In this document: positions 1 through 64,000 of the stretch, one piece after another | How the letters are laid out: every line of letters begins with the position of its first letter | Position numbering within the stretch: position 1 is the stretch's first letter | Source: Myxococcota bacterium | Lineage (GTDB): Bacteria > Myxococcota_A > UBA9160 > UBA4427 | Direction: 5' to 3' | DNA length: 64,000 bases | Assembly: GCA_965250285.1 (NCBI GenBank) | Contig: OZ252299.1 | Span: 4,096,001-4,160,000 of the forward strand | Notes under the pieces: model-generated | The model's input: only the letters and a program-made list of their open reading frames with translations | Told to the model about the DNA's origin: nothing | Databases searched by the model: none | Made by a program: the position numbers and the translations under genes

Positions 1-838
1 TGAACTCGACGTCGACGCGGCCGCCCTGGAGCGTGGCCGCGCCTCCCTGGAAGAAGAGCGAAACGGCGCCCTGCTTGCCATCGAGCAGGTGGTAGGTGAG
101 GATGCTCTGAAGCAGCGGGATGTCATTCTTCACCGCATCGAGCGTGTCCTGGCCGAGCAACGCGAAGGCGTCGTCGGTCGGAGCGAAGAGCGTGAACGGA
201 CCGCCGTTGACCGCCGTGTCGGCGAGGCCGGCCGTGACCACGAGGTCGATGAGGGTGCCGAAACGACCGTCGAGGGCGAGCACGTCGACGAGGCTCTCGA
301 CCTCGAAGTCTTCCGCATCGGGGATCAGCACCTCGCCGATCACGTGCGCACGGCCGTTCGTGGCGCGCACGTCCTCGATCAGAATCTCGATGCCGTTCAC
401 GCGAATCGCGCGGCTGTCGCGAATCGCAACCACCGGCTGTCCCTGCAGCGTCGAGAAGACCGTGTCGTGCTTGAGCGTCCAGCTCGGCACGTCGCCGGGC
501 AGCACGTGGTAGAGCAGCACCTTCTCGAGCTCGTCCGGATCGGCGACCAACGAATCGAGGACACCGTCGGGCAGCGCATCGAACGCGTCGTCGGTGGGCG
601 TGAAGACGGTCAGCGCATCGGCGTCGGCCACCACACCCTTCAGGCCCGTCGCTTCGAGCGCGAAGAGCAGCGTGCCGAAGCGGCCGTCTGCCTCCAGGGT
701 CTCGATCAGGTCGAGGGTCGGCGCGGGACCGCGACGGAAGCGCGCATCGGCCGAGGGTGCAGAGACCAGGACGGCAAAGGCGACCAGGCCGAGCACCGCT
801 GCGCGGCCGAGTCGAAGGGAACGGGGATGGACGTGCAT
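1..838 (-). CDS. Secreted tandem fasciclin (FAS1) domain protein, runs off the window start
   Basis: Not in ORF track; manual translation from ATG 838 (AGGAG upstream): signal peptide, then LTVFTPTDDAFDALP..VLLYHVLPG..ATNGRAHVIGEVLIP and second repeat PFTLFAPTDDAF..ILTYHLL (FAS1 H1/YH/H2 motifs). Confidence 0.9.
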   Translation of the reverse strand, partial: MHVHPRSLRLGRAAVLGLVAFAVLVSAPSADARFRRGPAPTLDLIETLEADGRFGTLLFALEATGLKGVVADADALTVFTPTDDAFDALPDGVLDSLVADPDELEKVLLYHVLPGDVPSWTLKHDTVFSTLQGQPVVAIRDSRAIRVNGIEILIEDVRATNGRAHVIGEVLIPDAEDFEVESLVDVLALDGRFGTLIDLVVTAGLADTAVNGGPFTLFAPTDDAFALLGQDTLDAVKNDIPLLQSILTYHLLDGKQGAVSLFFQGGAATLQGGRVDVEF

Positions 839-1156
839 TGCTTCTCCTAACCGGAAACGAACCGGTATGTTCATATTTAATCTACACGTAGATGCTCTTT
901 GTCCGTACATGACACGGATCTGTCTCGGATTTATTCCATTTTTAGTGTACAGATTCGCCGAAAATCCAATCCGCTCGTAGGTTTCCAGGCGGCTCTGCGC
1001 CCTCCACAATTTTCTGTCCAGATCATCGATTCGTGCTTTTTTGGGCCTGAATGGGTCGATCGTCGCGCGATCGGGGCGGATGCCGTTGGCCGCGAATCTG
1101 GACCGAACCCGCCTGCGACCGTGCCCGACCGGAGAGCGCCTGCGTACACTCCGCCC

Positions 1157-1678
1157 ATGCCGAACACCCGGAAGCAACACTTCGTCGAGGAGCTGAAGCG
1201 CCACTACGGCGAGATCATTGCGGGCGCGCGACAGGCCGAGCTCGGCACCGCCGACGCCGCCGACACCCTGCAGAAGGAGTCGCGCAGCCGGGACGAGGCC
1301 AAGCAGGCCGCCGAGTTCGGGCGCGTCTCGGTGACGCACAGAAAACGACGAGAGCGCGCCGTGCGCGACGTCGATGCTCTGATCGACTTCGTCGGACCGG
1401 GTCTGCGCGACCTGCCCCGCAACGCCAAGGTTCAGCTCGGCGCGTTCGTCGACGTGAGCATCGAGGACGGGGAAGGCGAGAGCGAAGAACGTACGTTCTT
1501 CGTGTTGCCGGTCGGCGCGGGGACCGAGCTCAGCGGCCCGGGCGGTGATGGCTTCGTCTCGGTCGTCACGCCGCAGTCGCCGGTCGGCAAGGGGCTCATG
1601 GGCTCGATGGTGGGCGACAGCTTCGAGATCTCGACGGGCGACGTCGACCGAGAGTGGACCGTCCTCGACATCGGCTGA
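1157..1678 (+). CDS. GreA/GreB-family C-terminal domain protein (Gre-like factor)
   Basis: N-terminal helical region, then VQLGAFVDV..VSVVTPQSPVGKGLMG..VGDSFEI typical of the GreA/B C-terminal domain; start moved to ATG 1157. Confidence 0.75.
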   Translation: MPNTRKQHFVEELKRHYGEIIAGARQAELGTADAADTLQKESRSRDEAKQAAEFGRVSVTHRKRRERAVRDVDALIDFVGPGLRDLPRNAKVQLGAFVDVSIEDGEGESEERTFFVLPVGAGTELSGPGGDGFVSVVTPQSPVGKGLMGSMVGDSFEISTGDVDREWTVLDIG

Positions 1679-1871
1679 CCGCACCTGAGACCGCCCGGGT
1701 CGACCCACGCCCCGGCGCCGTCCCCACGCCGACGTGCACGACCGGACACGGCGACGCCGGCCGCTCGATTCACCCGGTTCGGGTTCTCGCCTGCACGAGC
1801 GGCGCACAATCGCACGCGACCCTCTCGAGTCATTCGCTGCCCTTCGCGGCAGCTTCGACTCGGAGGACCGC

Positions 1872-2399
1872 ATGTCCGCTTCGATCCACTCTTCACCTCT
1901 TCGAACGCCCCCTCGTCCTTCGAAACGGGTGCTCGAGCTGTGCGCGCGCATCGCGCGCTTCGTGGCTCGCCAGGCGCTCGTCTTCGCTTCGCTGGTTGCG
2001 ACGCTCGCGCTCGGTATCGGCTCGCAGGTCTATGACGGCCCGGGCGCCCGCTTTGTGGCCCGCGACGTCTCGGCCGCGATCTATGCCCTCGCCTGGTGCT
2101 TCGGCCTCGCCTTGATGCTCTGGCGATGGCCGCCTCGGGCCGTGGGCGTCGGGGCGCTCGCGGTTTGCTTCGCGGTCGAGCTGAGCCAGCTCTGGCATCC
2201 GCACTGGCTCGAGGTCGGGCGCGCGACCTGGCCCGGTCGGCTCGTGCTCGGCAGCACGTTCATGTGGAGCGATCTCGCGTGGTCGGTCGTCGGGGTCGGC
2301 GTCGGCCTCATCTGGCTGCGTTGCCTGCCCTTCGCTCGCGGGTCGCAGACCGCGATCACCGACGACTTCGTCCGACCACTCGGTGTGCGCCCGCTCTGA
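1872..2399 (+). CDS. DUF2809-like membrane protein
   Basis: GGAGG RBS; hydrophobic helices; VELSQLWH..LEVGRATWPGRLVLGSTFMWSDL pattern recalled for DUF2809. Confidence 0.75.
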   Translation: MSASIHSSPLRTPPRPSKRVLELCARIARFVARQALVFASLVATLALGIGSQVYDGPGARFVARDVSAAIYALAWCFGLALMLWRWPPRAVGVGALAVCFAVELSQLWHPHWLEVGRATWPGRLVLGSTFMWSDLAWSVVGVGVGLIWLRCLPFARGSQTAITDDFVRPLGVRPL

Positions 2400-2476
2400 C
2401 GAAGGCCAGCGCCACGTCGATCCAGGACGCGTGGATCGGTGGCCCGGTCGTTGACCGGCAGATCGCACGCAGCGTT

Positions 2477-2493
2477 TGCACGGTTTCTGCACG
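2477..2493 (+). promoter_or_regulatory. TGCAC-N6-TGCAC direct repeat, candidate OmpR/CreB-family binding site
   Basis: TGCACG at 2477 and 2488 (11-bp spacing) upstream of the exosortase operon; related TGCAC-N6-CGCAC at 1792-1807. Confidence 0.4.
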
Positions 2494-2559
2494 AACCCGC
2501 CCGCGTCTCGCCCAGGCTCATTCATCCCCGCCGCACGGGCGCATCGCACCCTGCCCCTC

Positions 2560-4098
2560 ATGCCGCGATCCCCCCGTATCCGCCTGAGCCGCTTCGCCGG
2601 CGAACCCATGGGTGCCCGCCCGCGCAGCTTCGCGTTCTGGCTCGCCGGCCCGGGCCTCGCCGCCCTGGTCATCGAGCCGGCCGTCTGGCTCGGCCGAAGC
2701 TGGCTCGACCCCTCGTATCAGAGCGACGGCTGGATCGTGGCCGCGATCACCGCGGCTTTGCTGCTCGCGTCCTTCGCGAGCGGCTCGGCGCCGCCCGATC
2801 GCCGAGACCGCCGGCGCGCCCTCGTCGCCCTCGCAGCCACCGCCGGCGTTCGACTCATCGGGCGCCTGCTCGCGGTCCACACCATCGGCGCACTGGCGCT
2901 CGTCGTGGACGTCTGGGCCGTGGCCGTACTCGTCGGCGTGCGACGTCGGCCCTTCGCGCTGCAGCCCGTCGGCCTCGCGCTCTTCTTCGCGCTGGCGCTG
3001 CCCGTCGAACACCTCGCCCAGCGACTGCTCGGCCATCCACTCCAGCGCGCGGCAGCGACGACCTCGGAGTGGGTTCTCGCGCCCTTCTTCCCCGAGCTCA
3101 CCCGCGAAGGCGTGCTGCTGGTGCATCCCGACGCGATGCTCGCCGTCGACCTGCCGTGCAGCGGCGCGCGCGGTCTGGTCCTGCTGACGGCCCTCGCCCT
3201 CGGGCTTTGGACGTGTCGCGCGCCCGGGGTGCGGGGCACGATCGCGGGCTCGGCTGCCGTCGTCCTGGGCGCTTTCGCCGCGAACACGCTGCGCATCATC
3301 GCGCTCTTCATCGGCGGGGTCGTTCACGTCCCGGTGATCGAGGAGCCCTGGCATTCGGCGATGGGCGCGCTGGTTCTCGCGATCGGGGCCGCGCCTCTGC
3401 TCCTGATCGCGATGCGCGCGCCCGCACGGCGACCCACCCGCCCGCCCCTGTCGGCCGGGCTCGGCAGTGGCGCGCCTTCTGGCCATCACCGGTCGATGCC
3501 ATGGCCGCTGGCACTCGCCGTCAGCCTGATCGGCCTCGGCATCGCGTTCGCGCCCGAGCGGCCCCTCGACGTCTCGGGCCCCGTCGAACCTCGAAGACTG
3601 CCGACGACGCTCGGCCGCTTCGTTGGCCTCGAAGTGCCGCTTCGCGAGCGCGAGGCGATCTACTACACGCGCTTCGGCGGCTACGCGCAGAAACGCATCT
3701 ACGATGACGGCGGCGGCGACGCGATCACCGCCCTGCTCGTGCGCACGCGTTCACCGCTGCGACACCTGCATGGCCCCGAGGCCTGCCTGACCGGCGCGGG
3801 GCACGACGTGACGCGCCTCGGCGTGGTGCCCGGCGCGACGCCCGCCGTCGTCTACCGAAGCATCGACGCACAGGGCCGGCCCTGGCGAATCGAGGCGAGC
3901 TTCGTGAGCGATCGCGGCGAGGTGGCGACCAGCGTGTCCGAGGTGGTCTGGCGCTGGCTCGAATACCCCGACGCCGCGTGGAGCCTGGTCGAACGCATCA
4001 CACCCTGGTCGACGTGCGAGCGCACGCCCGGCCGTTGCCGCGAGCTCGAGACTGCGCTCTTCGCGAGCCTCGATCTCCCCGTGGAGAGACGCCCATGA
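2560..4098 (+). CDS. Exosortase/archaeosortase-family transpeptidase with C-terminal EpsI-like extension
   Basis: Multi-TM; catalytic Cys-Arg-His motifs DLPCSG, ANTLRI, EPWHS; C-terminal HLHGPEACL; start 2560 or 2608. Confidence 0.85.
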   Translation: MPRSPRIRLSRFAGEPMGARPRSFAFWLAGPGLAALVIEPAVWLGRSWLDPSYQSDGWIVAAITAALLLASFASGSAPPDRRDRRRALVALAATAGVRLIGRLLAVHTIGALALVVDVWAVAVLVGVRRRPFALQPVGLALFFALALPVEHLAQRLLGHPLQRAAATTSEWVLAPFFPELTREGVLLVHPDAMLAVDLPCSGARGLVLLTALALGLWTCRAPGVRGTIAGSAAVVLGAFAANTLRIIALFIGGVVHVPVIEEPWHSAMGALVLAIGAAPLLLIAMRAPARRPTRPPLSAGLGSGAPSGHHRSMPWPLALAVSLIGLGIAFAPERPLDVSGPVEPRRLPTTLGRFVGLEVPLREREAIYYTRFGGYAQKRIYDDGGGDAITALLVRTRSPLRHLHGPEACLTGAGHDVTRLGVVPGATPAVVYRSIDAQGRPWRIEASFVSDRGEVATSVSEVVWRWLEYPDAAWSLVERITPWSTCERTPGRCRELETALFASLDLPVERRP

Positions 4099-6389
4099 AC
4101 ACACCCATCCTTCGCTGCGTCGGTGCGCGTGCACCGATCGAAACCCGCGCGCGCGAACGCTTCGTTCTACGTGCATGGGTCGCTCTCATGATCGCGACGG
4201 CATGCTCGATCGCGATCGGCGCGACCTCGGTGCAGGCAAGCCCGCACGACGGCACCCGACCCGAGCTCGTCGCAATCATCGACGGAAACGAGGTGCCGCT
4301 GCCGACCCTCGCGCTCGACATGAAGGCGAAGATCCAGGGGGATCTCGCGACGGTGATCCTGAGCCAGACGTTCGAGAACCCGAACGATGTGCCGATCCAC
4401 GCGCGATACATGTTCCCGCTGCCGCCCGACGCGGCGGTCTTTGCGATGCGCTTCATCTCGGGTGACCAGATGATCGAAGCCGAGATTCGCGAGAAGCAGG
4501 AGGCGCGCGCCGTCTTCGAAGCCGCGAAGAAACGCGGCAATCAGGCGGCCCTCACCGAGCAGCATCGCCCGAACGTGTTCACGCAGGAGGTCGCGAACCT
4601 CACGCCCGGCTCGCGCGTACGGGTCGAGCTCGAGTACGCGCACGTCGTCGACAAAGAGCACGGCGACTACCGGTTCCACTTTCCGATGGTCGTCGGTCCC
4701 CGCTTCGTTCCACTCGCGCCTTCCGGGGGGAGCGCGGGTGCCCCCACCCGAGTGCCCGGAGAACCCGAGGCACTCGAGGTGGGGGTCTGGAACCTGCCGC
4801 CGACGATGCCCGTCGCACCGCCCGATCGCGTCGACCGCGATCGCGTCTCGATTCACGTCGAGCTCGACGGCGGGCTCCCGGTGCGCGAGCTCACGAGCCC
4901 GAGTCATCCGCTGAAGGTCGAGCAGGACGGGCGGAGCAAGCGGACGATCACGCTCGGCGAGGGGCGCACGCTCGACAACCAGGACTTCGAGCTGCACTAC
5001 CACCTGGCCGATGACGACGTCGCCGCGGGGGTCACGAGCTTCGCAGACGGCGGCGACGGCTACTTCTCGTTGCTGATCGAGCCGCCCGACGAGGTCGCCG
5101 ACGGCCGGATCGCTCGGCGTGAGATGGTCTTCGTGCTCGACTGCTCGGGTAGCATGTCGGGCGTACCGATGGCGGCCTCGAAGCGCTTCATGCGCCGAAG
5201 CCTCGCGGGCCTGCGACCGGGCGACGCATTTCGCATCATCCGCTTCAGCGACTCGGCGACGGCGTGGAGCGAACAGCCGCTCCCCGCGACGCCCGAGAAC
5301 GTGCGAGACGGGCTGCGCTACGTCGACTCGCTCTTCGGCAGCGGCGGCACGCACATGGCGAGCGGCATTAGCGCCGCACTCGCGCCGGCTGTGCAAGAGG
5401 GCCGCGTGCGACTCGTCGTGTTCCTGACCGACGGCTACATCGGGAACGACATCGAGATCGTACGCCTGCTCGAAGCCGAACGCGGCGAGGCGCGCCTGTT
5501 CTCGTTCGGCATCGGAAACAGCGTCAACCGCTACCTGATCGAAGAGATGGGCCGCGTGGGGCGCGGCGCTTCGCGCATGGTGCGCCCCGACGCCGATGCC
5601 GAGCAGGCCGCCGACGAGCTGGTCGCCCGCTTGGACGCGCCCGTCCTGACCGACATCGAGATCGACTGGGGCGACGCCGATATCGCCGACGTCTTTCCGC
5701 GCGAGATCCCCGATCTCTTCGCGGGGCAGACCGTTCGAGTGATGGGCCGATACGAAGCGCACGGTCGGCACCGGGCCATGATCCACGGTCGGATCGCCGG
5801 GGCACCGGTGAAGCTGCCCATCGATCTCGATCTGCCCGCACACGAGACGGGGGTCGAGGGCCGCGCCATTCCGATCATCTGGGCGCGCTCCCAGATCGAG
5901 GACCGCATGATCGAGTTCATCTCGCCCGCATCCGATCAAGAGGACCGCGACGCGCTGCAGGCCGAGGTGACCCGCCTCGGGCTGACCCATCGCCTGCTGA
6001 CCCAGTGGACCTCGTTCGTCGCCGTGGCGCGCGAGGTCGTGAACCCCGGCGGCGAAGGGTTCGACGCCGACGTCGAGGTGCCCCAGGTCGAAGGCGTCGC
6101 CGAAGCCGCGTATCCGCCCGGCGCGGTCCCGACGTCACCCGGGGCGAGCGCCGTCGCCGCGTCGAGCCCGACGAGCGAATCGGAGACGAGCGGCTTCGAC
6201 TTCGGCCCGGCCGCCGGCAAGGGGGCGCTCGCGCCCGCAGCGCCCGTCTTCCACGGCGCGCTGCAGCTCGTTGCGCAGAACGGGTTCACGGGCGCGTCGG
6301 GTCCGGAGCCCTCCACCTGGCTCGCGCTCACGGCGATCGGGCTCGTCGGCAGCGTGTTGTGGTGGCGCCGCACTACGGCAAACTCGTAG
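4095..6389 (+). CDS. VIT + vWA domain protein with PEP-CTERM sorting signal
   Basis: ATGA overlap with exosortase; VIT (QTFENP..YMFPLPPDAAV), vWA MIDAS VFVLDCSGSM, FLTDG; C-terminus GPEPSTWLALTAIGLVGSVLWWRR. Confidence 0.92.
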   Translation: MNTPILRCVGARAPIETRARERFVLRAWVALMIATACSIAIGATSVQASPHDGTRPELVAIIDGNEVPLPTLALDMKAKIQGDLATVILSQTFENPNDVPIHARYMFPLPPDAAVFAMRFISGDQMIEAEIREKQEARAVFEAAKKRGNQAALTEQHRPNVFTQEVANLTPGSRVRVELEYAHVVDKEHGDYRFHFPMVVGPRFVPLAPSGGSAGAPTRVPGEPEALEVGVWNLPPTMPVAPPDRVDRDRVSIHVELDGGLPVRELTSPSHPLKVEQDGRSKRTITLGEGRTLDNQDFELHYHLADDDVAAGVTSFADGGDGYFSLLIEPPDEVADGRIARREMVFVLDCSGSMSGVPMAASKRFMRRSLAGLRPGDAFRIIRFSDSATAWSEQPLPATPENVRDGLRYVDSLFGSGGTHMASGISAALAPAVQEGRVRLVVFLTDGYIGNDIEIVRLLEAERGEARLFSFGIGNSVNRYLIEEMGRVGRGASRMVRPDADAEQAADELVARLDAPVLTDIEIDWGDADIADVFPREIPDLFAGQTVRVMGRYEAHGRHRAMIHGRIAGAPVKLPIDLDLPAHETGVEGRAIPIIWARSQIEDRMIEFISPASDQEDRDALQAEVTRLGLTHRLLTQWTSFVAVAREVVNPGGEGFDADVEVPQVEGVAEAAYPPGAVPTSPGASAVAASSPTSESETSGFDFGPAAGKGALAPAAPVFHGALQLVAQNGFTGASGPEPSTWLALTAIGLVGSVLWWRRTTANS

Positions 6390-6405
6390 CGGGGGAGAGA
6401 CCGGC

Positions 6406-7122
6406 ATGGCCCGCATTCTCGTCGTCGACGATGACGCTCACATTCGCGAGGTGGTCTGCTTCGCGCTGGAGAAGGCGGGCCATGCAACGAGCGAAGCGGC
6501 GGATGGCCGGGCGGCGCTGGACGCGTTCGCCCGGTCGCCCGCCGAGCTCGTCGTCCTCGACATCCTCATGCCCGAGGTCGACGGACTCGAGGTCTGCCGT
6601 GAGCTGCGCCGCGAGAGCGATGTCCCCATTCTCTTCCTGTCGAGTCGCGACGAAGAGCTCGACCGGGTGCTCGGCCTCGAGATGGGCGCCGACGACTATG
6701 TCGTGAAGCCGTTCTCGCCGCGCGAACTCGTCGCGCGGGTGAAGGGCATCCTCAGGCGGGCGCAGCGACGCAACGCGCCCCCGACGGGCGAGGCGGGCGA
6801 CCGCGAGCATGTGATCGAGCTCGGACCGCTGCGCATGGATCTGCAGCGCTTCGAGTGCACGTGGGAGGGTGTGCCGATCACGCTGACCGTCACCGAGTTC
6901 GGTCTGCTGCAATCGCTGCTGGGGATGCCCGGCAAGGTCTACACCCGCGACGAGCTCGTCGACCGGGCCTATGGCGATGGCCACCACATCACCGACCGCA
7001 CGGTGGACAGCCATATCCGTCGCATCCGAAAGAAGTTCAAGGCCGCCGGCGGCGAGCCGGTCGAGACGGTGTACGGACTCGGCTATCGCATTCGGCTCGA
7101 GCCGGGCGACGCGACCCCGTGA
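6406..7122 (+). CDS. OmpR-family response regulator (CreB-like)
   Basis: ILVVDDD, VLDILMPEVDG, GADDYVVKPFSPREL, RTVDSHIRRIRKK..ETVYGLGY. Confidence 0.95.
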   Translation: MARILVVDDDAHIREVVCFALEKAGHATSEAADGRAALDAFARSPAELVVLDILMPEVDGLEVCRELRRESDVPILFLSSRDEELDRVLGLEMGADDYVVKPFSPRELVARVKGILRRAQRRNAPPTGEAGDREHVIELGPLRMDLQRFECTWEGVPITLTVTEFGLLQSLLGMPGKVYTRDELVDRAYGDGHHITDRTVDSHIRRIRKKFKAAGGEPVETVYGLGYRIRLEPGDATP

Positions 7123-8726
7123 GACGCGCACCCGGGGCGGGCGAAGCGGCGGGCGGCGAAGCGGCCGGCCGCTGGCGCCCGCGCATCGGGATCCGCGAGC
7201 TGCTGCTCGCGGTGAATGCGTTCGCCCTGCTGGTGCCGCTCGGCGCCATCGTGCTGCTGCGCATCTTCGACGATCAGCTGATTCGCCGCACCGAGGCTCA
7301 GCTGATCGGTCAGTCGGTGTTGATCGCCGAAGCCTGGCGCGAGGCGTGGCTGCGTGAGTCGGGCCTGTCGCCCGAGAACGCCCCCGACTGGATGCCCCCC
7401 TCGGCGAAGGGCCGAACCTACTTCGCACTCGAGCCGATCTTGAGTCTCGACCAGGGTGTGCTGCCACCGACCCCGGACGAGCCGGCGCGGGTCGGTTCGG
7501 CACGGCAAGGGGCCGCCTGGCGCGCCGGTCGGGCGATCGAGCCGGTGCTCGAACGGGCCGTGCGGATGAATCTGTCGAGCGCCCGGGTGCTCGACGACCA
7601 GGGTTGCGTGGTGGCGTCGAGCGGATCCCAGCTCGCGGCCTGCTTCGGCGACCTCGCCGAGGTGCGCGGCGCCCTCGAAGGCCACTATGCGGCCGTGCTG
7701 CGTCACCGCGTCAGCGACGATCCGGCGCCGGCCTACGACAGCATCAGCCGACGCGGACGCGTGCGCGTCTATACGGCGCTCCCTGTGCTCGCTGACGGCG
7801 AGGTGATCGGCATCGTGCGCATGTCGCGCACGGCGATCGATCCGGGCAAGGCGCTCTGGTTCGATCGCTACCGGCTGCTCGCGGTCCTCGTCGGGTGCGC
7901 CGTCGGTACGGCCGCACTCTCGCTCTTTCTGTCTCGCACGATCGTCCGGCCGCTGCGGGCCATCACGCGCGTCGCGCGCGACATCGCGAGCGGCGCAGGG
8001 CGCGAGCCCGTTGCCCTCTCACGGTTGGCTCCCGACGAGCTTCGCGAGGTGAGCGATGCCCTCGATCAGATGATCGACCAGCTCTCGGACCGCGCCGAGT
8101 ACATCGCCGAGTTTGCCGCCACGGTGAGCCACGAGCTCAAGACGCCGATCACCGGCATTCGCGGCGCTTCCGAGCTGCTCGCCGAGCAGTGGGACGAGAT
8201 GAGCGACGGCGAGCGACGGCGGTTCATCGACAACATCCAGAGCGACGCCGACCGCATGGAGCGCCTCGTCACGCGGCTCCTGCATCTCGCGCGCATCCAG
8301 AGCGCGCCCGAACAGGTCGAAGACATCGACCTCGACGCGTTCTGTCGCGGGCTCGCTGAGCGCTACGGCCCGGGTCTCGCGATCGAGGTCGAGCGTCCGG
8401 GCCTGCACGTGCGCATCCAACCCGAGCACCTCGAATCAGCACTTCGCAATCTGCTCGACAACGCGTTTCGGCACGGCGCCGGTCAGCCCGTCGGGCTCCA
8501 CATCGGCGCGCGCGGCGAACGCCTGGCGGTCCACGTGACCGATCATGGGCCGGGCATCAGCGAAGGCAACCGCGACCGCGTGTTTCAGCGGTTCTTCACG
8601 ACGGAGCGCGACAACGGCGGCACCGGGCTCGGTTTGGCGATCGTGCGCGCCGTCGCCGAGATGCGGGGCGGATCGCTGACGTTCGAGACGAGCGACGCCG
8701 GCACCACGTTCGAGCTGTTGCTCTAG
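7119..8726 (+). CDS. HAMP-domain sensor histidine kinase (CreC-like)
   Basis: GTGA overlap with regulator; two TMs, HAMP, H-box VSHELKTP, NLLDNA, DHGPGI, GGTGLGLAI. Confidence 0.93.
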   Translation: MRRAPGAGEAAGGEAAGRWRPRIGIRELLLAVNAFALLVPLGAIVLLRIFDDQLIRRTEAQLIGQSVLIAEAWREAWLRESGLSPENAPDWMPPSAKGRTYFALEPILSLDQGVLPPTPDEPARVGSARQGAAWRAGRAIEPVLERAVRMNLSSARVLDDQGCVVASSGSQLAACFGDLAEVRGALEGHYAAVLRHRVSDDPAPAYDSISRRGRVRVYTALPVLADGEVIGIVRMSRTAIDPGKALWFDRYRLLAVLVGCAVGTAALSLFLSRTIVRPLRAITRVARDIASGAGREPVALSRLAPDELREVSDALDQMIDQLSDRAEYIAEFAATVSHELKTPITGIRGASELLAEQWDEMSDGERRRFIDNIQSDADRMERLVTRLLHLARIQSAPEQVEDIDLDAFCRGLAERYGPGLAIEVERPGLHVRIQPEHLESALRNLLDNAFRHGAGQPVGLHIGARGERLAVHVTDHGPGISEGNRDRVFQRFFTTERDNGGTGLGLAIVRAVAEMRGGSLTFETSDAGTTFELLL

Positions 8727-8752
8727 CCAGGCCGCCGGACCGCCGCGGCAGC

Positions 8753-9595
8753 CTAGAAGGGCTTGTCGCCCGCGATGGTCACGCGCTCGACGCGACGCAC
8801 GGCCGGCCTATAGTCGAAGGCGGCGTAGTGCTGTACGGCGCGGTTGTCCCAGAAGGCCACCGAGTTCTTTCGCCAGCGAAAGCGGCACTGGTATTCGGGC
8901 ACGGCGGCCTGGCGATAGAGCATGCGGAGCAGGCGCTCGCTCTCTTCGGGCTCGACATCGAGGATATGCGTCGTGAACGCCGCGTTCACGTAGAGCCCCT
9001 TGCGACCCGTTTCGGGATGCGTGCGAACGACGGGGTGCACCGCATCGGGGTACTGCGCCTCGAACGCGGCGCGCTTCTCTTCGTCCATGTTCTTCGCAAA
9101 GACCCGGGTGAAGCTGTGGTTCGCCCGCGCGCCGTCGATGCGCTCCTTGATCTCGTCGGGCAGGCGCTCGAAGGCCGAGATCATGTCGGCGAAGAGCGTG
9201 TCTCCGCCCACATCCGGGATGATCCGCCCGCGCAGGATCGAGCCGAGCGAAGGCTCTTTGCGCCACGTGACGTCGCTGTGCCAGGTATTCTGGCCCGCCT
9301 TCGAGTTCTCGTCGTGATGAATGATCACGACCTCGGGGAAGTCCTCCCGGTTCGGGGTGAAGGGATGGATCTCGAGCTCACCGAAGCGGCGGCCGAACTC
9401 GACATGCTCGCCGACCTCAACGTCCTGATCTCGAAAGAAGATGACCTTCCAGTCGAGCAGGGCCTGTCGAATCTCCTTGATCTGCACATCGGTGGCATCG
9501 CCGTTCATCCGAAAGCCACCGACTTCGGCGCCGATGGTCGGCGTCATCGGGGCCACGGTGATGCTCTCGTAGTCGCGGGTGATCGGCGTCGTCAT
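8753..9595 (-). CDS. TauD/TfdA family Fe(II)/2-oxoglutarate dioxygenase
   Basis: WHSDVT, GGDTLF, HPVVRTHPETGRK, WDNRAVQH. Confidence 0.95.
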   Translation of the reverse strand: MTTPITRDYESITVAPMTPTIGAEVGGFRMNGDATDVQIKEIRQALLDWKVIFFRDQDVEVGEHVEFGRRFGELEIHPFTPNREDFPEVVIIHHDENSKAGQNTWHSDVTWRKEPSLGSILRGRIIPDVGGDTLFADMISAFERLPDEIKERIDGARANHSFTRVFAKNMDEEKRAAFEAQYPDAVHPVVRTHPETGRKGLYVNAAFTTHILDVEPEESERLLRMLYRQAAVPEYQCRFRWRKNSVAFWDNRAVQHYAAFDYRPAVRRVERVTIAGDKPF

Positions 9596-9675
9596 GGTCG
9601 ATTCTCCATCGCTCGGCGTCTCGGTGTCGGTCGGGTCACGTGATCACCGCGCGCTGCGCGGGCGGGACGCCGCGA

Positions 9676-10131
9676 TCAGGTGAACTGCCATCGGCGCTTC
9701 GGGGGCGCAGCGGTCTCGATCACCTGGACGTCGAACCAGATGGGCAGCAGATAGCGGAAGTAGAAGGCGTGGGTGGTGACGTCACCGACGACGAGATCTT
9801 CGTACTCCTTCACCTGAACGCGATCGTCTCGCTGCTGCCACGCATGCACACGGGCGAGCTTGTCGTCGACGACTGCGCGGTCGTCGTAGAGAAACCCGAG
9901 ATGATCGTAGCCGGGCGACTCGATGTGAACGTCTTGCTCCATGAGCAGCAGAAACTGGCTGGTCTCGTCGTCGGTGCGGAGCAATAGACCGGTCTTGCCG
10001 AAGAGCGGAACCTCGAGGGCATCGAAGCCGAAGACGTCGCCGTAGAAAGCCTTGATGTCGGCGCGCGCCTGCTCGTCGAGCGCGCCCTCGGGCATCGTCA
10101 GCTCCATGTGATTGAATCGGAGTTCGGGCAT
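9676..10131 (-). CDS. VOC/glyoxalase-like protein
   Basis: FNHMELT..FYGDVFGF..DHLGF pattern; GAGG RBS. Confidence 0.65.
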   Translation of the reverse strand: MPELRFNHMELTMPEGALDEQARADIKAFYGDVFGFDALEVPLFGKTGLLLRTDDETSQFLLLMEQDVHIESPGYDHLGFLYDDRAVVDDKLARVHAWQQRDDRVQVKEYEDLVVGDVTTHAFYFRYLLPIWFDVQVIETAAPPKRRWQFT

Positions 10132-10220
10132 GGGGGCCTCCTCGTCTGCACGATAGCAATGGCCCCGGTGCGTTCTCTACCCTCCCCGGCTCACGGTTCG
10201 ACGACGAGAGGAGCGCCCCG

Positions 10221-10982
10221 ATGAGCGAGTTCTGGATCGAAAGCCGGCACGGGACAGTCGCGGTCCTGACGTTCGACCGCCCGCCGAAGAACTGGATGAG
10301 TCTCGAGGCGATGACCGAGCTCGTCGGGCACCTGCAGCGGCTCGCCGATGCGACGGACGAGGTGCGGGTCGTCATGCTGACCGGCGGCATCGACGGGTTC
10401 TTCATCGCGCACGCCGATCTCGACGACCTCGCGAAGATGGCGAAGGGTGAGCAGGTCGCGGGCGATCCACGCGCGTGGGTCGATGCGCTCGCGCTGCTCG
10501 AGTCGATGCCCCAGCCCACGGTCGCGGCGATCGACGGGCAGGCCTGGGGGGGCGGATGCGAGACCGCCCTCGCCTGCACGATGCGCATCGGCAGTGCGCG
10601 CGCCCACCTCGGTCAGCCCGAGGTGAGCGTCGGCATCATCCCGGGCGCGGGCGGCACGCAGCGATTGCCTCGTCTGGTCGGTGCCGGCATCGGCGCCGAG
10701 CTCTGCGTCACCGGCCGCATCGTGCAGGCCGACGAGGCGCATCGCATCGGTCTGCTGAACGCGATCCTGCCCACGGAGGGCTTCATCGAAGCCGCCGTCG
10801 AGTGGTGCGGTCGCATCGCGCGCAACCCGGGCGCCGCGGTCTTCGCAGCGAAACGGGCGGTCGTCGACGGGCTGAGGCTGCCACTCGAGGACGGGCTCAA
10901 GCTCGAGCGCGAGCTCTTCGCCCGTGCGAACGCTTCGGATGAAGCGCGCGCGGCCAACGCCGCCGTGCCGCGCCCCGACTGA
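10221..10982 (+). CDS. Enoyl-CoA hydratase/isomerase
   Basis: FIAHADL, AWGGGCE, QPEVSVGIIPGAGGTQRLPRLVG. Confidence 0.93.
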   Translation: MSEFWIESRHGTVAVLTFDRPPKNWMSLEAMTELVGHLQRLADATDEVRVVMLTGGIDGFFIAHADLDDLAKMAKGEQVAGDPRAWVDALALLESMPQPTVAAIDGQAWGGGCETALACTMRIGSARAHLGQPEVSVGIIPGAGGTQRLPRLVGAGIGAELCVTGRIVQADEAHRIGLLNAILPTEGFIEAAVEWCGRIARNPGAAVFAAKRAVVDGLRLPLEDGLKLERELFARANASDEARAANAAVPRPD

Positions 10983-10989
10983 GGACGAC

Positions 10990-11967
10990 GTGCCGGAGCC
11001 GGGTCGAGAGATGAAGCGCAGGTCGCGCAACGTGCCGCCGATTCCGATCGGCTGGTACTGCATTGGCTACGGCGACGACTTCGGCGTGGGCGAGGTGCAT
11101 GCGCTGCGCTGCTTCGCGCGCGACCTCGTCGTCTACCGGGTGCAGAGCGGCGCGATCACGTTGGCCGAGGCGCACTGCCCGCACCTCGGCGCCCACCTGC
11201 AAGGGGGCTTCGTCGACGGCGATGGGCTGCGCTGCCCGTTCCACCACTGGAAGTTCGACGCGGGCGGGGCGTGCATCGATGCACCGTACGCAGCGCGGAC
11301 GCCTTCGGCAAAGCTCGCGACCCTGCCCGTCGCCGAGGCGAATGGCTTCGTCTGGGCCTGGTACCACCCGCACGGCGAGGCGCCTTCCTTTCCGCTGCAC
11401 ACCTTCGACGAGATCGCTTCGGGGGAGTGGACGCCGTACCAGAAGCGCGAGTGGACGATCTCGACTCATGTGCAGGAGACCGGTGAGAACGCGGTCGATA
11501 GCGCGCACTTCCTCGCGGTCCACGGCGTGCCCGATCTGCTCGCCCGGCCGGAGGTTCGGTTCGAGGGCCACCTGCGCACATCGGATCTCGCGATGGAGCT
11601 GACGCGCATCACCGAGGCGAAAGGCCTCGAGCGCGGCCGGTACGTCGACGGGCACATCGTGACGATGAACTCGGGCCCTGGGCAGACGTGGACGCGACAG
11701 CTCGGCGTCGCCGATCTGCTGATCATCGGGCTGCCGACCCCGGTCGAGCGCGATCGGCTGGTCCTGCGATTCGCCTGCTCGGTTCCCAAGGCGCAGGTCG
11801 AGACGAAGGGACGCCTCAGCCAGGCGATCATCCAGAACGCCTTCGACCAGGTCGAGCAGGACATCCCGATCTGGGAGCACAAGCGCTACCTCGAGCGCCC
11901 CGTGCTCTGCGACGGCGACGGTCCGATCGCCGAGTACCGGCGCTGGTTCGCGCAGTTCTACGCCTGA
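10990..11967 (+). CDS. Rieske [2Fe-2S] oxygenase, KshA/sterol-desaturase-like
   Basis: CPHLG..CPFHHW Rieske ligands; ENAVDSAHFLAVH mononuclear iron motif; QDIPIWEHK..CDGDGPI..YRRWFAQFY; start 10990 (GTG) or 11011. Confidence 0.88.
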   Translation: MPEPGREMKRRSRNVPPIPIGWYCIGYGDDFGVGEVHALRCFARDLVVYRVQSGAITLAEAHCPHLGAHLQGGFVDGDGLRCPFHHWKFDAGGACIDAPYAARTPSAKLATLPVAEANGFVWAWYHPHGEAPSFPLHTFDEIASGEWTPYQKREWTISTHVQETGENAVDSAHFLAVHGVPDLLARPEVRFEGHLRTSDLAMELTRITEAKGLERGRYVDGHIVTMNSGPGQTWTRQLGVADLLIIGLPTPVERDRLVLRFACSVPKAQVETKGRLSQAIIQNAFDQVEQDIPIWEHKRYLERPVLCDGDGPIAEYRRWFAQFYA

Positions 11968-12059
11968 ATGGCACGCGGGCCAGCCTGCGGTCGCGACCCA
12001 CCCGCGGCCGGTGCGGCGCCAGCGGAGCGCGGGATCGGCGCGATCCCGGCTCCATGAAC

Positions 12060-12155
12060 TGAGCTGATTTCGGCACATATCACCCAGACGCCCCCTCTCC
12101 TCACCGCTTTGGGGCTGCGTGCCCCAATGAGCTGATTCGAGCCTATTTCAGCACA
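12060..12155 (+). promoter_or_regulatory. Repeated pseudo-palindromic sites upstream of amtB
   Basis: TGAGCTGATTTCGGCACA (12060-12077), TGAGCTGATT (12128-12137), CGAGCCTATTTCAGCACA (12138-12155). Confidence 0.4.
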
Positions 12156-12191
12156 CAACTGGCCAACGATCGTGTACACAGGTGCACTCTC

Positions 12192-13927
<1,736 letters not shown>

Positions 13928-13956
13928 GGCGCTCGCCCGACCCGGCACGGGCGATC

Positions 13957-14877
13957 TCAGCGCGCGCGCCGGGCCCGATCGGCGAGATACTCGAGCGTCC
14001 GCGCGTCGCCGCCGGGCTCGACGCGCCCGACGTAGGCTTCGAGCTCGGTGACGCCCGCATCGGCCAGTCGGTCGAGACCGGCGTCGAGCGCCGACTCGTC
14101 GCCGGCGAGCACGTAGTCGCGCACGTCGTCGCTGCCCTCCCGTTCGATCATCGCCCGGTAGCTCGGCAGGCTGCGATACGTCTCGAAGAGCGGGCCGAGC
14201 TTCGCGTGGGCTTCGTCGACCTTGGTGGTCAGCAGCACGTTGACCCCCGCGACGACGCGTGGCGAAGGCCGACCGGCGTCACGGGCAGCCGCAGCGATCG
14301 TCGGGACGATGTGCCGGGCGATCGTGCGGGGACCGGTCATCCAGAGGATCGTGCCGGCGGCACGCTCCCCGGCGATGCGCAGCATGCGCTCGCCCAGCGC
14401 CCCGATCAGCACCGGCACGTCCGCTCCGCCGGGCACGTCGAGTTCGAGCGCGCCCGAGATCTCGGCCCCGCGGTGCTCCGCACGGTGGCCTCGCAGCAGG
14501 GGCTCGAGCAGCGCCATCTGCTCCCGCATGTGGCGCGCCGGACGGGCGTACGGGAGCCCGTACATCGCCTCGATCACGACCGGATGCGACAAGCCGATGC
14601 CGAGGGTGAAGCGCCCGCGGCTGGCCGCGTTCGCCGTGAGCGCGGCCTGCGCAGTGGCTGCCGGATGGCGCGGCTGAACGGGGACCACCGCCGTCCCGAT
14701 CTCGATGCGCTCGGTCGCGCGCCCGACCAGCGCCGCCGCCGTGATCGCGTCGAGGCCGAAGACGTGGGGGATCCAGAGCGAGTCGAAGCCCATTCGCTCG
14801 AGCTCCCGGGCGCGTGTCTCGATGTCGGTGAGGGCGCCCGGCTGGGCGCGTGTGGCGAGCATGACTCCGATGCGCAC
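13957..14877 (-). CDS. LLM-class (probably F420-dependent) oxidoreductase
   Basis: AAGGAG + GTG; GFDSLW, IEIGTAVVP..PRHP, GRFTLGIGLSH, LWMTGP. Confidence 0.88.
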   Translation of the reverse strand: MRIGVMLATRAQPGALTDIETRARELERMGFDSLWIPHVFGLDAITAAALVGRATERIEIGTAVVPVQPRHPAATAQAALTANAASRGRFTLGIGLSHPVVIEAMYGLPYARPARHMREQMALLEPLLRGHRAEHRGAEISGALELDVPGGADVPVLIGALGERMLRIAGERAAGTILWMTGPRTIARHIVPTIAAAARDAGRPSPRVVAGVNVLLTTKVDEAHAKLGPLFETYRSLPSYRAMIEREGSDDVRDYVLAGDESALDAGLDRLADAGVTELEAYVGRVEPGGDARTLEYLADRARRAR

Positions 14878-15135
14878 GCGGTCTCCTTGCTGGTGGCGGC
14901 GGGCACGACCCGTCGACCGCACGCGGCCTCGGCGCGGGACGACGTCGATGTGCATCCGGCGCGCAGGCGCCGTGCAGGCCGATCGACGCCAACGAGCGAC
15001 TTCGACCACCATCGACCCTAACTCGGCCCGCGTTCGATTCAAGCCGTGCCCGTCTCAAGTCGCTCGCCTCGAAGCCGATGGCAAGAGGCAGACTGCCTGT
15101 CCGCGCGGCACTCGGAGCGCAAGGAGACCCCCCCC

Positions 15136-15747
15136 TTGAAGAACTCGTGCATCAAGGGATCGATCATCGACCGCCTCGTCGAAGACGTCTGCACCCTGCG
15201 CGAGGTCAGCGACAAGATGATGTCGCGCGTCGATGCCTATCTCGATGCAGAGACGCTCGAGCTGCTCGAGACCAAGGTGAATCCCGTCAGCTGGTACGCG
15301 CTGACGACATACGATCAGCTGTCACGCGCCTTGCTCGACATCGAGGGCCACGGCGACGTCGCGTACCTGCGCGAGCGAGGCAACGCCATCGGGCGGCGCA
15401 CGATGGAGGCCGGGCTCTATCAGCAGCTCGAGTATCTGAGCCGCACGCGAAACGCAGTCAGTCTCGACGCCTATCTGCGCGACATGCGACTGATCGTGAC
15501 GTTGCAAGGGGCCCTCGTCAGCACCGGCACCTGGACGGCCGAACCCGACACCGAGCACGCCGAGCGGGTCACGCTCCTCGCACGCGACGTCGAGGGCTAC
15601 CCCGAGACGCTGTGCCACAGCACTGCGGGGTTCATGACCGGGGTCTCGGCGTTGACGCACGACAGCGGCATCGAGTGGCGATGGGAGCGCCCCTCCGAGA
15701 ACGAGGTGCACTACCGCATGGACCGCGACCTTTCGGCGCTCGACTGA
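15136..15747 (+). CDS. Hypothetical protein (possible DUF2378/V4R-like ligand-binding fold)
   Basis: AAGGAG before TTG; IKGS and PVSWY motifs; coding-like codon bias. Confidence 0.6.
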   Translation: MKNSCIKGSIIDRLVEDVCTLREVSDKMMSRVDAYLDAETLELLETKVNPVSWYALTTYDQLSRALLDIEGHGDVAYLRERGNAIGRRTMEAGLYQQLEYLSRTRNAVSLDAYLRDMRLIVTLQGALVSTGTWTAEPDTEHAERVTLLARDVEGYPETLCHSTAGFMTGVSALTHDSGIEWRWERPSENEVHYRMDRDLSALD

Positions 15748-17132
15748 GACGGATCGAAGAGCCGCGACCAGAGGCAGGCCATCCCCCAGGCCGCGGGCAC
15801 GATCATCAGCGCTTCGAGGAGCAGCCTGAAACGCGCCGACGTGATGATCCCGCCGAGCGCCACGACCAGGCCGAGTGCAGCCGCAACGACCAGCCAGTCA
15901 GGCCCGCGCGGCCGACCCCAGAAGCCGAGCCCCACCCCCGAGAGCACCGCGAGCCCGAGATAGGGCAGCCGGTAGGGCAAGGCGAACGAGCGTGGATTCG
16001 TGTCGTCGAACCACGCGATCATCGCGAGCCGTCGCAGGACCATCTTCGGGTATTGGGCGGGCGCTGCGGCCAGCTCGCGGCGAATCCGCTCGCCGAACCA
16101 TGCCATGCGCGCCCGCTCATCGGGGAGCGCCTGCAGCGCCTCGACCTCTTCCGCCGCGAGCCGCGTGTCGACGCTCACCGCTTGGCGACGCGCTGCTTCG
16201 AGGCCCGACTCGAGGTCGGCTCCGCCGATGCGCCAACGCAGTGTCGCCGCCGTCGCAGCTTCGACGGGCCGCTTGTCGGTGCCCGATGCCCCGACGTGGT
16301 TGCCCTGCCAGAACACGTACCAGAACGAGCTCTTGATGAAGGTCGGCGCACCGAGTGCGCCGGTGTTGCGGGCGACCCAGGGCAGCACGCAGAGCGCCGC
16401 CACGAGAGGCACCCACACGACGTGGGGTGCGAAGCGTCGAGCCGAAGGCGGCGCTCCCTCGCCGGTCGGTCGCGCGAACCCACCGAGCGCGAGCGGCCAC
16501 CACGCCAGACCGAGCGGCAACGCGAGGATCGGCTCGCCGAGACAGGCGACACCGACCCCGAGGCCCGCCTCGATGGCGCGACGTCGGCTCGGGCGCTGGG
16601 CGGTCCGCGCGAACAGGCCCAACACGAAGAGCAGCATGCAGACCGACCAGGCGATCGACTGGATGCGCGTCGCCATGTACACGAAGGCAGGCGCCAATGC
16701 GAAGCCGGCGAGGGCCAGCTGCTGCCAGGCGGCGACGCGGGTGGGCGATTCGGCAGGATCGGACGTGAGGCGACGTTCGCCGAGCAACCCCACGAGCCAG
16801 GCGAGCCCCATCAGACCGGGCACGCAGAGCGCGGCCATCACGAGCTGCGCCGCCAGCGTCGCCGCGGGCGTCGCGACGCCGAAGATCGCGTAGCAGAGGG
16901 CCAGCAGCGCGGGAATCACCGGCGCCTGGGTGGCCGTCGGACCGGCCTCGAGGGCATAGAAGGGAAACGCGAAGCCGCCGCCCGAAACGAGCTGGCGCGC
17001 GATGACGTCGTGCTCGTACGCACCGGCGGCGGCCGGCCCACCGGTCCAGGTGCCGAGCAGCACAATCGCGGCCAACCGAACGCACAACGCGAGCCCGATC
17101 CATGCCGCGAGCTGACGCTCCGATCGCTTCAC
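15711..17132 (-). CDS. GT-C fold (ArnT/PMT-like) membrane glycosyltransferase
   Basis: Multi-TM; YEHDVIARQL..G.G first loop, PWVARN, FWQGN, SARFRL; 37-bp convergent overlap with neighbour. Confidence 0.7.
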   Translation of the reverse strand: MKRSERQLAAWIGLALCVRLAAIVLLGTWTGGPAAAGAYEHDVIARQLVSGGGFAFPFYALEAGPTATQAPVIPALLALCYAIFGVATPAATLAAQLVMAALCVPGLMGLAWLVGLLGERRLTSDPAESPTRVAAWQQLALAGFALAPAFVYMATRIQSIAWSVCMLLFVLGLFARTAQRPSRRRAIEAGLGVGVACLGEPILALPLGLAWWPLALGGFARPTGEGAPPSARRFAPHVVWVPLVAALCVLPWVARNTGALGAPTFIKSSFWYVFWQGNHVGASGTDKRPVEAATAATLRWRIGGADLESGLEAARRQAVSVDTRLAAEEVEALQALPDERARMAWFGERIRRELAAAPAQYPKMVLRRLAMIAWFDDTNPRSFALPYRLPYLGLAVLSGVGLGFWGRPRGPDWLVVAAALGLVVALGGIITSARFRLLLEALMIVPAAWGMACLWSRLFDPSQSSAERSRSMR

Positions 17133-17185
17133 GCCATCAGCCCAGTCGCTCGACAGACTTCGTGCATGCGATCAGCCGGCGCCGG

Positions 17186-17566
17186 TCAGGTGTCAAATGA
17201 CGGAAACGGGCCTCGCGCTTCGCGCGGCATCAGCGCGTCGCGCATCGGCACGGCCTCGTTGACCGTCACGATGTAGACGACCTTCTCGTTCACTTCACCC
17301 TCGGCGTGCCATGCGCCTTTCGGGATCACCAGCCGATCACCCGGTCCGATCGGCACGCGCTGCTCGTCTTCGTCGAGCAGATACGTCTCACCCTCGATCA
17401 CGTAGCCGATGATGTCGTAGTCGTGGTAGTGCACGGGCAGCTCGGGGGAGCGGCCCGAAAGGAACGTCGTGGGCCAGAAGCCCGTCTTGCGAATGTCGTC
17501 CATCACGTCGGAGCGTGTCTCGAAGTAGTTCTTGTCGACGACCATCTTCGGTTCGGGTTCGGACAT
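17186..17566 (-). CDS. Cupin domain protein
   Basis: PVHYH..YVIEG..GPGDRLVIPKGAWHAE. Confidence 0.85.
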   Translation of the reverse strand: MSEPEPKMVVDKNYFETRSDVMDDIRKTGFWPTTFLSGRSPELPVHYHDYDIIGYVIEGETYLLDEDEQRVPIGPGDRLVIPKGAWHAEGEVNEKVVYIVTVNEAVPMRDALMPREARGPFPSFDT

Positions 17567-17664
17567 CGGTCGTGTCTCCATCAAATGCGTCGCTCTGCGC
17601 GAGTGCGAGCGCGTGACAAGAGGGTACGTCGGTGCGCGGGCTTCCTGCTAGCGTCTCGATCACG

Positions 17665-18966
17665 ATGAGAGCCGGCGCACGTCAAGGCGAGAATTGCATC
17701 GGAAGACGGCGTGTCGGCCGACTCGACGAGACGCCCCGACCCGTTCGGGCGGTTGCCCTCTCCGCCGCGTTCGCGCTCGCCCCCGCGCTCGCCCTTGCCG
17801 TCGCCCTCGCCCTTGCCCTCGCCCCCGCGCTCGGCCATGCCGACGTGGCGGCCGCGGCGGGGCTCGTTCCGCTGCCGCCGCATCCGGCCGAGGTCACGTG
17901 GCCGACCGAGTCGTGGCCCGAAGCCCCGTTCCCACACGACGTCGATCAGGCCGCATTCGACGAGGCCGAGGCGCAGCTCTTCGAGAGCACGGGTCGCACG
18001 GGCGTGCCCGACACACGCGCCCTGTTGATCGTGCGAGACGGTCGCATCGTATTCGAACGGTACGGCGAGGGCTTCGACGCAAGCAGTCGGTTCCAGTCAT
18101 GGTCGATGGCCAAGAGCATCACGAACGCCTTCGTCGCACTGCTCGTCCGCGATGGGCAGCTCGAGCTCGATGCGCCGGCGCTCGTCGAGGCGTGGCAGGG
18201 CGATGGCGATCCGCGTGGCGCGATCACGCTGCGCCACCTGCTCCAGATGCGCAGCGGCCTCGACAACGACGATGGCTTTGGGGCCGACGACATGACCGAC
18301 TCGTTCGTCTCGCGGCTGCTGTTCGGCCCCGGCTCGAGCTCGCCCGCGGCGTACGCGTCCGACGTACCCCTCGCGCATCCGGTGGGTGAGCATTGGGCCT
18401 ACTCGACCGGTTCGAGCACGTTGCTCGCCGCGATCGCCGGCGAGGCCGTCGGCGACGGGGCACCTGACACCCTGGCGTTCCTGCGCGCGCGCCTCTTCGA
18501 ACCGCTCGGCATGCACAGCGCCCAGCCCGAGTTCGCACCCAGCGGCGAGTTCATCGGCGGGGCGTTCATGCACGCCAACGCCCGGGACTGGGCGCGCTTC
18601 GGCTACCTCTATCTGCGCGACGGTACGTGGGCCGGCGAGCGCCTGCTGCCCGAAGGCTGGGTCGACTTCAGCCGCACGCCGAGCCCGGCCTCGAACAACG
18701 GCATCCACGGGGCCCACTTCTGGCTCAACGGAGAGCCCGGCCCGGAGCAGTGGGTCGTGCTGCCCGGCGCGCCCGAGTCGGCGTTCATGGCCGAGGGCGC
18801 GATGTTCCAGATGGTCGCAATCATCCCCACCAAGGATCTGGTCGTCGTGCGACTCGGCGAGTCGCAGGGCAAGGATCACAAGGTGCTGCGTGAAGACCTC
18901 GCTCGGCTGATCGCGGCTTTTCCGGAGCGAGCGGGCGCAGCCCCGGACACCGGAGCGGAGCGATGA
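17665..18966 (+). CDS. Beta-lactamase-related serine hydrolase (secreted)
   Basis: SxxK in SWSMAKS, ITLRHLLQMRSGL, WAYSTG, RDWARFG; start uncertain. Confidence 0.88.
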   Translation: MRAGARQGENCIGRRRVGRLDETPRPVRAVALSAAFALAPALALAVALALALAPALGHADVAAAAGLVPLPPHPAEVTWPTESWPEAPFPHDVDQAAFDEAEAQLFESTGRTGVPDTRALLIVRDGRIVFERYGEGFDASSRFQSWSMAKSITNAFVALLVRDGQLELDAPALVEAWQGDGDPRGAITLRHLLQMRSGLDNDDGFGADDMTDSFVSRLLFGPGSSSPAAYASDVPLAHPVGEHWAYSTGSSTLLAAIAGEAVGDGAPDTLAFLRARLFEPLGMHSAQPEFAPSGEFIGGAFMHANARDWARFGYLYLRDGTWAGERLLPEGWVDFSRTPSPASNNGIHGAHFWLNGEPGPEQWVVLPGAPESAFMAEGAMFQMVAIIPTKDLVVVRLGESQGKDHKVLREDLARLIAAFPERAGAAPDTGAER

Positions 18967-19271
18967 AGCGATGGTTGATCGCTGGCGCGGGGGTCGCCGT
19001 GCTCATCGCAGTCATCGTCGTGTGGACCGAGCTCGTCGTTCCGACCCGCAAGGCCGTCGGCATCGGCACGAGCATGCTCGCGAAGCAGATGTGCTCCTGC
19101 ATGTTCGTCGCCGGCCGAAGTCAAGCCGACTGCCGCGCGGATCAATTCTCGACGATGGATTCGATCGACGTCGAGATCGACCGGGACGCCCGTCTGGTGC
19201 GCGCGTCCGTGCCGGTGCTCGGCGAGCGCAGCGCCGCCTATTCGGAGGATTTCGGATGCATGCTCCGCTGA
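18963..19271 (+). CDS. Small membrane-anchored Cys-rich protein (AKxxCSCxFV type)
   Basis: ATGA overlap; N-terminal TM; AKQMCSCMFVAGR..C..GC. Confidence 0.75.
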   Translation: MKRWLIAGAGVAVLIAVIVVWTELVVPTRKAVGIGTSMLAKQMCSCMFVAGRSQADCRADQFSTMDSIDVEIDRDARLVRASVPVLGERSAAYSEDFGCMLR

Positions 19272-19723
19272 ATGCCCGCGGTTGGATCCTGCTCGGAGCC
19301 ATCGCCAGCCTGGCCGCTTGCAGCGGCCCTTGCGGGCTCCTGCCTGGAGGCGCCCTCGTCGGCGCCGAGAAGCCCGTGCCCTCGAGCTTCGCCTTTGCGG
19401 GCGACGCAGGGACGATGCAGCTCGAGACGAATCCCACCGAGCCATACTCGGTCAACATTGCGTACACGTTCGTCGACGATGTCTTCTACATTAATGCTGG
19501 AGACACCGAGACGCAGTGGGTGAAGCACATCGACGCGAACCCCGACGTCCGGGTGCGCATCGACGGAACGCTCTACGAGATGCGGGCGGAGCGCGTGCGC
19601 GACGCCGATGAGATCGCGAAGTTCGGCGAGGCGTGGACCAACCAGTCCGTCTTTCGGCGAGATCCCACGGCGTTCGATGAGGTTTGGATCTACCGACTGA
19701 CCGCGCGACCCGAGGCGTCGTGA
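19256..19723 (+). CDS. Putative lipoprotein, split-barrel (DUF2255/deazaflavin-nitroreductase-like)
   Basis: GGAGG RBS; lipobox LAAC; WVKHIDANPDVRVRIDG. Confidence 0.65.
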   Translation: MHAPLNARGWILLGAIASLAACSGPCGLLPGGALVGAEKPVPSSFAFAGDAGTMQLETNPTEPYSVNIAYTFVDDVFYINAGDTETQWVKHIDANPDVRVRIDGTLYEMRAERVRDADEIAKFGEAWTNQSVFRRDPTAFDEVWIYRLTARPEAS

Positions 19724-20079
19724 GTCCCCTCGGCGCCGACAGGCTGGCCAAGCTGCGCGCGCAGCTCGAAGACCTGGTGCGCAGCCTGCGAGAGCAGATC
19801 GACGGGACGCGCGAAGCGGCCGAGCCCGTCGACCTCGACGAGCCGATCGGTCGCGTCTCGCGCATGGACGCGATCCAGGAGCAGAGCATGGTCCAGGCGA
19901 ACCGAAGCGCGGCGCAGCGACGACTGGCGCTCGCCCGTGCCGCCCTGGAGCGGCTCGAGGAAGACGAGTACGGAGACTGTGCGAGCTGCGGCGAGGAGAT
20001 CGCGCCGGCCCGGCTCGAAGCGTCACCCGAGGCCGCGCTCTGTGTCGAATGTCAGGGACGACGCGAGTCGCGCCGCTGA
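19720..20079 (+). CDS. TraR/DksA family C4 zinc-finger protein
   Basis: GTGA overlap; coiled coil with GRVSRMDA; YGDCASCGEEI..RLEASP..LCVECQ. Confidence 0.9.
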   Translation: MSPLGADRLAKLRAQLEDLVRSLREQIDGTREAAEPVDLDEPIGRVSRMDAIQEQSMVQANRSAAQRRLALARAALERLEEDEYGDCASCGEEIAPARLEASPEAALCVECQGRRESRR

Positions 20080-20107
20080 AGTCGGGGCATCTTGACCGCC
20101 GCGCCCC

Positions 20108-21607
20108 TCATGTCCCCACCTGACGCCGGCGTTCGAGCTCGGCGAGGATCTCCTGATGCCGGGCCCGCGTGATGCGGTAGCCGCGCAGGAAGACGAGGCT
20201 CAGCAGATACAGCACGAACATGCACGGCCCGACGGCCAGCCCGAGCAGAAAGACCTTGTCGGGGGGCACATCGGTGGGCGCCGCCTGCTTTGGGAACGAC
20301 ACGACGTCGAGCGCGACCCCCGCAACGAAGCCGCCGAGACCCGACACGGCCTTGCCGGCGAACGCGATGGCCGATGAGAACATGCCCTCCTGGCGCTTGC
20401 CGTTCTCGAGCTCGCCCTCGTCGATCACGTCCGCGATCATCGACGAGAGGATGATGCCGATCATGATCACGGCCGCGACGAGCACCACGCTGTGGACGAT
20501 GAGGAGGGGGAGCAGCGCGGGGTGGCCGTTCGGCGGGAACCATCCGATCAGTCGCAGGAAGATCGGCAGCGGGCCCCACACGATCGCCGCGCCGGCCATG
20601 ATCAGCGCCGTGCGGCGCTTCTCGAACTTCTGACTCACCGGCCGGGCCAGACCGACTCCCACGAGGAGCGCGATCAGCAGGAAGAGCGCCATGGTCGCGA
20701 TCTGCTCGGAGCTGAGCCCCCAGAAGTAGGTCGACATGTAGAGGCCGACGACGTCGTTGAAGCCGCCCGCGACCGATGCGAAGAGCAGCCCGATCACCAG
20801 CATGAAGTAGGAGCGGTTTCGGAATACGTCTCGCATCTCACCGACGATGCGTCGCAGCGAGAAGGGCTCCGACTCGGGAGGCGACTTCAGCCGCGGGATC
20901 AGGCGGTGGGTGCCCAGGCTGCAGACCAGGATCGCGACCACGATGGCGACGGCGCTCACCAGCGCGTAGCCCCCGTAGGCCGCCGCATCGAGCCGACCGT
21001 CCTCGAGCCCCGGCTTTGCGACGAAGAAGAACCGGTAGCCGACCTGTCCGATCGCGATGCCACCGATCCAGCCGAAGAAGAATCGCCAGGATACGAGCGT
21101 CGTGCGCACGTCGTAGTCGGACGTGAGCTCGGCAGTCATCGAATTGCTCGGGATCGAGTAGAAGGTCATCGACGTCCGCACGGCGATCGCGAACACGGTG
21201 AACCAGGCGAAGAGACCCGTCTCGGTGAGCCCTTCAGGCGGATTGAAGAGCAACCAGATCGAGAGGCCCATGGGCAGCGCGGACGCGTACATGAAGGGGT
21301 GCCGTCGCCCCCAACGCGAGTGGAGGTTGTCGGACAGCGACCCGACGAGTGGGTCGGTGATCGCATCGACGCAGAGCGCCAGAAAGATCGCCGCGCCCGA
21401 GAGGGTCCCCGAAAGGCCCAGCACCGCGTTGTAGTAGAAGAGCAGGAACGTGTTGAACGCGGTGTTCTTCACGCCCTCGGAAACCGAGCCGAAGCCGTAC
21501 GCGACCTGAGCCGTGAACGGCACGCGGTCGCCTGCCGAAGCGCTCGGCGCCTCGGCGCCGCCACCGGGACCGGCTTCGACGGGCGGCCCTTCGGCCTCGG
21601 TCGTCAT
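20108..21607 (-). CDS. MFS transporter, GPH/MelB-like
   Basis: [44 protein letters not shown] overlap with upstream gene. Confidence 0.92.
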
Positions 21608-23427
21608 CCGCGGCTGAACTCGATCCCGTCGAAGTCGCCGGCTTCTCGCCAGGCCTTGAGGATGCCGAAGTACTCGATCGACCCGCCGCCGTACGGCGCG
21701 CCTTCCGCCGCGCGCGGGTTCGGCTTGCCCTCGTTGTTGTAGTAGCCCGGCGTGCACTCGCCGCCGGCCGCGGCGGCCGGGCCGCCGGTCGCCTTCGACA
21801 CGATCACGTCGGCCCACGCCTTCTCGGCCTCGGGGGTCGGCTCGATCACCTTGCTCCCGGTCTCCATCGCGTGTTTCACGAGGTGTGCAATGTGCGTCGA
21901 GACCTCGTCGAGCATGTGCGGGTAGTTGGCGGTGAAGCCGCCCTGCATGATGCTCATGATGAAGCAGTTCGGATGGTCATGGGTCATGATGCCGTGCAGG
22001 GTGCGAATGCCGTCCTGATCCCACTTCTCGGTCATCGTGCGACCATCGCGACCGATGATCTCGTAGCCGGCGCGCCGTGCGTACGACGTGCCGACCTCGA
22101 AGCCGGTGGCGAAGATGATGCAGTCGACCGGATACTCGACGCCGCCCACGACGATGCCATCTTTCGTGATCCGCTCGACGCCCTGGCCGTCGGTATCGAC
22201 GAGCTCGACGTTCGGCCGGTTGAAGGTCTGCAGGTACTCGTCGTGGAAGCACGGCCGCTTGCAGAACATCGCGTAGTAGGGCTTGAGCGCTTCGGCGGTC
22301 TCGGCATCGCCCACGATCTCTTCGGCGCGAGCGCGGATCTCGTTCATCTTCTCGAAGTTCGCCAGCTCGAGCATCTCGGGCAGGGAACGCCCGCTGCCGT
22401 CCCCACCCGAGCGGAACATCCGCATCATCTTGCCGATCAGATCGGTCCAGCCGTCGTCGACGAGGTCGACGGGCTGCGGCACGCCCGAGACGAGCGCGTT
22501 GAAGTTCTCCATGCGCTCGCGGTGCCAGCCGGGCTCGAGGCTACCCGCCCAATCGGGATCGGTGGGTCGATTGTCTCGCACGTCGACGCCCGAGGGCGTC
22601 CTCTGGAACAGGTAGAGCTGCTTCGCCGCCGCGCCGACGTGCGGCACGACCTGAACGGCGGTCGCACCGGTGCCGATGATGGCGACGCGCTTGTCGGCCA
22701 GCCCGTCGAGATCGCCATCGGGTGAGCCCCCGGTGTAGTCGTAGTCCCAGCGGCTGGTGTGGAACGTGTGCCCCTCGAACTCGGTGATGCCGGGGATCCC
22801 GGGCAGCTTCGGCCGGTGCAGGGGGCCGTTCGCCATCGCGACGAACCTCGCGCGGATCTCGTCGCCTCGATTGGTCGTCACGATCCAGCGCGCGGCGGCG
22901 TCGTCCCAGCGCATGCCCGTGACTTCGGTCTGGAAGAGCGCACCGTCGTAGAGATCGTAGTGACGCGCGATCGCCCGACTGTGCGCCAGGATCTCGGGGG
23001 CGTGCACGTACTTCTCGGTCGGGACGTAGTCGAGCTCTTCGAGCAGCGGCAGGTAGACGTACGACTCGACGTCGCACTGTGCACCGGGGTAACGATTCCA
23101 ATACCAGGTGCCGCCGAAGTCTCCGCCCTTCTCGATCAGGACGATGTCTTCGACGCCGGCTTCGCGCAGCCTCGCCCCCGCCTGCAGGCCGCCGAAGCCA
23201 CCTCCGATCAGTACGACGTCGTGCTCAGCCGAGATCGGTGCGCGCTCGAAGCCCGGGTCGACGTAGGGGTCTTCGACGTAGTGACCGAACTCGCCCTTCA
23301 CCTCGATGTACTGCTCGTTGCCGTCGTCACGCAGACGCTTCTCGCGCTCGACGCGGTACTTCTCACGCAGCGCGACGATGTCGAAGTCGATGTCATTGCC
23401 TTCGGGTGCTTCGGGGCTGCTGCTCAT
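21604..23427 (-). CDS. Type I Baeyer-Villiger monooxygenase
   Basis: [17 protein letters not shown], fingerprint [18 protein letters not shown]. Confidence 0.94.
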
Positions 23428-25544
23428 GATCCTCCTCTCGCTCCTGTCGCGGTCGGGGGGGCTTGCGGTCGGGCTGTCGTCGAGGCCGACTCGATCCCCA
23501 TCTTCGGTGCGGTGTCGGGCCGAATCCAGATGGGCGAGCTCCAGGCCCGCTCCTGAATCGTACGCGGTAGATCGCTGCGTGGCTCGACGCCGACGCGCAA
23601 CGCGTCCCAGGTCGACCAGCGGCACGTCGGGTTCTCGAGGGCACGCGCGTAATAGAAGGCACGCTGCCCCTTGCGCCAGCTCGGGTCTCGCCAGGCGACG
23701 CGGAGTTCGCCGGCGCCGCGATCCGTCGAAATGGCGCAGGTATCGGGATCGACCTTGGCCCCGTTATCGGGGCAGCGATGGGTACTCGGGTCGACGCGGC
23801 CGCCATCGGTACAGGCGACGTCGAAGACGCGCTCCCGCGTCTCGCCGTCGTTGTCGACCCAGCCCTTCACGATCTGCACTCGCTGGAGCGGCGCCGTGGT
23901 CGGGTCGGCGAACGCCCAGACGAGGAAGCTCGGCGCCGAATCGACGCCGTCGAGTTCGCCGCCCATCGCCACGCCCTCGGCATACGCGCGCTCGACGACG
24001 TCGGGTGCGTCGATCAGCTCGCGGTCGTAGTAGTGGGCGCCGAAGAAGCGCAGCCGGATGCGCGGGCCCGACGTTGCGAAGGTCTCCTTGCGACGGAACG
24101 CGTCGTAGATCGACGCTCGCGTGTTCTCCTCGGCCCAGACTCCGGCGAGCCCCGATGCGCCGTACGTCGGCGAAGCGCTCGACGTGTAGAGCTTGCCGTC
24201 GACCTCCTTCCCGAACTCGGGCGCGACGAGGCGAACCGCGAGCGAGCTCCAGAAGCCCATGGGCGTCGAGCCGCGCAGGTCGGGTGTCGCGTCGAGGAGG
24301 CCGATCTTGGCGAAATAGTCTGACTCGTCGATCGAGGCGGCGGCGGTGTGCGTGTCACTCGAGCCGATCACGCCGAACGCATAGGGGTTGGTCACGCCGC
24401 GCGACTCGAAGGCGATGCCTTCGCGCAGCGCGTCTCGCACGTAGCTACCCTTCGGCTCGCTGAGCATCATGGTCGCCACGCGGTAGGGCATGATCTCGAA
24501 GTCGGCCCACTCGTCACGCGCCGACAGCACCGGGTGGGTCTCCGAGGTGCCCTTCACCTGGGTGATCTCGACGAGGGGCTCATTGCGAACCCGCTGGCGC
24601 GCGTAGGCGTCGTCGATCGGGTCGCCCGCCCAATCCTCGAGCTTGAACATCTGCCCGTTCGAGCCGTTCGAGTTGTGCGGGATCGCGAGCGCCTCGATCC
24701 CCTGGGCGCGCAGGCCGTCGAGCCAGTCCCACAGACCTTCCGGGTTCTGCGAGTGGAATCTCGAAAACGGCACCGCCGGCAGCCGGTCGCTCCCGCGGAA
24801 GATCACGTTGCGGTGCAGGTTGCCGCGGTCGTCGCTCGACGTCGTGTACTCATAGGCGACGAAGGTCGTGAATCGGCCGGGCACGTTGTGGCGCTCGGCC
24901 GCCTCGATCGAGTCGCGCCAGGCGCTGCGGGTGATGTCGAGGGTCTCTTGGCGGTCGAGCTCACCCCGGTCGATGGCTTCGAGCAGGCTCGGCAGGAAGC
25001 CGGCGAACGTGCGAACACGTCGGAAGAGACTCAGCAGATCGTCGCTGTTGTCGGCGTTCAGATCGTTGAGGGGCTTGCCCACCTCGGTCTGCGAGAAGGC
25101 GGTCGACGTGTCGCCCGCGGCCGCTGCGGCCCCCATGAACATCGCGTGGTCGGTGACGGCGTAGAAGTCGAGGGGCTCACCCAGCTGGACCTCGAAGCCC
25201 GCCGGGTGCTCGATCGCCTCGCCGCGCGCATAGCGGTACGCATCGTCGGGCGTCGCCATCGTGCCGAACGCATACGCATCGAACGAGTAGGTGGTGTGGA
25301 CGTGCAGATCCCCGAAGAAGGCTTCGCGGGTGGCGCCCCGCGACGGCTCGAGGTCGAGGATCTCGCCGTCGTCGACGAAGACGTTCGAGACCGACAGGCG
25401 GCGCATCAGGTCGTTGCTGTCCTCGTCGGTCTGCATGAGCGGCTCGGGCTCGCCGGAGCAACCGATGAGCGCCCCCAGCGCCGCGAGCAGAAGGGGCCAG
25501 ACGCGGCGAGCGATGCGGCGGGAGGGGGGCGCACACGGGACCAC
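23424..25544 (-). CDS. DUF3604 (PHP-like metallohydrolase) lipoprotein
   Basis: AGGAG + GTG; lipobox [44 protein letters not shown]. Confidence 0.88.
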
Positions 25545-25729
25545 GAGGGCTCCTTCTCAGTACCGGACGGCGGGCCGCGCTCGGGCCCGCACGGGGTGGG
25601 CTGTGGAGGTTGACCGAAGACGGGTTGGGCTGCAATTTCGCCCCCCGACTGCCGAAGAGACCCTGGAAGGCGGTCTCCGCGACGAGACCCGCGCCCGACC
25701 CGAACCGCTCCCCACGGAGAATTCAAGCC

Positions 25730-27085
25730 ATGACGGCCTCGACCACCCTCGGCGACACCCCCGCGAAGCCCTGGGGCTCGGTCCCGAAGGATCGCTTCAT
25801 CGACACCCTGCGCGCGATGCCTCGCATTCGCCGCGACATGCTGGGGGTCGTGAGCGAGCGGCACGAACGTCATGGCCCGGTGGTGCGACAGAGCCAGGGG
25901 CCGATCCGCACCGTGAACCTCTTCGGCCCCGACGCCAATCGCCTCGTGCTGCTCGACCGCGACGGCATCTTCTCGGCGAAGGGCTCCTGGGATCTCATCA
26001 TGGGCCGAATCTTCACCAACGGCCTGCTCCTTCGGGACGGCGAAGACCACCGCTTCCATCGCCGACTCATGCGCGAGGCGTTCCGGACGCCCGCACTCCA
26101 GGCCTATCTCGATGCGATGAACGACGCGCTCATTCCGTGGGCCGAAGAGCTGGCGCAGCGCGGCGGTCAGATCGAGGCGTTCCCGACGATCAAGCAGATG
26201 ACCCTCGACATGGCTTGCCGCATCTTCCTCGGCCTGCCAGCGAACGAGGACAACACGAAGCTCAACAAGGCCTTCGAGGCGACCGTGGCGGCGTCGATGT
26301 CACTGGTCCGTCTGCCGATCCCCGGCCTCGAGTTCAATCGCGGACTCGAGGGCCGCAAATACATGATCGAGCGCTTCACGCGCCTCATCGAGGAACGCCG
26401 CAGCGGCGCAACCGGCGGCCCCGACATCTTCACCCGACTGTGTCTTGCAGAAGACGAGAACGGCGACCGTCTCGCCGATCAGGAGATCATCGATCACATG
26501 ATCTTCCTGATGATGGCCGCACACGACACGACGACGAGCGCGCTGACGTCGATGCTCTACGAGCTCGCTGCGAATCCGACGTGGCAGGATCGACTTCGCG
26601 ACGAAACGCGCGCGCTCTCGAAGCCGGCCATCGAGTGGGACGACCTGCTTGAAGTCAAGGATCACGTGCTCGCGATCCAGGAGGTGCTTCGGCGCTACCC
26701 GCCGCTCTCGACGATCCCCCGCATGGCGACTGCCGACTTCGAGTGGCAGGGGTACCAGATCCCGGCGGGCACCATGGTCGTCATCTATCCGATCCACACC
26801 CATCACCTGGATGCGTGGTGGAGCGATCCGTACCGATTCGACCCCGACCGCTTCGCCGAGGGGCGCGAAGAGCACAAGCGTCACAGCCACTCGTACCTGC
26901 CCTTCGGCGGGGGGAATCACATGTGTCTCGGGCTTCGCTTCGCCGAAACGCAGATCAAGGCTGCGCTGTTCCAGCTGCTGCAGAGAGTGCAGATCAGCGT
27001 GCCCGATGGCTACGTGATGCCGGTGCAGCAGGCGCCGATCTCGAAGCCGATGGACGGCCTGCCGCTCACGCTCGAGCGGCTGTAG
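25730..27085 (+). CDS. Cytochrome P450 (CYP136-like)
   Basis: I-helix AAHDTT, ExxR (EVLR), FDPDRF, heme motif FGGGNHMCLG. Confidence 0.95.
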   Translation: MTASTTLGDTPAKPWGSVPKDRFIDTLRAMPRIRRDMLGVVSERHERHGPVVRQSQGPIRTVNLFGPDANRLVLLDRDGIFSAKGSWDLIMGRIFTNGLLLRDGEDHRFHRRLMREAFRTPALQAYLDAMNDALIPWAEELAQRGGQIEAFPTIKQMTLDMACRIFLGLPANEDNTKLNKAFEATVAASMSLVRLPIPGLEFNRGLEGRKYMIERFTRLIEERRSGATGGPDIFTRLCLAEDENGDRLADQEIIDHMIFLMMAAHDTTTSALTSMLYELAANPTWQDRLRDETRALSKPAIEWDDLLEVKDHVLAIQEVLRRYPPLSTIPRMATADFEWQGYQIPAGTMVVIYPIHTHHLDAWWSDPYRFDPDRFAEGREEHKRHSHSYLPFGGGNHMCLGLRFAETQIKAALFQLLQRVQISVPDGYVMPVQQAPISKPMDGLPLTLERL

Positions 27086-27150
27086 CACGACCAGCGCAAC
27101 CGATCGCTTCATGTCGCTCGCGCGCCGGCGCGCTGGCCTACCCTCGCAGC

Positions 27151-27636
27151 ATGGCATCCGATCCGCCCCGCACGACACGCGCGCCCGGCGAGTACGGCCA
27201 TGAGGACACCTCGTTCCGCACGATGGGAGGCGAGGCGGGCGTGCGCCGGCTCGTCGATCGCTTCTACGATGCGATGGAGCGGCGTCCCGACGCCGCGCGC
27301 ATTCTCGGAATGCACCCGAGTGACCTGACCGTCTCGCGCGACAAGCTCTTCACCTTTCTCTGCGGCTGGCTCGGCGGCCCGAAGCGCTACGCCCAGCGCT
27401 ACGGACCGATCCGCATTCCGAGGGCCCACGCGCACCTCGACCTCGCCGAGCCCGAGCGCGATGCCTGGCTCGCCTGCATGCAGGAGGCGATCGACGGGAT
27501 GGACGTGCCGGACGATTTCAAGGCCTACTTCATGCGCGAGATCCGGGTGCCCGCCCAGCGCTCGATGGAGGTCGCCCAGCAAGCGAAGCGCGAGAAGGCC
27601 GAGAAGAAGGCGCGGCGCACAGCGGGGCGCGACTAG
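27151..27636 (+). CDS. Group II truncated hemoglobin
   Basis: MGGEAGVRRLVDRFYD, FLCGWLGGP..Y, RAHAH, ERDAWLACM. Confidence 0.9.
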   Translation: MASDPPRTTRAPGEYGHEDTSFRTMGGEAGVRRLVDRFYDAMERRPDAARILGMHPSDLTVSRDKLFTFLCGWLGGPKRYAQRYGPIRIPRAHAHLDLAEPERDAWLACMQEAIDGMDVPDDFKAYFMREIRVPAQRSMEVAQQAKREKAEKKARRTAGRD

Positions 27637-27736
27637 GGGGGCGGGGCGCGCTCGGGTGGCGCCCGGGCGCAGGTCTTGACCCACATCTCAACCGAAGGCG
27701 GCGTCCCGCCGAAACCCTCTCGAGGGAGGGGATCTC

Positions 27737-28486
27737 GTGCTGGACGTTCTGAGCGCCATCGGCGTCGCGGCCTTCGGCGTCGTGAGTCTCACCGTCGGAG
27801 CGCGCCTGCTCCTGCTGGCGGCACGCACCCATGCGCTGCCCGAGCTGGCGATCGGCATCGGCTTCGTCGTCGGTGTCCTGCTCGGGTTCGTCCCCGAGAC
27901 GCTCCTCTACTCGACCGACCTCGTCCCCGCCGCCTGGCAGCTGCCCCTCACGCGACTCGCCGAAGTCTCGATTCGAGTCTGCGCCGCCGCGATCGTCGTC
28001 TTTACCTGGCGGGTCTTCGCACCCGACGCCCCCTACGCACGGGCCGTCGTCGCCATCCTGCTCGGCTGCATGATCGCCTCGCACGTGATGGCGCCGTACG
28101 GCGACCTGCACGCCGAGACCGAGGCCGCTCGCCGCTGGGTGAAGCTCAACTTCGTGGCACGAACCGCCGCGCTGCTCTGGGGCACGATCGAGGCGATGCG
28201 CTACTGGGCCGCGAGTCGACGCCGGGCGGCGATCGGCCTCGCCGACCCCGTCGTGAGCAACCGGTTCCTGCTCTGGAGTGTCGCGATGGGCGCGGCGAGC
28301 TTCCTCATGGGCTCCGTGCTGCTCGCGCCGGTCTTCGGCCTCGAAGCGTCGGACATTCGCTGGCTGCTCGCCGAGTCGGGCTTCGGCAGCCTCGCCGCCG
28401 GCGCGATCTGGCTGACGTTCTTCCCGCCGAAGTTCTACCTCGACTGGCTGGGGGAGCGCCGCGACGCGGCGCCGGCCAGCGCCTGA
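27737..28486 (+). CDS. Hypothetical ~7-TM membrane protein
   Basis: GGAGG RBS; about seven hydrophobic segments; no recognisable catalytic domain. Confidence 0.7.
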   Translation: MLDVLSAIGVAAFGVVSLTVGARLLLLAARTHALPELAIGIGFVVGVLLGFVPETLLYSTDLVPAAWQLPLTRLAEVSIRVCAAAIVVFTWRVFAPDAPYARAVVAILLGCMIASHVMAPYGDLHAETEAARRWVKLNFVARTAALLWGTIEAMRYWAASRRRAAIGLADPVVSNRFLLWSVAMGAASFLMGSVLLAPVFGLEASDIRWLLAESGFGSLAAGAIWLTFFPPKFYLDWLGERRDAAPASA

Positions 28487-28500
28487 CGCCAGCACACGCC

Positions 28501-29301
28501 TCAGCTCACGACCATGCCCCCATCGCACGTGATGACGTCGCCGACAGTGAATGCGCCGGCGCGCGAGCACAGAAAGATCGCGAGCCCCGCGATGTCCTCG
28601 GGCGTGCCGACGCGGCCGCGGGGGTTCGTCTGACCGAGTGCGTCCCAGTCGGTGCCCTCGACGTCGCCGCCCGTCCCGACGCCCGTGCTGAGCATCCAGG
28701 TCGGGAAGGGACCGGGCGCAATGGCGTTCACGATCACGTTGCGCTTCACGAGCTTCGCGCCGAGCTGCCGGCTGAGGGCGTGAACGGCCGCCTTCGACGG
28801 ACCGTACGAGAACGTCTCGAACGCCGGCGCCTGGATGCCGTCGATCGACCCGATGTTGACGACGCGCGCGGGGTCTTCGGCCGTGCCGGCGGCCTCGAGC
28901 AGCGGAAGCAGGCGCTGAATCGTGAAGAAGACGCCCTTCACGTTCGTATCCATCACTTTGTCCCAGCCGATCTCGGGGAACTCCTCGATGGGCGCCCCCC
29001 AAGAAACACCCGCGTTGTTCACGAGGATGTCGAGCTTCGATTCGCGGCTCCTCAGCTCGCCGACGACGGCGTCGATGCCGTCGAGATCGGCGAGGTTGCC
29101 CGGCAGTGAGATGCACTCGCCTCCGTACTCGCTCGAGAGTCGCTCGGCGGTCGCGTCGCAGACCTCGGCCTTGCGCGAGCTGATGTAGACCTTCGCACCG
29201 TTCGCGAGAAAGCCCGCCGCGATCATCTCACCGATGCCGCGCGAGCCCCCCGTCACCAGGGCGACCTTGCCCTCGATCGAAAAGAGATCCTTGATCTGCA
29301 T
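28501..29301 (-). CDS. SDR family oxidoreductase
   Basis: TGGSRGIG, NNAG, YGPSK, NAIAPG. Confidence 0.95.
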   Translation of the reverse strand: MQIKDLFSIEGKVALVTGGSRGIGEMIAAGFLANGAKVYISSRKAEVCDATAERLSSEYGGECISLPGNLADLDGIDAVVGELRSRESKLDILVNNAGVSWGAPIEEFPEIGWDKVMDTNVKGVFFTIQRLLPLLEAAGTAEDPARVVNIGSIDGIQAPAFETFSYGPSKAAVHALSRQLGAKLVKRNVIVNAIAPGPFPTWMLSTGVGTGGDVEGTDWDALGQTNPRGRVGTPEDIAGLAIFLCSRAGAFTVGDVITCDGGMVVS

Positions 29302-29339
29302 GTCGTCTCCATGGACGGCGCCAGGGCCGCGTTCAACTC

Positions 29340-29834
29340 TCAGGCAGCGTCGCCAGGCGGCGCCTCGATCACGACGACCGGCGGGTCATCGAGACCGTGC
29401 TGATCCCGGCAGAGGCTGCGATAGATCTCGAGCATGAACGGCGCGTCGACCACGAGCTCGACGGCCCCCTTTGCATCGAGGTTGAGGTTCGCGCCGTGGA
29501 CCGCGAACCAGACGTCGGTGAGCTCGGTGTTCGTGTCGGGCACGGTCAACGTGTGCACCGAACCCGCGGGCTCGTAGAGATAGGATCCCGCGGTGTTGAC
29601 CGCTTCGGGGCTCTCGCGGTAATGCCACGAACCGGACAGCGTCACTGCGTACACGTGCCCCGTATGCTTGTGGGTCTGTACCACGGTGCCAGGATCGAAC
29701 TTATTCCGGACGATCCAGATGCCCTGGGCGAGATCGACCTGCAGCACCTGGAGGGTGTTGCCCTCTCCCGCCTGCACGAAGGGTAGATCCTGCTCGTTTC
29801 GATGGATGGTCGGGGGACCGAGGGGCTGATTCAT
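29340..29834 (-). CDS. Cupin, 2,4'-dihydroxyacetophenone dioxygenase-like
   Basis: THKHTG..GSWHYRE..YLYEPAGSVHTL. Confidence 0.85.
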   Translation of the reverse strand: MNQPLGPPTIHRNEQDLPFVQAGEGNTLQVLQVDLAQGIWIVRNKFDPGTVVQTHKHTGHVYAVTLSGSWHYRESPEAVNTAGSYLYEPAGSVHTLTVPDTNTELTDVWFAVHGANLNLDAKGAVELVVDAPFMLEIYRSLCRDQHGLDDPPVVVIEAPPGDAA

Positions 29835-29864
29835 CCCGCACTCCTTTCGTCAGGTGGCCGCGCT

Positions 29865-31004
29865 CTAGAAGCCCGTCAACCGCGCGAATCGGTCGCGGTG
29901 GTAGCTGCCGTCGCCGAGGGTCAGCTCCGCGGCCTTCGCACGCTTCAGGAAGAGACCGATCTCTTCTTCGTCGGTCATGCCGATGCCGCCGTGCATCTGC
30001 AGACCTTCGCAGGTGACGAGGCTCGCGGTGTCCGAACAGCGGGCTTTCGCCGCGCTGACGATGCGCGCGGCGTGCGGGCGGTCTTCGTCGAGGGCGCGGA
30101 GCGCGTCGAGGGTGATCGCCTGGCTGAGCTCGACCTCGCAGAACATGTTCGCCGCGCGGTGCTTGAGCGCCTGGAACGTGCCGATCTTCGTCCCGAACTG
30201 CTCGCGGGTCTTGAGATACTCGACCGTCCGCTCGAAGACCTCGGCGATGGTGCCGACCAGCTCTGACGAGAGCGCGGCGGCGCCGCGATCGTACACGGCG
30301 TCGAGCAGGTCGCCGCCGGCATCGATCTCGCCGAGCACGGCATCGGCACCGACCTCGACACCGTCGAGGTCGACGTTCGCCGCGTTGCGGCTGTCGACCA
30401 TCATCGTGCGCGACACGCTGCAGCCCGGCGCCGCTGGATCGACGACGAAGAGGCTGATGCCATCGCGCTCACCGCTGGCGCCGCTGGTGCGTGCAGCGAC
30501 GACGAGGCGATCGGCGACGTGACCATCGAGCACGAAGCGCTTTCGTCCACTCAGGCGATAGCCGCCGCCGCTCTTCTCGGCCTGCATCTCGATCGCGAAC
30601 GGAGCGAAGCGACTCGTCTCCTGATGCGCCAGCGCGAGCAGCGTCTCGCCCTTGCACACGCCGGGCAGGATCTCGCTCTTCTGCGCGTCGCTGCCCGCGA
30701 GCGCGACCGCGCCGCCCCCCAGCACCACCGTCGACAGGAAGGGATAGGGCGCGAGGGTGCGGCCGCACTCCTCCATCACCACGCCCAGGTCGGCGAGGCC
30801 GAGGCCCGCACCGCCGAGCTCTTCGGCGAACGGGATGCCCGCCCAGCCGAGGCCGGCCATCTCCTGCCACAGCGACTTCGAGAAGCCCACCGCGTCGGCA
30901 TCGTCGCGCAGGGCGCGCAGGTGCGTGACCGGGGCGTGCTCCTTCATGAACTCGGCAGCGCCCTGCTTGATCAGCTCCTGTTCTTCGGTCAGTACGAGGC
31001 TCAT
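29865..31004 (-). CDS. Acyl-CoA dehydrogenase (short, PimD/ChsE beta-like subunit)
   Basis: REQFG..IGTFQALKH, QMHGGIGMT. Confidence 0.93.
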   Translation of the reverse strand: MSLVLTEEQELIKQGAAEFMKEHAPVTHLRALRDDADAVGFSKSLWQEMAGLGWAGIPFAEELGGAGLGLADLGVVMEECGRTLAPYPFLSTVVLGGGAVALAGSDAQKSEILPGVCKGETLLALAHQETSRFAPFAIEMQAEKSGGGYRLSGRKRFVLDGHVADRLVVAARTSGASGERDGISLFVVDPAAPGCSVSRTMMVDSRNAANVDLDGVEVGADAVLGEIDAGGDLLDAVYDRGAAALSSELVGTIAEVFERTVEYLKTREQFGTKIGTFQALKHRAANMFCEVELSQAITLDALRALDEDRPHAARIVSAAKARCSDTASLVTCEGLQMHGGIGMTDEEEIGLFLKRAKAAELTLGDGSYHRDRFARLTGF

Positions 31005-31062
31005 TCTGTCTTTTCTCCGGGTCGCGTCGGGTGCGCAGTCGTTGCGTGGGCTTCGCCGCGCT

Positions 31063-32268
31063 TCAATCGGGCAGGCCCAGGACGCGCTTTGCGATGACGT
31101 TCAGCTGCACCTCGCTCGTGCCGCCCTCGATCGAATTGCCCTTCGAGCGAAGCCAGCCGCGCGTCTCGGCGATGTCGGCCGGCGAGAAGCCCTCGCCTTC
31201 CCAGCCGAGCGCGTCGGCGCCGCGCACCGTCATCGTGATCTCGTTGCGGCGCTTGTTCATCTCGCTGGCGTAGAGCTTGAACATCGAAGTCGCAGGCCCG
31301 GGCCCCTGCCCCGCCTTCGCCTGCTGCCCGCTGCGCTTGAGGCTCAGGCCGAAGCAGAGCGAGTCGAGCTCCCACTGTGCGATTCGGTCGCGCAGCACCG
31401 CGTCGGAGAGGCGGCCATCTTCTTCGCTGCCGAGATGAGCACGTGAGGTCTCGGCCAGAAAGCTCTTGGGTGCGGGCGGCGGGCCGGTCTTCTTCTTGCG
31501 GGGTCCGGCGGGCACACCGCCCGTGCCCATCCCGCCCGAGAGCATCGCGCGCTCGTGCTGAAGCAGTCGCTTCGCGATGGTCCAACCGCCGTTGAGCTCA
31601 CCGACGAGGTTGTGCTTCTCTGCGCGGACGTCCTGGAAGAAGACCTGGCAGAATTCGCTCGCGCCGCTGATCAGCTGAATGGGAGAGATCGTGACGCCAG
31701 CCTGGCGAAGATCGAAGAGGATGAAGCTGATGCCGTCGTGCTTCGGCGCATCGGGGTCGGTGCGCGTCAGGCAGAAGATCCAGTCGGCGTTGTGGGCGCC
31801 GGTGGTCCAGATCTTCGAGCCGTTGATCATGTAGTGGTCGCCTTCGTCGACGGCTCGGGTCTGCAGACTCGCGAGATCCGAGCCCGCGCCCGGCTCGCTG
31901 TAGCCCTGGCACCACTGGATCTCACAGCTCGTGATCTTCGAGAGGTGTTCCTTCTTCTGCGACTCGTTGCCGAACTCGAGGAGAACGGGGCCGAGCATCG
32001 TCGTGCCGAAGAAGCTCGCGACGGGTGACCAGGTCGTGTACTTCGCCTTCAGCTGCTGAAGCACCTGATCCTCGGCCTTCGAGAGACCGCCGCCGCCGTA
32101 CTCGCGCGGCCAGGTGGGCGTCGTGTAGCCGCGTTCGATGTAGGCCTGCTTCCACGCCTCGCGGTCGTCGGCGGTCGCCTCGTTCCCGGGCCGGAGCGAT
32201 TGGGGACAGTGGGCGTCGAACCAGGCTTCGAGCTCGGTGCGGAATCCATCCAGCGCATCTTCGGACAC
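31063..32268 (-). CDS. Acyl-CoA dehydrogenase (PimC/ChsE alpha-like subunit)
   Basis: WCQGYSEPGAGSDLASL, NGSKIWT, LQHER, SIEGGTSEVQ; AGAGGAG before GTG 32268. Confidence 0.93.
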   Translation of the reverse strand: MSEDALDGFRTELEAWFDAHCPQSLRPGNEATADDREAWKQAYIERGYTTPTWPREYGGGGLSKAEDQVLQQLKAKYTTWSPVASFFGTTMLGPVLLEFGNESQKKEHLSKITSCEIQWCQGYSEPGAGSDLASLQTRAVDEGDHYMINGSKIWTTGAHNADWIFCLTRTDPDAPKHDGISFILFDLRQAGVTISPIQLISGASEFCQVFFQDVRAEKHNLVGELNGGWTIAKRLLQHERAMLSGGMGTGGVPAGPRKKKTGPPPAPKSFLAETSRAHLGSEEDGRLSDAVLRDRIAQWELDSLCFGLSLKRSGQQAKAGQGPGPATSMFKLYASEMNKRRNEITMTVRGADALGWEGEGFSPADIAETRGWLRSKGNSIEGGTSEVQLNVIAKRVLGLPD

Positions 32269-32605
32269 GGACACTCCTCTCGTCTCGGTGAGGCGCCCGC
32301 GGTTCTGCGAGGGCGCGCGCGGCCGAGCACGAGATGATCCCTCGGGCGGCGCCCGCGTCAATGGAGTCGGCTGTCGAAAGCCGATCCGATCGAATCGCGG
32401 CCGGGAAGGCCCAGAGGCGCCGCGCGCGGGATCCGCAAAATCGAGCCCGGGGACGCTCCCCGCGCCGCGATGGCCGGTTCGGACGCGCAATCGCGGCGGG
32501 CGGGGCTCGCACGCGGGCGACCCACGCAGCGCCCGCCGACCCCCCCTGCGAACGGGCGGTCACCGCTCGATCAGCGGCGCACTCTCGCTGGCGCTCCAAA
32601 CGGAG

Positions 32606-32636
32606 AGGGCCGCGTCGATCGACTCGACGCGGCCCT
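32606..32636. terminator. 13-bp perfect stem-loop downstream of the ADH gene
   Basis: AGGGCCGCGTCGA-TCGAC-TCGACGCGGCCCT; no clear U tract. Confidence 0.45.
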
Positions 32637-32661
32637 TGGAGCTTTCTGCGATCACCTCGAC

Positions 32662-33750
32662 TCAGTCGAAGGTGATCACCTGCCGAGCGACCTGGCCCGA
32701 CTTCATCTGCTCGAACGCATCGTTGATGTCGTCGAGCTTGATGCGGGCCGAGATGATCTCGTCGAGGTACAGCCGGCCGTCGAGATAGAAGTCGATGTAC
32801 TTGGGCATGTCGAAGCGGAACGCGTTCGAACCCATGTACGAACCGGTCACGTTCTTCTCTTGCAACGTGAGATCCGAAGCCGGGATCGGCACCATCTCAC
32901 CCATCGGCACCACGCCGACGAGCACGGCAGTGCCGCCGCGGCCCGCCATTGCGATCGACTGCTGGACGGTCACACCGAGACCGATGCACTCGAAGACGAA
33001 GTCGGCCCCGCCCCCGGTGATCTCGTGCACGGCCGCCACCGGATCGCCATCGCTCGCATCGACGCATTCGGTCGCGCCGAGCTTGCGCGCGAGGTCGAAC
33101 TTCCACTTCTGCGCATCGACCGCGATGATCTTGCCCGCACCGCGAATGCGCGCCCCTTGCAGCGCCGAGAGCCCGACGCCACCGCAGCCGATGATCACGA
33201 CGCTCGCGCCCGCCGGGATGTTCACCGTGTTGAGGGCAGCGCCGAGACCCGTCGTCACACCGCAGCCGATCAGCGAGGCCCGGTCGAGGGGCATGTCGTC
33301 GCGAATCTTCACGAGGGAGCGCTCGGGGCAGAGCATCTGCTCGGCGAATGAAGAAAGGTTGGCGAACTGGAAGATCGGATCGCCGCCCTTCGTACAGATG
33401 CGCGCCTTCATGTCGGGCGGGCGGCCTTCGAACTGGCCGGGGCAGAGATAGGGGCGACCGCCCGTGCAGAACTTGCAGACGCCGCACCAGTTCGTGATGC
33501 AGCCGATCACATGATCACCCGGCTCGAAGTCGGTGACACCCTCACCCACCGCTTCGACGATGCCGGCCGGCTCGTGCCCGAGCACCACCGGCGGCGGCAT
33601 CGGCAGGCTGCCTTCGATCACGTGGAGATCGCTGTGGCAGATGCCGGTGGCGGCCGTCTTCAGCAGCACCTCACCGGGGCCGGGTTCATCGATCTCGAGC
33701 TCTTCGATCTCGAGGGGAGTATTGAATGCGCGCAGCACAGCTGCCTTCAT
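32662..33750 (-). CDS. Zn-dependent alcohol dehydrogenase
   Basis: GICHSD, GHEPAG, CGVCKFC..C structural Zn, GCGVTTG, GCGGVG. Confidence 0.95.
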   Translation of the reverse strand: MKAAVLRAFNTPLEIEELEIDEPGPGEVLLKTAATGICHSDLHVIEGSLPMPPPVVLGHEPAGIVEAVGEGVTDFEPGDHVIGCITNWCGVCKFCTGGRPYLCPGQFEGRPPDMKARICTKGGDPIFQFANLSSFAEQMLCPERSLVKIRDDMPLDRASLIGCGVTTGLGAALNTVNIPAGASVVIIGCGGVGLSALQGARIRGAGKIIAVDAQKWKFDLARKLGATECVDASDGDPVAAVHEITGGGADFVFECIGLGVTVQQSIAMAGRGGTAVLVGVVPMGEMVPIPASDLTLQEKNVTGSYMGSNAFRFDMPKYIDFYLDGRLYLDEIISARIKLDDINDAFEQMKSGQVARQVITFD

Positions 33751-33825
33751 GACGCTTCTCCTTGGCAAAGTCGCTCGACCGATCACAGCGTTGCGAGTCG
33801 GCCGGGTTGAATCGCGTCGGCCGGC

Positions 33826-35298
33826 TCAGCGCCGGTCGTAATCCTCGAGCCTGGGTCGGGCCATCTCGGCCTCGAACCGATCGTAGGTGAATGGCCAGGC
33901 CGTGGGGAGCCCGGTTTCGTCCAGGTACCAGCTGTTGCATCCGCTCGCCCAGAGCGTGTGGGCGGCGGCCGCGCGGCGCTCTTCGTCGAAGCACGCCATG
34001 GCCTCGCGCGATACACAGAGCGAATCACATCGCCCGGCCGCGATCTCGTCGACGAGCTGAAGGATGTAGTCCATCTCGAGCTCGGCGACGTCGATCAGCG
34101 AGAAGTTGCCGACCGGGCCGTTTGGCCCGTTGAGCATGAAGAAGTTGGGCATCTCGGGCACCGAGATCGCGAGATACGCCGAAGGGCCTTTCTCCCACAC
34201 GGCGTCGAGCAGCCGGCCGTCACGCCCCGCCACGTGCATCGGCCGCACGAACGAGTCGACGCGAAACCCGGTCGCCATCACCACGACGTCGAGCTCGTGC
34301 AGCGTGCCGTCGGCCGTGCGGATCCCACGCGGTTCGAAGCGTTCGATCGCCTCGGTGACGACGTCGGCGTTGGGACGCGAGATCGCGGGGTAGAACGTCC
34401 CCGACAGGATCAGCCGCTTGCAGCCCGCACGATAGTCAGGGCGCAGCTTCTCGCGCAGCACGGGGTCGGCCACGCCCTGCTCGAGCGCCTGCTGGCAGGC
34501 GGCGTGCATGGCGTCGAGCAGCGGGTGCTCGCCGTCGACGAGGACGTTCGCGAACCCATCGATGAACTGCGTGCGCACCTCCTGTCGGATCTCGAGCATG
34601 CCGGCGTCATCGCGCTCGAACCCTGCTCGCTGCTCGGGCGTGTAGGGCACGTTCTCCATGGGCATGACCCACTGCGCCGTGCGCTGGAAGAGCTCGAGGT
34701 GATCGACCTGTTCGGCCGTGGCAGCGACGATCTGGATGGCACTCGACCCCGTGCCGATCACGCCGAGGCGCTTGCCCGCGAGGTCGAGATCGTCGGGCCA
34801 TCGAGCGCTGTGAAACGCCTGCCCCTCGAACGCATCGAGCCCATCGAAGGTCGGCTCGTTGATTTGATGGAGCACGCCGGTGGCCGCGATGATCACGTGG
34901 GCCGTGTCCTCGACCCCCGTCGCCGTCTCGACGTGCCACTGCCCCGCTTCGAAGTCGCAGCGCGTCACCTGTTCGCCGAATCGAATGCGGTCGCGCACGT
35001 CGAAGCGGTCGGTGGCACCTTCGAGGTACTGCTGAATCTCGTCGCCCGGCGCGAAGCGCTGGCTCCAGTTCGGGTTCAGCGCAAAAGAGTACGAGTAGAG
35101 GTGCGAGGGCACGTCACAGGCAATGCCGGGGTAGCGATTCTCGCGCCACGTGCCGCCGATGCGGTCGGCCTTCTCGTAGATCACCCAGTCGTCGTAGCCG
35201 GCCTTGCGCAGGCGAATGCCCGCGAGAATGCCGGCCATGCCCGCGCCGATGATGATGAATCGGAGATCCCGCTCGGGCCTGCGCTCGTGATCGGCCAT
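33826..35298 (-). CDS. Flavin-containing (Baeyer-Villiger-type) monooxygenase
   Basis: GAGMAG, GGTWRENRYPG, FEGQAFHSARW, GTGSSA, GCKR. Confidence 0.93.
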   Translation of the reverse strand: MADHERRPERDLRFIIIGAGMAGILAGIRLRKAGYDDWVIYEKADRIGGTWRENRYPGIACDVPSHLYSYSFALNPNWSQRFAPGDEIQQYLEGATDRFDVRDRIRFGEQVTRCDFEAGQWHVETATGVEDTAHVIIAATGVLHQINEPTFDGLDAFEGQAFHSARWPDDLDLAGKRLGVIGTGSSAIQIVAATAEQVDHLELFQRTAQWVMPMENVPYTPEQRAGFERDDAGMLEIRQEVRTQFIDGFANVLVDGEHPLLDAMHAACQQALEQGVADPVLREKLRPDYRAGCKRLILSGTFYPAISRPNADVVTEAIERFEPRGIRTADGTLHELDVVVMATGFRVDSFVRPMHVAGRDGRLLDAVWEKGPSAYLAISVPEMPNFFMLNGPNGPVGNFSLIDVAELEMDYILQLVDEIAAGRCDSLCVSREAMACFDEERRAAAAHTLWASGCNSWYLDETGLPTAWPFTYDRFEAEMARPRLEDYDRR

Positions 35299-35428
35299 GA
35301 CCCGAGTCTAAGCCGCACCCGCCCGCCGTGGAATGGCCTGGCAGCGCGAAGAGGGAGGCTGACGCAGGAAGGCAGTCGGCTCCGGCGCGGGTGCCCGTCT
35401 TCGCGCGGAAGCCCCCGGCGCGACCGGT

Positions 35429-36958
35429 TCAGTCGAGGGGAAGGGGCGCGTCGTCGACCGACGCGAGACCCGCGTGCGTCGCGACGAGGTCGACCCGCCA
35501 CGTGCTGCCGCCGAGATCGGGCTCGAAGGCGCCGCCCTCACCGAGGCGCCAGTAGTGCAGGAGCGCTTCGTCGCCACTCAGGTCGAGCGCGTGACCGCCG
35601 GCGTCGATGGCGGCGATCTCGGCGGCCTCGAGCGGGCGAGCGTAGATCGCCGTGTGGCCGATCCGCCCTGCGTAGCCTTCGCCGATGCGAATCGCGCCGG
35701 TGAGTGCGCTCGGAGCGGCTCCATCGGTCAGCACGGCGACGCTCGACGGCGCGACCGCGGCGCCGGCGATGATCAGTCGGACGGGCGCGCTGGCATCGGG
35801 GTCGATGACCACGGCCACGTGCTGCCAGACGTCGTGCGTGACGGCATCGGCGAAGGTCGCCTCGTAGAGCACGTCTCCAGCCGCACTGCGCAGCGAAACG
35901 AGCAGGGCGGTGCCATCGATCAGGTCGACGTCCAGGGCGCTGTCGTCGACGTCGCTCGAGACCGAGAGGAGACCGCGCAGCTCGTCGGCGCTCGTCCAGG
36001 GCCGCAGCCAGGTCGAAAGCGTGAGACCGCCGTCGATCGCGTCGTCGATCGAACCCACGAGATGAGAGCCGCTGCCGTCGAACTCGATCGAGCGCCAGTC
36101 GCCTTCTACGGTCGTCGTGTCGCGGCGCGCGTCGGCGTTGGCATCACTGCTCGCAGCATCGCCCGTCACCGACGACGCGGCCGGGCTCGCGGTCGTCGGC
36201 GAAGCCATGCCGGCCGAAGGCGCGGCCATCGCAGCGCTCGCCGCCATCGCGTCCTCGATCAGATCGTCGCCCGTCACCGTGATCGTGTTCGACGGTGCCG
36301 ACGTGATGCGATCGCCGTAGGCGTAGAGGGTGAGCTCGTAGTCCTGGTCGGTCTCGAGATCGACCGGATAGCTCAGCCGGTCGTTCGCGATCTCGTTCGC
36401 CGACCCAAGCGGGATGTTCACCGTGCGGTAGTCGCCGCCACCGACCACGTCGATGTCGAGCCGGTAGCCCGCGACGCCTTCAGAGGGCGAGGGCACCCAG
36501 CGAGCGGCATAAGCCACGACCGACGGCACGGCCGGCGCGGGCGGTTCCGGGGCCGGCGGCGGGGGTGCGGGAGGCGCCGGCGGTGCCGGGGCAGGCGGTG
36601 CCGGGGCCGGCGGCGGGGTCGGTGCGTCGCCGCCTCCGTTGGTGACACCACCGCCGCTGCTGCCAGAGCCCGAGTTGCCACCGCCAGTGCTGCCACCCGA
36701 GCCGGAGTTGTCACCGCCGGTGCTACCACCCGAGCCCGAGTTGCCACCGCCGATGCTGACGATGTCTCCGATCTCGAAGGGCGGCGTGTAGCCGGTGTCA
36801 CCGGGCTGCAGCTCCTCGACGAAGCTGCACGCGCCGCTGGTCGCCACGATCAGACTCAGGAGCCCAGCGCGAATCCAGCCCGAAACGGAGGGGCGGCGTC
36901 GGGGCTCGCTCGAGGCGAGGAGATGTGCGTGGCCGGTGACTGTCATCGAAGAACTCAT
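35429..36958 (-). CDS. Putative lipoprotein with Gly/Ser and Pro linkers, Fn3-like and LamG-like domains
   Basis: Lipobox-like SGAC; W.PSPS.GVAGY..SAPSN Fn3-like segment; LTLSTWL..WQHVAVV..GRIGHTAIY..LHYWRL LamG-like; start uncertain. Confidence 0.7.
   Translation of the reverse strand: MSSSMTVTGHAHLLASSEPRRRPSVSGWIRAGLLSLIVATSGACSFVEELQPGDTGYTPPFEIGDIVSIGGGNSGSGGSTGGDNSGSGGSTGGGNSGSGSSGGGVTNGGGDAPTPPPAPAPPAPAPPAPPAPPPPAPEPPAPAVPSVVAYAARWVPSPSEGVAGYRLDIDVVGGGDYRTVNIPLGSANEIANDRLSYPVDLETDQDYELTLYAYGDRITSAPSNTITVTGDDLIEDAMAASAAMAAPSAGMASPTTASPAASSVTGDAASSDANADARRDTTTVEGDWRSIEFDGSGSHLVGSIDDAIDGGLTLSTWLRPWTSADELRGLLSVSSDVDDSALDVDLIDGTALLVSLRSAAGDVLYEATFADAVTHDVWQHVAVVIDPDASAPVRLIIAGAAVAPSSVAVLTDGAAPSALTGAIRIGEGYAGRIGHTAIYARPLEAAEIAAIDAGGHALDLSGDEALLHYWRLGEGGAFEPDLGGSTWRVDLVATHAGLASVDDAPLPLD
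36666..36751. repeat. 33-bp coding tandem repeat (GG[GD]NSGSGGST, ~2.6 copies)
   Basis: GAGCC at 36666, 36699 and 36732. Confidence 0.8.
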
Positions 36959-37197
36959 CGCCCCGCCCACCCCGACGCCGGGTGACGGCCGTCACCGGGG
37001 GGTTCGCCCCTCTCTCTTTTTTCGGAATTCTTCGAGCGACCCGATCTGGATCACACTCAGGGCGAACTGAGGGGGTCTAGAGGAAGTCGGCCCACCGAAA
37101 GATGAGCGGTTTCCCCGCGGGTCAAGTCACTTCGGTGCGAACGGCGGGCACCCGATCGCGGCTTGATGGGCCGACCGCCCTGCCCCACGCTGCGGAC

Positions 37198-38007
37198 ATG
37201 CCGATCGACCGCATCCGCGACATCGACCTCTACTGGGAACGCGCCGGCGATGGCCCGCCGCTGCTCTTCATCGGGGGCTCGGGCGGTGATCTGCGGCAGA
37301 AGCCGAACGTGCTCGACGGCCCCTTCCCGCGACACTTCGATGTGGTCGCGTTCGACCAGCGAGGACTTGGCCGGACGAGCCACCCCGACACGCCCTACAC
37401 GATGGCCGACTACGCGCACGACGCGGCGGGTCTGCTCGATACGATCGGTTGGGATCGATGCAACGTCGTCGGCGTCTCGTTCGGCGGCATGGTCGCGCAG
37501 GAGCTCGCTGTGACCTTCCCGGATCGCATCCGGAAGCTCGTGCTGTGCTGCACGTCGAGCGGCGGCGAAGGGGGCGCGTCGTACCCGCTGCACGAGCTCG
37601 AGCGCATGCCGGCCGAAGAGCGCGCCGTTCGCTCCCTCGAGATCGGAGATACCCGGCACGACGCCGCATGGCGAGCGGCCCATCCCGATGTCGCGGCGAA
37701 TCTGATCCAGCTGCAGCACGACATGCAGGCGCTCGGTGCGCACGAACCCGATCGCATGATGGGCTACCGCCGCCAGCTCGAAGCGCGCCGAGATCACGAC
37801 ACCTGGTCGCGTCTGCCGGCGCTCACGATGCCGGTGCTGGTCTGCGGCGGGCGATTCGATGGCATCGCGCCGCCCGCGAATCAGCAAGCGCTCGAGCGAC
37901 AGATCCCGAACGCCACCCTCGAGATGTTCGATGGCGGGCACGTGTTCATGATGCAGGACCGCTCGGCGTTCCCGCGCATGATCGAGTTTCTCGAAGCCGA
38001 GGCTTGA
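37198..38007 (+). CDS. Alpha/beta hydrolase
   Basis: FDQRGLG, nucleophile GVSFGG, GRFD, GGH. Confidence 0.92.
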   Translation: MPIDRIRDIDLYWERAGDGPPLLFIGGSGGDLRQKPNVLDGPFPRHFDVVAFDQRGLGRTSHPDTPYTMADYAHDAAGLLDTIGWDRCNVVGVSFGGMVAQELAVTFPDRIRKLVLCCTSSGGEGGASYPLHELERMPAEERAVRSLEIGDTRHDAAWRAAHPDVAANLIQLQHDMQALGAHEPDRMMGYRRQLEARRDHDTWSRLPALTMPVLVCGGRFDGIAPPANQQALERQIPNATLEMFDGGHVFMMQDRSAFPRMIEFLEAEA

Positions 38008-38014
38008 CCCGAGC

Positions 38015-38120
38015 CCGCGTCAGTGCGCGCCGTGCTCATGACCCGGGGCCGCGTCAGTGCGCGCCGTGCTCATGCGCCGGGGCCGAGTCAGTGCGCGCCG
38101 TGCTCATGCGCCGGGGCCGC
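38015..38120. repeat. 3 x 34-bp tandem repeat of the PCu(A)C gene 3' end
   Basis: GTCAGTGCGCGCCGTGCTCATG core; TCA (minus-strand stop) at 38020, 38054, 38088. Confidence 0.92.
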
Positions 38121-38570
38121 TGCAGGCGCGCGGCGCACCTCGGCCACGACGACGAGCTCGTCCTGCCCTTCGACGGCGAACCGGATCTCGACCTTCTGGC
38201 CGAGCTCGAGCTTCTCGGGTCGGATGAACATCACGTGCAGCCCACCGGGTTCGAGGACGACCTCGCCGCCGCTCGGCACCTCGATCGCGTCGATGCGGCG
38301 CATGCGCGCGACGCCTTCCTCGACCCAGCTTCGGTGGATCTCGGTGCGCGCCGCCACGTCACTCGCGACGCCGACGACGCGGATCGGCTCGGCGCCGGCG
38401 TTCTCGAACACGAGGTAGCCGGCTGCGTTGGCCCCCGGCGGCGGCTGACGAACCCAGGCGCCCGACACTTCGAGGTCGTCGGCGGAGGCGCCCGTCGTGG
38501 CGCTCATGGCGATCGGCACGAGCGCGAGTAGAGATAGAAGAAGCAGGCGCCCCCCGCCCGGTCGAGCCAT
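38088..38570 (-). CDS. Copper chaperone PCu(A)C
   Basis: Signal peptide; AAGY, EIH..M..PGGLHVM Cu motif; His-rich tail HEHGAH. Confidence 0.92.
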   Translation of the reverse strand: MARPGGGRLLLLSLLALVPIAMSATTGASADDLEVSGAWVRQPPPGANAAGYLVFENAGAEPIRVVGVASDVAARTEIHRSWVEEGVARMRRIDAIEVPSGGEVVLEPGGLHVMFIRPEKLELGQKVEIRFAVEGQDELVVVAEVRRAPAAAPAHEHGAH

Positions 38571-39250
38571 CACGTATCGCTCCGATCGACGGCCTGAATA
38601 CGGCGCACCAGATCGACGAAGGCCGCAGCGTCGGTCGGTTCGTGCAGGATCGCGTGGAGCCGCGCGTCGGGACCCACGAGAAAGAGAGACGAGGCGTGGT
38701 CGACCAGATAGCCCTCGGCGCCTGGTGTTCGGGGCTGTGCCTTGTTGTAGGCGCCGATGGCGCGCGTCAATCGCTCGATCTCACCGGGCTCTCCCGTCGC
38801 GCCGCGCAGCGCCGGGTGGAAGAACGAGACGTACTCGGCCATGCGGTCGATGTCGTCTCGGGCCGGGTCGACCGAGACGAAGACCACGCTCGGATCACCG
38901 GTCTCGACCAGCAGATCCTGCACGGGCGACAGGCTCTGCAGCGTCGTCGGGCAGATGTCGGGGCAGTACGTGTACCCGAAGAAGAGGAGGCTCCAGCCCC
39001 CCTCGAGCGAGCCGCGGGTGAACGGGGCGCCTTCGTGGTCGACCAGCTCGAACGAGTCGATCGCGAGCGTCACCGGCAACACGTGAACGTCTTGGCCGAA
39101 ATCGGGGACCGGCGGCGGCGCGCTGCGCCAGAGCACGGCACCGAAGCCGACGAGCACGGCGACGACGATCGCGCCCAGCACGATCGCGCTGCGATCGCCC
39201 TCGTCCTGCGGATCCTCGCCGGGCGGTGATGCTTGAAGCGGTTGGGACAT
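38570..39250 (-). CDS. SCO1/SenC family protein
   Basis: TM anchor; FFGYTYCPDICP, VSVDPARD, YLVDH. Confidence 0.94.
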   Translation of the reverse strand: MSQPLQASPPGEDPQDEGDRSAIVLGAIVVAVLVGFGAVLWRSAPPPVPDFGQDVHVLPVTLAIDSFELVDHEGAPFTRGSLEGGWSLLFFGYTYCPDICPTTLQSLSPVQDLLVETGDPSVVFVSVDPARDDIDRMAEYVSFFHPALRGATGEPGEIERLTRAIGAYNKAQPRTPGAEGYLVDHASSLFLVGPDARLHAILHEPTDAAAFVDLVRRIQAVDRSDT

Positions 39251-39475
39251 GAGCCACGTGGTTTGCGCGGGCGGGGGCGCAACGCGCGCGTTCGTTCGAA
39301 GGTAGTGCAGGCACCCGGGAAGCGGCGGGTTCGAACCCGCCACCGAGCGTTGCGACCCGGCAAGCGTTGCGACCCGACCCCGGGGTGCCCACGACGGCCG
39401 CGGCGGCTCGACGCGCTCACGCGGCCGACCCGGGCCGACGAGCGCCGGCCGCGGCCGGTGCCGCGCGGCGCCGGG

Positions 39476-40108
39476 TCAGGCGGCGGTGAAGAGCGCGCGC
39501 ACCCGCTCGACGGTCTCGGGCGACGCGGTGTCGGGCGTCCCCGAATCGAAGGGCGGGCTCGGCGCGTACTCGAGCCCGAGCTGGACCGCGCGCGCCAGAT
39601 CCTCGCCGGCGACCTCGGCCATCAGCGCGAGACCGAAGTCGATGCCGGCGGTCACGCCGCCCCCGGTCGCTCGGTTTCGATCGATCACCCAACGCGAGCG
39701 GACGGGCTTTGCGCCGAACTGCTCGAGCATTTCGAGCGCCATCCAGTGGGTCGTCGCTTCGTGTCCCTCGAGCAGACCCGATGCGCCGAGCACGAGCGCC
39801 CCCGTGCAGACGCTCGTCACCCAGTCGGCCTGGGCGCCGCGCGCGCGCATGAAGTCGGTGACCTCGGCGTCGCCCATCACCGCGAACGTGCCCTCGAGGC
39901 CGCCCGGCGAGAAGATGATGTCGGGGTCGGTCCATGCGTCGTCGAATGCCTGGCCGGGCACGACGGCCATTCCGGTATCGGTCATCACGGGATCGGTCGA
40001 CTTCCATACGGTCTGGGTCTCGGCCTCGGGCCAGAGCGACCACACCTGCAGTGGACCCACGAGGTCGAGCAGGGTCATGCCCGGATACACGAGGAGCTGA
40101 ATCTTCAT
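39476..40108 (-). CDS. DJ-1/PfpI family protein (isonitrile hydratase-like)
   Basis: TLLDLVGP, SVCTG, GGVTAGID, LEYAPSPPFDSG; GGAGG RBS. Confidence 0.9.
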   Translation of the reverse strand: MKIQLLVYPGMTLLDLVGPLQVWSLWPEAETQTVWKSTDPVMTDTGMAVVPGQAFDDAWTDPDIIFSPGGLEGTFAVMGDAEVTDFMRARGAQADWVTSVCTGALVLGASGLLEGHEATTHWMALEMLEQFGAKPVRSRWVIDRNRATGGGVTAGIDFGLALMAEVAGEDLARAVQLGLEYAPSPPFDSGTPDTASPETVERVRALFTAA

Positions 40109-40410
40109 CGTTCGAGACCTCCGCGGCCGTCGCCCGCCGGCGCGGCCGCACCGGTTCATCCCAGCAGTCGCGACGTCTCGCCGAGCCGTGGGGCGGCAGA
40201 TCAAGGTGCGTCGTCGGTCGCCGACGTGCGCCGAGTCGGATGGTATCGACCCCGCCCTTCGGCCGCCGCGCGCTACGGGCACCGAGCATCGGGGGGGCGC
40301 GCGTCGCGCGTCGTCATGCAGGGATCACGCCGTCACCCGTTTCAGGGGGATCGACGCAGAAGGCGTCGTGATACGCTCGAAAGCGTTCCCCGAACCACCA
40401 GGAGCCCCCC

Positions 40411-41901
40411 ATGGCACGCTACGAGCACATCCTCGCCACGATCGGTCGAACGCCCGTCGTCCGCGTTCAGCGTCTCGAGCCCGAGGGCAGCGAGCTCTAC
40501 GTGAAGGTCGAGTCGTTCAATCCCGGTGGCTCGGTGAAGGACCGACTCGCCCTCGGCGTGATCGAGGATGCCGAGCGACGCGGCGCGCTGAAGCCCGGCC
40601 AGACCGTCGTCGAGGCGACGAGCGGCAACACGGGCATCGGCCTCGCGGTGGTGTGCGCCCGCAAGGGCTACCCGCTCGTGGTCACGATGGCCGAGAACTT
40701 CAGCGTCGAGCGACGCAAGCTCATGCGCTTTCTCGGCGCGAAGGTCGTGCTCACGCCGGCCGCGCAGAAGGGCAGCGGCATGCTGCAAAAGGCCGAGGAG
40801 CTCGCCGCCGAGCACGGCTGGTTCCTCGCGCGCCAGTTCGAGAACGAGGCCAACCCCGACATGCACTCGCGCACGACGGCGCGTGAGATCCTCGAAGACT
40901 TCGAAGGCGACGGGCTCGACTACTGGGTCACCGGGTTCGGCACCGGAGGGACGCTGACCGGTGTATCTCGGGTGCTGCGAAAGGAGAGCCCGGCGACGAA
41001 GGTCGTGGTCTGCGAGCCCGACAACGTGCCGCTGCTCGGCAGCGGCGTCGCCCAGGCCCGCACCGACGACGGTCGTCCCGCCGAGAGCCATCCCGCGTTT
41101 CGGCCGCACCTGATGCAGGGCTGGTCCCCCGACTTCATTCCGAAGATCGCGGGCGAGGCCGTCGACGAGTCTCTGATCGACGAGATCCTGCCGGTGGCCG
41201 GCGCCGACGCCCTCGAGGCCGCGCATGCACTCGCGACGCAGGAGGGCATCTTCGTCGGCATCTCGGGCGGCGCGACGTTCGCCGGCGCCGTCGAGGTGGC
41301 GAAGCGCGCGCCGAAGGGCAGTCGCGTGCTCTGCATGCTGCCCGACACGGGCGAGCGCTACCTGACCACCCCGCTCTTCGAGGGGATCGCCGAAGAGATG
41401 ACGGCCGAAGAGATCGCGCTGTCGAAGTCGACCCCGAACGTGCGCTTCGACGTCTCGCCGCCGCCCCCGCCGCCGAGCGACGAAGAAGAAGCCCCCGTCG
41501 CGATCACTCCCGAGGCCCAGGCCTTCCTCGACCGCACGCTCGCCTCGAAGGACGACCCGGTCGTCATGTTCGCGCTCGAGTGGTGCGAGTTCTGCTGGTC
41601 GGTCCGCAAGCTCTTCGCGCGGCTCGACATCCCCTACGAGACGGTCGACCTCGACTCGGCCGCCCATCAGAAGGACGACTGGGGCGCGCAGGTGCGAGCT
41701 GCCCTCACGGCGCAGACGAGCATGAAGACGATCCCGCAGGTGTTCGTCGGCGGCGAGTTCATCGGCGGCGCCACCGAGACGTTCGATGCCTGGAACGAGG
41801 GCCGGCTGAGCGACCTGCTCTCGGGCCTCGGCGTGGGCTTCGACCAGGGCGCCCGGATCGACGCCTATGACTTTCTGCCGAAGTGGCTGCAGCCGCGCTA
41901 G
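40411..41901 (+). CDS. cysK: Cysteine synthase A with C-terminal glutaredoxin domain
   Basis: NPGGSVKDR (PLP Lys), TSGNTG, GTGGT, PDTGERYL; Pro-rich linker; WCEFC..TIPQVFVGGEFIGG. Confidence 0.92.
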   Translation: MARYEHILATIGRTPVVRVQRLEPEGSELYVKVESFNPGGSVKDRLALGVIEDAERRGALKPGQTVVEATSGNTGIGLAVVCARKGYPLVVTMAENFSVERRKLMRFLGAKVVLTPAAQKGSGMLQKAEELAAEHGWFLARQFENEANPDMHSRTTAREILEDFEGDGLDYWVTGFGTGGTLTGVSRVLRKESPATKVVVCEPDNVPLLGSGVAQARTDDGRPAESHPAFRPHLMQGWSPDFIPKIAGEAVDESLIDEILPVAGADALEAAHALATQEGIFVGISGGATFAGAVEVAKRAPKGSRVLCMLPDTGERYLTTPLFEGIAEEMTAEEIALSKSTPNVRFDVSPPPPPPSDEEEAPVAITPEAQAFLDRTLASKDDPVVMFALEWCEFCWSVRKLFARLDIPYETVDLDSAAHQKDDWGAQVRAALTAQTSMKTIPQVFVGGEFIGGATETFDAWNEGRLSDLLSGLGVGFDQGARIDAYDFLPKWLQPR

Positions 41902-41908
41902 CCGGGCT

Positions 41909-42928
41909 TCAGCGGGGCTTCGCCCAGGTCGGTCGCTCCTCGATCACGTAGTCGACCACGAGGTACTCGCCGTCGCGCACGAAGACGAGCTTGACCGGCG
42001 CGTCGACGCCGTACATGTAGAGCCACTTCTGAAAGTCACCCACCGATTCGATGCGGTTGTGCGAGAACTGGACGAGCACGTCGCCGGGCTGGATGCCCAT
42101 GCGCTCAGCAGGCGACTTCGGCCAGACGTGCTCGATGCCGATGCCGCCTCGGTGACCTCGTGAGGCGGGAAACATCGCGCGCTCATCGTCGTTCAGGGAG
42201 CGCACGCTGAAACCCGTCCAGGGCGACTCGAGGCTGCGCTTCTGCTTGATGCTGTCGTAGATGTTGAAGGCGAGAAAGATGGGCAGGATGTGGAGCTCGT
42301 CGGGGTCGTCGACGTGTCCTTCCTCGGCCTCTGGGGCGTAGGCCGTGTAGAGGCCGATCACCGCGCCTTCCTTCGTGAACACCGGCCCTCCGGTCGCGCC
42401 CACCGGCAGCGCGATCTCGGCGCGAAACATCGTCGATGTCAGACTCTCCTGGTAGCACTCCCGCGTATTCAGGCCGGCTACCCGACCGCGCGCCAGCGCC
42501 AGATCCTGGCCATCGAGGGTCGTCGGCACGTAGATCTCACTCCCGACGTCGAGGGCCCGCTCGCGCTTCACGCTCGAAGGCTCGAACGTCTCATCCGAGA
42601 CGATCTCGAGCACGGCGAGGTCGATCGTGGGTTCGACGCCCACGATGCGCGCGGGGAACCGCCGCCCATCTGCTCGCAGCGTCACGGTCAGGTCGGTCAG
42701 GAGCTCGCTCGTATCGGGATCAACGAGCGTGTGATAGGTCGTCAACACGAACCCCTCACGCTCGGTGACGAAGCCCAGGGCGCGGTGCTCGCCCGACGCG
42801 TCGGCGGCCGCATCGACGGTGACGACGGTGGGGACAGGCATCGGTTCAGCTGCTGCGCGCGACGCATCCCCGAGCGCAAGCGCGACGAAACCAATGATGA
42901 TCCAAGCGACTCGCAGCCTCGGGATCAC
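41909..42928 (-). CDS. Secreted HtrA-like trypsin + PDZ protein with Thr at the catalytic Ser position
   Basis: GTGA overlap; signal peptide; LTTYH, IDLAVL, GATGGPV; PDZ WTGFSV..SPAERMGIQPGDV. Confidence 0.85.
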   Translation of the reverse strand: MIPRLRVAWIIIGFVALALGDASRAAAEPMPVPTVVTVDAAADASGEHRALGFVTEREGFVLTTYHTLVDPDTSELLTDLTVTLRADGRRFPARIVGVEPTIDLAVLEIVSDETFEPSSVKRERALDVGSEIYVPTTLDGQDLALARGRVAGLNTRECYQESLTSTMFRAEIALPVGATGGPVFTKEGAVIGLYTAYAPEAEEGHVDDPDELHILPIFLAFNIYDSIKQKRSLESPWTGFSVRSLNDDERAMFPASRGHRGGIGIEHVWPKSPAERMGIQPGDVLVQFSHNRIESVGDFQKWLYMYGVDAPVKLVFVRDGEYLVVDYVIEERPTWAKPR

Positions 42929-43464
42929 GGCGTGAAATCCTGGTTGAAGGGGTTCACGCCGGTGCCGGGCGTGATCTTGATGAACTCGTGCAGGGTCGCG
43001 GCGTGGCACGTGTTGCATGCGTCGATCAGCTGGTTCATCGCCCGCTCGAGCTCCAACTGGTTGCCGCCCGGCGGTGTCTGTTTCGCCAGCTTGGCGAACG
43101 CGAGCGTGGGTGGCAGGCCGTGCCGGTCGATGAGCAGCGCGATCGGCTGACCGTCGTATTCGGGCACGTCGCTCTGAATCTCTTTCAGCTTCTCGATCGA
43201 TTCATAGGCGTAGAACGCCGCGAGCGCGCCGTTCCCGGCCGCGACCGAGAGCGCGAGCTTGTGGGTGAGACGCTGCAGCTCACCCATGTAGGGGGCCAGC
43301 TCGACGCGCAGCTCGCCATCGTCGAGGGGCTTCAGCTCACCGGCAGGCGGATTGGCGACGCCGGCGGTGGCGAGACACACGATGAGCGCCGTGGCCGCCG
43401 CGAGGCAACCGACCCGTCGCCGGTGAGGGGGTTGCCGAGTGGATGTCTTGAGAGACTCGATCAT
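42925..43464 (-). CDS. Periplasmic monoheme cytochrome c with C-terminal CxxCH (four-helix type)
   Basis: GGAGG RBS; signal peptide; helical body; CNTCH near C-terminus. Confidence 0.8.
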   Translation of the reverse strand: MIESLKTSTRQPPHRRRVGCLAAATALIVCLATAGVANPPAGELKPLDDGELRVELAPYMGELQRLTHKLALSVAAGNGALAAFYAYESIEKLKEIQSDVPEYDGQPIALLIDRHGLPPTLAFAKLAKQTPPGGNQLELERAMNQLIDACNTCHAATLHEFIKITPGTGVNPFNQDFTP

Positions 43465-43576
43465 GACCTCCTGAGCTTGCCCGATTCCGAGCCGGGAAAC
43501 GAACGTGGAGCGGCCCACTCCGTCGTCAGATCGGAGTGGGCCGCTCGTGGTCCCGCGAGCGAACGAGCCGCTCGCC

Positions 43577-46500
43577 CTACGCGCGTCGGCGCAGGCGCCT
43601 CCGTGCCGCGATCAGCACAGGCACGATGAAGGCCAGCTCCGCACCGAGACCGCAGAGTCGCAGACCCTTGACCTGGAGATCCATCGTCACCATGCGGTGA
43701 TCGGAGGCGTCCAGTAGATCGGCCGTCAGGTCGGTGGTCAGCGGCCAGTACACGAAGCCCTGCTGTGGGGTCAACGCAGCCTGCGAAGGCAGGACGTAGT
43801 CGGCGCGCAGATTGAAGCTCGCCGTCTTCGTCTCACGCTCGCTGCCCGAAGGCACCTGCTCGAGCGCGCCCTCACTCGTCGGCGTGATGGTCGAGTCGAC
43901 GAAGGGGCTGTCCAGCAGGAGCAGCGCGGGGTTGAAGGTCGCGTCTCCATCCACCGGGTCCGCGTTCTGGTCGCCCATGATCACGAACCGCGCACCCTTC
44001 ATCAGACCGCCGCGGCGCTTGCGCAGCTTGGGTGCCCGACCCTTCTTGTCCCACTCGCGGTCGTCGTAGATGTACGCGCTCTTGTCGGGATCGACGTAGT
44101 CGGCCCAGAAGCGAATCTCATCGTGGTTCCGCAGACCATTCACGTCCGCGACGTTCGGGTCGGGGTAGACCGTGGCCGTCCCGTCGTCGAAGACAGGCGG
44201 GGTCGGGTGGCTGGCGAGCACGTGCAGCACGCCGTGACCCGGGATCCACACCGGCACGTCCATGTGGGTCTTCGACGAGAGGCGGTAGATCTCGAGCTCT
44301 TCGTCCGTGAAGTAGCTCGTGAGGTCGCCGTCGCCGTCCGTGTCGTTCGGGTCGGGCGGCAGGAACGCGCCCGGCATGTCGACCCAGCGGAACTTCTGGA
44401 ACGTCCGCACCCGGTGCTCGAGAATCTCGTGCTTCGAGAGCACGATCATCGCGAACTGACCCGCGTGGTTGCCGAAGCCGAAGGCGTCGCCCGGCCCCCC
44501 GACGCTGCCGTTGTTGTCGAGGTCGAGCCCGGCAGGCACACCGGTGTTCGACGGCGACACGAAGGCGTAGTCGTAGTAGACCGGGTCGGTGTCGTCGGCT
44601 TGGGCGACCTCGAGGTAGTTCGCCTTGAAGTCCTCGATCGTCGCCAGCGTGGCAGCGAGGCCGAACTCGCCATTCTCATCGTAGAGCTGATCGTACTCGT
44701 TGATCAGCACGATGTCGGCGTCGACCCGCTGGATCACCTCGGCCACCTGCTGGATCTGGCCATCGGCCCCCGACGCCAACGCGGTGGCGAGGTCACCCGA
44801 GTTCGGGCGATTCATCGACGTGTTGAAGCTGGCTACGCGCAGATTGCCGAGCTTCTCTGGATCGACGTATTCGGTTACCTCGACCGCATCGACCTGGATC
44901 GCGTCGATGACGCTGCCCTCACTGTCGGTCACCGTGAGCGCGACGGTGTAGACGCCCGCCGCCGCATACTCGTTGGTCGGCCCTTCGGCGTCGGACGTGT
45001 TGCCATCGCCGAAGTCCCAGGCCAGATCGTAGGGCGGCACACCCCCGGTCACCGTCGGAATGAAGGTCACCGAGCCACCGCTCCGCGTGAATGCGAAGCC
45101 GGCCTCGAGCGGTCCGCCGCGCTCGGCGATGCAGACCTGGTCGACGCCAATGCGCTTGGTGGTGCCACCGCTGTCCCCCGCCGACTCGTAGAGGAACGCC
45201 ACTCGAACGTCTTCGCCGGTCAGACCGATGATGTCGGATGACACGTCGATCCAGGCGTCTGAGGTCGATCCGTCGAGCCCGGTCGGCGTGATGTCGACCC
45301 AGCTCGTCGTGGTCGGGTCGCCGGTATAGCTGTTGGTGACCAAGACCGAGAGCGGCTTGTCGATGGTATCGCCGAAGTTCTCGTAGTACTGGAAGTCGAC
45401 GCCCGTGTTCGGGTTGCCGACGAAGATCGGCGGGCTGATCAGCCAATCCTTCGCGGGCGTGCCGCCTTCGATGCCACCGGGCGGCGAGCCGAAGTTGTTG
45501 TTGATCGCGCCCTGCTGGCCGGCTCGGTTGTCGTAGATCCAGCCGAACTCCGAGCTCAGATTGACGATCTCCCACGGCGTCGACGGATCGTCGGCGATGT
45601 CGCTGTTCTCACCGCCTTCGAAGTCGAAGCCACACTGGCCCTTGATGATCACGTCGTCGACGTTGAACCGGACGCTCTGGCCGCCACCCCCGCCCAGGCT
45701 CTGATAGCGATAGGCGATGTACGCCGTGCCATCGATGCCCGAGATGTCGAAGGGGCCCTGCGGCGTCAGCGTGCCGTCTTGCGACGTGTCGATGTTGATG
45801 ACGTTCCACGTCGCCTCGTTCGGATCGGCGTTGCTCAGCGGATCGTAATCAGTCGACCAGAGCACCTCGGGTGCGGGACCGCTGAACGCGATCTGCGCGT
45901 CGTAGGTGAGACTCTCTTCGCTGAAGAAGAGGAAGTTGATCGGATTGGTCGTGATCAGCCAGTCTTCGGTGGGCGTCTCGCCACCGAAGCCGTTGCCCTG
46001 AATCGCGCCCGTGCTCCCGAAGTCCCAGAGGACCCAGGCGAAGTTGCGATCGGGGCCCGCCACGTCGACGGGCGTGAACTGGCCGAAGCTGTCGGGCACC
46101 TCGAAGTTCTCTTCGAAGATCACCGGCAGCAGCGACACGAGGGTCGTGCCCTCGGCCGTCGCGCTGAGCGCGCTTCGGCCGTGGATGTTGACCGCCCAGA
46201 TCCGGTAGCTGTACGTCAAACCCGACTGCACCTCGGTGTCGACGTAGCTCGTGAACGTGCCGGGATACTCCCGCTCGACCACTTCCCAGGCGGCGTCGCC
46301 CGGCGACTGGCGCTCGATGCGGAAGAACTTGGCGTCGCTCTGCCCGTCCCAGGTGAGATCGAGGCTGATCTCGGTCGCGTTGGCGGTCGCCAGGCCGGTC
46401 GGCGTCGCCGGCGCCGTGCCGGCATCGGGCGAGCCCACCCATGCGATCAGCTCGGCGTCGAGGCGAAGATCCGAGCTGCCGTCGTTCTCCTGGTGCACCG

Positions 46501-48547
46501 AGATCGCGAGCACGTTGCCTGTGGCCTGCAGCGGCACGTCGGCGCCGGTAATCGGGATCTGCTTCCAGTCGGTCTCGGCCGACTCGTTCTGGCTGGCGAA
46601 CGTGTCGTTGTCCACCACCAGGTCGAGATTCAGGTTGTAGCGTGCGACCTCGACCCCGTTGACGTACACGACCGCGCCGTCGTCGACCTTCAGGTAGAGG
46701 TCGAAGAGCGCGATGTTGGTCGGATCGGCGAGGTCGAACTCACGCCGGAAGTAGTACGCGGCCGCGCGAGGCGACGGAGGCTGGACGAGATCGGTGGCCA
46801 GGCGACCGGCCGACTCTCCGTAGCCGAGCATCGTCGGCACCGGCCCCGTGGGCGTGCCGTCGGTGGCGACGTTCCACGACGCGTCGGGTACGAAACCGAC
46901 TTCGTTCCAGGATGCGCCCGGGTCGACCCCGTCGACGCGGTAGTCCCAGAGATCTCCATTCGCGATGAGAGGCGTGCGCAGCAGATCGCTGCCGCGGCCG
47001 GCGAGGTTGATCAGCACCAGCTGGCCGTTCTCGACCAGCTCAGCGCTGTCGGAGAGGCCGTTGCTCGTATGCACCTGGATCGACGAGGCATACCAGCCCT
47101 CGCCCAGGATGTCGGCCATGCTGATGACGCCCGACGACTCTTCGTTCGTCGTCAGGAAGGCCGAGCCGCCGTCGAAGAACACCTCGCCATCGTGCTCGGC
47201 GATCTCTTCGAGCTGGCCCGTCGTGATGTCGTACTCCCAGATCTTCGAGAGCCGCGCGTCGCCACCGAGATCTTCCTGGATGTAGAGCTTGGGCAGGCCG
47301 CCCTCGATGCCGAAGCCCATGTTGTCGAGGCTTCCGAGGCGGTTCTCGGGGCCATCGAGGAGCAGGGTCATCGTGCCGCCCAGGGCGGGGTTCGACAGAT
47401 CATCGAACTCGAGCCGCCAGAGGCGGGTCGGGGCGTTCAAGCCACCCGACGACGTCCCCTTGGTGACGAAGTAGAAGGTGTTCTCGAAGCCGGGGCGCGT
47501 ATCCCAAGCGCCGTCTTCGGGCCCGCCCATCTTCAGGCTCTCGAAGGTCTGAGCCGGGTCGACCGGAGTAATGGTGTCGGTGCCGCGGTTCGTGGTGTCG
47601 TTGCCGTCGACCGGGCGGTTGCCGTCGGTCCCGATCAGCTTCAGCGTGAAGGGTTCGACCGTGCCGACGGCCGAAGCGAGGTCGAGGTCGAGCTCGAAGG
47701 GCTTGCCGACGACCGCGATCGCGTAGAGATTGCCGCCGACGAGACCGGCCTTCTCGACGTCGTTGCCCGTGGTCTGCTTGGTGCCGACGTAGACGTAGAC
47801 CTCACCGTTGGTGGCATCATCGAGGAGCACGGCCACCGTCGTATCCTGCTCGAAGGGGCTGAGGACGAGGTTCTCGATGGCCATGAAGCCCAGGTGCTCG
47901 AGGTGGTACGACCGGCCGGCGTCGGGGCCCGTCACGACGTGGCCCATCGCGCGGCCCGTCGAGAAGCTCTCTTCGCCATTGAAGTAGAGGATGTTCTGGG
48001 TGCCCAGGCCCGTCGCCGAGTTGTACAGCGCGGTCGGCGCGGGGCGATCCGAAGAGCAGAAGCGATCGAAGGTGAGAGAGCCCGGGACGAAGGTCTGGGT
48101 CGTCTCGTCCCAGTCGAACGTCTCCTTGATGAGGTCATCGCCCTCAACGACCTCGTGCGTGACCTTGTCGACCTTCCACTTCGACACGAAGGCGCCCGCG
48201 TTGCCGTGGTCTCGCGGGATGCCCTGGGTGCTGTTCAGCTCGTGATTCACGATGAGATAGAAGAAATCGGGCTCCGGCGGCGAGAGCTCGGCGCCATCGA
48301 TCACGCCGATGCCGTCGGGAATGCCCGCGAGGCGCGTCGTGCCGCCCCCCGTCTTCGGCACCGTGCCGTCGTCGACCGTCAGGATCGATTCGATCAGCAC
48401 CCCAGGCACCGAAGGGAGTACGTAGGGGGGCACGGTGGTCGACGGGCTGGTGGTCTGGGCAAGAGCCGAGGCCGACAGCAACAGCGCAAGGACGGCGCCG
48501 AGAAGCACCGCCGTCGGGCGGGTGAGGGAACGGACAGCGTGCGGCAT
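43577..48547 (-). CDS. Giant surface protein: PhoX-like domain, jelly-roll, Fn3, two adhesin-like domains, PKD, EEP phosphoesterase, Cys-containing C-terminal anchor
   Basis: AGGAG + ATG 48547 (alt 48613); PDG, NHE, RFCS, GEE, EN, DD, PED, DN, QED, ESSG; VDDGAVVYVNG; DWLI x2; WDFGDG; FNTSMNR..INE..GDQNAD..DYV..SDH. Confidence 0.9.
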   Translation of the reverse strand: MPHAVRSLTRPTAVLLGAVLALLLSASALAQTTSPSTTVPPYVLPSVPGVLIESILTVDDGTVPKTGGGTTRLAGIPDGIGVIDGAELSPPEPDFFYLIVNHELNSTQGIPRDHGNAGAFVSKWKVDKVTHEVVEGDDLIKETFDWDETTQTFVPGSLTFDRFCSSDRPAPTALYNSATGLGTQNILYFNGEESFSTGRAMGHVVTGPDAGRSYHLEHLGFMAIENLVLSPFEQDTTVAVLLDDATNGEVYVYVGTKQTTGNDVEKAGLVGGNLYAIAVVGKPFELDLDLASAVGTVEPFTLKLIGTDGNRPVDGNDTTNRGTDTITPVDPAQTFESLKMGGPEDGAWDTRPGFENTFYFVTKGTSSGGLNAPTRLWRLEFDDLSNPALGGTMTLLLDGPENRLGSLDNMGFGIEGGLPKLYIQEDLGGDARLSKIWEYDITTGQLEEIAEHDGEVFFDGGSAFLTTNEESSGVISMADILGEGWYASSIQVHTSNGLSDSAELVENGQLVLINLAGRGSDLLRTPLIANGDLWDYRVDGVDPGASWNEVGFVPDASWNVATDGTPTGPVPTMLGYGESAGRLATDLVQPPSPRAAAYYFRREFDLADPTNIALFDLYLKVDDGAVVYVNGVEVARYNLNLDLVVDNDTFASQNESAETDWKQIPITGADVPLQATGNVLAISVHQENDGSSDLRLDAELIAWVGSPDAGTAPATPTGLATANATEISLDLTWDGQSDAKFFRIERQSPGDAAWEVVEREYPGTFTSYVDTEVQSGLTYSYRIWAVNIHGRSALSATAEGTTLVSLLPVIFEENFEVPDSFGQFTPVDVAGPDRNFAWVLWDFGSTGAIQGNGFGGETPTEDWLITTNPINFLFFSEESLTYDAQIAFSGPAPEVLWSTDYDPLSNADPNEATWNVINIDTSQDGTLTPQGPFDISGIDGTAYIAYRYQSLGGGGGQSVRFNVDDVIIKGQCGFDFEGGENSDIADDPSTPWEIVNLSSEFGWIYDNRAGQQGAINNNFGSPPGGIEGGTPAKDWLISPPIFVGNPNTGVDFQYYENFGDTIDKPLSVLVTNSYTGDPTTTSWVDITPTGLDGSTSDAWIDVSSDIIGLTGEDVRVAFLYESAGDSGGTTKRIGVDQVCIAERGGPLEAGFAFTRSGGSVTFIPTVTGGVPPYDLAWDFGDGNTSDAEGPTNEYAAAGVYTVALTVTDSEGSVIDAIQVDAVEVTEYVDPEKLGNLRVASFNTSMNRPNSGDLATALASGADGQIQQVAEVIQRVDADIVLINEYDQLYDENGEFGLAATLATIEDFKANYLEVAQADDTDPVYYDYAFVSPSNTGVPAGLDLDNNGSVGGPGDAFGFGNHAGQFAMIVLSKHEILEHRVRTFQKFRWVDMPGAFLPPDPNDTDGDGDLTSYFTDEELEIYRLSSKTHMDVPVWIPGHGVLHVLASHPTPPVFDDGTATVYPDPNVADVNGLRNHDEIRFWADYVDPDKSAYIYDDREWDKKGRAPKLRKRRGGLMKGARFVIMGDQNADPVDGDATFNPALLLLDSPFVDSTITPTSEGALEQVPSGSERETKTASFNLRADYVLPSQAALTPQQGFVYWPLTTDLTADLLDASDHRMVTMDLQVKGLRLCGLGAELAFIVPVLIAARRRLRRRA

Positions 48548-48705
48548 CGCCGGTTTCTCCTGGATGGCCGCGCCTCGGAGGGCGGCTTGGCTCGCGGCGT
48601 AGATGGACGTCATCGAGGCGAGACCTCGCCCACGATGGCCGGCACCCTATCCGTTCGTACGAATTCACGCGGTTGAAAAACGGTGGCCTTCCGGTCGCGC
48701 TCGCC

Positions 48706-48764
48706 GTGACAGTCGACTCGTTTCGCCGAGTGGTGTGGGCGAAATCGTGGAAGTGCCGTGACGG
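48706..48764 (-). promoter_or_regulatory. PHO-box-like heptamers
   Basis: Minus strand CCGTCAC-N4-CTTCCAC (48764-48747, 11-bp period) and CTGTCAC (48712-48706). Confidence 0.4.
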
Positions 48765-49005
48765 TCGGCATGGAGAAACACCGTTCGTTCGAGACCCGCG
48801 CGATCCGGCACTGAGCGCAACGCGCCGACTTCTCGCCTGTGTACGGCGACTTGCAACGCCGCGAAGCGATCGGGGTGACGCGCACACGCGCGACGCATGG
48901 AGCGAGAAGTGTGTCGTTCCGGTGTGGGGCGGGATGGCGATGCCATGGATGCAAAGCGTCGGCTGGCCGCCGCGCGCCTATGCTCGCGTCACGGCAGTGC
49001 GGCGA

Positions 49006-50001
49006 TCAGGACACAGAAGCGATTCGAAAGTCTTCGATCTGGATCTCGGCGCCGTAGTCGGCGAAGTCGCCCGCCGAGCGCTGATCGCGAAAGTGTGCCC
49101 ACGAAATCTCGCGAAAGCGCGGTGACTCGCCACGCGCGAGCAGGCCGGGCAGCGGCGCACACACCGTTTCGTAGCTCGGGTTGAAGAAGAAGGGTGCGCT
49201 GCAGCGCACCCGATCGCGATGCACGATCACGCGGTGCAGGGGCGAGCAATAGCGATCGTTGCTCCAGACCTGGAGCATGTCGCCGAGGTTCACGTTGAGC
49301 GCGCCCCGCACGGGCTCGATCGTGACCCAACGCTCGCCGAAGTAGACCTGCAGCCCCTCGACGTCGTCCTGAAAGAGCAGTGTGAACGCGCCCGCATCGG
49401 TGTGATGGTGAACGCCGAGATGCCCGGCCTCGGGAAAGAACGGCGCGTCGGCTTCGGCGGGCTCGTCGCACGTCGCGTAGCGATTGAGGCGGACGAAGCT
49501 CGAGTCGTCTTCGAAGTGGGCGTCGAGTGTATCGGGCGGCAGGTCGAGACTGACACAGAGCGCGTGGAGCAGGCCCTGGGCGACACGCACGCACGCCGCG
49601 TGATGATCGAGCATCGCTCGCCGAAACGTCTCGTCTTCAGCGCCGCGTCCACTCGGCCACTGGTTGACACCATCGCTGTGCCCACCGCCGACGCGGTCGG
49701 CGCCGTAGTCGAAGACCTCCTTCCAATCGGGGCGGTTCTTCGTCAGCTCTTCGTCGTAGTAGCCCCAGGCGTTGTCCCGCGTGCGCAGCAGACGACGTTT
49801 CTCTTCATGGGGCCGATCGAAGAAGGCGTTCATCTGCGCATCGAAGTCGCTCAGCTGGTCGACCGGCACGCCGTGGCCGACGATCTGGAACACGCCCCAC
49901 TCGGCGCAGGGCCCGGGCAGCTCGGCCGCGACGCGCTCGAGCGCACCAGGCTCGCCTTCGGCGAGACCGCTGACATCGAGGACGGGGGGCTGTTCGGCCA
50001 T
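49006..50001 (-). CDS. Isopenicillin N synthase-family 2OG-Fe(II) oxygenase
   Basis: DWKEVFD, HTDAG, NLGDMLQVWSND..HRV, RCSAPFF. Confidence 0.93.
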   Translation of the reverse strand: MAEQPPVLDVSGLAEGEPGALERVAAELPGPCAEWGVFQIVGHGVPVDQLSDFDAQMNAFFDRPHEEKRRLLRTRDNAWGYYDEELTKNRPDWKEVFDYGADRVGGGHSDGVNQWPSGRGAEDETFRRAMLDHHAACVRVAQGLLHALCVSLDLPPDTLDAHFEDDSSFVRLNRYATCDEPAEADAPFFPEAGHLGVHHHTDAGAFTLLFQDDVEGLQVYFGERWVTIEPVRGALNVNLGDMLQVWSNDRYCSPLHRVIVHRDRVRCSAPFFFNPSYETVCAPLPGLLARGESPRFREISWAHFRDQRSAGDFADYGAEIQIEDFRIASVS

Positions 50002-50030
50002 GCCCCCAGGATACCGCCGGCGACGGAGGT

Positions 50031-50858
50031 ATGATGGAATGCCTCGTGACCCCCTCGCCGAACGACACACGACCGACGATCCCCGCGCGGGCCGACTACG
50101 GTGGCGGTTGCTATCGGCGCGCGATCGCCCTCGAGGCGGCCCCGGGCGAGGTCCGCGGAGAGCTCGCCGACGACTTCCACCACTTCGCGGTGCGGATCAC
50201 GCACGGCGAGGGCTTGGTGCGATCGGTGGGCGGCGAACCGATCCGTGTGCCGTGGACGACCTGCCCGAGTGCGCTCGTCCCGCTGCGGCGACTCGAAGGC
50301 GCGGCCATCTCGCTGCCCCTGCGCGAGCTGACGCGCCTCACCCCCGCCCGCGAACAGTGCACGCACTGGTACGACCTCGCCTGTCTGGCGATCGCCCATG
50401 CCGCTCGCGTGGAGCGCGGCGGTGAAGAGACACGGCGCTACGACGTCGAGATGCCCGACCGCGTCGATCGCATCACCACCTGCGCACTATCATGCGACGA
50501 CACGCCGCAGCTGCGGTGGCGCATCGAAGGGATGCGCATCAGCGACGCCGACGGCCCCACGTTTCTCGGCACGACGATCGGCCGGCGCGACTTCCGATCG
50601 CGCCTCGATACTCTGACCGATCCCGATGCCTTCGAGGCCGCCTGGATCCTGCAGCGCGCCTGCTTCATCGGGCTCGGTCGCCAGCACGACTTCGAGGCGA
50701 TGCAGACAGCCGAGGCGTTCGGTGCGATGGTGGGCGGCTCGTGCCATACCTACTCTCCCCAGCACATGGCGGCGGGGCTCCGCAACACCGGAACCGTGCG
50801 CGACTTCTCGGCCCTTTCGCGAGCGCCGCTGCGCGCGGACGAGACCGTCGAGCCCTAG
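50031..50858 (+). CDS. DUF2889-like protein
   Basis: DDFHHF, VPWTTCP, CTHWYDL, C-terminal CHT; start may be GTG 50046. Confidence 0.7.
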   Translation: MMECLVTPSPNDTRPTIPARADYGGGCYRRAIALEAAPGEVRGELADDFHHFAVRITHGEGLVRSVGGEPIRVPWTTCPSALVPLRRLEGAAISLPLRELTRLTPAREQCTHWYDLACLAIAHAARVERGGEETRRYDVEMPDRVDRITTCALSCDDTPQLRWRIEGMRISDADGPTFLGTTIGRRDFRSRLDTLTDPDAFEAAWILQRACFIGLGRQHDFEAMQTAEAFGAMVGGSCHTYSPQHMAAGLRNTGTVRDFSALSRAPLRADETVEP

Positions 50859-50879
50859 GGAGCCTCTGCACGGTCCGCG

Positions 50880-51124
50880 GTGGCAGGGCCGGGGCAGGCG
50901 GGGGCACCGTGCTCAGACATTCTCGGCGCGACCTGCCTGGGAAGCTCGCATGTTGCGCCTGTCGCGCCTGCGAACTGCGCGCAGTACCCCCGCCTGCGGT
51001 AGCAGGGCCGGGGCAGGCGGGGGCACCGTGCTCAGACATTCTCGGCGCGACCGACCGGGGAAGCTCGTTTGCTGCGCACGTCGCGCCTGCGAACTGCGCG
51101 CGGTACCCCCGCCTGCCCCGGCCT
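50880..51124. repeat. Two tandem ~119-bp units with ~30-bp terminal inverted arms (REP/MITE-like)
   Basis: Arm GGCCGGGGCAGGCGGGGGCACCGTGCTCAG vs CTGCGCGCGGTACCCCCGCCTGCCCCGGCC; units begin with GTGG (50880) and GTAG (50999). Confidence 0.85.
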
Positions 51125-51349
51125 CGCGACGCTTCGGTCAGAGCGCAGCACGCTCGGTCAGGAAGCGCTCGCGGCGCGGCGTTTCGTGCCGCAGGCCGAG
51201 GCGCCCCAGTAGGAGCATTTGCGTCCGAAGTCATCGCGCGCGCTGTGGGCGGATCCGATCGGGGGCGGCCAGCCGGTCGAGCTGCCGCCATCGATGTCGA
51301 GCGGGTCGGGATCGTCGGCGACCCGCTCGAGGTGCGCTGAACCTCTGCA

Positions 51350-52471
51350 CTACTCCTCGATGAAGGCGTCGAGTCGCTCCATCGTGTCGGCGTACTCGAC
51401 CGCGAACTCTTCCATCACGCTGCGTACGCTCTTCACGTGGTTCATCGAGCCGACGACCTGGCCAACGAAGTAGTTCGCGAGCTGGCGAGCGCCGTCATTG
51501 TTGTGCGCGGTGCGATTGATGCGCGCCTGGTATTCGCGGGTGAGCCGCGGCTGCAGCGGCATCGGCAGCGGGTCGGGGTTCGACTCGTCCTCCCAGGCGT
51601 CGGTCCACGCGCTGCGCAGCTGGCGCGCCGGCTTGCCGGTCAGCGACCGGCTGCGCACAGTGTCGCCCGGGCCGGCCTCGAGGAACTTCTCCTTGACCAC
51701 GGGGTGGGTCTCGGCCTCTTCGGTCGTCAGCCAGACCGAGCCGCACCACACGCCCTGGGCGCCGAGCGCGAGTGAAGCGGTCAGCTGGCGTCCGTTCCCG
51801 ATGCCGCCCGCGGCGAGCACCGGTACGCGATCGCCGACCGCATCGACCACCTCGGGCACGAGCACCATCGTCGAGATCGTGCCGGTGTGGCCGCCCGCCT
51901 CGTAGCCCTGGGCCACCACGATGTCGGCGCCGGCCTCGACGTGGCGCTGCGCGTGCTCGACCGTGCCCGCGAGGGCCGCCACCTTGACCCCCTTCTCGCG
52001 ACCGGTCTCGATCATCCAGGCCGGCGGTGGGCCGAGGGCCGAAGCGATCAGGCTGATCGGGTGATCGAAGAGCATCTCGACCACTTCGCGCTGACTGTCG
52101 GCGCCCACGGCAAACTGCTCGCCGACGGAGGCCCCGTCGGGCAGCTGCGGCACGCCGTGCTGCTCGAGCAGGTCGTCGAGGAACTTTCGATGCGCTTCGG
52201 GGATCCGCTCGTCGAGCTGACCGCCGTCGAACCCACCTCGGTCGCTGCCGGCGAACTTGGTCGGCAACAGCAGGTCGACGCCATAGGGCCGATCACCGAC
52301 GCGCTCTTCGATCCAGCGAAGCTCGGCCTCGAGGCCGTCGGTCGAGTGCGCGGCGACGCCAAAGACGCCCATGCCCCCGGCTTTGCACACCTCGACGACG
52401 ACGTCGCGGCAATGGGTGAAGGCGAAGATCGGAAACTCGAGGCCGAGCTCCTCGGCCAGCGGCGTACGCAT
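51350..52471 (-). CDS. Nitronate monooxygenase-family flavoenzyme (Rv1894c-like)
   Basis: LGLEFPIFAFTHCRDVV, QGYEAGGHTG, LAAGGI, GVWCGSVWL. Confidence 0.9.
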   Translation of the reverse strand: MRTPLAEELGLEFPIFAFTHCRDVVVEVCKAGGMGVFGVAAHSTDGLEAELRWIEERVGDRPYGVDLLLPTKFAGSDRGGFDGGQLDERIPEAHRKFLDDLLEQHGVPQLPDGASVGEQFAVGADSQREVVEMLFDHPISLIASALGPPPAWMIETGREKGVKVAALAGTVEHAQRHVEAGADIVVAQGYEAGGHTGTISTMVLVPEVVDAVGDRVPVLAAGGIGNGRQLTASLALGAQGVWCGSVWLTTEEAETHPVVKEKFLEAGPGDTVRSRSLTGKPARQLRSAWTDAWEDESNPDPLPMPLQPRLTREYQARINRTAHNNDGARQLANYFVGQVVGSMNHVKSVRSVMEEFAVEYADTMERLDAFIEE

Positions 52472-52498
52472 GGGTGGATCCTCCGGATGAGTCTCGGG

Positions 52499-53587
52499 TC
52501 AGGATGCCTGGGCGAAGCCCTGCAGCTCGGCGGCCTGGGCTCGCAGCTGCTCGGGCCCGCCGAGCAGGTGACGCGCATTGGCGATGCGCTTGAACCAGAA
52601 GTGGAGGTTCTGCTCGTCGGTCCAGCCGATGCCGCCATGCACCTGCGTCGACACGCTCGCGATCTCGCGGCCGACCTCCGAGACGTGCGCGAGCACCTGT
52701 CGCGCCATGAGCGGCGTCTCATCGGGCACCGCGTCGAAGCTGTGCGCCGCGTACCAGAGCAGGGACCGGGCCGGCTCGACCTCGGCGATCATCTCGGCAC
52801 ACATGTGCTTCACCGCCTGGAACGATCCGATCACGCGATCGAACTGCTTGCGCTCCTTCGCGTAGGCCACGGCCTGATCGACCATCGACTCACAGCAGCC
52901 GAGCGCGTCGGCGGCGAGCGCGATGCGGCCGGCCTCGAGCATGCGGCGGATGGCCTCGCCGGCCCCCTCGACGACGGCGCGGGGCTCGGCGCCGTCGAAC
53001 ACGATCTCGGCGGTGTCGCGGGTCGCGTCGACGGTGAGCAGCCGTTCGACCGACACGCCGGCGGCGTTTCGGTCGACGACCGCGAGCGTCTCATCGTCGA
53101 CGGCCACCAGCAGCAGATCGGCCGCCGTCGCATCCAGCGCCATCATCGCCTTGCCCGAGAGTCGTCCCTGCTCGAGCGACAGGCCCGCCTCTTCGCGCAC
53201 CGAGAAGAGCTCGGTGGCGGCGACGCCGAAGACGACGTCGCCCGTCGCGATGCCCGAGAGCCAGGCCTCTGCATCGGCGCCGCCCAGCTCGCGGAGCGCG
53301 GTCACCGCCATGACCGCCGTCGACAGAAACGGCGCTGGGGTGGCCGCGAAGCCGATGACCCCGGCGACGAGCGCCGCGTCGAGCAGCTTGAGCCCTGCCC
53401 CACCCTGCGCTTCGGGCACGAGCACCCCCGTCACGCCGAGCTCGGCGAGGGCCGACCAGATGCCCCGGTCGTTCGGCTGCGCATCGTGGCGCAGCTCGCG
53501 CACACGCTCGATCGGCACCTGCTCGGCGAGGAACCCGCGCAGGGTCTCTTCGAGCATCTTCTGATCGTCGGAGAGTCCGAAATCCAT
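52499..53587 (-). CDS. Acyl-CoA dehydrogenase (short beta-like subunit)
   Basis: MDFGLSDDQ, RKQFDRVIGSFQAVKH, QVHGGIGWT. Confidence 0.93.
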   Translation of the reverse strand: MDFGLSDDQKMLEETLRGFLAEQVPIERVRELRHDAQPNDRGIWSALAELGVTGVLVPEAQGGAGLKLLDAALVAGVIGFAATPAPFLSTAVMAVTALRELGGADAEAWLSGIATGDVVFGVAATELFSVREEAGLSLEQGRLSGKAMMALDATAADLLLVAVDDETLAVVDRNAAGVSVERLLTVDATRDTAEIVFDGAEPRAVVEGAGEAIRRMLEAGRIALAADALGCCESMVDQAVAYAKERKQFDRVIGSFQAVKHMCAEMIAEVEPARSLLWYAAHSFDAVPDETPLMARQVLAHVSEVGREIASVSTQVHGGIGWTDEQNLHFWFKRIANARHLLGGPEQLRAQAAELQGFAQAS

Positions 53588-53600
53588 CGTGCGTACCCCC

Positions 53601-54794
53601 TCAGCCCTTGGCCGGCTTCGGCTCGCGCGGCATGCCGAGGCCGCGCTCGCTGATGATGTTCTTCTGGATCTGTGCCGTGCCGCCCCCGATGATCAGACCG
53701 AGCGAGAACATCGAGTGGGCCTGCCACCAACCGCGATCCCGCTCGTACTTGGTGTGGTCGTAGAGCGCACCGAGCTCGCCCATGGCGTCGATGGCGAGCG
53801 CCGCCATGTCGAAGCTCAGCTGACAGTTCTGCAGCTTCACGATCAAGCCTGCGACGCCGGGGCTCTCGTTCTTGAGCGTGCAGGTCAGCATGCGCATCGA
53901 GTGGTACTTCATCGAAAGCGCGCGCGCGTGCAGCTTCATCAGCCGGTCTCGGTACACCGGGCTGGCCATGAGCGACACGCCGTTCACCGTCTCTCGCTCG
54001 AGCAGCCGGGCGAGCTTCATCCACGTGCCCTCGGCGTTGGCGTTCAGCGAGCTGCGTTCGTGCTTGAGCGTGGTGTTGGCGATCTTCCAACCTTCGCCGC
54101 GCTGCCCCACGACGTTGGCTTTCGGGATTCGCACGTCGGTCAGGAACACCTGATTGAACGAGTTCTCACCGATGTCGCCGCTCATCGTGCGCAGGGGCTG
54201 CACTTCGATCCCCGGCGTCGACATGTCCATCAGGCAGTAGCTGATCCCCTCGTGCTTCTTCGCGTCGGGCTCGGTCCGAATCAGGATGAAGCACATCTGC
54301 GAGAGGTCGGCGGTGCTCGTCCAGATCTTCTGGCCATTGACGATGAAGTCGTCGCCATCTTCGACGGCCGACGTCTGCAGGCTCGCGAGGTCACTGCCCG
54401 AGCCGGGCTCGCTGTAGCCCTGACACCAGACCACCTCGCCGCGCAGCGTGGCGCCGATCCAGCGCTGTTTCTGTTCTTCGGTGCCGTGAGCGAGGAGCGT
54501 GGGCACGAGCATCGACGGCCCCTGAGCCATCGTGCCGCGGGCGACGCCGGCCTTGTTGAACTCTTCGTCCATGATCACGGTCTCGAGCACGTCGGGCGCG
54601 GCGCCAAAGCCGCCGTAGGCCTCGGGGATCGTGCGCGCCCAGTAGCCGTGCTCGATCAGGGTCGAGAGCCACTCGATGCGAGCGGCCTTGCCCTTCTCAT
54701 CCATCCCGATGCGACCGGGCGGCTTGTGCTTCTTCAGGAATTCCTGCACCTCGGCGCGGAACGCGTCGTACCGGGCGTCGATCTCGAGATCCAT
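53601..54794 (-). CDS. Acyl-CoA dehydrogenase (alpha-like subunit)
   Basis: WCQGYSEPGSGSDLASL, NGQKIWTS, LKHER, IGGGTAQIQ. Confidence 0.94.
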   Translation of the reverse strand: MDLEIDARYDAFRAEVQEFLKKHKPPGRIGMDEKGKAARIEWLSTLIEHGYWARTIPEAYGGFGAAPDVLETVIMDEEFNKAGVARGTMAQGPSMLVPTLLAHGTEEQKQRWIGATLRGEVVWCQGYSEPGSGSDLASLQTSAVEDGDDFIVNGQKIWTSTADLSQMCFILIRTEPDAKKHEGISYCLMDMSTPGIEVQPLRTMSGDIGENSFNQVFLTDVRIPKANVVGQRGEGWKIANTTLKHERSSLNANAEGTWMKLARLLERETVNGVSLMASPVYRDRLMKLHARALSMKYHSMRMLTCTLKNESPGVAGLIVKLQNCQLSFDMAALAIDAMGELGALYDHTKYERDRGWWQAHSMFSLGLIIGGGTAQIQKNIISERGLGMPREPKPAKG

Positions 54795-54816
54795 GGGGCT
54801 CCCCTCTCTCGTCGGT

Positions 54817-54876
54817 TCGGCTGCGCTCAGGCCTTCGGACCGGTCATGGGTCGGCTGCGCTCAGGCCTTCGGACCG
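54817..54876. repeat. 26-bp direct repeat (34-bp period) spanning a stop codon
   Basis: TCGGCTGCGCTCAGGCCTTCGGACCG at 54817 and 54851. Confidence 0.85.
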
Positions 54877-55661
54877 CGCGTGCCGGGTGCGGGCGGATCG
54901 ACCGCACCGCCCGCAAAGCACTGTGCGATCGCCATCCATGCGGTTGCGACGGGGCCCGTCACTTCGAGCGCCGTATCGGCGACGTTGCGTCCCTGGGTGA
55001 CGACGTGGCAGAAGTCGATGGCCGTGCCCCGTACGCACTCGGTCTCGCTTGGCTCGCCGAACTCCCAGACCGCGCCCGAAGGCGCCTCGAGTCGGACGTA
55101 GGGCGGCGGGCCCGGCGGCTCCTGCTGACGGTTGATGAACGTCCAGCCGAACGTCTTCACGCCGATCGTCGCGATGTGCTTGATGCGGTCGGTGTAGCCG
55201 CGGGTCGCGCCCGCCAGATCGTAGATCTCCTGACCGTGGGCCCAGGTCTCCATCAACCGAGCGGTCGTGAACATCGGCACGCCCATGTCCGGCCCGAACC
55301 AGGGCAGGCGGCGCTTCGGCGCCGACGCCCCCAACGCGTCGGCGAGCTCGAAGGCGGTCTGCTTCCAGGCGGTGAGCAGACCGGGCGCGTCCAGGTCGCC
55401 GAAGCGCTCGCGCGCGAGCTGCTTGTTCTTCTTGCCCTCGACCAGGGCGGCCATCAGGGTGTCACGTTCGCCTGCGAATGCCTCTTCGCCTGCGAGGGAC
55501 GCCATCGATACGACGTCGAAGTAGTGGAGATGGGCGACCACGTCCCAGGGCGTCCACTCCATGAAGCCCGTCTCTTCGGCCCACTGCTCGGGTGTGAGCT
55601 TCTCGAGAAACGTGTGCAGCTCGTCGACTTCGTCCTTGAAATCCTGACTGATCGGAAGCAC
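54861..55661 (-). CDS. TIGR03084-type (MDMPI/DinB-like) metal-binding protein
   Basis: WTPWDVVAHL, PWFGP, ARLMETWAHGQ, VTQGRN, AQCFAG. Confidence 0.88.
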   Translation of the reverse strand: MLPISQDFKDEVDELHTFLEKLTPEQWAEETGFMEWTPWDVVAHLHYFDVVSMASLAGEEAFAGERDTLMAALVEGKKNKQLARERFGDLDAPGLLTAWKQTAFELADALGASAPKRRLPWFGPDMGVPMFTTARLMETWAHGQEIYDLAGATRGYTDRIKHIATIGVKTFGWTFINRQQEPPGPPPYVRLEAPSGAVWEFGEPSETECVRGTAIDFCHVVTQGRNVADTALEVTGPVATAWMAIAQCFAGGAVDPPAPGTRGPKA

Positions 55662-55691
55662 GTGGCTCCTCCTCGTTCGGGTCCGTGCGCG

Positions 55692-56459
55692 CTACTCGCT
55701 CTGTGCCCAGGGCGGCTTCTCTCGCTTGAGGAAAGCCTTCATACCGGCGGCGGCCTCTTCGCCCTTGAAGAGACCGGCCGAGAGCTCAGACGTCCACGCG
55801 AACGCCGCTTCGCGCTCCATGCCCGGGACCGTGTAGACGAGGCGCTTCGCCTCACCGAGCGCAGTCGGCCCGCCCAGCCGAAGGTCGTCGAGCACCTCAC
55901 CGACCGCTGCATCCAGCTGGGCTTCGGGAACCGCGCGGCTGATGAGACCGTACTCGGCGGCCTTCGCGGCCGTGAAGCGGTTGCCCCGCAGAAAGGCCTC
56001 CATCGCCTCGCCGCGCCGCATCTTCGGCAGGCAGACGACCGAGATGATCGCCGGCGCCACCCCGAGGCGAACCTCGGTGAAGCCGAACTTCACGTCGTCC
56101 TGCGCGATCGCGATGTCGAGCGCCGCCGCAAGGCCGTTGCCGCCACCGACCACGTGCCCGCGGATCTTGCCGACCACCGGCGTCGGCGAGCGTTGGATCA
56201 TCATCAACAGCTCGTCGAGGCCGACCTTCGGGCGCTCGCCGGCCTCGGCCCCCGACTGCTGCTTCAGATTCGCGCCCGCACAGAACGTGTTGCCCTCATT
56301 GGTGAGGACGACGGCCCGGATCGCCGGGTCGTCGTTCGCGCGCTCGAGGCCTTCGTAGATGCCGTTGATGACCGGCGCGCCGAGCGCGTTGCGGTTCTCG
56401 ACATCGGCCAGCGTGATCGTGAGGATGCCGTTCTCGACTTCGCTGCGGACCTCGCCCAT
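55692..56459 (-). CDS. Enoyl-CoA hydratase (AtuE/LiuC-like)
   Basis: RNAL, FCAGANL, GGGNGL, FTEVRLGVAPA. Confidence 0.9.
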   Translation of the reverse strand: MGEVRSEVENGILTITLADVENRNALGAPVINGIYEGLERANDDPAIRAVVLTNEGNTFCAGANLKQQSGAEAGERPKVGLDELLMMIQRSPTPVVGKIRGHVVGGGNGLAAALDIAIAQDDVKFGFTEVRLGVAPAIISVVCLPKMRRGEAMEAFLRGNRFTAAKAAEYGLISRAVPEAQLDAAVGEVLDDLRLGGPTALGEAKRLVYTVPGMEREAAFAWTSELSAGLFKGEEAAAGMKAFLKREKPPWAQSE

Positions 56460-56691
56460 GCGCGTGGCTCCTTCCTTCTATCTACCTATGCGACCGGCCG
56501 CGTGCCTCTCGCACCGCCGCCGCGACGCTCGCTGGGGACCTCGGTCGCGGACGGATGAAAATATGACTTGCCTACCATTACCGCAAGCGTTACCTCTCAA
56601 TGGGTCGACGCACAGCCTCAGTCGACGGCCGTCAACCGATCCCCCAGGCCCGGCCCAGGCGCGTGCCCGGCGGATCCTCGCCGGGGATGCC

Positions 56692-58371
56692 ATGCCGACC
56701 TCGCCCACGACACCCGCCCTGCTCGCGCCGCCGCTGCGCTCGAATCTCGACGTGCGCAGCCCCGAGTTCGCCGAGAATCGCGACGCGATGCTGAAGCGCC
56801 TCGAAGAGATCGAGGCGCTGCTCGACGAGGCCGAGCTCGGCGGCGGCGCGTATCACCACGAGCGCCTCGCGAAGCGCGGCAAGCTGCCCGTCCGTGAGCG
56901 GATCGCACTGGCCCTCGACCCCGACTCGCCCTTCCTCGAGATCAGCTCGCTCGCCGGGTACAACAGCGACTACGCCGTGGGCGGTGGCGCCGTCATGGGT
57001 ATCGGGATCATCGCCGGCGTCGAGTGCGTCATCTTCGCGAACGACCCCACCGTGCTCGGCGGCGCGCTCACGCCCTACGTCAGCAAGAAGTGGATGCGCG
57101 CGCTCGAGATCGCGCGCGACAACCACATCCCGTACGTCAGCTTCGTCGAGAGCGCCGGCGCCGATCTACGGATGGGCGGCGACGATGACGACGGGGACAA
57201 GAAGAAAAAGAAGAAGAAGGGCGCCAAGGTCAATCACTTCGCCGAGAGCGGCCGCTTCTTCTACGAGATGATCGAGCTCTCGAAGCTCGAGATCCCGACG
57301 ATCTGCGTGGTGTTCGGCTCGTCGACGGCGGGCGGGGCGTACCAGCCCGGCATGAGCGACTACAACGTCGTCATCAAGAAGCAGTCGAAGATCTTCCTGG
57401 CGGGCCCGCCGCTCGTGAAGATGGCCACCGGCGAGGACAGCGACGACGAGAGCCTCGGCGGCGCGCAGATGCACGCCGACACGTCGGGGCTCGGCGAATA
57501 TCTGGCCGAGGACGAGCCCGACGCGCTGCGGCTCTGTCGCGAGATCGTGTCGCATCTCAACTGGCACAAGCCCGGCCCGGCCGCGTCGCTGGCCGCCGAT
57601 CCGCCGGCGCTCGACGAAGAAGAGCTGCTGGGCATCATCGACCCCGACCTGCGTCGACCGGTCGAGATTCGGGACGTGATCGGGCGCATCGTGGACGGCT
57701 CGCGCTTCGAAGAGTTCAAGCCGCGCTACGGGCCGACCATGGTCTGCGGCTTCGCCTCGATTCAGGGCTACCCGGTGGGCGTGCTCGGGAACAACGGCGT
57801 GATCTATCCCGAGGCCGCCGAGAAGGCCGCGCACTTCATCCAGCTCTGCAATCAGATCGACATGCCCCTCGTCTTCTTGCAGAACCTGACCGGCTTCATC
57901 GTCGGCCGGGCCTTCGAAGAGTCGGGCATCATCAAGAAGGGCTCGCAGCTGATCAACGCGGTCACGAACAGCGAGGTGCCCCACATCACGATCATCGTCG
58001 GCGCCAGCTACGGCGCCGGCACCTACGCCATGAGCGGCCGCGCCTACAACAATCGGTTCACGTTCATTTGGCCGAGCGCGAAGATCGCGGTGATGGGCGG
58101 CAAGCAGATCGCGGGCGTCATGTCGATCGTACGGCGCGGCCAAGCCGCCAGGAAGGGCCTCGAGTTCGATGAGGAGGCCGACACGAAGATTCGAGAAGCC
58201 GTCGAGCGCGCCCAGGAGGCCGGCTCGATCGCGCTCGAAGCGAGCGGCGCGATCAGCGACGACGGCATCATCGACCCGCGCGATACGCGCACCGTCCTCG
58301 GGCTCTGTCTCTCGGTCGTGCGCAACAAGCCCGTCGAAGGCACCGACGGCTACGGAGTGTTCCGGCTGTGA
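56692..58371 (+). CDS. Acyl-CoA carboxylase carboxyltransferase subunit (AtuC/AccD2-like)
   Basis: RGKLPVRERI, VESAGADL, STAGGAY, FLAGPPLVK, DDGIIDPRDTR. Confidence 0.94.
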   Translation: MPTSPTTPALLAPPLRSNLDVRSPEFAENRDAMLKRLEEIEALLDEAELGGGAYHHERLAKRGKLPVRERIALALDPDSPFLEISSLAGYNSDYAVGGGAVMGIGIIAGVECVIFANDPTVLGGALTPYVSKKWMRALEIARDNHIPYVSFVESAGADLRMGGDDDDGDKKKKKKKGAKVNHFAESGRFFYEMIELSKLEIPTICVVFGSSTAGGAYQPGMSDYNVVIKKQSKIFLAGPPLVKMATGEDSDDESLGGAQMHADTSGLGEYLAEDEPDALRLCREIVSHLNWHKPGPAASLAADPPALDEEELLGIIDPDLRRPVEIRDVIGRIVDGSRFEEFKPRYGPTMVCGFASIQGYPVGVLGNNGVIYPEAAEKAAHFIQLCNQIDMPLVFLQNLTGFIVGRAFEESGIIKKGSQLINAVTNSEVPHITIIVGASYGAGTYAMSGRAYNNRFTFIWPSAKIAVMGGKQIAGVMSIVRRGQAARKGLEFDEEADTKIREAVERAQEAGSIALEASGAISDDGIIDPRDTRTVLGLCLSVVRNKPVEGTDGYGVFRL

Positions 58372-60302
58372 AGCGAATTCAGACCCTCCTCATCGCGAAC
58401 CGGGGCGAGATCGCGCGACGCATCATGGAGAGCGCCCGCGACATGGGCATTCGCTGTGTTGCGGTCTACACCGATGCCGACGCCGATGCGCCTTTCGTCA
58501 CCGAGGCCGACGAAGCCATGCGGCTGGCGACGTCGTACCTCGACGCCGACGCCGTGTTGGCCGCCACCAAGTCGACCGGCGCCGACGCCGTGCACCCCGG
58601 CTACGGCTTCCTGTCGGAGAACGCCGACTTCGCGCGCGCCGTCGAGACCGCGGGCATCGCATGGGTCGGGCCCTCCCCCGAGGCCATCGAGCAGATGGGC
58701 GACAAGATCGCCGCAAAGGCCCTCGCCGAGAAGGCGCAGGTGCCGACCCTGCCGGGCAGCGAAGACCCGGCCGATGCGGCGAGCGTCGGCTACCCCCTGC
58801 TCGTCAAGGCCGCGGCCGGCGGCGGTGGCAAGGGCATGCGTGTCGTCGAGCGAGCCGAGGATCTCGATGAAGCCGTCGTGGCGGCCAAGCGCGAGGCCCT
58901 CGGCGGCTTCGGCGACGACCGCGTGTTCATCGAGCGCTACGTCTCGCGCGCGCGGCATATCGAGATCCAGATCCTGGGCGACGCGCACGGCGAGATCGTG
59001 CATCTCGGTGAGCGAGAGTGCTCGATCCAGCGGCGCCACCAGAAGATCCTCGAAGAGTCGCCCTCGCCGCGCGTCGACGATGACCTGCGCACGACGATGG
59101 GCGAAGCGGCCCTGCGCCTCGCGGCCGAGCTCGGCTACCGCTCGGCGGGGACGGTCGAGTTCCTCGTCGACGACGACACGGGCGAGTTCTTCTTTCTCGA
59201 GGTGAACACGCGCCTTCAGGTCGAGCACCCGGTGACCGAGCTCGTCACGGGCATCGACCTCGTCCGCGAGCAGCTGCGCATCGCCGCCGGCGAGCCGCTC
59301 GAGGTCGAGCAGGACGAGATCTTCGCCGAAGGCGCGGCCATCGAGGCACGCCTGTACGCCGAAGATCCCGCGAACGACTTCCTCCCCGCAACCGGCCGGC
59401 TCGCCGCGTTCGCGCCGGCCGAGCAGCCGGTCGTGCGCTGGGATTCGGGCGTCGAGCAGGGCTCGGTGGTCGGCACCGACTTCGATCCGATGCTCGCCAA
59501 GGTGATCTCGTTCGCGGCGACGCGCGAAGAGGCCGCGCTGCAGCTCGCGCTCGCGCTCGAGCGCACGCACATCGGCGGCGTGACGACGAACCGCGACTTC
59601 CTCGTGAACGTGCTGCGCACCGACGCGTTCCTCGAGGGCGATACCACGACCGACTTCATCGAGCGGGTGAACCCCCCGCGTCACCACCAACCGACCGAAG
59701 CCGAACGCGAGCTGCTCGCTCGGGTGGCCGCGATGTGGATCCAGGGTGAGAACCGGCGCAACGCCCGGGTCTGGCAGGAGGCCCCGTCGGGCTGGCGCAA
59801 TGCCCGCCTGCCCGACCAGAAGCTCGTGCTCCACGTCGGCGACGCATCGGAGACCGTGCTGTATCGCTCGCAACGCGACGGCCGATTTCGCTTCCCCGAC
59901 GGCGCGACCGCCCGGGTGCACGCCTGGCGCGACGACGGCATCGACGTCGAGATCGGTGGGCGACGCATCGACGCACGCGTCACGCGCGACGGCGACGTCA
60001 TCCACATCGGTGGGCCGAACGGCGACGTGAGCTTCCAGATCGAGCCCCGCTTCAAGCTCCCCGGCGCCGACGACGACGCGGGCGGCTTCGTGGCCCGCAT
60101 GCCGGGCAAGGTGATCGAGCTGCGCGTCGGCGTGGGTGACCGCGTCACGACGGGCGACACCGTGCTCGTGCTCGAGGCGATGAAGATGGAGAACCCGGTG
60201 CGCGCTGCCGAAGACGGCGTCGTCACCGAAGTACGGGTCGCCGAAGGCGATCAGGTCGAGGCGGGGACGGTGCTGATCGTCGTCGAGACCGACGCGAGCT
60301 GA
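58368..60302 (+). CDS. Acyl-CoA carboxylase biotin carboxylase/BCCP subunit (AtuF/AccA2-like)
   Basis: LIANRGEIA, HPGYGFLSEN, GGGGKGM, RECSIQRRHQK, EAMKM. Confidence 0.96.
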   Translation: MKRIQTLLIANRGEIARRIMESARDMGIRCVAVYTDADADAPFVTEADEAMRLATSYLDADAVLAATKSTGADAVHPGYGFLSENADFARAVETAGIAWVGPSPEAIEQMGDKIAAKALAEKAQVPTLPGSEDPADAASVGYPLLVKAAAGGGGKGMRVVERAEDLDEAVVAAKREALGGFGDDRVFIERYVSRARHIEIQILGDAHGEIVHLGERECSIQRRHQKILEESPSPRVDDDLRTTMGEAALRLAAELGYRSAGTVEFLVDDDTGEFFFLEVNTRLQVEHPVTELVTGIDLVREQLRIAAGEPLEVEQDEIFAEGAAIEARLYAEDPANDFLPATGRLAAFAPAEQPVVRWDSGVEQGSVVGTDFDPMLAKVISFAATREEAALQLALALERTHIGGVTTNRDFLVNVLRTDAFLEGDTTTDFIERVNPPRHHQPTEAERELLARVAAMWIQGENRRNARVWQEAPSGWRNARLPDQKLVLHVGDASETVLYRSQRDGRFRFPDGATARVHAWRDDGIDVEIGGRRIDARVTRDGDVIHIGGPNGDVSFQIEPRFKLPGADDDAGGFVARMPGKVIELRVGVGDRVTTGDTVLVLEAMKMENPVRAAEDGVVTEVRVAEGDQVEAGTVLIVVETDAS

Positions 60303-60377
60303 ACCGGGCGCGGCGCCCGGCGCCGGGCCGAGCCTGCTTCGACCCAGGGCGCGCCGCTGCCCCGAGGAGACCGACCG

Positions 60378-62138
60378 ATGGCCGATCCGATCCGAATCGC
60401 GAACTGCTCTGGCTTCTTCGGCGACCGCCTGACCGCCGCGCAGGAGATGGTCGACGGCGGGCCCATCGACGTGCTGACCGGCGACTGGCTCGCCGAGCTG
60501 ACGATGCTGATCCTGGCCCGCACCCGCGTGAAGCGGCCGAACGGCGGGTACGCGCGCACCTTCGTGACCCAGATGGAGCACGTGATGGGCACGTGCCTCG
60601 ACAAGGGCATCAAGGTGGTCAGCAACGCGGGCGGGCTCGACCCCGACGGCTGCGCCGAGGCGGTTGCCGAGGTCGCCCAGAAGCTCGGGCTCAGCCCGAA
60701 GATCGCCTACGTGCGCGGCGACGATCTGCTGCCGCGAATGCAAGAGCTGATCGCCGCCGACCAGCTGATCCACTTCGAGACGGGAGAGCCGATCAAGGAC
60801 GCGTCGGCGTTCCTCACCGCCAACGCGTACTTCGGGTGCTGGGGCATCGTCGAAGCCCTGGATGCCGGCGCCGACATCGTCATCACCGGACGCGCGACCG
60901 ACGCTGCGATCGTGTGCGGACCGGCGGCGTGGCACCACGGCTGGCAACGCACCGATTGGGACGCGCTCGCGGGCGCCGTCGCCGCCGGCCACGTGATCGA
61001 GTGCGGCACCCAGGCCACGGGCGGCAACTACTCGTTCTTCCAGGAAGTCCCGGGCATGGAGCGCATCGGCTTCCCCTGGGCCGAGGTCGCTGAAGATGGC
61101 TCGACCGTCTTCGGCAAGCACGAAGACCGGTTCGGCGGCGAGGTCTCGATCGGCACCATCACCTCACAGCTGCTCTACGAAATCGGCGGGCCCGAGTACT
61201 TCGGCCCCGACGTGACGACACGCTTCGACACGATCGAGCTCGAGCAGATCGGCCCCAATCGCGTGCGCATGAGCGGTACGCAAGGCGAGCCACCGCCCGA
61301 GACCCTGAAGGTGTGCATCAACCGTCCGGGCGGGTTCCGACAGGATCTCAACATCTGCCTGACCGGCCTCGACATCGAGGCGAAGGCGAAGTGTGTCGAG
61401 GACGCGTTCTGGGCAGCGTGTCCCATCGACGAGAGCGATTTCGATTCGGTGACGAAGAAGCTCGTGCGCACCGACAAGACCAACCCCGCGAGCAACGAAG
61501 AAGCGACGGCCTTCCTCAAGATCTCGCTGAAGGACAAAGATCCCGACAAGGTCGGCCGCGGGGTCTGGAACTCGATGATCGAGCTGGCGCTCGCTTCGAT
61601 CCCCGGTTTCACGAGCGTCGGTGGCGGCGGCAACAGCGGCCGCCCGTTCGGCGTCTACGAGCCAGCGCGCGTGCCCGCGACGATCGTGCCCCAAGAGGTC
61701 GTGATCCTCGGCGGCGACACCACCGAGGTCTCCTCGGTGATCCCCGATGCCCCGGCGAACGTGACCCCGCACCAGGGGCCCGGCGCGACCGCACCGAGCG
61801 GCGCGACGCGGCGCGCGCCGCTGGGCACGCTCTACGGCGCACGTTCAGGCGACAAGGGGGGCAACGCCAACCTCGGCATCTTCGCGCGCAGCGACGCGGC
61901 CTGGGCCTGGCTCGACGGCTTCCTCACCGTCGACAAGATCAAAGAGCTTCTACCCGAGGCAGCCGACCTCGAGGTCGAGCGGTTCCGGCTGCCGGGCATC
62001 CGTTCACTCAACTTCGTGCTGCACGGGTTCTTGCAAGAAGGCGTCGCGTCGTCGACGCGACAGGATGCCCAGGCAAAGAGCCTCGGCGAGTGGCTTCGTG
62101 CGCGGGTCGTCGATCTGCCCGAGGCCCTGTTCGAGTGA
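60378..62138 (+). CDS. atuA: Acyclic terpene utilization AtuA-family protein
   Basis: IRIANCSGFFGDR, DWLAELT, GHVIECG, QLLYEI, ARSGDKGGNAN. Confidence 0.9.
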   Translation: MADPIRIANCSGFFGDRLTAAQEMVDGGPIDVLTGDWLAELTMLILARTRVKRPNGGYARTFVTQMEHVMGTCLDKGIKVVSNAGGLDPDGCAEAVAEVAQKLGLSPKIAYVRGDDLLPRMQELIAADQLIHFETGEPIKDASAFLTANAYFGCWGIVEALDAGADIVITGRATDAAIVCGPAAWHHGWQRTDWDALAGAVAAGHVIECGTQATGGNYSFFQEVPGMERIGFPWAEVAEDGSTVFGKHEDRFGGEVSIGTITSQLLYEIGGPEYFGPDVTTRFDTIELEQIGPNRVRMSGTQGEPPPETLKVCINRPGGFRQDLNICLTGLDIEAKAKCVEDAFWAACPIDESDFDSVTKKLVRTDKTNPASNEEATAFLKISLKDKDPDKVGRGVWNSMIELALASIPGFTSVGGGGNSGRPFGVYEPARVPATIVPQEVVILGGDTTEVSSVIPDAPANVTPHQGPGATAPSGATRRAPLGTLYGARSGDKGGNANLGIFARSDAAWAWLDGFLTVDKIKELLPEAADLEVERFRLPGIRSLNFVLHGFLQEGVASSTRQDAQAKSLGEWLRARVVDLPEALFE

Positions 62139-62172
62139 GAGACTTCGCTGCGAACACGAAGGCGCCGCTCGA

Positions 62173-62829
62173 GTGAGCAACGATGCTGTCAACAAGAAAG
62201 CGCACATGCGCTTTCCGGGCGTGCGCGCGCCCAAGCCCCTGCTCTCGCGAGAGGCCGAGCGCCAGCTCTCGGCGCGGCAGCTCGAGTTGCTCGACGCGCT
62301 CGAGGTGAAGCTCGCTCAGAGCGGACTCGGCGAGAAGACGATGGCCGAGATCGCCGGTCTCGTGGGCTGCTCACTGCGCACGCTCTACGCGATCGCACCC
62401 AGCAAGGACGAGCTGCTGCTCACGCTCGCCGATCGCCGGCTTCATCGCATCGGGCGCCAGGCGATCGAAGCGCTCGACTCCGACATGCCGCCCCTCGAGG
62501 CCCTTCGCACCTATCTGCGCATCGCGAACGAGGCCGTCCGGCCCGAAGCCATCGTCGTATCGGCCGACGTGTCGCGGGTCGCGGGGGCGAGCCGAGTGGT
62601 CGACGCGCACGAGGGATACCTGACCGCCGTCGTTCAGAGTCTGCTCGACCGGTCGGTCGCCGAGGGGGCCATCGCCCCGGTCGACACCGCGGCGGTGGCG
62701 CACGTGCTCGGCGGCCTGGGCCGGGAATTCGCTCGGCCAGAGGTCGCCGAGATCGTCGAGGGCACGGCGAACCAGGCGGCCGACTCGGTGACCGACCTGA
62801 TCCTCGAGGGCCTGCTCGCGCGCCGCTGA
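62173..62829 (+). CDS. TetR/AcrR family regulator
   Basis: TMAEIAGLVGCSLRTLY..PSKDELL HTH; start 62173 or 62206. Confidence 0.88.
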   Translation: MSNDAVNKKAHMRFPGVRAPKPLLSREAERQLSARQLELLDALEVKLAQSGLGEKTMAEIAGLVGCSLRTLYAIAPSKDELLLTLADRRLHRIGRQAIEALDSDMPPLEALRTYLRIANEAVRPEAIVVSADVSRVAGASRVVDAHEGYLTAVVQSLLDRSVAEGAIAPVDTAAVAHVLGGLGREFARPEVAEIVEGTANQAADSVTDLILEGLLARR

Positions 62830-62899
62830 TTCGCCATCATCCTGTCGCCCGCGCCTGCGCCGATTCGCCCCGTCACGCGCCCGGTACCGAGGAGCCCCG

Positions 62900-64000
62900 A
62901 TGAGCCAAGAGACGCCGCGCCGCGGCGATCCGATCCACTGGCTGAGCAACGCCTTCGCACGCATTGCCGGCTGGTCGTTCGACCATCGCTGGGCGCTCGT
63001 CGCCCTCTCCGTCGCGCTCGTCGGGGGCATCTTCTGGCTCGCGTCGATGGTGCGGATCGACAACAGCTACGAGTCGTTCTTCGATCCGTCCGACGACACG
63101 TTCACGAAGTACGAGCAGTACCGAGACGACTTCGGTTCGGACGAGATCTCGTACGTGCTCTACGAGGCGCCCGGGGTCGAGCACGGGGTCTTCGACCTCG
63201 ACGTCATGCGCCGCATCGCCCAGCTGTCCGATGCCCTGATCGACGAGGTGCCCTTCGTCTACGACGTCAAGTCGCTGCCCAACGCCGAGCTGACGATCGG
63301 CACCGAAGACGGCATCGAGATCGAGAAGCTCGAGGATGATTTTCCCACGACCCAGGCCCAGCTGCTCGCCCTGCGAGACCGGTATCTCGAGAAGCCTCTG
63401 ATCGTCGGCGGACTTCTCTCGGCCGATGCGAGTCACGCGGCGCTGATCATCGAGATGGACCGGTCGAGCACCGATCCGATCGACCAGATTCAGCTCGACC
63501 CCGAGCTCGGCAGCGCGCTCGAGAACGTCTACCCGCAGGCCACCGAGACGGTCATCGCCGAGATCCTCGCGCGACCCGAGTACGACGGCATCCGCTTCTA
63601 CCACTCGGGCGACGTCCCGCTGAACGCGTACTACGCGCGGGTGATCGAACGAGAGAGCGGCGGCCTGATGCTGGCGATGATCGCCTTCGTCGCGCTGATG
63701 CTCGGCTTCTTCTTCCGATCTGTGGCCGGCGTGGTCGGCCCCATCGTCGTCGTGACCATCGCCTCGATTTCGGTCGCAGCCTTCATCGTCGTCATGGGTT
63801 GGACGATCGACATGACCTTCTCGGGCGTGCCGACGCTGATCGTGGCGATCGGCGTCGCCCACGCCGTACACATTCTCTCCGAGTTTCGACACCGCTTCGT
63901 CGAGCTGGGCGACCGCAGGTCTGCGCTCGTCGAGACGATGCAGCTCGTCGGTGCGCCGGCTCTGCTCACCAGCCTGACGACGGCGGCAGGGTTCGGCTCG
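62900..64000 (+). CDS. MMPL/RND family transporter, runs off the window end
   Basis: Not in ORF track; GAGGAG + ATG; TM1, RIDNSYESFF..FGSDE periplasmic loop, then TMs ending LLTSLTTAAGFGS. Confidence 0.88.
   Translation, partial: MSQETPRRGDPIHWLSNAFARIAGWSFDHRWALVALSVALVGGIFWLASMVRIDNSYESFFDPSDDTFTKYEQYRDDFGSDEISYVLYEAPGVEHGVFDLDVMRRIAQLSDALIDEVPFVYDVKSLPNAELTIGTEDGIEIEKLEDDFPTTQAQLLALRDRYLEKPLIVGGLLSADASHAALIIEMDRSSTDPIDQIQLDPELGSALENVYPQATETVIAEILARPEYDGIRFYHSGDVPLNAYYARVIERESGGLMLAMIAFVALMLGFFFRSVAGVVGPIVVVTIASISVAAFIVVMGWTIDMTFSGVPTLIVAIGVAHAVHILSEFRHRFVELGDRRSALVETMQLVGAPALLTSLTTAAGFGS

Follow-up and report, generated by a model that had tools for sequence, protein, structure and literature searches.

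The iron-dependent phosphatases PhoX and PhoD carry a cysteine-ligated Fe3+ and are exported by the Tat pathway, and the authors of a report on them speculate that the iron enters the enzymes while they are still in the cytoplasm (PMC4223295). The literature that we searched describes no helper supplying oxidised iron to phosphatases after export. Psip1, an Fe/Ca enzyme of the PhoX fold in which the active-site Arg385 of PhoX is replaced by Lys, could be produced in E. coli in the absence of any helper of this kind (PMC11098088). MamO is a pseudo-HtrA that was repurposed for metal binding and also activates MamE (PMC4794232). Gene clusters encoding imelysin and DUF1111 proteins have been implicated in iron uptake (PMC3143127). 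Our literature search, which did not extend to subscription papers and supplements, returned no description of the cytochrome/pseudo-HtrA pair reported here.

The locus lies in a window of 64,000 nucleotides, to which all positions refer, and consists of three minus-strand open reading frames in the order giant phosphoesterase, cytochrome c and pseudo-HtrA (48547-43577, 43464-42925 and 42928-41909). Their coordinates agree with a sequence-only reading, which had described three co-oriented genes with a 112-bp gap, a GTGA overlap and a convergent cysK downstream. The pseudo-HtrA starts with GTG, overlapping the cytochrome stop codon as GTGA, and the convergent neighbour is a cysK-glutaredoxin fusion on the plus strand (40411-41901). 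The same reading took all three proteins to be exported, and inspection by eye indeed shows a hydrophobic signal-like peptide at each N-terminus. The gap between the giant and cytochrome genes (43465..43576, minus strand) is unique in the genome and holds two hairpins (-62 kcal/mol), a terminator-like stem (43521-43507) and, ahead of the cytochrome gene, an AGGAGG resembling a ribosome-binding site. A sigma-70 scan returned no promoter-like sites. Two GTCAC sites lie 52 bp apart upstream of the giant gene; the first PBP_like_2 gene of genome G000 has a TTCAC/GTAAC/GTCAC array with 11-bp spacing, sites of a type that we compare with the Pho box consensus. Because the spacing upstream of the giant gene is not that of a canonical tandem, Pho regulation is a lead only. 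A GTCAC element is also common upstream of the module itself (24 of 27 loci, compared with a fraction of 0.137 among random windows). Base composition does not point to recent transfer (GC3 of 0.85-0.89 in these genes and 0.82-0.92 in their neighbours), and a search for a plasmid match was negative. We rejected cysK, SCO/PCuAC and a 2OG oxygenase as parts of the module because no such family recurs among the neighbours in at least four loci.

The giant exported phosphoesterase (43577..48547, minus strand; 1656 aa counted from the ATG at 48547) combines a Sec-like signal, a PhoX-like propeller, linker domains, an EEP domain and a predicted C-terminal membrane anchor. In a pattern test its N-terminus, which closes with ASALA, lacks the RR of a twin-arginine signal. 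The PhoX-like domain (46988..48457) keeps the NHE, RFCS, GEE, EN, DD, PED, DN, QED and ESSG motifs and matches P. fluorescens PhoX in a profile comparison (E 2.5e-5). In the Atlas, PF05787 clusters rank first (0.95-0.96), with a recognition value of 2299, just below the tool's line of 2300; at the Pfam cut-off the protein has no PF05787 match, and homologues of 26-28% identity pass. Sequence searches of the PDB with this single domain and with the EEP domain found nothing significant. The Fe/Ca ligands E273, D292, E387, D479 and D494 of PhoX have aligned equivalents in the window, the central part having been aligned with 3zwu. The ligand motifs, including an invariant Cys, are conserved over 20 aligned domains, in which the N- and C-terminal ligands were placed from their motifs only; we take the remaining ligands to be E90, C179, E194 and E532. 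The equivalent of R385 is Gly in the window (GGPED at 47527) and in its six orthologues, and most other aligned PhoX-like domains, which lack this replacement, read RPED.

Downstream of the propeller, on the same strand, follow an FN3-like domain (46151..46405; weak at E 0.032, but E 3e-5 in the orthologue L012), a choice-of-anchor J domain (45131..45592, E 2.9e-18, the better of two stretches), a PKD domain (44891..45079) and the EEP domain (43697..44830; PF03372, E 1.4e-16), whose N, E, H, GDxN, D and SDH motifs are canonical. The C-terminal CGLGAEL, hydrophobic segment and Arg-rich tail (43577..43657) are likely to form a membrane anchor or sorting signal, judging from their sequence; the stretch has no NCBIfam match, and no other open reading frame in the genome carries the motif. 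The architecture recurs in L012, L016, L034, L035, L052 and L053 with 60-76% identity in the N-domain.

The cytochrome (42925..43464, minus strand; 179 aa) is a class II four-helix monoheme protein with a single, C-terminal CxxCH (C150-H154, 43017-43003), and its host carries cytochrome c assembly genes. M60, H68 and a C-terminal NPFNQxF are invariant in the family. M60 stands at the start of helix 1, presumably matching the position of the Met ligand of cytochrome b562, and is the predicted sixth heme ligand. A PDB sequence search with the cytochrome gave nothing significant. Its closest structural match is the Kusta0087/0088 complex, the hemes of which have Cys/His ligation, with a Z-score of 12.7 that falls in the range of generic helical bundles (rmsd 2.5, 105 aligned residues).

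The third protein (41909..42928, minus strand; 339 aa) has a trypsin-like domain followed by one PDZ domain in a DegS/DegP-like fold (Foldseek E 2e-21). Its triad positions hold H66, D103 and T179 (42394-42392), and the GNSGGP of an active protease is absent. The sequence-only reading saw a Ser-to-Thr change; Thr is indeed present in the window copy but is incidental, as the nucleophile position is mostly Ile, Leu or Val across the family and the other two residues are also lost (among 42 aligned sequences, His in 2, Asp in 6 and Ser in none). An intact triad occurs in 0/20 core and 0/62 sister representatives. Together with the Gly in the PhoX-like domain, this bears out the claim that two of the three proteins have altered catalytic motifs. 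A CYQ motif (C158-Y-Q, 42457-42449) is present in all 20 core and in 54 of 62 sister representatives, and the PDZ groove residues SPWTGF and DFQKWLY are invariant. All sampled pseudoproteases fall on one side of a branch with 100% SH-aLRT support, against 36 DegP-like rows. We considered a His-rich loop as a metal site and rejected it: H205 and H213, each present in 38 of the 42 GTDB sequences, are not retained in the wider family, which leaves the protein without an evident metal site of several residues.

The cytochrome and pseudo-HtrA genes adjoin in 40 of 43 GTDB loci from Verrucomicrobiota, Myxococcota, Gammaproteobacteria and one spirochaete, which refutes the possibility, raised earlier, that the homologues are never adjacent elsewhere. 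Of the exceptions, L043 and L049 start at the end of a contig, no more than 20 bp from the match, and L040 is unexplained. Among 124 genomes of one Verrucomicrobiota family, all 20 pseudo-HtrA genes adjoin a cytochrome gene, and the 21st cytochrome gene lies at a contig end. The pair is found in the type-strain genome of Roseibacillus ishigakijimensis (L024), which has no PhoX-like match, and the cytochrome in Luteolibacter arcticus (P0005). Its distribution is patchy (2/401 genomes of the phylum, 1/301 in a gammaproteobacterial order). In 34/43 loci the 10 kb around the pair encode a secreted domain for scavenging phosphorus, in all four relative orientations (14/12/10/9): PhoX-like in 21 loci, with PhoD, purple acid phosphatase, 5'-nucleotidase and EEP/endonuclease I as the other types. 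Fe-type domains (PhoX-like, PhoD, purple acid phosphatase) account for 26/43 loci; non-Fe types stand alone in 8 of the 34 enzyme-bearing loci, five of which are truncated where the locus or the contig stops. No such domain occurs in 18 control loci with Ser-intact HtrAs, which are ordinary HtrAs retrieved with a loose-threshold fused-family profile from 351 Verrucomicrobiota genomes (20 fetched, of which two were family members). A PhoX-like gene would be expected by chance in about 0.4% of loci (51 genome-wide matches in the same 43 genomes), and in the Verrucomicrobiota family it accompanies the pseudo-HtrA in 17/20 genomes, compared with 16/104 genomes without it. Many loci are close kin, so these counts overstate independence. 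The giant gene itself lies upstream on the same strand in 6/43 loci, in L012 with one small PEP-CTERM-like gene between. Of the proposed three-gene system, the two small genes are the conserved core. The giant enzyme is an exchangeable client, represented in different loci by PhoX-like, PhoD, purple acid phosphatase or 5'-nucleotidase giants.

In a sister family, sampled as 78 metagenome loci, the pseudoprotease is fused to an N-terminal helical and class I cytochrome c region in 33 loci. Five other loci carry the same region as a fusion with an FTR1 iron permease; we take such cytochrome c/FTR1 proteins to be PbrT-type. The 21 unfused sister loci contain di-haem DHOR (16), imelysin (10) and PhoX-like genes (5); the 33 fused loci contain one purple acid phosphatase neighbour and no PhoX-like gene. 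A complementary distribution with imelysin was rejected as uninformative, there being nine imelysin carriers among the 124 genomes, none with the module and only two with a PhoX-like gene.

None of 35 neighbouring enzyme N-termini matches a Tat pattern, although two purple acid phosphatase neighbours (L044, L046) look Tat-like by eye. From their N-termini, the neighbouring Fe3+/Ca2+-type enzymes thus appear mostly to have Sec-like signals, unlike the canonical Tat-exported PhoX and PhoD. We tentatively favour, at somewhat short of even confidence, the interpretation that the cytochrome and triad-less HtrA form a periplasmic module that oxidises iron and hands it to Sec-exported phosphatases. 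The module would capture ferrous iron, oxidise it and pass Fe3+ to enzymes exported unfolded and metallated outside the cytoplasm. Under phosphorus limitation the giant enzyme would leave by Sec and be anchored on the surface or membrane; the pseudo-HtrA would use its PDZ groove and former substrate cleft to bind the client in an unfolded or apo state; the heme, with predicted low-spin Met60/His154 ligation by analogy with cytochrome b562, would accept an electron from Fe2+; and, until the Fe3+/Ca2+ site has formed, Cys158 would hold iron or maintain the ligand Cys of the client in its reduced form. The adjacency of the pair, the lost triad, the single invariant Cys, the clustering of varied phosphoesterases and the pairing of sister members with c-type hemes of other kinds and with proteins of iron uptake speak for metallation. 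Against it stand the helper-free production of Psip1, the near absence of phosphatase neighbours from the fused sister forms and the PhoX-like genomes that lack the module: 15/33 lack the cytochrome in the Verrucomicrobiota family and 6/8 lack the cytochrome or module in the window's order, and G563 has the giant PhoX-like form with no module within 38 kb. Also against it are the eight enzyme-bearing loci with non-Fe types alone, the lack of a PhoX-like match in the genome of L024 and the Tat-like N-termini in L044 and L046. The module would act as an accelerator where iron is scarce, not as a strict requirement. Of the envelope system for phosphate and metals suggested at the outset, the iron-loading branch is the one that we now favour, with support from sister-family fusions and neighbours tied to iron uptake; cysK does not recur next to the module.

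Most core neighbours are multidomain giants, and some of these have no Fe-type domain. This fits a chaperone in which the pseudo-HtrA holds Sec-exported surface enzymes of 1,500-3,000 aa as they fold, while Cys158 and the heme form a redox relay that keeps unpaired client cysteines reduced and no iron is carried. The invariant PDZ groove and PhoX-like Cys agree with this, as does the established chaperone activity of HtrA proteins. We nevertheless consider it unlikely, since it leaves the FTR1-region fusion and the imelysin/DHOR neighbours unexplained, and the sister-family PhoX-like proteins are just 480-690 aa where their start is clear. Those iron-uptake contexts, with fused forms standing alone, could instead reflect general periplasmic iron capture co-regulated with phosphorus-starvation genes, serving the iron demand of Fe-phosphatases or mobilising Fe-bound phosphate with no direct phosphatase contact. 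The module's own GTCAC element fits this, and G000 has no FTR1 or DHOR match; but no transporter recurs beside the core pair, whose tight physical association with phosphatase genes, seen in four orientations, hints at a more direct coupling, and one heme confined to the periplasm would hardly reach a mineral. We hold this account to be similarly improbable.

The one-PDZ, DegS-like architecture, the second role of MamO as an activator of MamE (PMC4794232) and the structural match to Kusta0087/0088 would suit a sensor or allosteric regulator. Such a protein would read heme redox or ligand state, possibly with Cys158 as a ligand, and in response switch on a genuine protease or set the surface enzyme free. 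However, the recurring neighbours of the pair include no active protease, anti-sigma factor or regulator, an invariant Met of the cytochrome itself occupies a b562-like position, and the match lies within the range of generic bundles; we regard this account as very unlikely. Metallation by the pair remains our preferred reading. An extension of it is more doubtful: one family of cysteine-bearing HtrA pseudoproteases would have taken up c-type hemes of three separate origins (class II, class I/FTR1-type and di-haem DHOR) and would be the first periplasmic insertase dedicated to Fe3+. PhoX, PhoD and purple acid phosphatases would then no longer depend on Tat and could become parts of giant surface enzymes.

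Fe-dependent phosphatases join the phosphorus and iron cycles, and the published idea is that they are loaded with Fe3+ in the cytoplasm before leaving by Tat; the Sec-type forms in these loci, with their constant heme and pseudoprotease companions, make periplasmic loading directly testable in cultured carriers. Wrongly annotated at present as serine proteases, the pseudo-HtrA proteins give a second example, independent of the first, of an HtrA that probably took on metal handling.

The giant enzyme shares the propeller family and invariant Cys of PhoX (P. fluorescens, 3zwu/4amf) and Psip1, but differs in its Sec-like signal, its fusion to EEP and anchor domains, the Gly at R385 and a sub-cut-off Pfam PhoX score. 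The cytochrome has the four-helix bundle and C-terminal CxxCH of class II cytochromes c (c', c556, cb562; Kusta0087/0088), but no Pfam or NCBIfam match, 8-21% identity and its own H68, PxY and NPFNQxF motifs. Imelysin/DUF1111 (DHOR), EfeUOB and cytochrome c/FTR1 permeases likewise pair a periplasmic heme protein with an iron-binding partner, and the genes of sister pseudoproteases lie within imelysin/DHOR and FTR1 systems or form fusions with components of these; in contrast, the partner in the core module is a pseudoprotease, with permease, imelysin or DHOR beside it in 0/43 loci. The pseudo-HtrA has the trypsin-like fold and PDZ domain of DegS, DegP and MucD, yet all core members lack the catalytic Ser, His and Asp are mostly gone and no membrane anchor is evident. 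MamE and MamP have heme domains, and one protein, P0223, has a Pfam MCR match, a MamE/MamP-type heme domain. The MamO/MamE/MamP group thus offers both an HtrA-fold pseudoprotease in a metal role and HtrA/PDZ proteins with c-type hemes in iron handling, and MamO has Thr at the nucleophile position, as in the window copy. Its di-His site (H148, directly ahead of the catalytic Asp, and H263, in helix 2) has no counterpart by sequence mapping (position 102 is Ile or Leu in 42/42, and His is nearly absent at 216-231), and the 339-aa protein, which has no TauE domain, scores 42.4 bits against the NCBIfam MamO model NF040961 (cut-off 800). What sets the present family apart from MamO is its invariant CYQ, its class II cytochrome partner and a phosphatase context in place of magnetosomes.

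The three minus-strand genes lie as the sequence-only reading described them, with a 112-bp gap, a GTGA overlap and a convergent cysK-glutaredoxin gene. Gene 1 encodes an exported phosphoesterase of 1656 aa with a PhoX-like N-domain, a weak FN3 domain, choice-of-anchor J, PKD and endonuclease/exonuclease/phosphatase (EEP) domains, and a C-terminal hydrophobic anchor. A profile made from 20 such N-domains had a sole match in the PDB, P. fluorescens PhoX (E 2.5e-5), whose E273, D292, E387, D479 and D494 align with it. R385, an active-site residue that is Lys in Psip1 according to PMC11098088, aligns with Gly in the window's clade, and the activity of this domain is therefore uncertain. The catalytic motifs previously called altered are indeed so in the PhoX-like domain and in the triad of the pseudo-HtrA (gene 3), while inspection of the EEP motifs found them canonical. 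The convergent gene (40411-41901, plus strand) is a cysteine synthase A with a fused C-terminal glutaredoxin domain (Pfam PALP and Glutaredoxin, CEFC motif). A SCO1/SenC and PCu(A)C copper chaperone pair (38088-39343, minus strand) lies 2.5 kb downstream of the module formed by the cytochrome c (gene 2) and the pseudo-HtrA; it does not recur as a neighbour and was rejected as a module part. The gene at 35429-36970 (minus strand) probably encodes a lipoprotein, which has a laminin-G-like domain and linkers rich in Gly/Ser and in Pro.

When GTDB was scanned with gene 3, 43 loci were recovered, mostly in Verrucomicrobiota and also in Myxococcota/Deltaproteobacteria, Gammaproteobacteria and one spirochaete. 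The proposed three-gene unit survives in part: the cytochrome lies immediately upstream of the pseudo-HtrA in 40/43 loci, so that these homologs are adjacent elsewhere too, whereas a window-type giant gene precedes them on the same strand in only 6/43, other secreted enzymes otherwise taking its place. Within one Verrucomicrobiota family (124 genomes), co-occurrence is almost perfect, with 20 pseudo-HtrA carriers, 21 cytochrome carriers and adjacency in 20/20. The cytochrome also adjoins two further pseudo-HtrA members found independently. The module is patchy, occurring in 2/401 genomes of the window's phylum. Two loci appear damaged by decay or long-read errors, one with the cytochrome split by ~1.2 kb and frameshifts (L052:8091-10877), the other with several frameshifts (L053:4387-11012).

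The cytochrome, whose relatives are labelled hypothetical in databases, is predicted to be a four-helix bundle (pLDDT 85.6) resembling cb562, cytochrome c' and Kusta0087/0088. In this model the CxxCH motif closes helix 4, and an invariant Met60 lies where helix 1 begins. More remote relatives do stand alone: in the window's order, 6/7 non-self matches had no pseudo-HtrA within 1.5 kb. Four loci there (L008-L011) hold distant class II cytochromes (GLGEIM...CxxCH...NPYxNQ) without the pseudoprotease, one adjoining a class I cytochrome c. Gene 3, whose relatives are called serine proteases in databases, has a predicted fold like MucD/DegS (pLDDT 89.7). Across 42 aligned sequences the triad positions retain His in 2, Asp in 6 and Ser in 0; C158-Y-Q, the PDZ motifs SPWTGF and DFQKWLY, and a C-terminal E-RP are invariant. 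A search of 1.84 billion representatives yielded 20 core clusters (E < 1e-90) and a sister group, with an intact triad in 0/20 core and 0/62 sister representatives and CYQ retained in 20/20 and 54/62. In a tree of 129 rows (13/58 'other' rows left out, rows with <240 matched columns dropped, MamO not among the rows), every pseudoprotease falls on one side of a branch with 100% SH-aLRT, opposite 36 DegP-like rows. Nine rows adjoining the core no longer have the Cys. This Cys-less sub-clade (P0177, P0184, P0190, P0196, P0198, P0202, P0205, P0210, P0227) includes a member from Vibrio sp. SCSIO 43136.

Pfam domains were assigned to 42 neighbours picked by hand. Besides the window-type giant, these include purple acid phosphatases, PhoA, distant PhoX-like proteins, a 2,000-aa PhoX-EEP-endonuclease I protein, and proteins of 2,300-3,100 aa that bear PhoD, 5'-nucleotidase or phytase-like domains. 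With local profiles from the neighbour domains, 34/43 loci contain a phosphorus-scavenging domain, 21/43 a PhoX-like domain and 26/43 an Fe-type enzyme (PhoX-like, PhoD or purple acid phosphatase), against a phosphorus-scavenging domain in 0/18 ordinary HtrA loci. Relative to the module, all four orientations of these enzymes occur. Since the profiles were trained on these 43 loci, many of them kin, p-values for the clustering are too strong. The positional excess is independent of this training; the PhoX-like profile matches only 51 times in the 43 whole genomes, a chance of ~0.4% per locus. A PEP-CTERM protein family (600-1,300 aa) is frequently encoded beside the module or divergently from it in Prosthecobacter-like genomes, in 11/43 loci (among them L017, L018, L019, L030, L033, L036, L037, L039 and L050). 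Proteins with two tandem PhoX-like propellers occur in three genomes lacking the module (G536:C43, G544:C190, G629:C3).

A strong hairpin in the 112-bp gap could reduce read-through or stabilize the upstream message. In 24/27 Verrucomicrobiota loci (starts set by hand), GTCAC occurs in the 150 nt preceding the cytochrome gene, versus 0.137 of random windows, which is a lead only towards a regulatory element. In the window's genome, half-sites TTCAC, GTAAC and GTCAC, spaced by 11 bp upstream of a PBP_like_2 (pstS-like) gene (G000:C1 ~1,118,270-1,118,300), are likely a Pho box of this lineage.

PhoX and PhoD carry Cys-ligated Fe3+ and are exported by Tat, and cytoplasmic iron insertion was the authors' speculation (PMC4223295). 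A pattern test found no Tat signal in 35 N-termini of the neighbouring enzymes; the majority resemble Sec signals, those of two purple acid phosphatases could be read either way, and for a few the start is in doubt. The Sec-exported giants must acquire iron outside the cytoplasm. Tentatively, and at somewhat less than even odds, we infer that the module would capture Fe2+, oxidize it and then give Fe3+ to these enzymes. MamO, as reported in PMC4794232, is a precedent for a metal-binding pseudo-HtrA, although its histidines appear to be missing from the proteins aligned here. Several observations argue against Fe3+ delivery. The module is absent from 15/33 PhoX-like genomes of the Verrucomicrobiota family and from 6/8 in the window's order; carrier genome L024 has no PhoX-like gene, a 5'-nucleotidase giant adjoining its pair; E. 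coli yielded Psip1 without the module, according to PMC11098088; and alignments of the pseudo-HtrA family revealed no conserved multi-residue metal site. A folding or thiol-protection chaperone is an unlikely alternative, general iron capture co-regulated with phosphorus starvation is about equally so, and a sensor is more improbable still.

A further hint at the module's role comes from the sister family. Twenty sister representatives carry an N-terminal helical domain and a class I cytochrome c. They seeded a metagenome scan from which the best 80 of 175 were kept, leaving 78 loci: 33 fused, 21 unfused, 17 truncated and 7 matching only the N-terminal part. Five of these 7 are cytochrome c/FTR1 iron permeases, so the region found in the fusions is the periplasmic portion of such a permease. 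Among these same best matches, unfused loci contain the di-haem protein DHOR (DUF1111; 16/21), imelysin (10/21) and PhoX-like genes (5/21); clusters of the imelysin/DUF1111 type have been linked to iron uptake (PMC3143127). PhoX-like genes occur in 8/78 loci, and a phosphatase neighbours only 1/33 fused forms. With class II, class I/FTR1-type and DHOR partners, one pseudoprotease family is therefore accompanied by three different c-type hemes, and PhoX-like genes recur in two of the three arrangements.

We found no description of the cytochrome and pseudo-HtrA pair in the literature searched; its component folds are already known. That the module is a dedicated periplasmic Fe3+ insertase seems rather doubtful, and if true would be new in kind. 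Its logic resembles that of the magnetosome HtrA/heme proteins.

Follow-up and report, generated by a model that had tools for sequence, protein, structure and literature searches.

CGLG-CTERM, a cysteine-containing C-terminal tail that very probably acts as a sorting signal in one order of Myxococcota

The tail of the window protein and its genomic setting

The window, by which we mean the whole stretch of 64,000 nucleotides analysed here, carries on its reverse strand an open reading frame (43577..48613 (-); client gene P0001) for a secreted multidomain protein of 1,678 amino acids, whose C-terminal end reads CGLGAELAFIVPVLIAARRRLRRRA up to the stop codon. The start codon was inferred by eye, the homologues beginning at the matching place, and residues Met23 to Ala52 are a predicted Sec signal peptide (48458..48547 (-)). 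Towards the C-terminus we detected a Choice-of-anchor J domain (residues 1008-1161, 45131..45592 (-); 66.6 bits against a cut-off of 30), a PKD domain found by domain search (residues 1179-1241, 44891..45079 (-)) and, as the last folded domain, an exonuclease/endonuclease/phosphatase domain (Pfam Exo_endo_phos, PF03372; residues 1262-1639, 43697..44830 (-); 61.3 bits). The tail starts 15 residues past the end of this last match, at Cys1654, and comprises the final 25 residues and the stop codon (43577..43654 (-)). It can be divided into the segments CGLGAEL, AFIVPVLIAA and RRRLRRRA, and belongs to a family of 156 distinct tails that we term CGLG-CTERM. The signature C-G-[LF]-G-x-E-L (43634..43654 (-)) includes Cys1654 (43652-43654) and Glu1659 (43637-43639); it leads into a short hydrophobic core of about 11 residues, Leu1660 to Ala1670 with Pro1665 within it (43604..43636 (-)), and this in turn into the Arg cluster (43577..43603 (-), stop included), whose first Arg lies 17 residues from the Cys, the median of the family. 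Translation and Pfam domain end thus agree with the initial annotation, which had described a motif, a hydrophobic stretch and a basic tail directly after the last folded domain. The only other cysteines of the protein are at positions 186, 994 and 1161, the nearest being 493 residues from that of the tail.

The source genome (6.25 Mb in one contig, 95% complete) yielded 35,267 six-frame ORFs, among which 11 matched a regular expression for the motif, one of them being a copy of the canonical tail. A variant tail of the form CGLIGVEM-helix-Arg ends a 558-aa subtilase (C1:5017294-5018970), and a tail HMM had exactly two matches in this genome. By our own rule the same genome has 63 PEP-CTERM tails, and it encodes six exosortases. 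The exosortase in the window is XrtT (421.7 bits against a cut-off of 250), and its gene lies directly upstream of a target with a GPEP-helix-Arg tail, so that the earlier assignment of an adjacent PEP-CTERM target to this enzyme stands.

Distribution, clients and distinctness of the tail

A DNA pattern for CG[LF]GxE[LF] gave 122 matches, summed over 41 related genomes, against 26 for a reversed control; inspection of 30 loci found true C-terminal tails in 18 and chance matches in 12. With a longer and stricter pattern applied to the genome collection there were at least 124 loci, four of which represent one contig; among the matches listed 117 of 124 were tails and 7 were due to chance, and the record titles were mostly Myxococcota or Deltaproteobacteria. 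A block of tail-bearing records is titled 'Spirochaetales', but matches the other records in GC content and in its cassettes, and we therefore take these labels to be unreliable. True tails were also seen on two short contigs, one labelled as Gemmatimonadota and the other as Thermoanaerobaculia, which may be transfers or the result of misbinning. A profile built from 39 tails, its seeds drawn partly from the genomes searched, matched 84 of the 132 genomes of the order (75 at an E-value of 1e-4 or better), with up to 29 copies per genome; genus g14 is nearly devoid of the tail, with a single positive among its 26 genomes. In a sample of the class the profile was positive in 93/168 genomes of the order as against 2/32 of the sister order, and in a sample of the phylum the pattern matched 23/48 and 0/10 genomes of these two orders, while the remaining genomes gave 6/243, to be set against 11 control matches there. 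The tail is confined to one order of Myxococcota, which we take to be UBA9160 of GTDB. This upholds the earlier view of a lineage-specific signal, and the result that the initial annotation said would count against it, a motif on the window protein only, was not obtained: over 150 different proteins in the order carry the motif.

In 133 of the 156 distinct tails the protein stops no more than 35 residues after the Cys, and 11 continue for over 60. The distance from the Cys to the first Arg or Lys has a median of 17 residues, versus 18 in the 63 PEP-CTERM tails of the source genome. The C, G, G and E positions owe their invariance in part to the search pattern. Position +2 is Leu in 89% and Phe in 10% of the tails, and Gly or Ser often precedes the Cys. 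A Pro at +11 is present in 28 of the 39 tails picked on the motif alone, its higher share in the 156-tail set being a product of the search pattern. The proteins that bear these tails are diverse: the 75 clients whose 5' ends are complete form 29 clusters, only 105 of 2,775 pairs being similar, and 16 of the 26 cluster representatives scanned have a Pfam match, including subtilases, trypsin, CAP, LamG, CotH and M64. Signal-peptide-like N-termini were found in 60/75 clients against 675/1,270 proteins of a looser control, using a crude hydropathy rule that is a weak heuristic.

Over the last domain, the window protein is 57-69% identical to its 24 closest homologues. Eight of these end right after the domain, seven have a PEP-CTERM tail at the same position and nine end in other ways, with no CGLG tail among the 24; more distant homologues have Gly-Gly- or Ser-Gly-rich helix tails. 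This exchange of the tail for PEP-CTERM, or for none, is the pattern expected of sorting signals. The available excerpts of Haft (10.1101/2023.06.07.544157) set out criteria for tripartite C-terminal sorting signals, and of these we observed the C-terminal position, several copies per genome, the succession of motif, hydrophobic segment and Arg cluster, clients that are otherwise unrelated, and homologues that lack the signal or have another one. CGLG-CTERM is thus almost certainly a C-terminal sorting signal common to many unrelated secreted proteins.

The window tail found no match in NCBIfam at E-values up to 10, nor in Pfam. When 39 aligned tails were compared with NCBIfam, the best match was a weak one to Synerg-CTERM (TIGR04564; E 0.0026, 6/39 tails), followed by an equally sparse one to MYXO-CTERM (TIGR03901; best E 0.024, weak, 6/39 tails) and by JDVT-CTERM (best E 2.9, 1/39 tails), with no match to CGP-CTERM (TIGR04288). 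The HMM comparison accordingly bears out the initial annotation in separating CGLGxEL from the catalogued signals, and the individual features point the same way. MYXO-CTERM (TIGR03901, TIGR03382, NF040914; enzymes MrtX, MrtC and MrtP) belongs to the same phylum and shares the invariant Cys, helix and Arg cluster, the many unrelated secreted clients per genome and the presence of type II secretion. In contrast to it, CGLG-CTERM has no spacer, a single Cys, an invariant Glu at +5 and frequently a Pro at +11 in the helix, and spans about 25 rather than 34 residues, in an order without any Mrt_core above the cut-off in 132 genomes; the MYXO-CTERM helix is described as having no charged or Pro residue, and a second Cys as frequent (10.1101/2023.06.07.544157, excerpts). 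Synerg-CTERM, processed by MrtS (TIGR04564, NF040589), likewise has a single Cys, often preceded by Gly or Ser, directly in front of a helix that is rich in Leu and has a conserved Pro (a Leu-rich, Pro-containing helix also in the excerpts of 10.1101/2023.06.07.544157), and shows the best, though weak, HMM similarity to our tails; however, it is in print from Synergistota only and its description lacks G-L-G-x-E, whereas the host here is a myxococcote by record titles. CGP-CTERM with MrtA (TIGR04288, NF040590) shares the Cys-Gly start and the very short, spacer-free form, but comes from Thermococcales archaea and has an invariant Pro at +2, where the CGLG tail has Leu or Phe, in agreement with the Gly-Pro directly after the Cys in the published excerpts (10.1101/2023.06.07.544157). 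JDVT-CTERM with MrtJ (NF033191, NF033192) has a single Cys and an acidic residue and Pro in the helix, but these form an adjacent Asp-Pro at +9 from the Cys (10.1101/2023.06.07.544157, excerpts) in a tail that usually occurs once per genome beside its protease, as opposed to the Glu at +5 and Pro at +11 of CGLG-CTERM, which reaches 29 copies in a genome and has no adjacent CPBP protein. The models for MrtS and MrtJ, run on the source genome, gave at most 32 bits (cut-off 130) and 32.9 bits (cut-off 75) respectively. In the literature covered, outside which most subscription journals lie, we found no CGLG CTERM motif and no UBA9160 sorting signal. CGLG-CTERM is apparently uncatalogued, and set apart from all four described Cys tails.

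The tail cysteine, Lgt neighbourhoods and candidate proteases

Of 60 complete clients, 47 have an even number of cysteines ahead of the tail (binomial p 1e-5, which is overstated because the clients are related and not independent), and a partner Cys of their own is present in 78 of the 80 DPxC modules upstream. Given these mostly even counts and self-paired upstream cysteines, the tail Cys is most likely unpaired.

Clustering of client neighbours recovered one main cassette, consisting of a PEP-CTERM protein, a DUF7467 client of about 930 residues that ends in CG[FL]GPEL, an Lgt paralog (Lgt2; Pfam LGT, 96.8 bits) that directly follows the client, and a convergent PAP2_3 gene. The succession of client, Lgt2 and PAP2_3 was seen at 7 loci in the neighbour clustering, at 10/10 top Lgt2 loci and in 3/20 further regions. 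In another genome, G018, the gene for a 1,458-aa client with the motif CGLGFEL, unrelated to the DUF7467 client, is convergent with a PAP2_3 gene and an Lgt gene. This PAP2_3 protein is 26% identical to that of the Lgt2 cassette, and the G018 Lgt found no match to Lgt2 by BLAST, belonging to another subfamily. The placement of a client beside an extra Lgt and a PAP2_3 gene has arisen twice independently. At the level of genomes, Lgt2 is present in 30/75 signal-positive versus 2/57 negative ones and the PAP2_3 partner in 32/75 versus 3/57, contrasts that are overstated, since the loci of the main cassette go back to a single orthologous event and one genus supplies 25 of the 57 negatives. Neither gene was found in the source genome, where our search recovered only the housekeeping Lgt and the LgtR described below; such absences are soft, as not every candidate is scored in the genome searches (about 20 per genome for LgtR and its CPBP partner). 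A single Pfam Lgt was found in 12 of 24 positive genomes tested, including G038 with 12 tails and G209 with 10, and extra copies in 3 of 21 signal-negative genomes. No adjacent client was seen at 20 other Lgt2 loci, in 20 widened Lgt2/PAP2_3 regions or in 20 extra-Lgt regions, one region of this survey, included by design, holding a client about 10 kb off. We rejected Lgt2 as the general enzyme of CGLG tails, with its presence in only 30 of the 75 positives and its absence from the source genome. By eye, Lgt2, the G018 Lgt and LgtR all keep two arginines of the housekeeping Lgt, an enzyme for which the accessible part of PMC12462473 describes essential arginines.

A separate cysteine tail, of the form C-[SA]-P-helix-Arg, is found on Rhs proteins of the same order, and has its own Lgt paralog (LgtR) and CPBP protease (CPBP-R). 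LgtR is divergent, reaching 35.9 bits with Pfam LGT in its best member and falling below detection in 2 of 3 tested, while CPBP-R preserves its EE and HxxxN motifs. Each was found in 37 genomes, 34 of which have both, and at 15 of 30 loci the two genes are no more than 1.5 kb apart. Both are present in the source genome and absent from g14; with about 20 candidates scored per genome, neither was found in G038, G199, G325, G326, G209 or G005. As they sit with Rhs genes and occur in the signal-negative g17, we rejected them as the CGLG machinery.

No protease fits the profile expected of a processing enzyme for the CGLG tail. A uvrA-linked CPBP protein, intact in signal-rich genomes and catalytically degenerate in the source genome, was rejected, being present in all 26 of the signal-poor g14 genomes and not found in families f8, f9 and f11. 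A comparison of 7 positive with 4 negative genomes, in which universal protease families escape exclusion, returned no CPBP, exosortase or rhomboid cluster universal in the former and absent from the latter. There was no new enzyme in 20 regions around mostly single-copy clients, and no exosortase or CPBP gene beside clients in the loci scanned; the Lgt2 and G018 cassettes contain Lgt and PAP2_3 genes and no protease gene. A rhomboid-like neighbour of a client in genus g34 was discarded because the catalytic Ser is missing, as judged by eye. The proposal of the initial annotation, a lipidated Cys and an enzyme encoded elsewhere, has thus gained ground in its first part, from the Cys parity and the Lgt neighbourhoods, and has turned up no protease for its second.

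A proposed processing route and its meaning

The following route would account for the tail. The protein would be exported by Sec until the helix and Arg cluster halt its passage through the inner membrane; the tail Cys would receive an S-diacylglyceryl group, most genomes using the housekeeping Lgt for this and some cassettes a dedicated paralog, where the PAP2_3 partner possibly supplies or remodels the lipid. A CPBP-type intramembrane protease not belonging to the myxosortase clade would then recognise the Glu- and Pro-bearing helix and cut after the Cys, and type II secretion, whose GspD is above the cut-off in the source genome (557 bits), would move the lipid-anchored protein to the outer face. 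We infer each chemical step by taking MYXO-CTERM as an analogy; for that signal, Lgt-like lipidation followed by CPBP cleavage has been proposed, with the transferase itself left unidentified, and cleavage by MrtX depends on the Cys (PMC11980579, accessible part). The Lgt-paralog neighbourhoods, the genome-level counts of Lgt2 and PAP2_3 and the analogous Rhs-LgtR-CPBP set argue for lipidation of the Lgt type. On these grounds the tail Cys is probably lipidated and its helix is somewhat more likely to be cleaved off than kept; the chances that an Lgt-family enzyme would be responsible are evenly balanced, and the entire chain, from Sec through Lgt-type lipidation and helix cleavage to type II export, may hold with a chance that falls just short of even.

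The tail could, alternatively, be a variant of PEP-CTERM (TIGR02595) that an exosortase of the order cleaves, with the Cys being secondary or separately modified. The two tails have the same length and position and are interchangeable on orthologues of the window protein, as in the seven homologues noted above; the spacing from Cys to Arg is similar, the invariant Glu recalls that of PEP, the source genome encodes six exosortases, and one exosortase cluster was seen in positives only, in 3 of 7. But no exosortase adjoins any client in the loci scanned, no cluster tracks the tail, and CGLG-CTERM lacks the Pro-Glu-Pro motif and has an invariant, unpaired Cys that is foreign to PEP-CTERM, all four described Cys tails being assigned to CPBP proteases in the excerpts of 10.1101/2023.06.07.544157. 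This makes the exosortase reading unlikely, if still worth keeping in mind.

That the tail is the order's own diverged MYXO-CTERM, with a myxosortase too diverged for NF040914, is a little harder to sustain. It would suit the phylum, Myxococcota by record titles, and the drift of signal and enzyme by lineage described by Haft (10.1101/2023.06.07.544157, excerpts), and the C-[SA]-P tails of the Rhs proteins look intermediate. The true form is also rare in the order, as if replaced: TIGR03901 exceeds its cut-off in 40/132 genomes, and its best 30 loci comprise 27 PEP-CTERM tails, 2 true MYXO-CTERM, 1 other and no CGLG tail. Against this, the absence of CGLG tails from those loci is matched by the weak TIGR03901 E-values, by the lack of spacer and second Cys, and by the Glu and Pro in the helix, which the definition of MYXO-CTERM excludes. 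Furthermore, the myxosortase core model (Mrt_core, NF040914) exceeded 100 bits in none of the 132 genomes, the best score being 48.7 bits and that in the source genome 23.2 bits, below the cut-off, though known myxosortase cores are more than 40% identical throughout (10.1101/2023.06.07.544157, excerpts).

Comparably improbable is a tail that is lipidated, or just inserted, and never cleaved, holding the protein permanently in the inner membrane, its conserved motif serving for helix packing. The failure to find a cognate protease and the protease-free Lgt2 and G018 cassettes would be explained by it, but orthologues exchange the tail for a signal that is cleaved, and a conserved Glu and Pro in a short helix would suit recognition by an intramembrane enzyme, as has been argued for JDVT-CTERM (10.1101/2023.06.07.544157, excerpts). 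A structural disulfide between the tail Cys and an upstream Cys of the last domain, with no role in sorting, was rejected as highly improbable: 128 of 144 clients do have another Cys within 60 residues upstream of it, but the even counts and the DPxC modules indicate that these are already paired, and in the window protein the nearest other Cys is 493 residues away.

Returning to lipidation of the Cys as the preferred reading, we tentatively consider a broader scenario, in which the order has lost MYXO-CTERM and MrtX and runs at least two Cys-tail systems, one for general cargo (CGLG-CTERM) and one for Rhs proteins (the C-[SA]-P tail), in both of which repurposed Lgt paralogs lipidate the C-terminus, in the case of CGLG-CTERM through Lgt and PAP2_3 and without a myxosortase. 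If true, which we regard as possible and rather less than likely, this would be lipoprotein biogenesis in mirror image, and the cassettes would be the first from a Gram-negative lineage to suggest, by gene neighbourhood, candidates for the lipid transferase that Cys-tail sorting still lacks. In the accessible parts of 10.1101/2023.06.07.544157 and PMC11980579 the Cys-modifying enzyme is left unidentified, Lgt being offered as a guess; the clients beside Lgt paralogs and the Rhs/Lgt/CPBP cassette are small, self-contained gene sets that make this guess testable. Likewise, the lack of a myxosortase above the cut-off in the order qualifies the claim, in the available text of PMC11980579, that MYXO-CTERM is universal in Myxococcota. 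CGLG-CTERM would take its place as a fifth Cys-containing C-terminal signal beside the four described, and the tail marks likely surface proteins, up to 29 in a genome, of a widespread uncultured order.

A second Cys-tail system on Rhs/YD proteins

A distinct ending, with the layout C-[SA]-P-spacer-helix-Arg, was seen in 16 tails on Rhs/YD proteins of about 1,200 residues. These proteins are accompanied by a divergent Lgt and a CPBP protease, which are often encoded adjacently, and sometimes also by a rhomboid. This set forms a second Cys-tail system, organized as a compact dedicated cassette. In the source genome it maps to C1:592714-596490 (+), 597421-598089 (-) and 2896101-2896751 (-); it was also seen at loci L254, L255, L428, L429, L512, L519, L521-L523 and L526-L529; it is absent from genus g14.

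Exosortases, CPBP proteases and C-terminal tails

In the window, Exosortase T (2476-4098, +) is followed by a protein (3978-6389, +) that resembles the marine proteobacterial sortase target, albeit at 471 bits, below the cut-off of 551, and that terminates in a GPEP-helix-Arg tail. An additional group of proteins in the source genome, exemplified by C1:3941443-3950814, 4228937-4232200 and 741923-744130, carries VP-x-L-G/S-helix-Arg C-termini, which we take to resemble IPTL-CTERM; the same genome encodes an XrtH-like exosortase (C1:1538041-1538670) scoring 79.7 bits against a cut-off of 86. Its CPBP protein between uvrA and an exosortase (C1:4880517-4881806, +) has lost the catalytic EE and HxxxN motifs. 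As this uvrA-linked protein is degenerate in several further genomes and intact in others, it is a pseudo-protease of repeated origin. True MYXO-CTERM tails were found at two loci, L604 (genome G322) and L605 (G387). Neither genome has a myxosortase score above the cut-off, and the two tails may be orphans or recent transfers.

Architecture of CGLG-CTERM proteins

The N-terminal ~540 residues of the window's CGLG-CTERM protein (about 46900-48450, -) gave no Pfam match; presumably they resemble the propeller of PhoX-type phosphatases, and PF05787 is present in some homologues. In 11 of the 156 CGLG tails the frame continues past the tail. At L052 (7677-12875, -) and likewise in the L010/L053/L122 group, it crosses a second signal-like stretch and goes on to encode a further secreted protein, whose C-terminus is again a CGLG or PEP-CTERM tail. 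These frames could possibly represent polyproteins, lost stop codons or assembly errors.

Lgt paralogs and PAP2_3

In genome G028, an Lgt-like domain shares one frame (L506:5869-7830, -) with a long extension ending in a Gly-rich helix and an Arg tail.

The PAP2_3 gene is present in 29 of the 32 genomes with Lgt2, an Lgt paralog found beside some CGLG-CTERM proteins. Pairs of an Lgt paralog and PAP2_3 were also repeatedly found with no such protein nearby (L543-L548, L555, L583 and L586), including in one g14 genome lacking a CGLG-CTERM profile match, and the pair may have a separate lipid role.
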